Source of the DNA: Bugula neritina
Lineage: Eukaryota > Animalia > Bryozoa
Direction: 5' to 3'
Assembly (NCBI GenBank): GCA_964035545.1
Contig: OZ037765.1
Coordinates: 33,975,504-34,039,503, forward strand
DNA: 64,000 nucleotides
In this document: one piece after another, positions 1-64,000 of the stretch
Position numbering within the stretch: the first letter of the stretch is position 1
Layout of the letters: each line of letters begins with the position of its first letter
The notes under the pieces: generated by a model
Databases searched by the model: none
Told to the model about the DNA's origin: nothing
Seen by the model: the letters and a program-made list of their open reading frames with translations, nothing else
Made by a program: the position numbers and the translations under genes

Positions 1-12101: not shown

Positions 12102-15100
12102 ATAGTGGGGGTGCCAACATGCAAAAATGGGCGGGTGGAGCGCATCAATACTAACCTTTGTTGCTATATATCACTGCAAAGCTAACATTCTACTGATCTC
12201 AGATCTGCGAGTACCTTTTTTGTATCTGGGGGGGTTCTCTCGTGAGAGGGGTGGATATACAGGGGTTCAGCATTTTTCAAGGGGGGACTATGGAACTCTA
12301 AATATTTAATTTTCTGAGTAGTTTAAGTTTGACATTAAAAATATTTTCAAGGAATGTTGTACACATATGAAACTTTCTCTAACAAAAGTTTTGACCAAAA
12401 ATAAAAAAGTGGGCGGAGCCTATAATATGACAAACTACTTTTTTGCATATACCGGATATTCTCTAAACTGCTACTTTTCTGTTCTAGCATTTAGAATGTT
12501 GATTTTTGGTATGAAAACACTCTATTGTGTTCTAATAATGCTCCCCAGTTTTCATTACATTCTGAACTATATAACTTCTTTCCCAACCATAACAAATAAA
12601 AAACATAAAACGGGAGTTATCTCCTCCGTTATAAATTATTGCATTTCTACCCAATAATATTGCTCTTTGCTGATAGGAACAACATCAGCATGATAAAAAT
12701 GTATTCTTAGTGTATTTATATTAGCTTATTGACTTATTTTGAATAACTGATTACAATCAATACTATTAATATTCAATATTTACTGTATAAATTGAGTGTC
12801 AGCAATAATTAACAGACCACTAATATTCCATTTTTTATCCATAAGTATAGTAACATAAAATATGGTTCATAAAAAAGTAATATTATGATTTCAGCATCAC
12901 AAGCAATTACTATGCTCTTTTATATCAGATATTGGTAGACATTTTAATTTTATTTATTTATAAATAAGATGGTATTTAAATTTTAATTTACAATAGATCA
13001 AGCTTTATTACAAAGTTTTGTTATCTCTAGCGTTTATATACCAAATTAAATATATTATAATTCTTCATCAGAACTGTGTTTGTTGCCATCATCATCATAA
13101 TCAGGCTCTTTGTTTGAAAAAGAAGACTGGCCACTTTTGTTGTTGCAATCGAAACATTCACATAAACCACAGCATTTCATCATCAGGCGCTTGCATTTGC
13201 ATGCTTTACTCTTGCAGCTTGCTTTTTTGTATTTACATGCTGTTAAAATCACATCTGCATTGCTCTCAAAATCATATTTTATTGGAGTCAAGCTAGTGTC
13301 CCAACCATGGTCAAAAATTGGCTGATGAAGTAAAATAGGTGTTAAAGCAAGTTGCCAAAGTGTAACTTGATAGTTGGCTCGTTTCACGTGATATTCTAAG
13401 GAATTCCTGCTAGGTGGTAGCTGTGCTTCACTGGAGACATTTTTTAAAGCCAATATTTTATATCTTCCTTCAGTGATATCATCATAGGCACCATATAGGT
13501 TGGAGACAAATCGTTCACACTCTAAGTATGTTTCATCTGATAATGGGGACCAATCATCAGAACCTAAAGACAGATTATAGCGTCCCTTTTCAAGTACCTC
13601 CAAAGCACGCTTTTTAGATATTCGGAAGATAGAACTTACTGAATCCCAACCTGTAAGTGCATGGAGTGATAACAGATTCTTGAGAACTTTTTGTGGAATT
13701 TTTTTGGCTAATTCAGAAAGAGATATATATCTTCTGTGACTCCATATTCCAACAAAGATTACTACATCTTTATTAGCCTGCTCAGTTAAAACATTACTAA
13801 AATGATGTTAGGCGCAATAATAGCAACATCGGTATCTACTGATCTTATTACTACCAAATCGTAATCACTCAGTGCATTAGCTGCGTGAAGGATTGGTCTG
13901 CTTCATCATGATTGGATTTCAATTTGTTACAATTGTAACGATAATGGTTTTGCAGAACACAGACTTCTTTGGCACTACACACTAAAAATGTACCAGCTGG
14001 AATTTTCTCAATATGTCTACTCTACACCTTCACTATGTAATCTACCAACTCATTTTTGTTGTGAATATTGCTCAGAAAAGCACTCCAGTTTTTAGGAACA
14101 GGCACGTTGTCATGAATAATGGAAATAGAGCACATCTGTTGGGCACCCCGTCTAATACGCTCTTGTGTTTTAATTGATGTTTCAGAATACACGTCAAACA
14201 CTACATCAACCCTTGTATATCCTTTGCCACATTCAAGAAATACTTCCAACATCTTCAGAGCGTAGTTATAAAAAGTGCCTGATGTTTTTGTCGAGTGAAG
14301 TATGCACATACTGTCAATAATGATCGATTTGTTGGTGGACAGTTGACTATCATCATTGGAGACCCTGTTTCCAAGATATTTCTGTTCCAAAATATGCATT
14401 AGTTGCGATATGCATATTTTTCTCATCTGTCCGTTTTCAGTAAGTAGAGCAAGAGGAATGAGACCAATTTCTTTCTCTAGAACTGTATGCAAATCTACTT
14501 CTCGGCTTTTGGCGCTTATGAGAAGTTTAGCAAATGATATTTTAGGAACATTTGGTTTAATGGCCGGTTGAAGTGGTTTAGCCACAAAGTCAAAGGAAGG
14601 AATTTTAAGCCAGTGAATAGCAGTGTAAAATGGTTTTATTGCATTCAAAAGTCTATCTTGAAAAAACTTTTGAGCCGTGTCTGCTCCCTGAGCCGTAGCG
14701 GTCACTATTGACAAGGAGGTCTCAGCATCGGGACTTACTCCAGTAGCAATATTAATAAGTTCAGTTGAATTATTGCTAAACAACTTAACATCAAACTGAT
14801 GTAATGTAAAAAAAATTGCTTGTATATCAATCTCATCCTTCATAGTTGTAATGATTGTCTTCCTTGTGTAGTGTTGATGACTGTGAGGTTATTTGGCAAA
14901 AATCCTTTTGCAAAGAGAGCAGTTGGGCTCTGATATGACTAGTTAAGAACCATTTTGTCCGAGCTTCTTCGTGGTTGCTAATGCCAATAATACCTCCAGA
15001 TGTTTTACTGTCTCGGTTCAAAGTTTGCTGCAAGACCTGATCTGGAGCCATATCTGCAAATTTTTTTCCTGTCCTTTTTTTTACGGTAAATGAACCCTTT

Positions 15101-17262
15101 GCAAACATTCCATAAACTTCCGGAGCAGATTCAGGCAAATTTAGCATATCAATAAGGTATATAGGCAGCCACCTTGAGTAGTTTGTGCCATCATACGCAA
15201 AAAATACTGGTAGCATTGCCTGCATACTGTCCAAATATAATTGCCAGTTGCCACTATGCTCAGCTCGAATAAATCCCAACATGGCTTCTACTGCATGAAG
15301 GTAAGAATTCCAGAACATTGAAAGGTTAGATTTTAATTTAGTATCAGAATCAAACTTTTTTATAGCAGTAGCAACTTTATCTGCGACAGTGGTCCGTTCA
15401 CGTAAGTTATCACCAATAGAAATATTATGATAATCTAATGGGTCAAACTGCTCATTTTCTTGAAGCCATTCCGAAAGAGATTTTAGTTTCTGCCTTGATA
15501 TTGCCTCATACAAAATCTTGTGTGCCCGTACACCTCTGTTATTATGCTTACCACATAGCACCTGTTTCACTGTAACTTCAGAATATATATCCCTGTGCAC
15601 AAAAACTTGGGCGAAGCCGCTTGGTTTTACCATTTTGTCAAGTGCTGCCATGTAATTCATCAAGATATGAAAACCGCCCATTCGAATTATTGCGTTTGAA
15701 AATTCAGTTGGTTTGTTCCATTGAATCTCTTTGGCAATCTTGTAGATAGCTTGGTCAAATGTAATTATTGAATGTTTCTGATTTAAAACTTCCATAGTTT
15801 TCTTTAGCTGCAGAAGAATAGTATAAATTGTTGATGGACCTGTTGATGGTGCATTAATAATTGGGCAATACCCAATGACTGATCTTTTATTATCTTCTGT
15901 GGCAACCAAATTTCTTACATTAAAGCTACTCCAGCTGGGGCAGTTATGTGTAGAAGGATTTATATCCAATTGAAATAGTTTGATTGGGGCAAGTCTTGCC
16001 AATAGCCATGCTGTATTTAGATTACATGAATCCTCAAGTGACTTTTTCATATTCAGTAATGTCTTTTGACTACGTTTTGTGATAAAATATGATTTTGAGA
16101 GCAATGCAGATGTGATTTTAACAGCATGTAAATACAAAAAAGCAAGCTGCAAGAGTAAAGCATGCAAATGCAAGCGCCTGATGATGAAATGCTGTGGTTT
16201 ATGTGAATGTTTCGATTGCAACAACAAAAGTGGCCAGTCTTCTTTTTCAAACAAAGAGCCTGATTATGATGATGATGGCAACAAACACAGTTCTGATGAA
16301 GAATTATAATATATTTAATTTGGTATATAAACGCTAGAGATAACAAAACTTTGTAATAAAGCTTGATCTATTGTAAATTAAAATTTAAATACCATCTTAT
16401 TTATAAATAAATAAAATTAAAATGTCTACCAATATCTGATATAAAAGAGCATAGTAATTGCTTGTGATGCTGAAATCATAATATTACTTTTTTATGAACC
16501 ATATTTTATGTTACTATACTTATGGATAAAAAATGGAATATTAGTGGTCTGTTAATTATTGCTGACACTCAATTTATACAGTAAATATTGAATATTAATA
16601 GTATTGATTGTAATCAGTTATTCAAAATAAGTCAATAAGCTAATATAAATACACTAAGAATACATTTTTATCATGCTGATGTTGTTCCTATCAGCAAAGA
16701 GCAATATTATTGGGTAGAAATGCAATAATTTATAACGGAGGAGATAACTCCCGTTTTATGTTTTTTATTTGTTATGGTTGGGAAAGAAGTTATATAGTTC
16801 AGAATGTAATGAAAACTGGGGAGCATTATTAGAACACAATAGAGTGTTTTCATACCAAAAATCAACATTCTAAATGCTAGAACAGAAAAGTAGCAGTTTA
16901 GAGAATATCCGGTATATGCAAAAAAGTAGTTTGTCATATTATAGGCTCCGCCCACTTTTTTATTTTTGGTCAAAACTTTTGTTAGAGAAAGTTTCATATG
17001 TGTACAACATTCCTTGAAAATATTTTTAATGTCAAACTTAAACTACTCAGAAAATTAAATATTTAGAGTTCCATAGTCCCCCCTTGAAAAATGCTGAACC
17101 CCTGTATATCCACCCCTCTCACGAGAGAACCCCCCCAGATACAAAAAAGGTACTCGCAGATCTGAGATCAGTAGAATGTTAGCTTTGCAGTGATATATAG
17201 CAACAAAGGTTAGTATTGATGTGCTCCACCCGCCCATTTTTGCATGTTGGCACCCCCACTAT
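12102..17262 (-). mobile_element. DNA transposon derivative with 1181-bp inverted arms (12102-13282 / 16082-17262) and a decayed large transposase-like gene
   Basis: Arms are reverse complements, with mirrored ORFs in the track and one substitution noticed. Termini are TAGTGGGGGTGCC...GGCACCCCCACTA. Internal ORF fragments lie on the - strand. Confidence 0.88.
13055..16081 (-). pseudogene. Frameshifted transposon-encoded protein with RMGGFH / NYSRWLP / DQ..QQTLNRDSKTSGGIIG motifs, a PIN/FEN1-like region (IIIDSM, VDVVFDVY, HALTGWD) and a C-terminal Cys-rich CXC-like domain
   Basis: ORFs 14833..16081, 14022..14843 and 13055..13603 lie in different frames with stops or frameshifts between them; the native N-terminus is missing. 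Superfamily not assigned. Confidence 0.7.
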
Positions 17263-18430
17263 TAGTTAAAGCTACTGATAATAATTACTTTGAACTCCCC
17301 TATACTGAAGTCATATTCTACACTATCATGTCAGCTAATTCTTCCTAAAAGATGACTGTTGCAAGAGCTTTTTGATTGTTTGAAAGCTTTTACAACAGCT
17401 TTTTACTTGTAGTTTTTGTTTATTGAGTCAATACAGCTCCATTTCCCTCTTGTTAAAGATGCAGTCAACTTAAACTTTATTGCCCAAATAGTTGTTACAG
17501 TTTTGTGAAAAAAATAAACTGTTGGCATTGGGCAAAAGATTGAGCTGTGTGGCCTTCTTCTGTGCATCGAGCACACAGCATCAGGGCTATCACAACACAT
17601 GTAGGCATCCGTGCCATACAGCATCAGTGCTTACACAATGGCTGCAACATCGTTCATTGAATATACAACTTGAGTTGCGTTTGTACCTTCACGATTTTTA
17701 GTCAGAAATTAAGGAGGAACCTGGACAAGTGTTGTTAACTGAAACTCGCTACTTTTTTCAGCAGAGGTAAAATAAACGAAATTTAAGAAAGGCTCATGGA
17801 AATATATTAAAGTATATTATTATTGTACATCATGATTACCTTATGCCATGTTGCAGTGATCGATCTGATGGATATCATTAATATCAAATTAAACTTTCCA
17901 GCTCATATATCAAATTTAAAGCTAAAATTAATTATTCAACTATTCATTTGGAATATATAGTAAATAAATGTTGTATATGCATATAAGGCATGTGATAGAT
18001 GAAGAATATAATATTGTAATGCTTCAGTAACCCTCAAAGCTATAAACACTGCACTATATAATAGATCATATACACCTAACAGTTGTGACTCAACTGCTTT
18101 AAGACAAAAATTTCAATCTAGATTAAAGCCAATTTTCATACAACTTTTACCTAAAAAATGACCAACAAACAAGTTGGCTGACTTAATTTTCTGAAACAAA
18201 CAAGCTTTTGAGTTTTGGGCGCATGTAGATATAAAATGTGATTTATTTATTTATTTGACAGTTTGAGGTTGATCGAGGGCAAAATTATCTTATACTGTGT
18301 GTTATATAATTTACTGTATTATATAATATACTGTGTGTTATATTCAGTATACTGCGTGTAGGTATAAGGTTATAGGTTATAGGTTATAGTAGGTTATATT
18401 ATGAGTCATGGTTGCTTGCCAACACATTTT

Positions 18431-18982
18431 CTGCCTAGTACCTGCCTACTACCTGCCTAGTACCTGCCTACTACCTGCCTAGTTCCTGCCTATAGTACCT
18501 GCCTAGTACCTGCCTAGTACCTGCCTGGTACCTGCCTGGTACCTGCCTGGTATCTGTCTAGTTCCTGCCTAGTTCCTGTCTAGTACCTGTCTATAGTACC
18601 TGCCTACTACCTGCCTATAGTACCTGCCTACTACCTGCCTAGTACCTGCCTAGTACCTGCCTAGTACCTGCCTAGCACCTGCCTGGTACCTGCCTGGTAT
18701 CTGTCTAGTTCCTGCCTAGTTCCTGTCTAGTACCTGTCTATAGTACCTGCCTACTACCTGCCTATAGTACCTGCCTACTACCTGCCTAGTACCTGCCTAG
18801 TACCTGCCTAGTACCTGCCTAGTACCTGCCTAGTACCTGCCTAGTACCTGCCTAGTTCCTGCCTAGTACCTGCCTAGTACCTGCCTAGTACCTGCCTAGT
18901 TCCTGCCTAGTTCCTGCCTAGTTCCTGCCTGGTACCTGCCTAGTACCTGCCTAGTACCTGCCTAGTTCCTGCCTAGTTCCTA
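18431..18982. repeat. 11-bp minisatellite (CTAGTACCTGC)n
   Basis: Tandem units read directly. Confidence 0.95.
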
Positions 18983-19354
18983 GGTTAAACCTGGACTTGT
19001 AATGAGAAATAAAGTTACTATTATCAAACCGAATTCTTATCACAACCAAACATGAACGTCCTCAATACCAAATTCAAATGGCAAACATATACATGTAATA
19101 TATTTAAAGCTATGTAATATTATTACAGATATAGTTATAACAAAAGCATTCCAACTTAAGTACTACATATACATTATATATAATAAATATATATAGAAAG
19201 AATATATGGCATATAATAAATTAAGAATATTTAACCCCATAACTATAAACACTACACTAATTGATAATATACACATAATATATATATATATATATATTAT
19301 AATAGTATGATATTTTACAAACAGAAATCTAATATACTATTTGATAATATACAC

Positions 19355-19408
<54 letters not shown>

Positions 19409-20948
19409 ATATATATATTATATTAGTATGATATTTTACAAACAGGAATCTATATATACTAATCGCAATTTATATATAAGCGGAGACTTGCTACTAAAGT
19501 ATTTTCTTAACCTAGCTTTACCCAAAATCATTCTTCCAACTATTTAAGAGTCATAAATAAGGAATAATAAACTTTTGTAAAAAAATTTAGCTTTTAAATT
19601 TGAGACATTTCAGATTAATTTTTTTATGTATTATAGTTGTACTTTTTGATGATTTGAAAATAGTTTGAATGCAAGATTCGTGAATATCACAGATTATGCC
19701 TTCCATTGTTAGTAGTTTCATGTAGTGTTTCATGTTTCATGATGAAGTGCTATACAATATCTTCCATATCATAATAATATATTATAATAATATATATGAT
19801 AAAAGTTGTGAGTATTTAAAGTATAGCAGCTTCTGTCAAAACCCAGATGACAAACTTTTTTTTTTAAATTTGGACATTTTTAAAAAAGAAAATTTGCTCA
19901 AATCTATAGATTGATGATGCAGCACTAATCAAAGTTTTATATGCTTTGGTACCCTTTCTGACAATACATTACCATTTTAAGAAAATATTGCCATGGAAAC
20001 TAATTCACTTTAGTCCATTGCATAACTTGTTAGAACAGTTCTCTTAAATGCTGAAGCCAGCTAGGCAAAGTGTAGGGAATGCTCATGAACTATGCCTGTA
20101 CCCATGTTATATTGCTATATAGTTACCAATAAACTCTATTTTATTACCAAATTATATTTGATTGCCAGTTAGTACATGTTGAGGGTTTTGTTATTCAATT
20201 TCGCTTCAACAAATCATCTTACGTCAGTTTTTACAGTAAAGAAAACCTCTTATAGCTAATAAATGTTTTATTGAATATATCATGCGTAGACTGAGGTCAG
20301 TACAAACTTGTGTTACCGGGAGACAAGTTATGCTGCCAGAAACAAAATGCTGCCTTACAAATCTCCAGTACCGTGTACTAAGTTAACCAGGACCCTGCTT
20401 ACTGACAATGTCAATGGTGAGTTCTGTTGAATAATATCCAGCTCTTTAATTGGCCCTTTATGCCCAACTTATGATTAGGAGTTGCCCTCTCCTTCAGGTA
20501 TTCCCTGTGACAATATCATATAGAAATGAATTACTAAAATTTAAATAATTGCCTGTTCTAGGAAACATTTAGTTTGATATTAATGCCACACATACTTCAA
20601 TGAATTTATTATAAAAATATATCATCATTGTGAATTTTGGCCAAAATAAATTTGAAATTGTTTTTGTCGTCACTTGTTTATTGAGCAATGCTGAGTGGCA
20701 GCTAGGGTATAATCAAATTAACCACACATGCTGCCTGTCACCTCACCACTCTGGTTAGTCGGCCAACCACACATGCTGCCTGTCACCTCACCACTCTGGT
20801 TAGTCGGCCAATAACATTTGATAGCCCAAACTATGCTAATAGATTCGAAGGAAACAGAGCGCCAAGATGAGGCTAGTTGATAGAAGTTGCTATATTTACT
20901 ATGTGTATACTGTAATAATATAATAATACATTTATCATATACTTGCAG

Positions 20949-21796
20949 ACGAAAGAAAGCTTCAGGTCTACTTGGAACGGTTGCTAAGAGACAGGAGGAA
21001 ACAGAGTGCCAAGATGAGGCAGCAGCTGACAGCATTTGAAAATCATCAAGCTGCCAAAAAGAGGCTGTGGAGCAGAACAGACGAACTTCAGCTCAGTAGA
21101 CTCAACTTACCACAGATACAGTTGGGGAAGACGACTCTGAAGTCAGTGGCACTAGAGGAGGTAAGTAGCTGAGTTGAGTAGAAACATAGTCCAAGGTTTT
21201 ATATAAGCAAAACTAAACCTTTTGGCATACATTTAGTCTACCGCAAATATGATAAGACATCATTTGCTATATACTGTGTTGTTTGTAACAGCTTCCTGTC
21301 ACTACTTCCTGTAACTACTTCCTGTTCCTATTTCCTGTTCCTACTTCCTGTCACTACTTCCTCTCACTACTTCCTGTGAGAAATTTCTTCTCCTAACTTT
21401 GATTTACTTTCTTTATCATGCTGTAAACAATGTAGTGATTAGAAATGAAATTCTAATATTGCAAAACATTTTATGAATATATGACTACTACTGCAGTTTA
21501 CTTTTCTATTCCCTGTTCTCCAGATTTACAGAAAGCCTAAGAACCTGAAAACAGCGGAGTTCACGGTACCTCTGTTGCCAGTGATGGTAGGTGAAGACAT
21601 GCAGAAGATTGTGGAGTACAACAAGCAGATATTCATCACCAGACTTCCCACAGTAGAGAGACTGACAACCAGACAAATGAGGAGGTACAATGGGTACAAG
21701 GGTTCTCGTCTGTTAGAAGATAAGAAAGCTCTTCAAGATAAACGATTCAAAAGACTGTCAGATGCTCTGTCAGAAAGGAAAAGTGCAACAAAATAA
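20949..21796 (+). CDS. Small basic/coiled-coil protein of unknown function; last two exons 20949-21160 and 21524-21796 (first exon not located)
   Basis: ttgcag| acceptor, GAG|gtaagt donor and ctccag| acceptor join ERKLQVYLERLL...VALEE to IYRKPKNL...ALQDKRFKRLSDALSERKSATK* in frame. Confidence 0.6.
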
Positions 21797-23209
21797 AATC
21801 TAGTAAACCTTTCTTTATGACAAGATCTTTGACTTACATGTAATGTATACTTTATGTTATAATATTATATAATATACTTTGTGTTATAATATAATGCACT
21901 GTGTGTTATATAATATACTGTGTGTTATATAATATACTGTGTGTTATATAATATTCTGTGTATTATATAATATACTGTGTATTATATAATATACTGTGTG
22001 TTATATAATATATAATTTTATCATTTTATTATGGTACTCTATTATGCAATATGCTATATGTTACGTTGTGTTTATTGCTAAAGAGGCTAAACATATTATT
22101 AGGTTTTATTATGTTATGTTATACAATATATTATATTTTTCCACAGTATATGATATACAGTATTTTATATTGCACAAGCTCAGCTTCAGTATTATAATAT
22201 GAAAATATGTTTTCTAGTTAAAAGAATATATTTTTGTATTATCTTCAATTTACTATTGAGAATAAAAAATCAGTTCACTTATCACATGACTTCCGTTATA
22301 CATAATACTATATACATAATATATTAGTATTACACTACATCAATATAATCTAATGTGGTATAATAGAACATAGCATTGTATTAAATTAGTAAATCAACTT
22401 GAAAAATAGAAAAAGTGAAGCCAGCTAACTGCCTGTTTGATTCTAATCATAGCTGTGTTTCCACAAACAGTTCAGTGTGCACTGCGGGCAAAGGAAAAGA
22501 CTCCCCAAGCTCGATGTTATTATTTGCTGAGAAATATATTCATTACATACCTCAATAAGTGCTCAACAAAAGATGACTGGAAGCTATAAAATATTTGAGT
22601 TTATCTGATACTGTATCTCTATATAACAAGGTATTTAGAGCCCTGAACAATGTGCAGTCCTCTCATTGTTTTGGTTAATTGTTTGTCATTATCTAGAAAA
22701 ACTATGTAGTGATCTCCACACTAATTTATTAACACAACGCTCGAAAATTTGACTTAAGGCAAATTGAACGTTGAAATTATTACTATATATAACCTTACAT
22801 TAAAACAATCTCAGTTGAACATGAAAGGTTAGTGGAAACACTGGTTGCTGCTGTTTAAAACTTGCTGCGTGTGCTCATATTTTGTCAGATGTGAAGTTAC
22901 ATAAACAAACAAATGGCAAGGGAATAAATCTCAAATAACCATATTTTACAGCTGAAAGCTGAACATTCAACTTTATTAATAAGAATCATACAGAACTTTA
23001 TAAACTTGGCTACTGATATAAACCAGATGATCTTATAGCAGTTGGAGGCACACAAACTAGATATAGTATAAGAGATGATCACCTGAGACCTACTAAGTGA
23101 TAGAATCAGTTATTTGACATGGTATAATGATGTGATATACATAGTGTATCTGTTGTTTGTAATTTGAAACATCTGGTTCTATCAGTAAAATATGGTGAAT
23201 CAAGACTTT

Positions 23210-23513
23210 CCCCTCATTCACACTTACCGTATCGTATGCCGTAACAGCAAATATCAACCATTTTTACAAATGTCTGAGCTTCCTGTACGACGTTGCGGTA
23301 CGGTAGGATCAAACACTGCTTGATTCAAATAAGTTGCGACGAACTCCTATTGGACAAAAAAATATTATTTGCGTTAATTCATTGGATATAATTGTCCAAT
23401 GAAGTGTCATAGATTGTACCTAATAGCGGACTTTGAAAACTTCAGCCCGAACACATTAAAAATGGCTGATTTTTGCTGTTACGGCATACGATACGGTAAG
23501 TGTGAATGAGGGG
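23210..23513. mobile_element. MITE with ~50-bp TIRs, probably PIF/Harbinger-type; same family as 60955-61255
   Basis: CCCCTCATTCACACTTACCGTATCGTATGCCGTAACAGCAAA ... TTTGCTGTTACGGCATACGATACGGTAAGTGTGAATGAGGGG, with a second dispersed copy in the window. Confidence 0.85.
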
Positions 23514-24212
23514 ATTATATTGTAACCAAAACACAGAATACTAAAGTAATGATACCATAAAAAGCTAATAAAATACTTTCAGTTGTTAAAGAGCAGCAAA
23601 ATAAAGCAGCAGGATAGAAGTGAACTGCTGTTACAGGAAGTAAATACTAATATTAAAAAGTAGGTCAAACAACTTGTATGATAGTGTGATTCCCATATCT
23701 ATACCATTATCTGTACCTTTAATAGTGATTACATGAAGTACACATGCAGCTGTATATAGTTTATCTGTTCAGAGACAGGTTTATTATGTCAGTTATGTCA
23801 AGAATAATTAGTTTAGGAATCATCTTCTCTTTCGTACCCAGTATTCCCATATAACAGCTAGAGATATGAGTGAGTGTAGTTTGGTCTACAGCTCATTGTA
23901 AACTACATCAAGCAGCTATGAACGCCTGTTGCTTGTTAGATATAGATGAAGTATGTTTCCTATAAGATAGTGTCAAATGATCCAAATACAAGAGAGAACT
24001 GCATCATGCTTCTGAACTAAGTTAGTAAATAATAATCATGATACAGTTACGATGAGTAAATGTAAAGTTATAAGTACTTCAGGATTTAGAGAAAATAACT
24101 GGTAGTATGAGTACTTTGTATAGATTATACAATATGGAGTTGAATAGAGCCATATAATAGTATATACTAATACATAGTATGAAAGGTTCGGTTCTGGTAA
24201 AATCTCGTGAAA

Positions 24213-27200
24213 TCATTCTGAACTTTGCTGTCCATTGAACTTGGGGAAAAAGAAGAGTTTTCGAAAGTGGGTTAAAGTGCATTCTGGGCGGTTAGGTACG
24301 TTACAGCCAACTTCTCTATTCTGTTTCTTTTTGAAGTACGAGATGCTGACTCTTCTCACCCTGTCTTGTATCTGTGAAAAAGTTTAAAAAAGCAATACAT
24401 ATGAAGCTATAAGTGTGCCGATTTTTTTCTCCATCAGGTATTGAATGATCATGAATATAATTAACAAATTAATGAAGCTGCAAACATCTAATAGAAATAT
24501 TCAGGCAAACGGTAGTTAGAGACTAAAACTAATTACTAGGTGTTTTAACTGAACTTGTTCTACTACTAGTTTACTGAATATCATACAGTATAATTCATTC
24601 TTTCTACTAGGTTACTGAATATTATACAGTACACTCAGTGGATGCGTTAAAATAAATTTTACACCTAGATTTAAAAGACCCAACGTACTTACTATTTTGA
24701 ACAGTTCATCTATATCTCTGTGACAGCTGTGTTTGTAGAATGTAGCCACTAGTATTCTGATAAACCATGTACCATACTTACGATGTCTGCCTGTCCTGTA
24801 GTCTGCAACAGGAAAGATAAATATAATATTCAAAGTACTATACTCAAAGTACCATACTCAAAGTATCATACTCAAAGTATCATACTCAAAGTATCATACT
24901 CAAAGTATCATACTCAAAGTATCATACTCAAAGTATCATACTCAAAGTATAATACTCAAAGTGTCATACTCAAAGTATAATACTCAAAGTATCATACTCA
25001 AAGTATCATACTCAAAGTACTATACTCAAAGTGTCATACTCAAAGTGTCATACTCAAAGTGTCATACTCAAAGCATCATACTCAAAGTGTCATACTCAAA
25101 GTATCATACTCAAAGTGTCATACTCAAAGTATCATACTCAAAGTGTCATACTCAAAGTATCATACTAAAAGTGTCATACTCAAAGTATCATACTCAAAGT
25201 GTCATACTCAAAGTGTCATACTCAAAGTGTCATATTCAAAGTATCATACTCAAAGTACTCTACTCAAAGTATCATACTCAAAGTATCATACTCAAAGTGT
25301 CATACTCAAAGTGTCATACTCAAAGTATCATACTCAAAGTGTCATACTCAAAGTGTCATACTCAAAGTATCATACTCAAAGTGTCATACTCAAAGTATCA
25401 TACTCAAAGTATCATACTCAAAGTATCATACTCAAAGTATCATACTCAAAGTATCATACTCAAAGTATCATACTCAAAGTACTATACTCAAAGTGTCATA
25501 CTCAAAGTATAAGACTCAAAGTATCATACTCAAAGTATCATACTCAAAGTACTATACTCAAAGTGTCATACTCAAAGTGTCATACTCAAAGTGTCATACT
25601 CAAAGTATCATACTCAAAGTGTCATACTCCAAGTATCATACTCAAAGTGTCATACTCAAAGTGTCATACTCAAAGTGTCATACTCAAAGTATCATACTCA
25701 AAGTGTCATACTCAAAGTATCATACTCAAAGTGTCATACTCAAAGTGTCATACTCAAAGTGTCATACTCAAAGTGTCATACTCAAAGTGTCATATTCAAA
25801 GTATCATACTCAAAGTACTCTACTCAAAGTATCATACTCAAAGTATCATACTCAAAGTGTCATACTCAAAGTGTCATACTCAAAGTATCATACTCAAAGT
25901 GTCATACTCAAAGTATCATACTCAAAGTATCATACTCAAAGTATCATACTCAAAGTATCATACTCAAAGTACTATACTCAAAGTGTCATACTCAAAGTAT
26001 AATACTCAAAGTATCATACTCAAAGTATCATACTCAAAGTACTATACTCAAAGTGTCATACTCAAAGTGTCATACTCAAAGTGTCATACTCAAAGTATCA
26101 TACTCAAAGTGTCATACTCAAAGTGTCATACTCAAAGTGTCATACTCAAAGTGTCATACTCAAAGTATCATACTCAAAGTGTCATACTCAAAGTATCATA
26201 CTCAAAGTGTCATACTCAAAGTGTCATACTCAAAGTGTCATACTCAAAGTGTCATACTAAAGTGTCATACTCAAAGTATCATACTCAAAGTGTCATACTC
26301 AAAGTATCATACTCAAAGTGTCATACTCAAAGTGTCATACTCAAAGTGTCATACTCAAAGTGTCATACTCAAAGTGTCATACTCAAAGTGTCATACTCAA
26401 AGTGTCATACTCAAAGTATCATACTCAAAGTACTCTACTCAAAGTATCATACTCAAAGTATCATACTCAAAGTGTCATACTCAAAGTGTCATACTCAAAG
26501 TATCATACTCAAAGTGTCATACTCAAAGCTGTCTTCCACAGAATAGATTATAATATTTCATACATACTCTCTGTACTTGGCTTCATGATATAGAAGTCAT
26601 CGACATCTAGGTGAGTGAATCTATCAAAGTGAATATTTGGAGACGCATGTTGACCTACAGAAGACTCACTCCCAGCTGTTGCTGAAGATGAGGGTAACGG
26701 GTCAGTAGTTACTGGTGAGACGGTGGCTGAATTTTGTGACTGTACAGCATTCCCAAGATCCACAGCAGCTAAAAACCAAATGAGCAATGTTATGCCAGAT
26801 TTCCCTGTTACACTATTTACAAGGAGTTCCTGGACATATACCGGTCTAGAGAAAGAGCAGACATGTTTTTGTATATTTTCTATTGGCTGCTGCAAAGTGA
26901 TGCAGGTAAGTATAAGTTGATATTCTCATTTAATAGTCATATTGCATGTGGTAATAAGAATCAGTGACTACAAAGCTTTCACCAATAGCATGATATAAAA
27001 CTGTTAATGTCAAGGCTTACTATGGATGGGATATATACATTGTGATAAAACTGTCAAAGCTAAGTCACTCACGGCCTGAACAAGCCTGAAGAATGATGAG
27101 TTTGGGTTTTCCTCTCATGGCAGGGAATTTACTAGCAGAGAGTAAATCTTTGACTTCTGACAAGTTGACAGGTTTAAGGTGTTTGTCATGGAAGATGTTT

Positions 27201-27653
27201 CCAGAAGTTCCGTGTGACATGATGACTAGAATGAACATGTCCAGATGCTGGTGGTCTCTGTGGGTGGTCTCTTTCCTCACTTCTGATAATATTTCCTGCA
27301 AAAATTATCTCAGGAATATTTTTATCAATCATTGATTTATGTTGCCTATTTTACACATGTCTTCCTTTGAAATGTGAAAAGAGTTATGATTTTAGGTTGA
27401 CCTATATCAACGAATATAGTTAGTTCATATACAAAAATAATGAAATACTCACTTCTCTGGTCAAATCAAACCACCGCCTCTCTCCTCCGGCAATATCAAA
27501 CCCCATATCTTTGAACAAGGTACTAATATTCTCATAGTCAATACCAGAACCATGTCGGGTCATCCCAGTTATTTCACTGTCATCATCTCGATAGAATCGT
27601 CCGTTGTTTATGATCATGGCGCGCCCTCTAACAGGGTCACTCATTTTGTACAC
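24213..27653 (-). CDS. Caspase (peptidase C14) p20 + linker + p10 exons of gene A
   Basis: RGRAMIINN, TRHGSGID, VIMSHG, GKPKLIILQACSG-P-AVDLG, DDFYIMKPSTE-NYRTGRHRKYGTWFI, TLTHFRKLFFFP across five exons with consistent phases. Confidence 0.92.
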
Positions 27654-30600
27654 CTGTAATCACAAATAGATTGCCATCTTTTAAGTATTACACACAACTT
27701 TTTTAACAATGTTTAATAGCAATTCTTATGGAAGGATAACTAACTATGAATGACTATGTAAGTAATAAAAATAGGCAACAAAAGTAGAAGTGTCTCACCT
27801 TTCTCTGCTCATTGAAAAGCTGCGTAATTTCGTTTTTAGTTGTGGGCTTCAGTTTCATACCATTCATGTGAGCAATCAGAGGTTCAAGGTCACTTTGAGT
27901 AAAGTCAGCATATCCTTCCTCTTCCACATCAGAACATTCACTGATGTCATCATCTTCACATGAGGTTGAGACAGGCTGAGCAAAGCGCATCTTTTTTGCT
28001 GGTACTTCTAGTTCTAGAATACAATACTCTCTGATGTCAACATCTTGGAAGTAAAATGGTTCTGTAAATCGTGTAAGTGTTTGAAGTACAAAAAGAATTT
28101 TCGATGATATATTATCTCAGTATTGAGTAATTAAATAATATCCTGTGACAGAATATGCCAACTAAAACCATGTATTATTGAGCTAGCACAGATTTATTGA
28201 GGTGAGCAGAACAGAAATTATGCAACTCTAGAGGAAACACTTTTTAGGATCTACAGCAGTTAAAAATCTACTTGTGTTTATTGTATAGTAATTGATGAGA
28301 AACCTTTAATGAGTGTGATATTGTTATCACAGTTCTCAAGTAAGGTGAAGTTGGTTGGTTTGTTACATTGTATTATGAATTAATATGTGATTTACACAGC
28401 TAAAATATTTATATTTATATTAGAATAAAATATATTATATATATATTACAGTTGATAAATAGGATTACACTGCCTTCTAATTAGTATAATTTACATACCA
28501 GGAACACACGATGATGCAATAAAAATCTCACCAGTTTTCAGATGTTCAGCAAAAAACTTCTTCAAATTTTCAGCTTCTTCCTTAGCCAATGGCTCACCTA
28601 TTGACACCAGATAAAATCAATGTGTATGGGAGATTTAAAGAGGAGTAGATTATTGGAAAAACATTATAATAAACTCAGACAGAAACATAGACTCACATGG
28701 GTAGAGTAGAGCACTTGGGATCTCCTCACCACCACACAGAGTTGTTGAAGATCCACTACACAGTCTGGGACTTGGTGTAGGATGTTTCAAGGAACGAAGA
28801 CACCACAGAGGATTGAGCACTTTCTTAGGACAAGGAAGTCCTAGCAGAAGGCAGTGAGCACAGTAGCATGTAGTGACTAGTCTAGTTGCTTTCCAAGTTT
28901 CTAGGACATGTCTAAGGATGTTGTTGTTGGTGGTGATGAGTCTCTCCCACATTCTGCTGATGTTGGCAGCATTAGATGACACGTAGAGTAACACCTTTCT
29001 AGATTTGTAGTCGTGTACCAGCTGTGTGTAGATCCCATCTTGATAGACATTGGCTCCATTTTTTTTTACTTTCATCACAGCAAACTCATCTGGAAACAGC
29101 TCTAACAAGCCAACCGTCATTTGCTGGTAGACGTAGTGTGGCAGAGCTAGGCCATTGAACTGTGTTTCAACTTGAAGGAGCAGATTTTGTGAGTGAGAGT
29201 AGGAAGTGCTGTAACGACTTTTGGCAAACTGTGGGACAACAAAACATGGCTTTTCAGAGTTGACATGTATAGGACCATACAGCAACCGGAATGTTTGGAG
29301 CAAGCAGATAGCAACTTCAACATTCTCAGAACTGTGAAATATTGTTTCATTTTGAATCAAATAAGCAAGAAGAGAGTGCATCATCAAGCCAGTGTCTGTG
29401 AAATGAGTAACAGGTTCCTCAAAGTCCTGCTTCTCAACAGGCATCCCATTCTTTGAATAGCACGGCTGGAACTTGTCAACTCTACTCTGCCATACGTTAG
29501 GATCATGATGATACAAGACACAGAGAAGTTTGGTAACTTCCGAAATCTTGTGGAATATGTATGGCTGGAGAGAGCTGATTTCTTTATACCACAAAACTTT
29601 GCCGCAGTCATGCATGTATGTGAGGATTATGTCCAGCTGACTTGACTCAATGTGTTGAAGTTCTGTTTGCACGTATTTCAGTATCTCATCAAAGGTACTG
29701 TACACAGAGGGAATAGACAGCACTTTTTCATTCATTTCCTCCCAAACCAAAGGTAAAGGTTTCACAAAATGTTGACTGCTTTGAAGAAGAGACTTCTTGA
29801 TCAGGTCAAACACTTCATACTTATCATCTTTTCCCAACTCATTAATGTCCTCACCAGAAAAGACTCCTTCAGTTGATTTACTGAAATGTTTGATTTGAGC
29901 AAATTCTCCACCCAATGCTTTCTCTTCTCTAATCATCTCCTCACACAGCTGATTTGAAGCGTCTAGAAAATTCTTTCGAAGCTTTTGAAATTCTGTACTT
30001 TGAAACTTATCTTTATGTGTGAAGATAAGTTTTGGAGCACCCAGAGTTGGGTTAGCCAGATACAGGTGAGACATGTAATCAAAGGCTAATCTTCTAACAG
30101 CTTCTCTGTGTGTTGATTCACTTGAAATCTCTCTGTACTGTTCCATGTTGACTACTATGACTGGAATACAGTTCTGTCTCAGTGTCAGTTGGTAGGTGAT
30201 ATGGTAGACCTCCTGGCCTCCCATATCAATGAGACGGAGTACTGTACCATCCACCTCCACCTCTTCAACATTAAACACCTTTGTTGTCTCATCTCTCACA
30301 GCATCTGGCCCTCTGTTGGTCAGAACTCTCTTTCTGTCAGCATTCTGTAATGTTCTGATTAGACTGGTTTTTCCAGCCATCGTATTACCCAGCACAGCTA
30401 TAGTAGCAAATGGTAGACTTCTACCAGCACCTTTAGCCAAATCTGTGTAATATTGTCTCACAGCATCTACTCCTCTCTCACATACCTCTAGTGGAGGAGA
30501 TGTGAGAGCATCACAACCTTCAACATCCAGTGCACGAAGTTGAGTTAGCTGTAGTATCTCAGGATCTAAGGATGTCAGGGACTCATTCTCAGATATATAC

Positions 30601-33600
30601 AGTTCTTGCAGACTACTCAGTGTGTACACAGGAGATGGTAAATTGGTGAAGTTATTATCTGATATGTACAGTCTCTCTAACTTCTGTAGACTCCGCATGC
30701 TGTTAAACAACATACATAATAGGAGATATAATAAGGAATATGACACATATAACATACACACTGTAGAAGAGAATGCACACAGGTAATCAATTGATATAAT
30801 ATTGTAAATGTTTTTCATATTAGACATCAGCTTTTCTTACAAATACTTCAGTGCATTGAAGTACTTCAAGTTAATTGATAGACTGTCATGTCAAGGTGGA
30901 CATTTAAACAGTTTTCTATATTATCTAGAAGATTTTCATCTCATGGAGGAAAGACTATTGAGGACAGCCTAGTTGGAAACCTCAGAAATCTTTACTAGGT
31001 TCCATAAAATTATTTTTGAACAGAGCTTATAGCAGCTAGTATAATTTTATATCAATTTCTGCAGATCTAGACTTCATGCAGTAATTAGCTCACTTTCCTT
31101 GTTGAGGGATAATTCTTAATAGGGTGTACTTGCTAATAGGTCCTTCATATTAATAGATAACAGAAGCTTTAAAGTGATGATGTAACTAAGGGTAGTGTGT
31201 GTGTGACCTTTGCATAAACTGTTCTGGTAAATATCACAAATAATAGAGAGTTGAGTAATTATTTAAAAAGATGGCAAGATATTAACTATCAGTATATCTA
31301 TTCATCTACAGAACTTGATAAAATAAATAGTACATTGTTATCTGGTGAAAGTTATATGACTTTACTGTATCCTCTGTGAACATAATATAATATTCACATC
31401 TTAGCAATCACTGCCTTTTATCTTAACTGTACATACTGTAGATAGTCAATGTATAGCTATGCTAGCCTGCAGCTGGGCACCATATAATACTCAACCACCC
31501 AAATAATAGCAGCACGTGGTACAAGTAGAACAACTCAGCCAATCAACACTCAGCAACAATCTGTAAAGTTGAGTCACCACTCAATTCAAAGTTACAAATT
31601 CTACTGATAGCTGGTCTAAGATCAGATAGCTGTGAGATAATACATTTATATCCTTAGAGTAAACAGGTACTAGTACTGTACACACAGTAAGCTACAAACT
31701 CTGTAGCTGTCAACCAATAGAAATATCATCTCCTTAACCAATCACAATGCAAGTCACTTTCGTAATCAACCACAACTAAGTGTAGGGCCACACTACGAGA
31801 ATACGCTAGTGACCTGCCACACACATTGCAAAAATGTATTAGCCAGTGTTAGCGTTAAATTTACTGCTCGCTACAGGCGTTTGTTTTCAAACCTACGTCA
31901 TCGGCAAAGTGATTTGGATATTATAAAAGCGGGAATGCAAACTATATAAAACTGTTTTAAAAGTTAAATCGTAAATCAAAATAAAAAAGTGAAAATCCCA
32001 AATTCTGGGCTAAACCCGTGGCCCTATTATAATTAAATCTCACTCTGCACTAAATACTAGTTAGCAGTATGAATAGGTGGGAGTACTCTGTGTAGTGTAT
32101 ATTCCCCTCACTTGTTTACCATGATGAGCTATTATACATACTACAGTATTATTCTACACTATAATATAATACACACCTGTTTGGTAGAGTTGACAGTTTA
32201 CAGTTCCACATGTACAACTCTCTCAATGATAGTAAGGATGTGAATATATTGTCAGGTAGACCTTCAGATAGGTTATTCTCTGGTATATTCAATACCTCAA
32301 GATTCTTCAGTGAAGATATGCTGTAACATAACATACAGGGATAAATACATTCTGTGAAGTTATAGAGTACAACTTACACGAGGATTAGTGTGATATGATT
32401 GTGTGCCAGTGTGGCTAGAGGAAAGAGAAGACAACACTATTGACAACAGTGAAGACTATTTATATATTATTACTCTATTTTACTTCAATACTTTATGCCA
32501 GCTAAACATGGGATAATGATAGACTGAGTGAGCACTGATTAAATTAAATGGTCAGTTGGAAGTGATAAGTGAAAGTGTTGAATAAGTTGAAACTTCAACA
32601 GAATATCCCCAACTTGAGTGTTAACTGTAGAAACCTTTGCTATGTATGCAGACAGTTGCTGAGTTACTGATGAGATATTATATTTATTACAATATCATTC
32701 TACACTATAATATAATACACACCTGTTTGGTAGAGTTGACAGTTCACAGTACTCCATGTACAACTCTCTCAATGATAGTAAGGATGTGAATATATTGTCA
32801 AGTAGATCTTCAGATAGGTTATTCCATGATATATTCAATACCTCAAGATTCTTCAGTGAATATATGCTGTAACATAATATTATACAGGTATAGAAACACT
32901 CTGTAGCTCATACATACAAAGTGTGATAACAGAGTTTTAGAATATTATTATGACTCTGTATTTCTACCATCTAACCTCTAGACAACCTTGGGCATAGCAG
33001 TTGTATAATGAGTAACTATGAGGGGATAACTACTATAATGAAGAAGTAGAAAGCTCACTTTATTTATAACCTAGGAACTAGTAAATCATAGACTGAGAAT
33101 AAACGTATTCAGGTAGCAGTGACTGAAAGAGTAATTAGTAAAAGTTTGAATGAGTTTTGTTACAGTTTGGTTTGAGCTGCAGAGTTCCTATGGCAGAGGT
33201 GGGCAACTGGGCCTACCAAGGGCCACTTGTGGACCTTTACCCATTTTTCAGTAGCCCTTTTATTGCTTAAGATAAGTAAAAACTGTCATTTTTTTCTGAT
33301 TAGCAATGCATAGGTTTGGTGACAAATTACTTTATTATAATAAAGTTTATTATGTGTACAAACATGGGGCCCTTCGCTTTTGCTGACCTCTGAACTTGGC
33401 CCTTGAGCAAAAGGAGTTGCCCACCCCTGCCCTATGGCATGACAGTAGTATGAGAGACAGTGTTGGTTAGATTAGAGAAAAGATAACTCTAATAAACAAA
33501 GAAAGTAGTTTACTATATTATATCCTAAATACTAGCAAACTGTAGCCTGGGCACTGAATAAGTTGAAAGGCTTTTAGCTCGTGCTTTATTATAATTTTGA

Positions 33601-36600
33601 ATAGTCTAGACTCTAGAGTAATAGCAGACAATGATCTTCAAGCTGAGTGTAGAAATGTAGCGAGTACATTAGAATACAACAACTACTTATTGGTAAAACT
33701 CTGAATAAGTTCAAGTCTCAACAGACCATCTTCACTTGAGTGTTAACTGTAGAAACCTTTGCTATGTATGCAGACAGTTGCTGAGTTACTGATGAGATAT
33801 TATATATATTACAGTATCATTCTACACTATAATATATTACACACCTGTTTGGTAGAGTTGGCAGTTTACAGTTCTCCATGTCCAACTCTCTCAATGATAG
33901 TAAGGATGTGAATATATTGTCAGGTAGACCTTCAAATAGGTTATTCTGTGACATATTCAATACCTCAAGATTCTCCAGTGAAGATATGCTGTAACATAAC
34001 ATACAGATATAGAAACACTCTGTAGCTCATACATACAAAGTGTGATAACAGAGTTTTAGAATATTATTATGACTCTGTATTTCTACCATCTAACCTCTAG
34101 ACAACCTTGGACATAGCAGTTGTATAATGAGTAACTATGAGGGGATAACTACTATGATGAAGAAGTAGAAAGCTCACTTTATATATAACCTAGGAACTAG
34201 TAAATCATAGACTGAGAATAAACGTAGTCAGGTAGCAGTGACTGAAAGAGTAATTAGTAAAAGTTTGAATGAGTTTTGTTACAGTTTGGTTTGAGCTGCA
34301 GAGTTCCTATGGCAGGAGCGGGCAACTGGGCCTACCAAGGCCCACTTGTGGCCCTTTGCCCATTTTTCAGTGGCCCTTTTAATGCTTAAGATAATTAAAA
34401 ACTGTCATTTTTTTGGATTAGCACAGCATAGGTTTGGTGACAAATTACTTTATTAGCCTATAATAAAGTTTATTATGTGTACAATCATGTGGCCCTTCAC
34501 TTTGGCTGACCTCTGAACTTGGCTCTTGAGCGAAAAGAGTTAGTGTTTTATTATAACTTTGAATAGTCTTGACTCTAGAGTCTAGAGCAATGATAGACCA
34601 TGATCCTCAAATCTATTGTTAACTGTAGAAACCTTTGCTCTGTATGCAGACAGTTGCTGAGTTACTGATGAGATATTATATTTATTACATAGTATGAATA
34701 GTCACTAAATACTAGCTAGCAGTATGAATAGTTACTAAATACTAGCTAGCAGTATGAATAGTTACTAAATACTAGCTAGCAGTATGAATAGTCACTAAAT
34801 ACTAGCTAACAGTATGAATAGTCACTAAATACTAGCTAGCAGTATGAATAGTCACTAAATACTAGCTAGCAGTATGAATAGTCACTAAATACTAGCTAGC
34901 AGTATGAATAGTCACTAAATACTAGCTAGCAGTATGAATAGTCACTAAATACTAGCTAGCAGTATGAATAGTCACTAAATACTAGCTAGCAGTATGAATA
35001 GTCACTAAATACTAGCTAGCAGTATGAATAGTCACTAAATACTAGCTAGCAGTATGAATAGTCACTAAATACTAGCTAGCAGTATGAATAGTCACTAAAT
35101 ACTAGCTAGCAGTATGAATAGTCACTAAATACTAGCTAGCAGTATGAATAGTCACTAAATACTAGCTAGCAGTATGAATAGCCACTAAATACTAGCTAAC
35201 AGTATGAATAGTCACTAAATACTAGCTAGCAGTATGAATAGTCACTAAATACTAGCTAGCAGTATGAATAGTCACTAAATACTAGCTAGCAGTATGAATA
35301 GTTACTAAATACTAGCTAGCAGTATGAATAGACACTAAATACTAGCTAGCAGTATGAATAGTCACTAAATACTAGCTAGCAGTATGAATAGTCACTAAAT
35401 ACTAGCTAGTAGTATGAATAGTCACTAAATACTAGCTAGCAGTATGAATAGTCACTAAATACTAGCTAGTAGTATGAATAGTCACTAAATACTAGTTAGC
35501 AGTATGAATAGTCACTAAATACTAGCTAGTAGTATGAATAGTCACTAAATACTAGCTAGCAGTATGAATAGTCACTAAATACTAGCTAACAGTATGACTA
35601 GTCACTAAATACTAGCTAGCAGTATGAATAGTCACTAAATACTAGCTAGCAGTATGAATAGTCACTAAATACTAGCTAGTAGTATGAATAGTCACTAAAT
35701 ACTAGCTAGCAGTATGAATAGTCACTAAATACTAGCTAGCAGTATGACTAGTCACTAAATACTAGCTAACAGTATGAATAGTCACTAAATACTAGCTAGC
35801 AGTATGAATAGTTACTAAATACTAGCTAGTAGTATGAATAGTCACTAAATACTAGTTAGCAGTATGAATAGTCACTAAATACTAGTTAGCAGTATGAATA
35901 GTCACTAAATACTAGCTAACAGTATGACTAGTCACTAAATACTAGCTAGCAGTATGAATAGTCGCTAAATACTAGCTAGCAGTATGAATAGTCCCTAAAT
36001 GGTCCTGTGATACTCAATAATATGACTACAATGTAATACTACCATAACAATATAGTACCTGGTCCAGTTAGCATTACTGTCTACTCCAGATACATTCAGA
36101 TGTGTGAGATGAGGAAACACTGTGTTGATATTTGGAGGAATGTCATGCTTCAGTATAACATGAGTAACTGTATGATGTCTACTTTTATCATCGATAGTGT
36201 ACAGTGTAGTAGCTTTCGACACCCAATCATGATCAGCTCCATCTATACTGGATGTGTTGAACCACACCTCATACTCCTCTACAAAATATGCACCACTTTA
36301 TAAATAATAACTTTGATATCAAATAACAGAGTGTCTCAACACTATAAACAGTATTTAATTAAATGTGGAGAGTTCACAACTCCAAACAACATATTAACTT
36401 CAGTTGTTATATCAAAGGAGCAGACTGATAATATAGTATATATGACTCAGTATAGTCTTCAAACACCTTCTAATATTCTCTATAATATATAATAGTGACT
36501 GGAAGTCACTTGTATCTCTAGACTCAGCACCAGCAAAGTATGTACAGAACACCTTGATTCTAGTATCTGTAATACTAGTGATACACTCTTCTATAGAAGT

Positions 36601-37566
36601 AGTGAAAGTTATATCAAGAACAACAAGAAATATGTACTAGTAACTTGATGCATACAGCATCATCTGATTGGCTAAAAACACCAACCAATGGGGAGTGACT
36701 AGACATATACTCACATCATACAAGTGGTTGGACATGAGACAATACAAAGTATCTGTGTTACACAAAATGTGATATTGGTCACAGAATATCTATTTATATA
36801 ATTTACTAATTTCTCTCAGAGTCACCTGGAGACTGAGTTAGCCTAGGGCCACACGGTGCGTATTTTCGCATGCGAAAATTGAAATCACAAGTAGCAAAGG
36901 TATCCACTGTGCGCGTTGAGAAAACCTTCGCACTTGTCGCTCTGCATTTTCAACGCAAGTGCGAATCGTCTCTGTCGTCGTCATCTAATTGGCTGGTAGC
37001 TATTCAGCGAGCCCAATTTCTTTATTTAGTGCTATATTCCAGTAAATTGCGTTTTATTGAAAGCGAGTGCGATTTAAAAATGAAAGCTTTATTTATCACG
37101 CATCACTGACGCTACAGTGGACACCTTTGCTACTTGTGATTTTAATTTTCGCATGCGAAAATACGCACAATGTGGCCCTAGGCTTAGAGGTGGAGTCACA
37201 AATTGAGGTAGAGGCGGAGTTACAGGCTGACATATATTAAGATTATTATATCCTGTGGGAAGTGCTTTTAAGATTTGTATTTAATATTTGCTTACTTTCC
37301 ACAGTTGGAGTTGAAGATGAAGTTGAGGACGAAGACACAGCCTGAGCTGGAGGCGGAGTCACATACTGAGTTAGAGGCGGAGTCAGAAAATGAGTTGAAG
37401 GCAGAGTCATATGCTGAGTGACAGACTGAGCTAGAGGCGGAGTCACAGACTGAGCTGGAGGCGGAGTCACAGACTGAGCTGGAGGCGGAGTCACAGCCTG
37501 AGCTGGAGGCGGAGTCACAGCCTGAATTGGAGGCGGAGTCACAGACTGAGCCTCTGAATCACTCAT
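24213..37566 (-). CDS. Gene A: LRR-ROC-COR-caspase fusion (Roco-caspase), ~1382 aa. Exons 37566-37296, [37255-36825 MITE-interrupted, probably skipped], 36278-36059, 33988-33845, 32866-32723, 32320-32177, 30699-28697, 28597-28532, 28061-27799, 27653-27453, 27295-27073, 26768-26568, 24802-24693, 24371-24213
   Basis: Manual splicing at GT-AG sites gives matching phases and 4149 nt (1383 codons) with no internal stop. Motifs: LRR LxxLxLxxN; P-loop GNTMAGKTS; DMGGQ; THKD; COR-like region; caspase YKMSDPVRGRAMIINN, MSHG, KPKLIILQACSG, GTWFI and C-terminal TLTHFRKLFFFP. Confidence 0.85.
24832..26528. repeat. 14-bp minisatellite (TCATACTCAAAGTR)n, ~120 units, filling an intron inside the caspase p10 region
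   Basis: Tandem units lying between donor 26567 and acceptor 24803. Confidence 0.97.
28697..30699 (-). CDS. Large exon of gene A: last LRRs + ROC GTPase + COR
   Basis: Core of ORF 28650..30827. LRRs (LERLYISDNNF, LQELYISENESL, LRALDVEGC), Roco-type LTSPPLEVCERGVDAVRQYY linker, G1 GNTMAGKTS, G3 DMGGQ, G4 THKD, then LTYMHDCGKVLWY typical of COR. Confidence 0.9.
31783..32026. mobile_element. Short MITE with TAGGGCCAC...GTGGCCCTA termini
   Basis: 9-bp TIR resembling the ends of the 36841 element. Confidence 0.5.
32177..32320 (-). CDS. LRR cassette exon A3 (144 nt, phase 2-2)
   Basis: ISSLKNLEVLNIPENNLSEGLPDNIFTSLLSLRELYMWNCKLSTLPN. Confidence 0.85.
32723..32866 (-). CDS. LRR cassette exon A2 (144 nt, phase 2-2; absent from the ORF track)
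   Basis: Manual translation IYSLKNLEVLNISWNNLSEDLLDNIFTSLLSLRELYMEYCELSTLPN with ttacag / gtgtgt boundaries. Confidence 0.85.
33845..33988 (-). CDS. LRR cassette exon A1 (144 nt, phase 2-2)
   Basis: ISSLENLEVLNMSQNNLFEGLPDNIFTSLLSLRELDMENCKLPTLPN. Confidence 0.85.
34690..35998. repeat. Same 30-bp satellite, ~43 units, between the cap exon and the LRR cassettes of gene A
   Basis: Tandem units read directly. Confidence 0.97.
36841..37183. mobile_element. PIF/Harbinger-type MITE with TTA TSD, inserted in putative exon 2 of gene A
   Basis: ~70-bp TIRs GCCTAGGGCCACA..GTGCGTATTTTCGCATGCGAAAAT; TTA at 36838-40 and 37184-86; the empty site is visible in gene B (~9330). Confidence 0.9.
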
Positions 37567-38706
37567 TCTGTAGTCAATAATTACAGCTGTAGATAGTAGT
37601 ATTTATTCTTATCCGTAGCAGCCATAGAAACCTGTAAAATATTTTAACAGAATATATGATAAAAGCTTGCCATCATCACACTGTTCAGATGTATATAGAT
37701 ACTAAAATATTCAAACACATCAGCAGCCTATGCTGTACCTAAATTATATACACTAGAGTTATGTACTTGTAGGTAATGCATACAGTATACTCCAGTCACC
37801 TCTGAGGTACTTTATTTAGTACTTCCTGTTTCATTCTTTCTCCATGTTAATTCAATCTGCTAGAAACACATGGAAACAAGACTGCTAGCTGATAAGATGC
37901 ACCATGTACTGATTCTTCAGTTTCAAAATCTTGACTATTTATAGTCTAGAAGTAAAATATTAGGTCAATTGACAGAGCAGAGATTATCAGGCAGTGTTTC
38001 TAGGACCCTTTCAGTATTAAAGTCTGAGATATAAACTGAGTATACAACTACTAGTATCTCTTAGCATTACTTCACAAAGCAGAGTCATTGAATCAGATTG
38101 ATTACTTTCTGACTTGAGTACTTTAACATCTCATGACATATCATTTGGCTTTCCTAAACTTGATACAGCTTACTTGTAACTTAGCCAAAAGGTAAAAGAC
38201 TGACTTCACTGCAAATATATTTTGTTCTGTATCCATACTAGTAATAAAGTTGAAGAATTATTATACATACAGATAATTATAACAACACAATAAAATTATT
38301 CGCATGATAATCTTAACCATAGTTGGTAGTAGCAACGTTAATAACTACATGTAATAAAAGTTTTACTAGTAGTATTTCTAGTACCACTCATGATTTTCAT
38401 CAATTATTTCAACATTAGTTATACATTTTTTATAATATTAATATTAGTTTTATTGCCAAATCTAATATAATTTAAATAACATTAAACATCATAATGATTG
38501 TCTAATACCAATGCATTTCAATAAACTCACACAAGTTTATAGCGGCTATTCCTGTGATGGAAAAGTCTCTTGTTAAATCGGGCTAAAGGACTTATTCAGA
38601 TGAGGCACAGGAGAAGCTATAACTGGGTGCTCTTCCTAACATCGCCAATGGCTATTACTTGTGATAGAACCCATGACTTCGATTTTACTAATTGAACGCT
38701 CTAACC

Positions 38707-40398
38707 CAGTGGTTCCCAACCTGAAGGAAATTCCTCCCTAGGGGGGAATTTGGACATTTTAGGGGGTGAATTTGGATTTTGAAAAATTTACGCACTTTGT
38801 TGACAGTTTTTGAATTTTTGAAAGTTACATGTATATGCATATCTGTAAACCTTCATGTTAGTTCATTTATTTAACCAAACCATATTCTGCAATCTCAGTT
38901 TACTTCAAAATGAATGTGTTTATTAATTACTCTACCTAAACTGTTTTCTGTGCTACTTCGAATGAAGGTCAAAAATATGCAAACACCAACAGGCCAACTT
39001 TTAGCAGCCAAGCAAATCAATCTCTATGAACTGTATACTACATACCTAGTGAATATATTTGCTACACTAAATAATCTGAAGCTAAAAATGCAGGAGTGCA
39101 ATCATCATATCATTGCTTTTCATAGCAGCAGCAATGTTTTTTAAAGTTACACTAAAGTCGTGGCGTCTATTAAAAACATGGTGTTTTCCACAGACTCAAT
39201 GAACTTTTACAGGAGAAGAACTTGTCCCGATTTTAGGTAAAAATGGCACAAGTAAAAATGCACACTGGTGTTAGATTTTTCCAAACCCCCCATCCAGAAT
39301 GCCTAACCCCAAACTCAAATCTATAATGTTAATACTGAAAATGCGCCATTTATACTTAATTTTTCATTTGTGCCATTTTTATCGGTGCCATTTTTTCCGG
39401 ACACCAACTGTTCCAGATCGTTTTTTCAAAAAAACTTCTAGGCATCTCTCTGAACTTTTAATCGACTTTTAACGGCATTTCTCTGAGCTACCTCTGACAA
39501 AGAAAGAGCCAGATTTTCAACTTGACATGTGATCCATTGCAACGGTTTGTTAACAAGTTTTCAGAGGAATTACAGGAGGATTTTATTGAATTGGTTAACA
39601 ATTCAGCAATGAAGGGTGATCGGAAATTTTCTCCAGTTGTTGTATTGTGGGTTAGTGTCCAGTAGAAATGGCACAAATGGAAAAGTAGGAAAAAATGGCA
39701 TATGTTTTCAATTTTGGGGTGGGGTTTGGAGTTTGAAAGAAGGGTTTGAGGTGAGGATTTTGGGTTTGTACTTGGGGTTCTGGAGTTTGGGGTGGTGGTT
39801 TGAGTCAGGGGGTGGGTGTTCAAGAGTGGGGGGTTTAGGGTGGAAGTTTTGGGGTTTGAGTTTGGAAAAGTTTAACATCAGTGTGTCATTTCTACCTAAT
39901 TTTCCATTTGTGCCATTATTACCTGTGCCATTTTTACACGCACCAGTTTTACCTAAAATAACCGTGGGTTTCAACAAGCGAACTCTTCCCACACATAACT
40001 GACAAAGCAGAGTTTTGGTGCCATTCAGCACCACCTATCCAAGTGAGGTAGGATTCTCATCAATTCAAAGAGAAGAGAAACTGCCTTAACCTGCAGAGTG
40101 ACCTAAGATGGGCCTGGTCACAAACAGAGCCAGGCTTAAGCAAGCTAGCACAAAAGCATCAACTGCAGCCATAACATTAATAACTGAACTGCTCTGTGTT
40201 TCATAACATAAAATAAGGATAATAATGCTGTTATCATAATTATATTATATGCAAATATAATAGAACAAAATATATTGCATTGTATCATAAATTCTCATTC
40301 ACTAAGTCATAAAATCTGTTCGCTCTTCGAAAGGGGGGAAATTAATAGTAAACATTTATGAAAGGGGGGAATAGTATGAAAAAGGTTGGGAACCACTG
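38707..40398 (+). mobile_element. Non-autonomous hAT (Charlie-like) transposon with transposase remnants and nested TGTGCCATT-repeat insertions
   Basis: TIR CAGTGGTTCCCAACCT / AGGTTGGGAACCACTG; perfect 8-bp TSD CTCTAACC; remnants YLVNIFATLNNLKLKMQ and VPFSTTYPSEVGFS (hATC-like). Confidence 0.88.
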
Positions 40399-41118
40399 CT
40401 CTAACCCCTACAAGTAGCCTAGACCGTGGCTGCTCCCACCAATAAATTTCAATAATATTACTATTAGTAAATCAAAATGATTTACTAATGCTCCTAAACA
40501 TCTCATCTCATCATCTCATCTAATTAATCTCACTCGGAGCGCTTTGGCTCCTTTATCGAGATGCAGTGGTGTATGAACAATTGTTTAGTTTATCAGTAGT
40601 AGGAAGAAAACTATTTTGTCTACGAGATAAGAATATAGTTAATTATGCCTTGATTCAAAGCTTAATAGCTAGCTACTGCCAGGAGAGAGAAAAAAAACAA
40701 AAAAAAAGTAAATAAATAAATAAATATACACCGCACAGCTTCAGATGATATAAAGCAGAGTAGGTGTTAAGTGCTTATAATCAGTTAGGCAAAGCAGCTA
40801 GAATCATTAGAAAAGTTTATGGATGCGATGTTTATATGAATGTATGGCAGTTTTGGTATTGATATTGCCCTTAATAGCACCATGTCTGGTATTGTGAGAC
40901 TCTGCAAAATGAAGGGAGAACCGGTCTTGGTCTATAGCGGCACTACCAGAAAGCATACGAAAGTACATTTTTTGGTCTGCATTGTCAAGTTCGAAATGCA
41001 GTGCTATCACTATGTTTTGGTTGAATTAAAACTTTTTTACATTGGCATTATCTTATGTGTAAAACTAGGTTTACTAAGAGTAAGTAACTAATAGTAATAG
41101 TAATACTAATAGTAATAC

Positions 41119-44100
41119 TGTTATATATAGAAATGACACGTTTCATTTATCTATTATACTTAATGCATCAGTACATAGGTAATGCAGCTTTTCTTTTTGA
41201 TATGTATTAGTAGGTAGCATTTTTGTCTTTAATGTTTTAATAACGGGAGTAGCAATGGACATGCTAGCTCAGCAGCCTGTAATTAGGTCAGGCAGTAGTT
41301 AGTTAGCTCCTAGATAATATACAGCTTGATATGCAATACTAGGCCCACTCTAATTACGATGATGAAAGAGACAATTAAAACAACAAATAATGAGAGACTG
41401 TCTGCTATGCTATTATTATGTTTTTACATCTAAGTAGGACTAATCAAACAATATGATACTCATTAGCATAGCTATACATTGCTGCCCCAAATATTATTAT
41501 TGGATGAGAACTTGAATAGATACATATAGACGTGTAGCCCCAACCCCCCCCCCCCCCTTTCATAACACCAGATCACATGCTCAATCTAATATTTCTCTTT
41601 GTGGATATATATATATATATATACACGGACTGAGAAGAGGTAGAAAAAAGAAAAGATAGACATAGAAGAGAGCAGCTGAAAAGTGAGACAGCAGACTTAC
41701 AAACGACGCAACCCCAGAATACCTGTTCCTGCAGAAACTCCTACAAGAATAAGGTAATCTATTAATGCTTTATATTTAATATCATAAACGCAAAGCCAAG
41801 CGAGTAGATAATTATTTTGGGTATAATAAAAATTACTTAAAATAGTTATAACAATTTTTGGTGGAGGTGCCAAATTCCTAATTTAGCATTACATAGAGGC
41901 TAAATTCTTGCAGTGAATCTGTTAAAACAGATTCTGGAAAATTGTGTGATTGAAGTATATATATTGCTACATTTCTAGTTTGTAGCAATTAACTCACTGC
42001 TGCTAGTTTAGCCTACAGTCGGGGACTGTGGATGATTTAAGTTTAACACAATAGTCTGGGACTATTAGTGTTCAATAGGTATAGTCACGGACTATATTTA
42101 GGGGCCCGAGGTATTGGTAGCAACAACGTGGTTTGCCGCTTGTGGGGACGCCTACAAGTGTTCACCAACAACCTATAGTATAAGCAGCTGTGTCTGGGAC
42201 ACATATTTGGTAATACACTGGGTGTATTTATGTTTATAGCTCTAGGCTGTAGTTCATTTGCCATTAGACTGCTTTGAAAACTTGCACGGGGTGCAAAGGT
42301 ATTGGGTTGCTGATTAGAAGCAACGCCATTGACTATTTGAAAGTCATAAACACTGCATAGTCAGTATTTAAATAATTGCTTGCTTGAGTTTGGGCTGAGA
42401 TAATTGAAGAGTCAATTACTTTATTTTGAGGGTGAATATTTAAAAGGGAATTAAAAGTAATAAAAATTAGACTAAAAATTAACAGTAAAATAAGAAATAT
42501 TTGGTAGCAATTTAAATAATAATAAAACCAGAATAACTATAAAACAGGCTATTAGTCACACAGTAATTGCATAATAAAATTAATTGAAAAAGTAAAATTT
42601 AAAACAAAATAGAATTTAGGTGCCAAATTAATTTTCAACAACCAAAGTTAAAATGGCCAGCAACACAACAACTAAAACAACATCAACTGACGCGATTACC
42701 ACACCTACTCGGTCAACGACATATGAAGATGCAGATGGTGATAAAGTAAAGGAAGTTATGGACTTCTGGGACTCACTCCCTGAACGATACAAAGTAATGG
42801 TTTTGGAAAAGAAAGCCAGAACAACTGGAACTAGGCAGAAAGTGGTTAGCCACACTACTACCACCACTCATACCTTACCAATTACAACAACACCACAAGT
42901 AAGCCATACCATACAGCCAGCCACATTATTTCCCCCGCCTCCAGTTACTTCGAGAACACCGCCAGGTCTTGCCATGCCAACTGAGCCTCAACTTGACATA
43001 AGCCACCATTACCGCCCATACACAACCCCATCTCATTACGTACCGACCTTCATCATGCCGGAGTTTTCAAATTATGAAACCTTTTCAGGCGCACCTAATG
43101 AAAGTTGGGAAAACTTCATCGACCGATTTGAAATACATATCTTAACCTACCAATTTAACGATCAGCAAAAGGCATTAAATCTACCAAGGACATTTCGTGA
43201 ACCAGCTTTCACGAAATATAAAGACCTTATCCGCGAAAAACCCAATTGCACAACAAATTACATCCTACTGAAAGAAGAATTGCGAAAAATATTTACTGTT
43301 CACTCTAGACTGCAAGCCCGAAACCTGAATAACATTGTGCAAGGGAAAAGAACCGTAGGTGATTATTATGTAGAATTAGCGGCAGCATGCCAATCAGCAT
43401 ATGCCGATGTCCCTGAAATTCATAGGAACAAATTCCTCCTCGATAAATTTACCCAAGGACTAAGAGACCCTATCCGCCGAGTAGTAGACTCAAAAAGTAA
43501 TTTGTCACTAAAACAAGCTATAATCGAAGCAGAGAAAGCAGAGCTCTCTGAATTTCCGACCAACCCTCCCAAACTAGTCGCTCAAGTACAGGAGAGAGAC
43601 GACATAGAGCCTCTCAGAAGACAAATTGAAAATCTGAGAGAAATGATACAAAGGCAAACTCATCCTAACAGAGAACAACCCCTACAAACAAGATATGACA
43701 ACAGGCCAGAACAAAATTTCACAGCATACAGGAACGCACCAGGTCACAGAAATTTTGCTCCAAACACAGATAATCAAAAACCAAAACATTTTAATTTCAC
43801 CTGCTACAAGTGCAATGAAAGAGGACACCGTGCTCGAGAGTGTCGCTCAAAACCCATTCATGTCATACAAACTGAAAATATGAATGATGAGGACTACGCA
43901 GAGTATATGTCAAGCAGGCCACCTGAAGATGCAGAGGCTACAATAAATGTTGTTATTATCTAAATTGAAGGAGAGTTGACCAAACGAAATTAAGACAATA
44001 ATTTTTACTCATTTACATACACAGCTCTTTATTAAATAATTTTCTGAATACCAAAGCCTAGGACAATAATATACTATACAGTAAACATTTCCGTTTGGCA

Positions 44101-45907
44101 CCTAAATATTTCAATAATAAATAATTTAAAAGTTAAATAAAATACACAATTGGCTATAAAGAAATAATTGCTTAGTAAATGACAATAGATATAATTGCTT
44201 AGAATTACTTAAGGTCAGTAATTGCTTAATATATGACAATAGTATAGAGAAACCGAGGACGGTTTGTTAATTTTTAAGGGATATATAAGCAAGACTAAAG
44301 TGATTTAAAAAAATAAATAAATGAATGAATAAAAAATTAATTAAAATAGAATAAATAATAACCTAAAAGTCTGAAAACCATTAAAGGTATACTTTTTAAT
44401 TAGTGAGAAATGCTTTAATATACGTCAAGGCTAGTAAAACTGTAAAATTCGAGGTTTGGCTACAGAATTCACAATAAATAAGGTTAATAAGGTGCCAGTA
44501 TTGCCATTTGTTTATTGTAAACTCTTTGAAAGAGTTGTTTTTTCTTTATAAAGTTCATTCGTTTCTTGTGTAATCATAAATTTTAAACTCATTACGATCA
44601 CTGATCGGACAAGTGTAAACATACAATGAATAAGACATTCATATTCGATTTCATCCTGTTAAATTACTAATACTGTACTAGAGTCCGATAGCTATAGACT
44701 TACACTTACAATTTCTCTTAGTATAATTATTAGTTTAGGCAATTATGATTTATCACGGCATATCATGTAATCACTTAATGGCATTTTATTACCGGACCAC
44801 TATTTATAACCAATAATCAAAATTTGCGAAAAACAAAATTGCTTATAAATAGTAGAACTACTATTAGTAGTAATAGTACTAGTAGTATATGTAGACGTAT
44901 TCTTAATCCTATAGAATGACCATCAGTCACTATATTTAATATTCAGACTCAGTCTGACTCGAAGTTTGTTTTTGTTCATTTTGTATTTTAAAGGCATGGA
45001 TGATTATTTAGTGCGAATCTACTATCATAACTGCTTCCGCTTTTTAAATTTACCTGTTGGAATAATAATATTACCAACAGTGTTGATTTATATACATGAG
45101 CAAGAATAATTTTTTTTTTTTGTAAATATTATCAATTAAATTCTGTTATCAGGGACTGATAACTTAATCAGGGGTGAATGTTATATATAGAAATGACACG
45201 TTTCATTTATCTATTATACTTAATGCATCAGTACATAGGTAATGCAGCTTTTCTTTTTGATATGTATTAGTAGGTAGCATTTTTGTCTTTAATGTTTTAA
45301 TAACGGGAGTAGCAATGGACATGCTAGCTCAGCAGCCTGTAATTAGGTCAGGCAGTAGTTAGTTAGCTCCTAGATAATATACAGCTTGATATGCAATACT
45401 AGGCCCACTCTAATTACGATGATGAAAGAGACAATTAAAACAACAAATAATGAGAGACTGTCTGCTATGCTATTATTATGTTTTTACATCTAAGTAGGAC
45501 TAATCAAACAATATGATACTCATTAGCATAGCTATACATTGCTGCCCCAAATATTATTATTGGATGAGAACTTGAATAGATACATATAGACGTGTAGCCC
45601 CAACCCCCCCCCCTTTCATAACACCAGATCACATGCTCAATCTAATATTTCTCTTTGTGGATATATATATATATATACACGGACTGAGAAGAGGTAGAAA
45701 AAAGAAAAGATAGACATAGAAGAGAGCAGCTGAAAAGTGAGACAGCAAACTTACAAACGACGCAACCCCAGAATACCTGTTCCTGCAGAAACTCATACAA
45801 GAATAAGGTAATCTATTAATGCTTTATATTTAATATCATAAACGCAAAGCCAAGCGAGTAGATAATTATTTTGGGTATAATAAAAATTACTTAAAATAGT
45901 TATAACA
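41119..45907 (+). mobile_element. Gag-only LTR retroelement (Gypsy-like, non-autonomous): LTRs 41119-41853 and 45179-45907
   Basis: Near-identical TG..CA LTRs (TGTTATA...TATAACA); 4-bp TSD ATAC; PBS TGGTGGAGGTGCC at 41859-41871; purine-rich tract before the 3' LTR; single gag ORF and no pol. Confidence 0.93.
42653..43963 (+). CDS. gag: Retrotransposon Gag with CCHC zinc knuckle, 436 aa
   Basis: FSGAPNESWENFIDRFE, QGKRTVGDYY, LLDKFTQGLRDPIR capsid-like motifs; knuckle CYKCNERGHRAREC. Confidence 0.92.
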   Translation: MASNTTTKTTSTDAITTPTRSTTYEDADGDKVKEVMDFWDSLPERYKVMVLEKKARTTGTRQKVVSHTTTTTHTLPITTTPQVSHTIQPATLFPPPPVTSRTPPGLAMPTEPQLDISHHYRPYTTPSHYVPTFIMPEFSNYETFSGAPNESWENFIDRFEIHILTYQFNDQQKALNLPRTFREPAFTKYKDLIREKPNCTTNYILLKEELRKIFTVHSRLQARNLNNIVQGKRTVGDYYVELAAACQSAYADVPEIHRNKFLLDKFTQGLRDPIRRVVDSKSNLSLKQAIIEAEKAELSEFPTNPPKLVAQVQERDDIEPLRRQIENLREMIQRQTHPNREQPLQTRYDNRPEQNFTAYRNAPGHRNFAPNTDNQKPKHFNFTCYKCNERGHRARECRSKPIHVIQTENMNDEDYAEYMSSRPPEDAEATINVVII

Positions 45908-46759
45908 ATACTAATAGTAATACTAATACTAATAGTAATACTATGTATAACACCTTTACTTATAGTATTATTTATACTTGTGCTAATAGTAATACTCATA
46001 GTCATACTCATAGCCATATTCATACTGATACTGATAGTGATACTCATACTGAAACTGAAAGTGATACTCATACTCATACTGATACTCATACCGATACTCG
46101 ATCTCATACTGTCACGGTCGCCAGTCGGTTTGTTTTTCAAAATACCATTTATTGTTACCATTGTAACTGTTATTAAATTACTGTTGCATCAGTTACTTAG
46201 TCACACTAAATCTAATAGTGGTACATTTAGTGAGATACTCATACCAATAGAATAAATAACTGAAACTGAAAGTAAATAATTTTTAAATTACATCAATAGC
46301 GATACTGATAGTACTACGCGATCAGGAAGTAATTGGAGCGACTCCACTTGCAAGAGCTTCTCGCTCCATTTCAAGCGTTTTTATTGGTTGCCTTCGAGGC
46401 TCTGTATGCGCTATATTTATATTTATATTGCCTTCGCGTTAGAACAAGTAACAAGAACCAAATAGCCACAGAACAAAATGCTGATTTATGTAAGAGTAAA
46501 AACAAAATAAAATAAACCAATTTTTGTGATGCAGGTTTTTTGGAGCAGCTCCCACAGTGAGGATTGAAGCAGTCCTGCAGTTTAGTACAAGCTATACGGC
46601 TCATATAAATGGCCCCAACATGTAATTAATGTGAATTTTCAGAACACCAGAGACAAGATGACTTACTTCTAATCAGTGATATATAATTTAATATTTATAT
46701 AAGTGGTAAATATATGAATATTGGAACAGAAATGTTGGACCAACTTTTAATCTTCAATA

Positions 46760-46960
46760 GCGTTCTATAGTATGGGCATGTTTGAGAGATGGGGATATCA
46801 GGAGAGTAAATGTAATGGGGATTATAGAGAGAAGCAGAAGGCGTGGTTGGCCAAAACAGCAGTGGAGCGACACAATCAAAACTAACCTCCGTTGGCTAGA
46901 TCTAGACCAGAATGACGCAAGTGACTGAGTGAGATGGAAAAGTTTGGTTCATCTGGAGGT
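46760..46960 (+). mobile_element. Possible degenerate LINE (RTE-like) 3' fragment
   Basis: Decayed YGHV-R...RRRGWPKQQWSDTIKTNL resembling LINE ORF2 C-termini. Confidence 0.4.
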
Positions 46961-47107
46961 TAGGCAAAAGCCGCTACCCGATCAGGAAATGGCGGGAGAA
47001 AGGTGCGAAAGAGCTTTATAACTAAAACTTGCTTTAAGTTGATTTTTGTGCTGCACATTTTTTGCAAGTCAGATACGTGCATGATTTTTAATTAAAGTGA
47101 CTGTTGC

Positions 47108-47706
47108 AGGCCTAGCTATAACCTACACCTCAGGCCTAGCTATATAACCTACACCTCAGGCCTAGCTATAACCTACACATCAGGCCTAGCTATAACCTGC
47201 ATCTCAGGCCTAGCTATATAACCTACACCTCAGGCCTAGCTATAACCTACACCTCAGGCCTAGCTATAACCTGCAGCTCAGGCCTAGCTATAACCTGCAG
47301 CTCAGGCCTAGCTATAACCTACACCTCAGGCCTAGTTATAACCTACACCTCAGGCCTAGTTATAACTTACACCTCAGGCCTAGCTATAACCTGCACCTCA
47401 GGCCTAGCTATAACTTGCACCTCAGGCCTAGCTATAACTTGCACCTCAGCCCTAGCTATAACCTACACCCCAGGCCTAGTTATAACCTGCACCTCAGGCC
47501 TAGTTATAACTTACACCTCAGGCCTAGTTATAACCTACACCTCAGGCCTAGTTATAACTTACACCTCAGGCCTAGCTATAACTTGCACCTCAGGCCTAGC
47601 TATAACCTACACCTCAGGCCTAGCTATAACCTACACCTCAGGCCTAGCTATAACCTACACCTCAGGCCTAGCTATAACCTACACCTCAGGCCTAGCTATA
47701 ACTTAC
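47108..47706. repeat. 24-bp minisatellite (AGGCCTAGCTATAACCTACACCTC)n
   Basis: Tandem units read directly. Confidence 0.95.
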
Positions 47707-47778
47707 AAATGAAAATAAATAGAAATGTCTGAGAACACAGTCACGGGTTACCATTGTCAGAGTTAACTTAACGCCTAA

Positions 47779-47911
47779 GATATGCTTACAGAAGATATGC
47801 TTACAGAAGACATGCTTACAGAAGATATGCTTACAGAAGACATGCTTACAGAAGATATGCTTACAGAAGACATGCTTACAGAAGACATGCTTACAGAAGA
47901 CATGCTTACAG
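47779..47911. repeat. 15-bp minisatellite (ATGCTTACAGAAGAY)n
   Basis: Tandem units read directly. Confidence 0.9.
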
Positions 47912-49327
47912 AGAACGCATACTTGCAGAATATATTTACTATAATATTACTGAAATCTTGCAGACCCTGTATACATTACTACTTGGTTATAAGTTATAGG
48001 AATTCTAAATGCACACAATTGTCACAAATTGTGATTGCATCAGCAATTTATAATAATATATTAATAGCGGTGATAAACTATAAGTCATTATTCAGTAATA
48101 TGTGTAGGGCTATTTATGTATGACAGTGTATGACAGTGTGTGACAGTGTGACAATGTGTGACAGTGCGTGACAATGTGTGACACTGTGTGGTAATGTGTG
48201 ACAGTGTGTGACAGTGTATAACCGTGTGTGACAGCATATGACAGTGTGTGACATTATTTTGCTATAAATTTAGCCTCACTCTAATTCACAATTGTTCCAT
48301 CCAATATTGCGCTAGACCGCTAGAGGAACATACTCTATACTAGTTTAACTATACAATGTTGAAACAGGATGTTAACAGGAAAGTTTTCCATGCAATACAA
48401 TCTCTGGCTGAATCTTAATTTCTTTACAGTTCATATAATAAATATTATAGTATAATAATAATATATTATAAGACACCAGGAGCTCTACACCAAGATATAA
48501 GCTAACACACTGCAGGTGTTCTATTGAACTGAGTTTTTAACAACTTTAATATTAGTTTAGAGTGAACTACTATTCAGTAAGCCTACATTCATTGGATATG
48601 TTGATACAATGGTTGAATACTGAGGAGAATTATGTATATTTACTGCATGTATTATCAACACAATGTAGATACAGCAGCATATTACAGAATACAATACTGT
48701 ATTATAAAATAGCTAGGCATAAAAGAGCATCCAGCATCTGATGCAATACCAGGCAATAGTATAGCATTGGTCTTTCATCATGACTGTTAAAAGCCCGCAA
48801 TGCAGTTTATAAGGAGTCTAGCAAATTGTTGGTCTGCTAATACTTTTTTTACTTTGGAAACAATTTAAAGGCATACAACATGCAAAGGAAAAAATGTGAA
48901 ATTGAAAACTATAAGATTAATTTGTGCAAACGTGCAGGCGATGATCGCAACAACAAACATCTGTTGGCATTATTGAAGGAAATGCACAACCCTTACTCAA
49001 ATAACTTATGTCCTTATCCAACTCCTCTGTTGCTACTGTTTTAATATTTCAATTATAAATATATACAAATGTCATTTAATCACCAAATGAAATAAAATTA
49101 AATGCATTTATAACAATCATGTACCGTAGGCTTTTGAATTTCACATGATTGATAACTGTTATATAGCACATTCAGTCATCACATAAGTAGATGCTTTCCG
49201 CTTGCAACTTCTCTATAAATTAAATTAAATGTCAAAATATAAAAATAGCGAGGAGTAGAAAAATAATTGAATTAATGGATTTTCACTACAGTCTGCATGG
49301 GTGCATGGTATATGAATGAAGATGGTG

Positions 49328-49707
49328 TCATCCCAGATAGACGCTTCCCAGTTAGACGCTATTCATTTATTTTGGTACAATATATTATATTCTATGAGCA
49401 ATTTATTTGAATATTATTGAAATATATGTATATTTAAACAAACTTATATCAATTGCTTGTTATTTGGCACGTAAATAAATTCCTTTCATCTGCAGTAACT
49501 TCTTTATTTTGCGAATTTTCTATGCTTCTTGTTGTTAGAAAAGATATTTTGTTAACAAGTATTCATTAAAGATTATATCTATTATTAATGTATTAAACTG
49601 TTTTTTCCATATACACTTATCTATGAAAATTGGAATATTATCCCAGAAAATTTATAATATTAGCTATAGCTAATGGCGTCTAACTGGGAAGGGTCTATCT
49701 GGGATGA
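49328..49707. mobile_element. MITE-like element with ~32-bp TIRs, just upstream of the XBP1 promoter
   Basis: TCATCCCAGATAGACGCTTCCCAGTTAGACGC ... GCGTCTAACTGGGAAGGGTCTATCTGGGATGA. Confidence 0.7.
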
Positions 49708-49750
49708 AACTGAAGTTGTCTATTCAGGAGAAAGGTAAGCGTAGCGCTAT

Positions 49751-49894
49751 TGCGTCATCATACCGTAAGCGATTACTTATGTTTATAAATACTACCCAAT
49801 CAGAATTTGACAAATGGATACATAAGCCAATGATGTTTATCCACATCAGCATATCTGCCTACAGCTGTTGACGGAAAAGATGGTGAGTATAAAA
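49751..49894 (+). promoter_or_regulatory. Putative XBP1 promoter: ERSE CCAAT-N9-CCACA (49827-49845), second CCAAT (49796), CRE/UPRE-like TGCGTCA (49751), TATAAAA (49888)
   Basis: Exact 9-nt ERSE spacing about 45 bp before a TATA box. A plausible 5'UTR intron (donor ~50018, acceptor 51187) links it to the XBP1 coding exons. Confidence 0.65.
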
Positions 49895-51294
49895 CAATTT
49901 GTTAGTTTCCTACTAGAAAAGACAAAAAGTAGAGTAATTTGTTAGCGTGATTATTTGATTTGGGTATAGATATAAGGACGGAATTCCTGTTTAATTTGGT
50001 ATCAACTTTGAACTTGTGTAAGTATTACGTCTACTACTAGTACTAACAGTAACAGTAACTCTGAGTCTGACCTCCCAGTCCTCCGGAATTTAAAACCTAC
50101 AAAACAACTACAAGAAACTTTGCCATCTTGATCTTTTATTTTGATTCCAACCTATAGTAATAGTTGTAGTATTATACTAAGTCTCGTGGCCACTTATGCT
50201 ATAACTTATAACTAATACTAATAGTAATATTAACAATAATATTAATAGTAATACTAATACCGAATACGGATAGTAAAAATTAGAATAATACTAATGATTA
50301 CTCTAAACTCTAAAGTCTAATGGTTATGCTAATACTAATAGTAATTAGTAATAGTAATGCTATTATTAATACTAATAGTAATAGTAATACTAATCCTAAA
50401 TAAATACGATTGATATTATGAAACTCAAATTGAATAATACTTTTATTTTAAATTTAGGATAGTACCATTTCGTGTTTTTCTTAACTATTGATTTTGAAAT
50501 GAGTTGCAATAAAAATCATCACCATGCTACTGTAATAATATTATTATTAATATGAAATTGATGTCCGACAGAGACCAATGAGTTGCCATATTTTAAGTTA
50601 AATTAATTAATATTATGACATTGTCACTTTGGGATTAAAAGTTTATATTACTATTAGTATTACTATTAGCATTAGCATTAGTGTAAGATAAAGTATAATT
50701 TATCACTATATTGCTCACTTTCACTTTGAGTTTGTCCTAGACTTATTAATGTTACATAACTTACAAGTGCCTAGAGACCGTTCCATAATAATAATAATGA
50801 TTGTCAGTATAATTCTGATTCTTAGTGACTGTAAATGCTAAATAGAGACTGCTACTTGAATTGAGCTATGTCTTTGGAAACAGTTGCATTCAATTTCGAA
50901 TTGATGTAATAGTAATACTAATAGTGAATTACATTCACATTGTGATAATACACTTCAAGCTTGAAATATTGAAACTGAATTTAAGTTGAATAGTAGTTAA
51001 GTTTGTCCAATGGAATTTGAGTTACAAAATTGATAAGTCAATGAAGCTAAAGTCAGAGAAATAGTTGCTCTCTGTACATTTGATTTGCTGTTGGCACGTT
51101 GAAATACTTCTCTAAATCCTTTATTACTGGTCATCATTCTTAATTTAGTTTTAATTTAGTTGATGACATTTTGCGGGTTTTTGTAGATGTAGTGAAGAGA
51201 CCAACAGACCAACCTTTTATTTAATTGACACAGTCGGCACAGTTACCCGGCTAACCCAGTCTAGTTGAGCTGAGGTACTGCACAGATAGCTGAG

Positions 51295-52521
51295 ATGCTA
51301 CCCAATAACTTCATGGAGAGCGACGAGGAGTACGAGTTCGGGGACTCAATAAGACCCAGGAAAAGGCAAAGACTAACTCATTTGACTCCTGGTGAAAAGC
51401 TCCAACGAAGGTATAACTATAATTTGACTTATTGAATGTGTTTATTGTCAAGTTGTAACATAGTTTATGAAATAACATTTTAGGAAAGCGAGTTTTTCAA
51501 AAATTTTACTTGATAGTGGAACATGAATTCGAATATTTTAGGAAGATGAAAAACAGAGTAGCGGCACAAGCTGCCAGGGACCGAAAGAAAGCACACATGG
51601 ATGAGCTGGAAGACCTGGTGAAGCATCTTCAGTATGAAAATCAAAGACTCGCAAGAGAAAACTTGTTGCTGAAAGATGCTCAAGTTTGTCCAAACTGCAC
51701 AACTAACAGAGCAGCTGTGAAAGAGACACAGCAGTCATCAATCTCCACCTTGGTGAAGTCTGAACCCACTTCTAAGTCAGCAGAACTTAGTCCTCAGCAG
51801 AAGGAACGGGTGCAGACCTTGCTGGTATTGATGATGGCCTGCTATGCAACAACTCTAACCTTTCACATGACTTACAGGTAAGTTTGACACATTTTTTGGT
51901 CCATTTTCTGACCACTTGAATAAGCGTAGAGCACTCTACTCTCATGGTGTACAACTTTCACATACAATATTTCAGCAAATATACTCCCTCATCATACAAG
52001 ACAGTGAGCACAGCACAGCCCTTAGACCTGACGATGTCTTCACAGGCAAGGCTGAGGAGCTCTCAGAATACGTTCCTACCGTGGTGGGGTCCATGCCAGA
52101 ACTCCTGGAATCCCACAAAGACAGTGTAAACAGTGATCACATTTATCACAAAAATATCCCGTCACCAGAAGCGTCATCTAATTTGTCAGACAATGTAGAC
52201 ATCATTGATCTCACAATGGACAGCTTAGAAAATATCGACACAAAACCAATAAATGACTGGAGTTGTAAATCTGAACTTCAACAAGATGACAATAAACCAT
52301 TTGATTTTGATTTCAATGAATTGAACAGTTTTGCACCAGAACTCTGCAAGTTTGAGCTCGGCTCTGATGGGAATGGATCACCGTGCCCCAGTGACCTCTC
52401 TTCACCACCTTCTCTTTGTGAAGACCTCTCTTCACCATCCTCTTTGTGCAGTCCAACCTCCTCTGATCTCGGGCTAGACTGGAATGACTCTTTCGTTGAT
52501 CTATTCCCCTCACTAGGTTGA
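51295..52521 (+). CDS. XBP1: X-box binding protein 1 (bZIP). Exons 51295(or 51313)-51410, 51542-51877, 51976-52521 (spliced form; unspliced form stops at 52129)
   Basis: [41 protein letters not shown] bZIP; overlapping unspliced (..WWGPCQNSWNP) and spliced (..WNDSFVDLFPSLG) C-terminal frames; twin IRE1 hairpins. Confidence 0.96.
51772..51805 (+). other. IRE1 unconventional splicing element: two stem-loops, predicted intron 51781-51797 (17 nt)
   Basis: CTAAGT-CAGCAGA-ACTTAG and TCCT-CAGCAGA-AGGA, both with 7-nt CNG|CNGN loops; excision shifts into the frame ending DLFPSLG. Confidence 0.9.
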
Positions 52522-53632
52522 AGCCTTGTTTTCACTTGCCTATTTTATATATATACAAATGTGCGATATGAAATTACTTGAACCTTTAGTTTCTATGACT
52601 CCTCATTTATTTATTGTCTGTATTTTGCTAAGCATCCTTTAAACTGATGTTCCTCAGTTGCAGTTCGGTACATGCAACCCATATTATTTGTGCACGGTGA
52701 CGGATACTTTTTTGTAATAAATGTTTTGTAGCACTATTAGAGGTAATTTTGTATTGTATGAAATCTTGCAAGTTGTGATATAGCTCATGTAATTTTAAGG
52801 GCATTCAGCATTGAAGATTACAAAAAAGTCTTGCCTGTAATTTTGAAGGGCAAGCAGATAGAAACAATGCATAATAATCACAGCTGAACCAGTACAAGCA
52901 GCAGTCAACAAAGTATTATGTCACTCCCTACAACTTATAGGGAGATATATAGTCACACACTCTCATTTTGTTGCTGGATGAGTTTTACTAGTAACACCTT
53001 GTAGGAAAAATCCTAAGTGAATGAAAAAAGCAAGTAGCCAGCATTACTATTAAATAATTTGAATTTGTAACTTTTATTCTGTCTGCTCTGCCACATACAT
53101 CTGTTGTATATTACAAACCTAAGGACTATACAAAATGTAGGGCAAAAATTGGCAACCCATAAAAAATCTGTCAGCAAAAATAATACAACTACGAAATATG
53201 TATAGAATATAGTGAACTATCAATACCAAAAATACAATTAGTTGAAAAATACCTGTGAAATGACATGAATTTACAAGATTGGAAAGTAATGTAATTTAAT
53301 ACTTATCTTTATACAAACAGACGAGTACAAGCATGAAATACTGCTGTGGTCTCAAGCGTATAACAAATATGTACAATAATACAGTTGATTTGAAAAGATA
53401 TTTGTGTTGGGGCAGTATATAGCATTTATAACTTTGCCATAGAGAATTCATCACGCGATATAAAAAATACCGCAATACAAATTGTAATTATTGTATTATA
53501 TAATATTTATTCTAATATATGTTATTGCCGCACAAATACTAATGGTGAAAAGGGCTGGCTATAGTGACATCATAGTACCATCCTGTGACATCACTGTGCC
53601 CTCCTATGACGTTACGGTGCCTTTTTGTGACA

Positions 53633-54814
53633 TCACGGTGACATCATAGTGCCCTCCTGTGACACTACGTTACCCTCCGTCAGCAGCTGCTGGAGTAAGC
53701 TGCCGTTGTGGTCATTGGGCATCATGTCTTCTACAGGTGGCTACAATTTACATGCAGAACTTTTGATACATGAACTACATGTTTATACACATACAAAGGT
53801 GCTCTACAGTTAGATATAGGTCAGTCAAGGTAAACATACAAACTCTATAAATAAATTAGAGTCCCCAGCGCACATCAACTGACAGTAACTGACTAGCGAC
53901 TCACGCGAGAGTTGAAACTGATGACGCTGACGTTGGAATTCTGAGCAGCTTGCTTTAGTTTCTCTGAAGGTTCCCCAGACTTCATGTTGCTATTTTTAGA
54001 CTTGGAAGGAGTGGGAGAGGGCGCCGTCAGCTGCTTACGGAACAGGTTGACCAGAGGCCCGGGAGACTGTGACGAAGGAGCTGTAAGGAAGTGAATCAGT
54101 GCAGGTTACATATCCGACATTGAAGCTCTGTGAAGCAAATGTCAGAGAAAAACCATCGAAGTGAAAGACATTTCAGAGTTTTCTTCCCATGTGAATATGT
54201 TTATACAAATGCACAGAGCCTATAGAACACATATTCGGCCAGTGCTGTGTGGACAGTTACTCACCGGCTAGAGCTCGGAGTTGTGCTCTCACTTGACTCG
54301 ATTCCTTCTCTGACTGGTTTATTTTTTGCAGTGCCATATTTTGTTCGGGGGTCAACCCACCCATCCCTTCACTAGCCTTGTAGGCGTTGGAGGAATTGGC
54401 TAACTTTTGTTCAATTTCATTCTGAGTGTCGGTCAGCTCTGAGACTAACATAAAGAGAATAACAGCTTTCAAGTCAGCTACTGCAACTGCTAGTACCACT
54501 ACTGGTAACTACTACTAGTCATAACTACTACTAGCCATAACGACTACTATTAGTAATACTAGTACTACCATTGCTGCTGCTGCAACTACTACTAGTACTA
54601 CTACTACTACTACTAGTACTACTACTATCACTGCTACTACTAGTAATACTGCTACTACTAGTACTACTGCTACTGCTAGTACTACTGCTACTACTAGTAC
54701 TACTAGTACTACTACTGCTACTACTAGTACTACTACTGCTACTACTAGTACTACTACTGCTACTACTGCTACTACTAGTACTACTGCTACTACTACTATC
54801 ACTGCTACTACTAG

Positions 54815-54878
<64 letters not shown>

Positions 54879-57800
54879 GCTACTAGTACTACTACTACTA
54901 CTAGTACTACTACTGCTACTGCTACTACTGCTACTGCTACTACTACTACTGCTACTACTACTGCTACTACTACTACTACTACTGCTACTACTACTGCTAC
55001 TAGTACTACTACTACTACTAGTACTACTACTGCTACTGCTACTACTGCTACTGCTACTACCACTACTGCTACTAGTACTACTACCACTGCTACTACTACT
55101 ACTACTGCTACTACTACTACTACTACTACTACTGCTACTACTACTGCTACTGCTACTAACACACATCTCACTCACTCTGGTCTAAAATGTCGTCAGGTAG
55201 GACGCTCTCCTCGAACTGCTCATGGGCCATGCCAGGGACGGATGGGAACGAAGAGAAGGGGTCGGAGCTGAGAGGCTGTTGATGAGACGACACAGAAGAG
55301 GGAGGAAGGGGTGGAGACATCATAGACAGGTGTTGCGAGGGGTTCGCCATCGACATCGGCTGGTTAACATAACCCTGCTGGTGTTGAGGAGAAGAGTTCT
55401 GTAGATTCTTGGCTATTTTAGCCCGGACTTCTCGCTTCACATACTGAGATGACGTGGCGGTATTGTGGGGCACCCTGTAACAGAACAGGTGAAACATGGA
55501 ACATCAACTAACTGATGAGAGGGAGACAACTACAGCTTACACCAATGCCGCACTTCAAACTTGATTTACAAACAAGCAGCAAAATAGTTGAATAAATTTA
55601 CACAAATTACACAAATGAGCTATAAAGAAATAAAAGAATTAGATTCCTTTCCGATTTATTAAGCCGAGAATTAACCTATCAGCTGAAGTTACAGTCAGTT
55701 TTAATGAAACAACTAGCAGGGTAGCCTTGGGGGTATGAGGGTATCCCTAGGAGCAAGTGATGGTATCCCTAGGAGTATGAGGGTATCCCAAATAGTATGA
55801 GGGGACAACCCTAGAAGTATGAGGGTATCCCTAGGGGTATGTGAGGGTATCCCTAGGAGTATGAGGGTATCCCCATAAGTATGAGGGGACAACCCTAGGA
55901 GTATGAGGGTATCCCTAGGAGTATGAGGGTATCCCTAGGAGTATGAGGGTATCCCTAGGGGTATGTGAGGGTATCCCTAGGAGTATGAGGGTATCCCTAG
56001 GGGTATGTGAGGGTATCCCTAGGAGTATGAGGGTATCCCTAGGAGTATGAAAGAGGATGGAGTAAGAAGAAACACTGAATAAAGCGAGCTAAGCAAAGCA
56101 TGCCTCATGTCAGCTAAATGCTGCCCTCAGCTTAGAGTTTTACTATCAGCTATTTCTCTGCTCTGCACTGAGTTAAGTTTGTTCCCAAAAAGCAGCAATA
56201 AAACAACAGCAGCGGTAGTAGCAGTAGCAGTAGTAGTGGTAGTGTTAGCAGTAATAGTAGTAGTGGTGGTAGTAGTAGTGGTAGTATTAGTAGTAGTAGT
56301 GGTAGTATTAGTAGTAGTAGTGGTACTACTACTAGTAGTAGTACTAGTACTACTACTAGTAGTAGTAGTAGTACTAGCAGTAGTAGTACTAGTACTACTA
56401 CTAGTAGTAGTACTACTAGCAGTAGTAGTACTAGTACTACTACTAGTAGTAGTACTACTACTACTACTAGTAGTAGTACTAGTACTACTACTAGTAGTAG
56501 TAGTACTAGCAGTAGTAGTACTACTAGTACTAGTAGTAGTACTAGTAGTAGTAGTAGTAGTAGTACTACTACTAGTAGTAGTAGTACCACTACTAGTAGT
56601 AGTACTAGTACTACTACTAGTAGTAGTAGTACTAGCAGTAGTAGTACTAGTACTACTACTAGTAGTAGTACTACTACTACTACTAGTAGTAGTACTAGTA
56701 CTACTACTAGTAGTAGTAGTACTAGCAGTAGTAGTACTACTAGTACTAGTAGTAGTACTAGTAGTAGTAGTACTAGTACTAGTACTACTAGTACTAGTAG
56801 TAGTAGCAGCAGCACATTACAAGCCACAGGAACTGACATCTATAAAAGCCTGACTTCTGCAATAAGAACCCCCTCCCTCCCCCCCCCAAGCCAAAAGCTC
56901 ATTAAAATTACAAACACAGAGCGGTGAAGTTTACCTTTGGTTGGTCATCCATCTACAATGCAGGAGCTCAGGTTCAACAAATACTCTCAGAAGAAAGTAT
57001 CACAAACTGGCTGTAGTAGATACACTTACAATATGTAGATATACTTACAATATGTAGATATACTTACAGTATGTAGATATACTTACAGTACGTAGATACA
57101 CTTACTGTTCAGATGAGTTGTATTGCTGGAGTGAAGACTGACTAGAGGGGAGGGGAGGTAGTGAGGGGAGAGTGTCCATAGAGCTGGATCCACCCCCGGG
57201 AGTTCTCACCCCCTGAGGAGAGCCAAGCATGGTCTGCTGGTGTACAGACATCTGGTCAGCGTACTGCTGCTGGGGTCGCATCACTTGCTGCCGTGACATC
57301 ATTACCCTGGCTGGCGGGTACTGATCCGGAAATCGGAAGTGTTGCGGTGAACAGGGGATATCTATAGGACTTTGCGAGAAGTTCTGCTGAGGCCCCTACA
57401 AACAGCGGAGTATGAGTTGGGTCCACAGGCTCTACATAAAACATGACTCAAGTACGAGCAGCAACAAGTTCTCGTATCTCAACTAGCAACTTGAATCTCA
57501 GGTAGTCTGATAAACACTATCAGTAGTTGTGTTACTCCGATTTCTCCCAGCTGTAGAACATACAGAGAGCACACAACTCCTAACTCACCCTGACACCCCT
57601 GGGTGAACTCATGTCCATGTGCATCAGGTCGTGGGGCGGCCGGTGCGGGTAGGGATTGCTAGTTGTGTCCTGCGGAACCTTTTTGTTGGGCGGAGCTTCG
57701 GTGCTTTTCATCATCTCATTGAAGTTACTGGGTAAAGTGAAGTTCCCCTGTAGAAGACAAGTTCTCAGTCTACACTGACTGAGATAAGCAGAACGTAGTC

Positions 57801-60800
57801 AAACAAAAGAGTTGAACTCATTCAAGAGCCTAGTTGGGTGTATATTACAGAGAGTTGGGTGTATATTACAGAGAGTTAAGTGTATATTACAGAGAGTTGA
57901 GTGTATATTACAGAGAGTTGAGTGTATATTACAGTGAGTTGGGTGTATATTACAGTGAGTTGAGTGTATATTACAGTGAGTTGAGTGTATATTACAGTGA
58001 GTTGAGTGTATATTACAGAGAGTAAGGTGTATATTACAGCGAGTTGAGTGTATATTACAGTGAGTTGAGTGTATATTACAGCGAGTAGGGTGTATATTAC
58101 AGAGAGTTGAGTGTATATTACAGCGAGTAGGGTGTATATTACAGTGAGTTGAGTGTATATTACAGAGAGTTGAGTGTATATTACAGTGAGTAAGGTGTAT
58201 ATTACAGTGAGTTGAGTGTGTATTACAGTGAGTTGGGTGTATATTACAGAGAGTTGAGTGTATATTACAGAGAGTTGAGTGTATATTACAGTGAGTTGAG
58301 TGTATATTACAGAGAGTTGGATGTATATTACAGAGAGTAGGGTGTATATTACAGCGAGTTGAGCGTATATTACAGAGAGTAGGGTGTATATTAGCACACA
58401 AGACAGGAGGACAGGGAGCCACTTGACAGCTGGTGATGAATTGGTAGGGCAAGTGATGGTGTTAGAGGATTACGTAATCCTGAGAAGTGATTAATTACAC
58501 CTCATTGCAGAACTGAGTTGAGTTTAATCCTAGTTGGGTGGTGCGAGAAGAGCCAGTGGCACAGCACTTAGTTCCGGCTTTACTACCCCAAGACTGGGAG
58601 ATTTACTTTCCCTTAGCAACTCTTCTAGCAACTCTTCTAGCAACTCTCTCTAGTGACTACTAGTTACTCTACTGGTTACTCTACTGGTTACTCTACTAGT
58701 TACTCTACTGGTTACTCTACTAGTTACTCTACTGGTTACTCTACTGGTTACTCTACTAGTTACTCTACTGGTTACTCTACTAGTTACTCTACTGGTTACT
58801 CTACTGGTAACTGTATTATATTATGAGAGAGAGGTGAGAAAGGCACAACTTACCTGTATATTATGAGAGAGAGGTGAGAAAGGGGGCACCATGGGGGAAG
58901 GTGAGCTGCCAGAGTGGTGTCTCATCTTACCGTCTAGAGAATGAGGCAGCGATCTACCAGCTCCACTCACCTGTCGGCTTCTATGACCTGCCCTGGCATT
59001 TCTAGACGCCGAGGCACCTTTAAATAGAACTTACAGTACAGGAGTAAGTACAGCATAGAGTACGGGAGTAAGTATAGCATAGAGTACAGGAGTAAGTATA
59101 GCATAGAGTACAGGAGTAAGTACAGCATAGAATACAAGAGTAAGTACAGCATAGAGTACAAGAGTAAGTATAGCATAGAGTACAAAAGTAAGTATAACAT
59201 AGAGTACAGGAGTAGGTATAGCATATAGTACAAGAGTAAGTATAACATAGAGTACAAGAGTAAGTATAGCATAGAGTACAGGAGTAAGTATAACATAGAG
59301 TACAAGAGTAAGTATAGCATAGAGTACAGGAGTAAGTATAACATAGAGTACAAGAGTAAGTATAACATAGAGTACAGGAGTAAGTATAGCATAGAGTACA
59401 GGAGTAAGTATAGTATAGAGTACAAAAGTAAGTATAACATAGAGTACAGGAGTAGGTATAGCATATAGTACAAGAGTAAGTATAACATAGAGTACAAGAG
59501 TAAGTATAGCATAGAGTACAGGAGTAAGTATAACATAGAGTACAAGAGTAAGTATAGCATAGAGTACAGGAGTAAGTATAACATAGAGTACAAGAGTAAG
59601 TATAACATAGAGTACAGGAGTAAGTATAACCTCTGCCGGTAGAGAGCAGCTACACACCTGGATGTTGACCTCGCAGAGCTTGCTGCAGGTGAGAGTTGAC
59701 GACGTCGGACTGAGATGAATACGACGTGCCGAGAGAGTTTGAGATCTGGAGAGGTTGAGGGGGTCTGTGACTGATGTTTATGTTTGCTGACTGCACGGGG
59801 TTACTCGCTGAAGCCGGGATTTCTACAGGAAATGGATATAAATCACCATGACAACAATCAGCATGATAGAGCAGCAGTAAACATACCGTTCAGTTCAACC
59901 TATCAGGAGGTCCGATACATCCAACATCTCACAGGTGTTGACTGCTGCATTATTGTTGTGTTCACATTAACAGTATTTATCTACAGATCATGGAGATTAG
60001 TAATTGACTTCGGATATTGATTCCATCGAGATTAGAATATTTATAGCATGTACAATAATATTCAGTGATAACTAAAATAGAGACGCTTCAAGTGGCTGCC
60101 ATGAAATTGTGTTTGTATTTACTTATAAACTCACACCCAACAATAGAAACTCTGTGTTTTCCTCAAGACTACAGAGAAGATAACACTTGGGGTACCAGTT
60201 CCCTGGCCCTAACGCATTGGACATAAATATTTTACAAGGAGTGTAGTGAGGAGGGGGAGAGAGAAACATGCCTATGTTGCATACTGTACAAACTCGCTGT
60301 ACTGCACACACTCGCTGTACTGTGCACAGCATAGCGAGTGCAACGAATCTCATATCTCACGCGTCCTGACAGAATTGAGTGTCATATATCCTGTCTGTCA
60401 GAAAGCAATGTTCACATGATAAATGACTCGAGGGACTGCCATATCTCAGCCTTCCTTCAACATGTCAGTCTTCGCAGGAAACCCAGTATTTCGTCCTCCC
60501 TGCCCAGAATCCCATGCGCTGACTGGATGACCGGTCAGGAGAGAGGGGGATGATGTAATAGTATTTATTACTCGCCTAGTGAACAGCTGGACAAGAAAAT
60601 TAGGTTTGCAACTTTTTGCTGACAGAAAAAATACCATGCTGTGGTGACTCACCCATGTTGAGTATTGGACTGCGGGAGTCGGGTCTGGAGGGGTTAGTCG
60701 CAGACGTAAAGGAAGCAGACGCGTCAGCGGAGAGACTGCCTATGCTGCTGAGGAGGTCATTTTCTATGTCCCTGATGGCTAACTCATCTTCGGGGGAGGT

Positions 60801-63142
60801 GAGATGCATCGTACTGCTGCTATCACCTGCAGGGAAACGAAGAGGTAAATGAATACATGGAAGATGTAGTACTAATTGTTGGATATTCTCTGGTCTTAGC
60901 AACCTAGATAAGAAAACTCTAAGGTAAGACAATTATTAGTAAAATACACACTAACCCCCTATTCACACTTACCGTATCGTACGCCGTAACAGCAAATATC
61001 AGCCATTTTTACAAATGTCTGAGCTTCCTGTACGGTGTTGCGGTACGGTAGGATCAAGCACTGCTTGATTCAAATAAGTTGCGGCGGACTCTTATTGGAC
61101 AGAAAAACTTTTGCGTTAATTCATCAGATATAATTGTCCAATGAAGTGTCATAGATCGTACCTAATAGCGGACTTTGAAAACTTCAGCCCGGACACATTA
61201 AAAATGGCTGAAATTTGCTGTTACGGCGTACGATACGGTAAGTGTGAATAGAGGGTGAGACAACACACTGAACTAGCAGCTAGCAGGCAACCTATAAGCT
61301 GCAGTGTAACATAGCTGCAGTGTGTAGTGACTGACAGGGGCTAAAGTACACACACAGCCTGCATACAGCTATCAGCTGCAGTGTAGAGTAGAAGAGTAAT
61401 ATCAATATACTACACGTTCTAACACACAATGTATTCCCTTGGGTGTCCCTAGGAGTTGCTGCAGCGTGCAGGGCTACACTACAACACACACACAGTACAA
61501 CACAGCTGCACTACAACACACACACAGTACAACACAGCTGCACTACAATACACACACAGTACAACACAGCTGCACTACAATACACATACAGTACAACACA
61601 GCTGCACTACAACACACACACACAGTACAACACAGCTGCACTACAATACACATACAGTACAACACAGCTGCACTACAATACACACACAGTACAACACAGC
61701 TGCACTACAATACTCACACAGTACAACACAGCTGCACTACGATACACACAGTACAACACAGCTGCACTACAATACACACACAGTACAACACAGCTGCACT
61801 ACAATACACACACAGTACAACACAGCTGCACTACGATACACACACAGTATAACACAGCTGCACTACAATACACACACAGTACAACACAGCTGCACTACAA
61901 TACACACACAGTACAACACAGCTGCACTGCCCCATGCACAAGCCCCGTGCTGCAACCAGTGAGTTACAGGCACAGCGTTGTATGGTTACACTGGCCAAAG
62001 CCAACATTCCTTCATACAGTTGTGCAACAGATGCACTTGGCAAGAGTCCAACAGGCAGGGAGGAGCTCACAGCGTGGCAAGTCTTGCAGGCATGTGTGTG
62101 TACAGTAGCACACCTACCTAGTGTGTGCATACAGTAGCACACCTACCTAGTGTGTGTACAGTAGCACACCTACCTAGTGTGTGTATACAGTAGCGCACCT
62201 ACCTAGTGTGTATACAGTAGCACACCTACCTAGTGTGTGTGTACAGTAGCACACCTACCTAGTGTGTGTATACAGTAGCGCACCTACCTAGTGTGTGTAT
62301 ACAGTAGCACACCTACCTAGTGTGTGTATACAGTAGCGCACCTACCTAGTGTGTGTATACAGTAGCGCACCTACCTAGTGTGTGTATACAGTAGCACACC
62401 TACCTAGTGTGTGTATACAGTAGCACACCTACCTAGTGTGTGTATACAGTAGCACACCTACCTAGTGTGTGTATACAGTAGCGCACCTACCTAGCAAACT
62501 CTCTAGCTCTAGGATGATGCCGTCTGGGTCGTTATTCATATTCAGAAGCTGTTCCAGAGAGCTGTTGGAGTTGAGAGACTGGCTAGAAGGAGGGGGTAGA
62601 GAAGACGGGGTGGGATGGGGCGCGCCCCCTCCCAACACAGAGTTTACAGTCAACATACTGCTGGCTTCTGTTTTTAAACTTTGCTGGAAGTTCATAGGCG
62701 GGTGATTGTTCCTGACGTTAGCCTGAGAGTGTTGCGGCGGCAGTGCGGGGGCCAGCTGATCCGCCCCTAACATGCCGTAGTAGTCCTTGGAGCCGAGGCT
62801 ACTGTAGTTACTCATTAGAGTTGCGTTTCCCTGAGAAGGCGCAGAGCTGGTGGCGTCCATCTGGTTGCCCAGCCGGCTATCATAAACACTGGCATTGAGG
62901 AAGGACTGGGGGTGGTACATGCTGGCAGCACCGCGGCTGCTGCTACTGACAGCACTGCTGACTGGTCTGGGCAGAGCTGCGTACCGACTGATGTCGAGCT
63001 GCTCCGTGCCCAGCATGATCTTGTCGTTGACTACGTCCACCACGTTGGACGGCTGACCCGACTTGCCAGGCGTACGGCGCTGAGAGTCTATTTGAGCTTG
63101 GAGTTTCTGAAGGGGCGTGGCAGTGATGTCCTGAGGGTTAAT
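53633..63142 (-). CDS. p160 nuclear receptor coactivator (NCOA/SRC/taiman-like), 3' part. Exons 63142-62491, 60826-60653, 59822-59658, 59017-58855, 57747-~57589, ~57395-57106, 55474-55176, 54444-54265, 54080-53905, 53740-53633
   Basis: Phase-consistent splice chain; Q/S/P-rich. LxxLL boxes LEQLL, LESLL and near-terminal SLLQQLLTE, as at the SRC-1a C-terminus. VPHNTATSSQYVKREVRA resembles a taiman motif (from memory). bHLH-PAS would lie beyond the window. Confidence 0.7.
54477..55157. repeat. (ACT/GCT)n trinucleotide microsatellite in an intron
   Basis: Read directly. Confidence 0.95.
55731..56049. repeat. ~20-bp minisatellite (GAGGGTATCCCTAGGAGTAT)n
   Basis: Read directly. Confidence 0.9.
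56215..56810. repeat. (TAG)n/(TAC)n alternating quasi-palindromic microsatellite
   Basis: Read directly. Confidence 0.93.
57832..58392. repeat. 21-bp minisatellite (GAGTTGAGTGTATATTACAGW)n
   Basis: Read directly. Confidence 0.95.
59035..59629. repeat. 24-bp minisatellite (AGTACAGGAGTAAGTATAGCATAG)n
   Basis: Read directly. Confidence 0.95.
60955..61255. mobile_element. MITE, second copy of the 23210-23513 family
   Basis: Same TIRs and internal sequence. Confidence 0.85.
61475..61928. repeat. ~31-bp minisatellite (CAGTACAACACAGCTGCACTACAATACACAC)n
   Basis: Read directly. Confidence 0.93.
62095..62494. repeat. 29-bp minisatellite that repeats the exon's splice donor
   Basis: (ACAGTAGCACACCTACCTAGTGTGTGTAT)n abutting the exon end at 62491. 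Confidence 0.93.
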
Positions 63143-63154
63143 CTACAGCAAAGA

Positions 63155-63845
63155 ACTCAGACTATACAGTATATATTACTCAGACTATACAGTATATAAT
63201 ACTCAGACTACACAGTATATATTACTCAGACTATACAGTATATATTACTCAAACTATACAGTATATATTACTCAGACTATATAGTATATTATATTACTCA
63301 GACTATACAGTATATACTACTCAGACTATACAGTATATATTACTCAGACTATACAGTATATATTACTCAGACTATACAGTATATATTACTAAGACTATAC
63401 AGTATATATTACTAAGACTATACAGTATATATTACTCAGACTATACAGTATATATTACTCAGACTATACAGTATATATTACTCAGACTATACAGTATATA
63501 TTACTCAAACTATACAGTATATATTACTCAGACTATATAGTATATTATATTACTCAGACTATACAGTATATATTACTAAGACTATACAGTATATATTACT
63601 AAGACTATACAGTATATATTACTCAGACTATACAGTATATATTACTCAGACTATACAGTATATATTACTCAGACTATACAGTATATATTACTCAGACTAT
63701 ATAGTATATATTACTCAGACTATACAGTATATATTACTCAGACTATACAGTATATATTACTCAGACTATACAATAAATATTACTCAAACTATACAGTATA
63801 TATTACTCAGACTATATAGTATATATTACTCAGACTATATAGTAT
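63155..63845. repeat. 22-bp minisatellite (ACTCAGACTATACAGTATATATT-like)n
   Basis: Read directly. Confidence 0.95.
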
Positions 63846-64000
63846 AATAACAACGCACACCAAACACGGTACTTTGCTTCACTCATTTCCAAATCAATTT
63901 AGTACCAAAAATCTGATAAGATATAATTGAATTTGAATAAGATAAATTATCGCCATTGTTTTAGATTATTTTCAGTTAGAAAATGTACAATGAAGCTAAA

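What the first reader, a model, noticed from the sequence alone, without database searches (positions are those of the whole stretch)
24213..37566. Single-chain LRR-ROC-COR-caspase: a candidate self-contained sensor/GTP-switch/executioner
Seen: a phase-consistent splice chain joins the LRR-ROC-COR exon through two linker exons (28597-28532, 28061-27799) directly to a complete caspase. There is no stop and no separate CARD/DED prodomain. Established: Roco proteins (LRRK1/2, DAPK1, MFHAS1) dimerise via ROC-COR in a nucleotide-dependent way, and initiator caspases activate by induced dimerisation. The well-known animal Rocos carry kinase or death domains, not a caspase. Inference: ligand binding on the LRRs could drive COR dimerisation and activate the caspase directly, giving an NLR/inflammasome-like circuit in one protein with a GTPase in place of NACHT. 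I do not recall this architecture being characterised, but I cannot run the search.
Basis: partly seen in the sequence, partly recalled or inferred. Interest (0 to 1): 0.95.

Follow-up and report, generated by a model that had tools for sequence, protein, structure and literature searches.

The report
Bryozoan LRR-Roco GTPase-caspase fusion gene
This is a real, spliced gene of a moss animal (bryozoan) that joins a fast-changing recognition surface, a GTP-binding switch and an intact cell-death protease in one 1,382-residue protein; the design was already noted in bacteria and, in part, in amphioxus, but I found no paper that describes the bryozoan family or tests any member.

Summary
Confirmed. 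Thirteen GT-AG-spliced exons (minus strand, 37566-24213) give one 1,382-aa frame: Pro/Thr repeat, LRRs, Roc-COR (G1-G4 intact), a non-death-fold linker and a complete caspase (His, QACSG Cys, Arg/Gln/Arg pocket). RNA contigs cover exons, not introns, and show the COR-to-linker joint (3 studies) and linker-to-caspase joint (2); the middle joint (28532/28061) was not among the rows shown. A Watersipora RefSeq model has the same eight introns in position and phase. It is an expanded bryozoan family (probably Bugula; a second copy lies in this window), with 144-nt LRR cassette exons hypervariable at exposed positions and caspase modules mismatched to Roc-COR modules between paralogs. Amphioxus has the same architecture, probably independently. 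It is not wholly undescribed: bacterial LRR-Roc-COR-caspase (Kaur 2021) and amphioxus 'LRRs-caspase' (Zhang 2008) were predicted as immune shortcuts; none is tested in the papers found. Best reading: a single-chain cytosolic sensor whose Roc-COR dimer switch gates an initiator-like caspase. The bacterial Roco dimerises when GDP-bound or empty, so GTP may be the off state. This scan reported the family before on other DNA of this genome.

The parts
37296..37566 (-). Exon 1 (first coding exon): Met plus Pro/Thr/Ser/Gln low-complexity repeat, aa 1-90
   Evidence: 24-bp tandem repeat; same exon in the tandem paralog at 9692-9446; no RNA test
36059..36278 (-). Exon 2: N-terminal cap / first atypical LRR, aa 91-163
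   Evidence: 53-71% identical exons in paralogs L004, L006 and the window paralog; no Pfam hit
33845..33988 (-). Exon 3: 144-nt phase 2-2 LRR cassette (two LRRs)
32723..32866 (-). Exon 4: 144-nt phase 2-2 LRR cassette
32177..32320 (-). Exon 5: 144-nt phase 2-2 LRR cassette
   Evidence: RNA cassette-to-cassette joints 32320/32177 in X2 and X7
28697..30699 (-). Exon 6 (2003 nt): last LRRs, Roc GTPase (G1 P-loop at 30389, G2 at 30293, G3 DxxG at 30227, G4 THxD at 30020), COR-A, COR-B and a conserved CxHC...C cysteine cluster near 28862
   Evidence: Pfam; motifs kept in 67-75 of 76 homologs; AlphaFold pLDDT 90; best folds LRRK2 Z 24.3, Methanosarcina Roco2 Z 22.5, LRRK1 Z 22.1
28532..28597 (-). 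Exon 7 (66 nt, phase 1-1): single helix after COR
   Evidence: exon 6-7 joint in RNA of 3 studies; equivalent 84-nt exon in Watersipora and 93-nt candidates in paralogs
27799..28061 (-). Exon 8 (263 nt, phase 1-0): acidic, largely disordered linker with an Asp-rich xSD motif (candidate self-cleavage or phospho site); no death fold
   Evidence: joint to exon 9 in RNA of 2 studies; low pLDDT in the homolog model
27453..27653 (-). Exon 9: caspase large subunit, part 1, with the S1-pocket Arg (RHGS, codon at 27557)
   Evidence: Peptidase_C14 1.2e-4; RNA joints
27073..27295 (-). Exon 10: caspase large subunit, part 2, with catalytic His (SHG, 27214) and Cys (QACSG, 27082)
   Evidence: Peptidase_C14 3.6e-13; matches to caspase-6/-3 structures
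26568..26768 (-). Exon 11: long Ser/Thr/Pro intersubunit linker (Asp four residues after QACSG) and start of the small subunit
   Evidence: RNA depth at 26560-26754
24693..24802 (-). Exon 12: caspase small subunit with the second S1-pocket Arg (24788) and GTWFI motif
24213..24371 (-). Exon 13: end of the small subunit and TGA stop
746..9692 (-). 5' half of a tandem paralog: exon 1' 9692-9446, exon 2' 8763-8535 and six 144-nt LRR cassettes (6413-6270, 5131-4988, 4105-3962, 2781-2638, 1756-1613, 889-746); open frame of 446 aa that runs off the window

Best explanation
The gene encodes a cytosolic single-chain sensor-switch-protease, one member of an expanded bryozoan family acting in defence or non-self-triggered cell death. 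Shown: one spliced frame, LRR array, Roc-COR fold with intact G motifs, metazoan-type Asp-specific caspase with intact catalytic and S1 residues, no death-fold prodomain, expression, family expansion and LRR hypervariability. Inferred: the caspase behaves as an initiator (long intersubunit linker; monomeric until dimerised) and Roc-COR takes the place of the CARD/DED plus adaptor platform. At rest the GTP-loaded, LRR-restrained protein is a monomer and the caspase is off. A ligand on the concave LRR face, or a change in nucleotide state, shifts Roc-COR to its dimer, which brings two tethered caspases together. They self-cleave in the intersubunit linker and possibly at the Asp-rich motif of exon 8, releasing an active protease that cuts effector caspases or other death or inflammation substrates.
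For: Frame and residues. RNA joints. Same introns in Watersipora. Paralogous contigs L002-L004, L006, L009, L012 and L014 all have caspase exons downstream of Roc-COR. Exposed LRR positions are the most variable (entropy 2.1 versus 0.7 bits), with omega 9.8 on 10 exposed codons of the 9 window cassettes (LRT p 0.002). Roc-COR and caspase modules are mismatched between paralogs. The homolog model has separate LRR-Roc-COR and caspase folds joined by a helix and a disordered linker. Roco oligomer state depends on nucleotide (PMC5714945); forced dimerisation activates caspases (cited in PMC2575513). The same slot holds CARD, Death, GT4 or OTU in other animal Rocos.
Against: No ligand, GTPase activity, dimer, cleavage or killing has been shown for any member. 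The selection signal rests on 9 related cassettes; the non-exposed codons also give omega 2.8 (p 0.046), and across 19 cassettes the contrast (1.3 versus 0.84) is not significant. The COR dimer surface was not modelled. Some paralogs have altered caspase pockets (HACSG, EVCSG, ETCSG), so not all need be killers. No expression data under infection.
Confidence: 0.62

Rival explanations
1. The fusion is real and gated, but the trigger is self-state or tissue turnover rather than microbes: allorecognition between colonies, polypide regression (brown-body formation), metamorphosis, or sensing of guanine-nucleotide or organelle stress.
For: Colonial bryozoans use cell death in allo-incompatibility (mentioned in PMC8195603). 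Polymorphic LRRs fit allorecognition as well as pathogen sensing. The vertebrate Rocos act in trafficking and stress (PMC6337361).
Against: Dozens of paralogs with shuffled LRR cassettes and swapped effectors look more like an arms race than a developmental switch. Parallel systems in bacteria and brown algae are read as anti-invader.
Confidence: 0.18
2. The protein is a non-lethal signalling protease or scaffold: activation cleaves a cytokine-like or signalling substrate, or the caspase domain recruits and tunes other caspases (cFLIP-like for the divergent paralogs), without killing the cell.
For: Paralogs vary at the S1 pocket (Gln to His or Glu; second Arg lost in L004) while keeping His and Cys. 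QACSG departs from the QAC[RQG]G consensus quoted in PMC2575513.
Against: This copy keeps Arg, Gln and Arg of the Asp pocket and both catalytic residues, as do the Watersipora members.
Confidence: 0.14
3. Two neighbouring genes (an MFHAS1-like LRR-Roc-COR and a short-prodomain caspase) that are mostly transcribed apart; the fusion is a minor read-through or a modelling artefact.
For: The exon 7-8 joint was not displayed and no contig spans the gene. AATAAA signals lie in intron 7 at 28282 and 28198. Some Watersipora models end after COR (P0044, P0047). Skipping exon 7 makes a stop.
Against: Exon 6 has a splice donor and splices to exon 7 in 3 studies; RNA depth is zero across intron 7, so there is neither a 3' UTR nor a 5' start there. 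All eight introns are conserved in another genus, and the order is fixed in every paralog examined.
Confidence: 0.05

Closest known systems
Roco family, MFHAS1/MASL1-type LRR-Roc-COR (also LRRK1/2, C. tepidum Roco)
   Same: LRR-Roc-COR tandem, G1-G4 motifs and fold (Z 17-24 to LRRK2, LRRK1 and prokaryotic Rocos); databases name the homologs 'MFHAS1 homolog'.
   Different: C-terminal caspase instead of nothing, kinase or death domain; long-branch bryozoan clade; multi-copy, with cassette LRR exons.
Bacterial LRR-AP-GTPase(Roc)-COR-effector counter-invader proteins (Kaur et al. 2021, PMC8195603)
   Same: Same domain order; caspase is named among at least 24 C-terminal effectors; read as anti-invader; several paralogs per genome.
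   Different: Here the protease is a metazoan-type caspase with spliceosomal introns shared with an amphioxus caspase, so it is not a transferred bacterial gene; one effector type is fixed across the family. Both are predictions only.
Amphioxus 'LRRs-caspase' shortcut proteins (Zhang et al. 2008, PMC2575513); Branchiostoma LRR-Roc-COR-caspase models such as XP_002614028.1 and XP_035697785.1
   Same: At least 12 Branchiostoma models have LRR, Roc, COR and Peptidase_C14; four internal caspase introns are shared; proposed as a direct link from recognition to apoptosis.
   Different: The paper does not mention Roc, COR or GTPase, and I could not match its model ids (figures are not held). Amphioxus has a shorter linker without the xSD motif, different COR and linker introns, and Roc-CORs that group with GT4, OTU or Death-bearing amphioxus paralogs; one clade with the bryozoan genes is rejected (AU p 9e-32).
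Brown-algal ROCO candidate immune receptors (PMC11378527, PMC3341825)
   Same: Expanded LRR-Roc-COR family with modular LRR exons, shuffling and diversifying selection; one group has a C-terminal peptidase.
   Different: One LRR per exon versus two per 144-nt exon here; their peptidase is IPR009003 (trypsin-like, from my knowledge), not a caspase.
NLR inflammasome / Apaf-1 apoptosome with initiator caspases (caspase-1, -2, -9, CED-3)
   Same: Logic of repeat sensor, nucleotide switch and proximity-activated caspase; best fold matches of the caspase include caspase-9, procaspase-1 and CED-3.
   Different: No NACHT or NB-ARC, no CARD, DED or PYD, no adaptor; a GTPase that is expected to form dimers rather than a STAND wheel; everything in one chain.

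Membership tests
Roco proteins | Roc G domain with G1-G4 motifs | tested here: met
   Pfam Roc 5e-7; GNTMAGKT, DETT, DMGG, THKD
Roco proteins | COR domain directly after Roc | tested here: met
   Pfam COR-A only weak (0.002, below cut-off), but the fold aligns over 538 residues with LRRK2 (Z 24.3) and with prokaryotic RocCOR; COR-A and COR-B hits in Bugula homolog P0038
Roco proteins | GTP binding and hydrolysis, nucleotide-dependent monomer-dimer cycle | not testable with these tools
   Needs biochemistry; known for CtRoco
Caspases (C14A) | His-Cys dyad in SHG and QACxG motifs | tested here: met
   SHG at 27214, QACSG at 27082; Ser at the x position is unusual but usual in this family
Caspases (C14A) | Arg/Gln/Arg S1 pocket for P1 Asp; large and small subunits with linker | tested here: met
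   RHGS, QAC and the small-subunit Arg are present; caspase fold in the homolog model, TM 0.76-0.86 by target
Caspases (C14A) | Asp-specific proteolytic activity | not testable with these tools
   Needs an assay
Classical initiator caspases | CARD or DED prodomain | tested here: not met
   No Pfam hit in exon 8; the homolog linker is one helix plus disorder. It may work like an initiator but is not a classical one.
NLR / STAND receptors | NACHT or NB-ARC ATPase | tested here: not met
   The nucleotide domain is a Ras-like Roc
Amphioxus LRR-Roc-COR-caspase clade | Monophyly of Roc-COR with the amphioxus caspase-bearing proteins | tested here: not met
   AU test p 9e-32 on a quick tree of 24 rows with long branches; an ancient fusion followed by effector swaps in amphioxus is not excluded
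Diversifying immune receptor family | Multi-copy expansion and positive selection on the binding surface | tested here: inconclusive
   Expansion met; omega 9.8, p 0.002 for 9 window cassettes, but not significant for 19 cassettes
Diversifying immune receptor family | Binds a non-self ligand or is needed for defence | not testable with these tools
   No data

The most novel reading that the evidence does not exclude
Bryozoans run a large, recombining repertoire of one-protein 'Roco-caspase' receptors in which a GTPase dimer switch, not a STAND ATPase wheel, directly fires an Asp-specific caspase. LRR cassettes and caspase modules are shuffled separately, and the same design arose independently in amphioxus and bacteria. 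This would be a further route to caspase activation in animals beside inflammasome/apoptosome platforms and death-receptor complexes, and a direct enzymatic read-out of the Roco cycle.
Probability: 0.4. Interest if true: 0.88.

Novelty: new variant of a known kind. Interest (0 to 1): 0.7.

Why it matters
If the switch gates the protease, this is an adaptor-free way of activating an animal caspase and a candidate main intracellular receptor class in a little-studied phylum that hosts defensive symbionts. It also makes a long-disputed point testable: which nucleotide state of Roc-COR is the active, dimeric one. A tethered caspase reports dimerisation directly as cleavage, which bears on how LRRK2-type proteins are regulated. 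The repeated appearance of LRR-Roc-COR-caspase in bacteria, amphioxus and bryozoans suggests that Roc-COR is a general interchangeable alternative to NACHT or NB-ARC in immune receptors.

Tried and rejected
(1) My first acceptor for exon 11 (26845) gave stops; the correct one is 26768. (2) A hidden death-fold prodomain was rejected. (3) A horizontally acquired bacterial gene was rejected: 12 introns, metazoan-type caspase, and bryozoan Roc-CORs outside the prokaryotic clade. (4) One clade for the bryozoan and amphioxus fusions was rejected on Roc-COR; the careful 50-row tree did not finish, and no caspase tree was built because no outgroup caspases could be fetched. (6) All contigs fetched by exact protein were genomic, so no full-length cDNA was obtained. 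(7) Ten literature searches found no paper on bryozoan Roco-caspases; the Huang et al. 2008 amphioxus immune paper is not held, and most subscription journals are not searched. The joined model was built only in a script to check the frame and was never searched or folded, so the full-architecture fold is that of a Watersipora homolog (P0147). No junction-pattern search was run.
Full report
Observation. The window is AT-rich animal DNA. On the minus strand, 13 exons from 37566 to 24213 splice at GT-AG introns with matching phases into one frame of 1,382 aa with a single terminal stop. Exon-wise Pfam scans give LRRs (exons 3, 6), Roc and a weak COR-A (exon 6), Peptidase_C14 (exons 9, 10) and nothing in the linker. 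Roc keeps G1-G4, and the caspase keeps the catalytic His and Cys and the Arg, Gln and Arg of the Asp pocket.

Transcription. Contigs of three RNA runs from three studies cover the exons and have zero depth in introns 5 and 7, which run X15 (kind not on record, behaves as DNA) covers. They contain the exon 6-7 joint (X1, X2, X7), the exon 8-9 joint (X2, X7) and the exon 9-10 joint (X1, X7). The exon 7-8 joint is not among the displayed rows (10 hidden). One X1 contig has 135 letters ahead of the exon 6 part, more than exon 7 supplies, while intron 7 is empty; this is suggestive only. Most contigs are 90-99% alike, showing many paralogs, so the joints cannot all be assigned to this copy.

Family. 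Homolog searches with exon 6 return dozens of proteins at 27-83% identity. They include Watersipora subatra RefSeq models with LRR, Roc-COR and caspase in one chain (XP_067935483.1, XP_067947674.1, XP_067948342.1 and others) and Bugula neritina GenBank models (KAF6039231.1, KAF6026298.1). Mapping XP_067935483.1 on its chromosome shows the same eight introns, in position and phase, from the last LRR cassette to the last exon, including both linker exons. Genomic contigs of close paralogs all carry the caspase exons downstream of Roc-COR. A second paralog starts at 9692 in this window, with six LRR cassettes. The organism is a bryozoan, probably Bugula neritina or a close relative (inference).

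Structure. An AlphaFold model of exon 6 (pLDDT 90, pTM 0.87) matches LRRK2 (Z 24.3, 538 aligned), Methanosarcina Roco2 (22.5), LRRK1 (22.1) and C. tepidum Roco (17.6), well above small GTPases. A model of the Watersipora homolog P0147 (pLDDT 84) shows LRR-Roc-COR, one helix, a disordered acidic stretch and a caspase; Foldseek gives LRRK1, CtRoco and LRRK2 for the first part and caspase-9, procaspase-1 and CED-3 for the second. There is no death fold. A CxHC...C cluster at the end of COR is nearly invariant, possibly a metal site (inference). An Asp-rich xSD motif recurs in the linker of 8 of 13 bryozoan proteins by a strict pattern, with variants in this gene, and in none of 6 amphioxus proteins; it may be a self-cleavage or phosphorylation site (inference).

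Signs of an arms race. The LRRs come as 144-nt phase 2-2 exons that can be gained, lost or skipped in frame; copy number differs between paralogs (3 and at least 6 here; 1, 5 and 4 seen in L003, L004 and L006). Variation concentrates on the exposed positions after the beta-strand leucines (mean entropy 2.1 bits against 0.7 for the non-exposed positions; permutation p about 1e-5). Codon models give omega 9.8 for 10 exposed codons in the 9 window cassettes (p 0.002 against 1) and 2.8 for the rest (p 0.046); over 19 cassettes 1.3 and 0.84, not significant. The sample is small and cassettes may convert each other, so this is moderate evidence. Modules are mismatched between paralogs: L004 is 81% identical to this gene in exon 6 but 46% in caspase exon 10, where it is 77% identical to L006; L009 is 68% in exon 6 but 88% in exon 10. 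This fits recombination between switch and protease halves. Some paralogs carry altered pockets (HACSG, EVCSG, ETCSG).

Beyond bryozoans. At least 12 Branchiostoma models from several species have LRR-Roc-COR-caspase, and sister paralogs carry GT4 glycosyltransferase, OTU or Death domains in the same slot; Lingula and Batillaria Rocos carry CARD or Death there. The amphioxus gene shares the four internal caspase introns but not the COR or linker introns. From memory, this four-intron pattern is that of caspase-2/-9; I could not test it. In Roc-COR trees the bryozoan genes form one long-branched clade and the amphioxus caspase-bearers mix with their non-caspase paralogs; holding all caspase-bearers together is rejected (p-AU 9e-32). 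Independent fusions are the simpler reading, though an old fusion with later swaps is not excluded.

Mechanism. Established: initiator caspases are activated by dimerisation, and artificial dimerisers suffice (cited in PMC2575513); the C. tepidum Roco is mainly dimeric when empty or GDP-bound and monomeric with GTP (PMC5714945); MFHAS1 oligomer state depends on nucleotide (PMC6337361). Inferred: Roc-COR replaces the CARD-adaptor platform; the GTP-loaded monomer is off, and a ligand on the LRRs or a nucleotide shift favours the dimer and fires the caspase. I give this 0.62. Rivals are a trigger from allorecognition or tissue turnover (0.18), non-lethal signalling or decoy function (0.14) and two separate genes (0.05).

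Comparison and novelty. It is a member of the Roco family and has a true caspase domain; it is neither an NLR nor a classical initiator caspase, though it may work like both together. Kaur et al. 2021 list caspase among the effectors of bacterial LRR-AP-GTPase-COR proteins. Zhang et al. 2008 reported amphioxus 'LRRs-caspase' shortcuts without noting the GTPase. Brown-algal ROCOs show shuffled LRR exons and, in one group, another peptidase. I found no paper on the bryozoan family or any functional test, within a library that lacks most subscription journals. Verdict: real, a new variant of a known kind, interest 0.70. Earlier notes of this scan describe the same family on other pieces of this genome with 50-109 copies; I did not verify those counts and do not use them as support.

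Noticed in passing
window 746-9692 (-): 5' half of a tandem paralog with six LRR cassette exons and an open frame; introns 87-96% identical to those of the studied gene, including the same 30-bp minisatellite (7530-8455 versus 34691-36000). It continues off the window.
   Followed up: yes
window 12096-17268: Element with perfect 1187-bp inverted arms (12096-13282, 16082-17268) around broken ORFs (16254-14833, 14843-14022, 13603-13055, minus strand) ending in a Cys-rich tail; no Pfam hit. Probably a DNA transposon lying between the two paralogs; the arms overlap the ORF ends, so an assembly artefact is possible.
   Followed up: partly
window 42653-43963 (+): Retrotransposon gag ORF with zinc knuckle.
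   Followed up: no
window 24822-26528: 14-bp minisatellite of 122 copies fills the intron between caspase exons 11 and 12; the same intron is about 160 bp in paralog L003.
   Followed up: no
window 28697/28061: Skipping the 66-nt exon 7 keeps the phase but creates a TAA at the new joint, which would give an LRR-Roc-COR product without caspase (possible decoy or NMD isoform).
   Followed up: no
L004 13270-14060; L006 13076-14702; L003 5549-5770; L009 7217-7438: Paralogous caspases with altered active-site motifs (EVCSG, ETCSG, HACSG; second S1 Arg lost in L004), suggesting changed specificity.
   Followed up: partly
L008 217-2967 (+): Intronless 916-aa ORF in an ENA metagenome contig with Pannexin-like (LRRC8-type) + LRR + Peptidase_C14: another LRR-caspase fusion, with a channel domain.
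   Followed up: no
Proteins P0261, P0263, P0265-P0284 (Branchiostoma): Amphioxus LRR-Roc-COR paralogs with GT4 glycosyltransferase, OTU or Death domains in the caspase slot; P0261 and P0263 carry both GT4 and caspase.
   Followed up: partly
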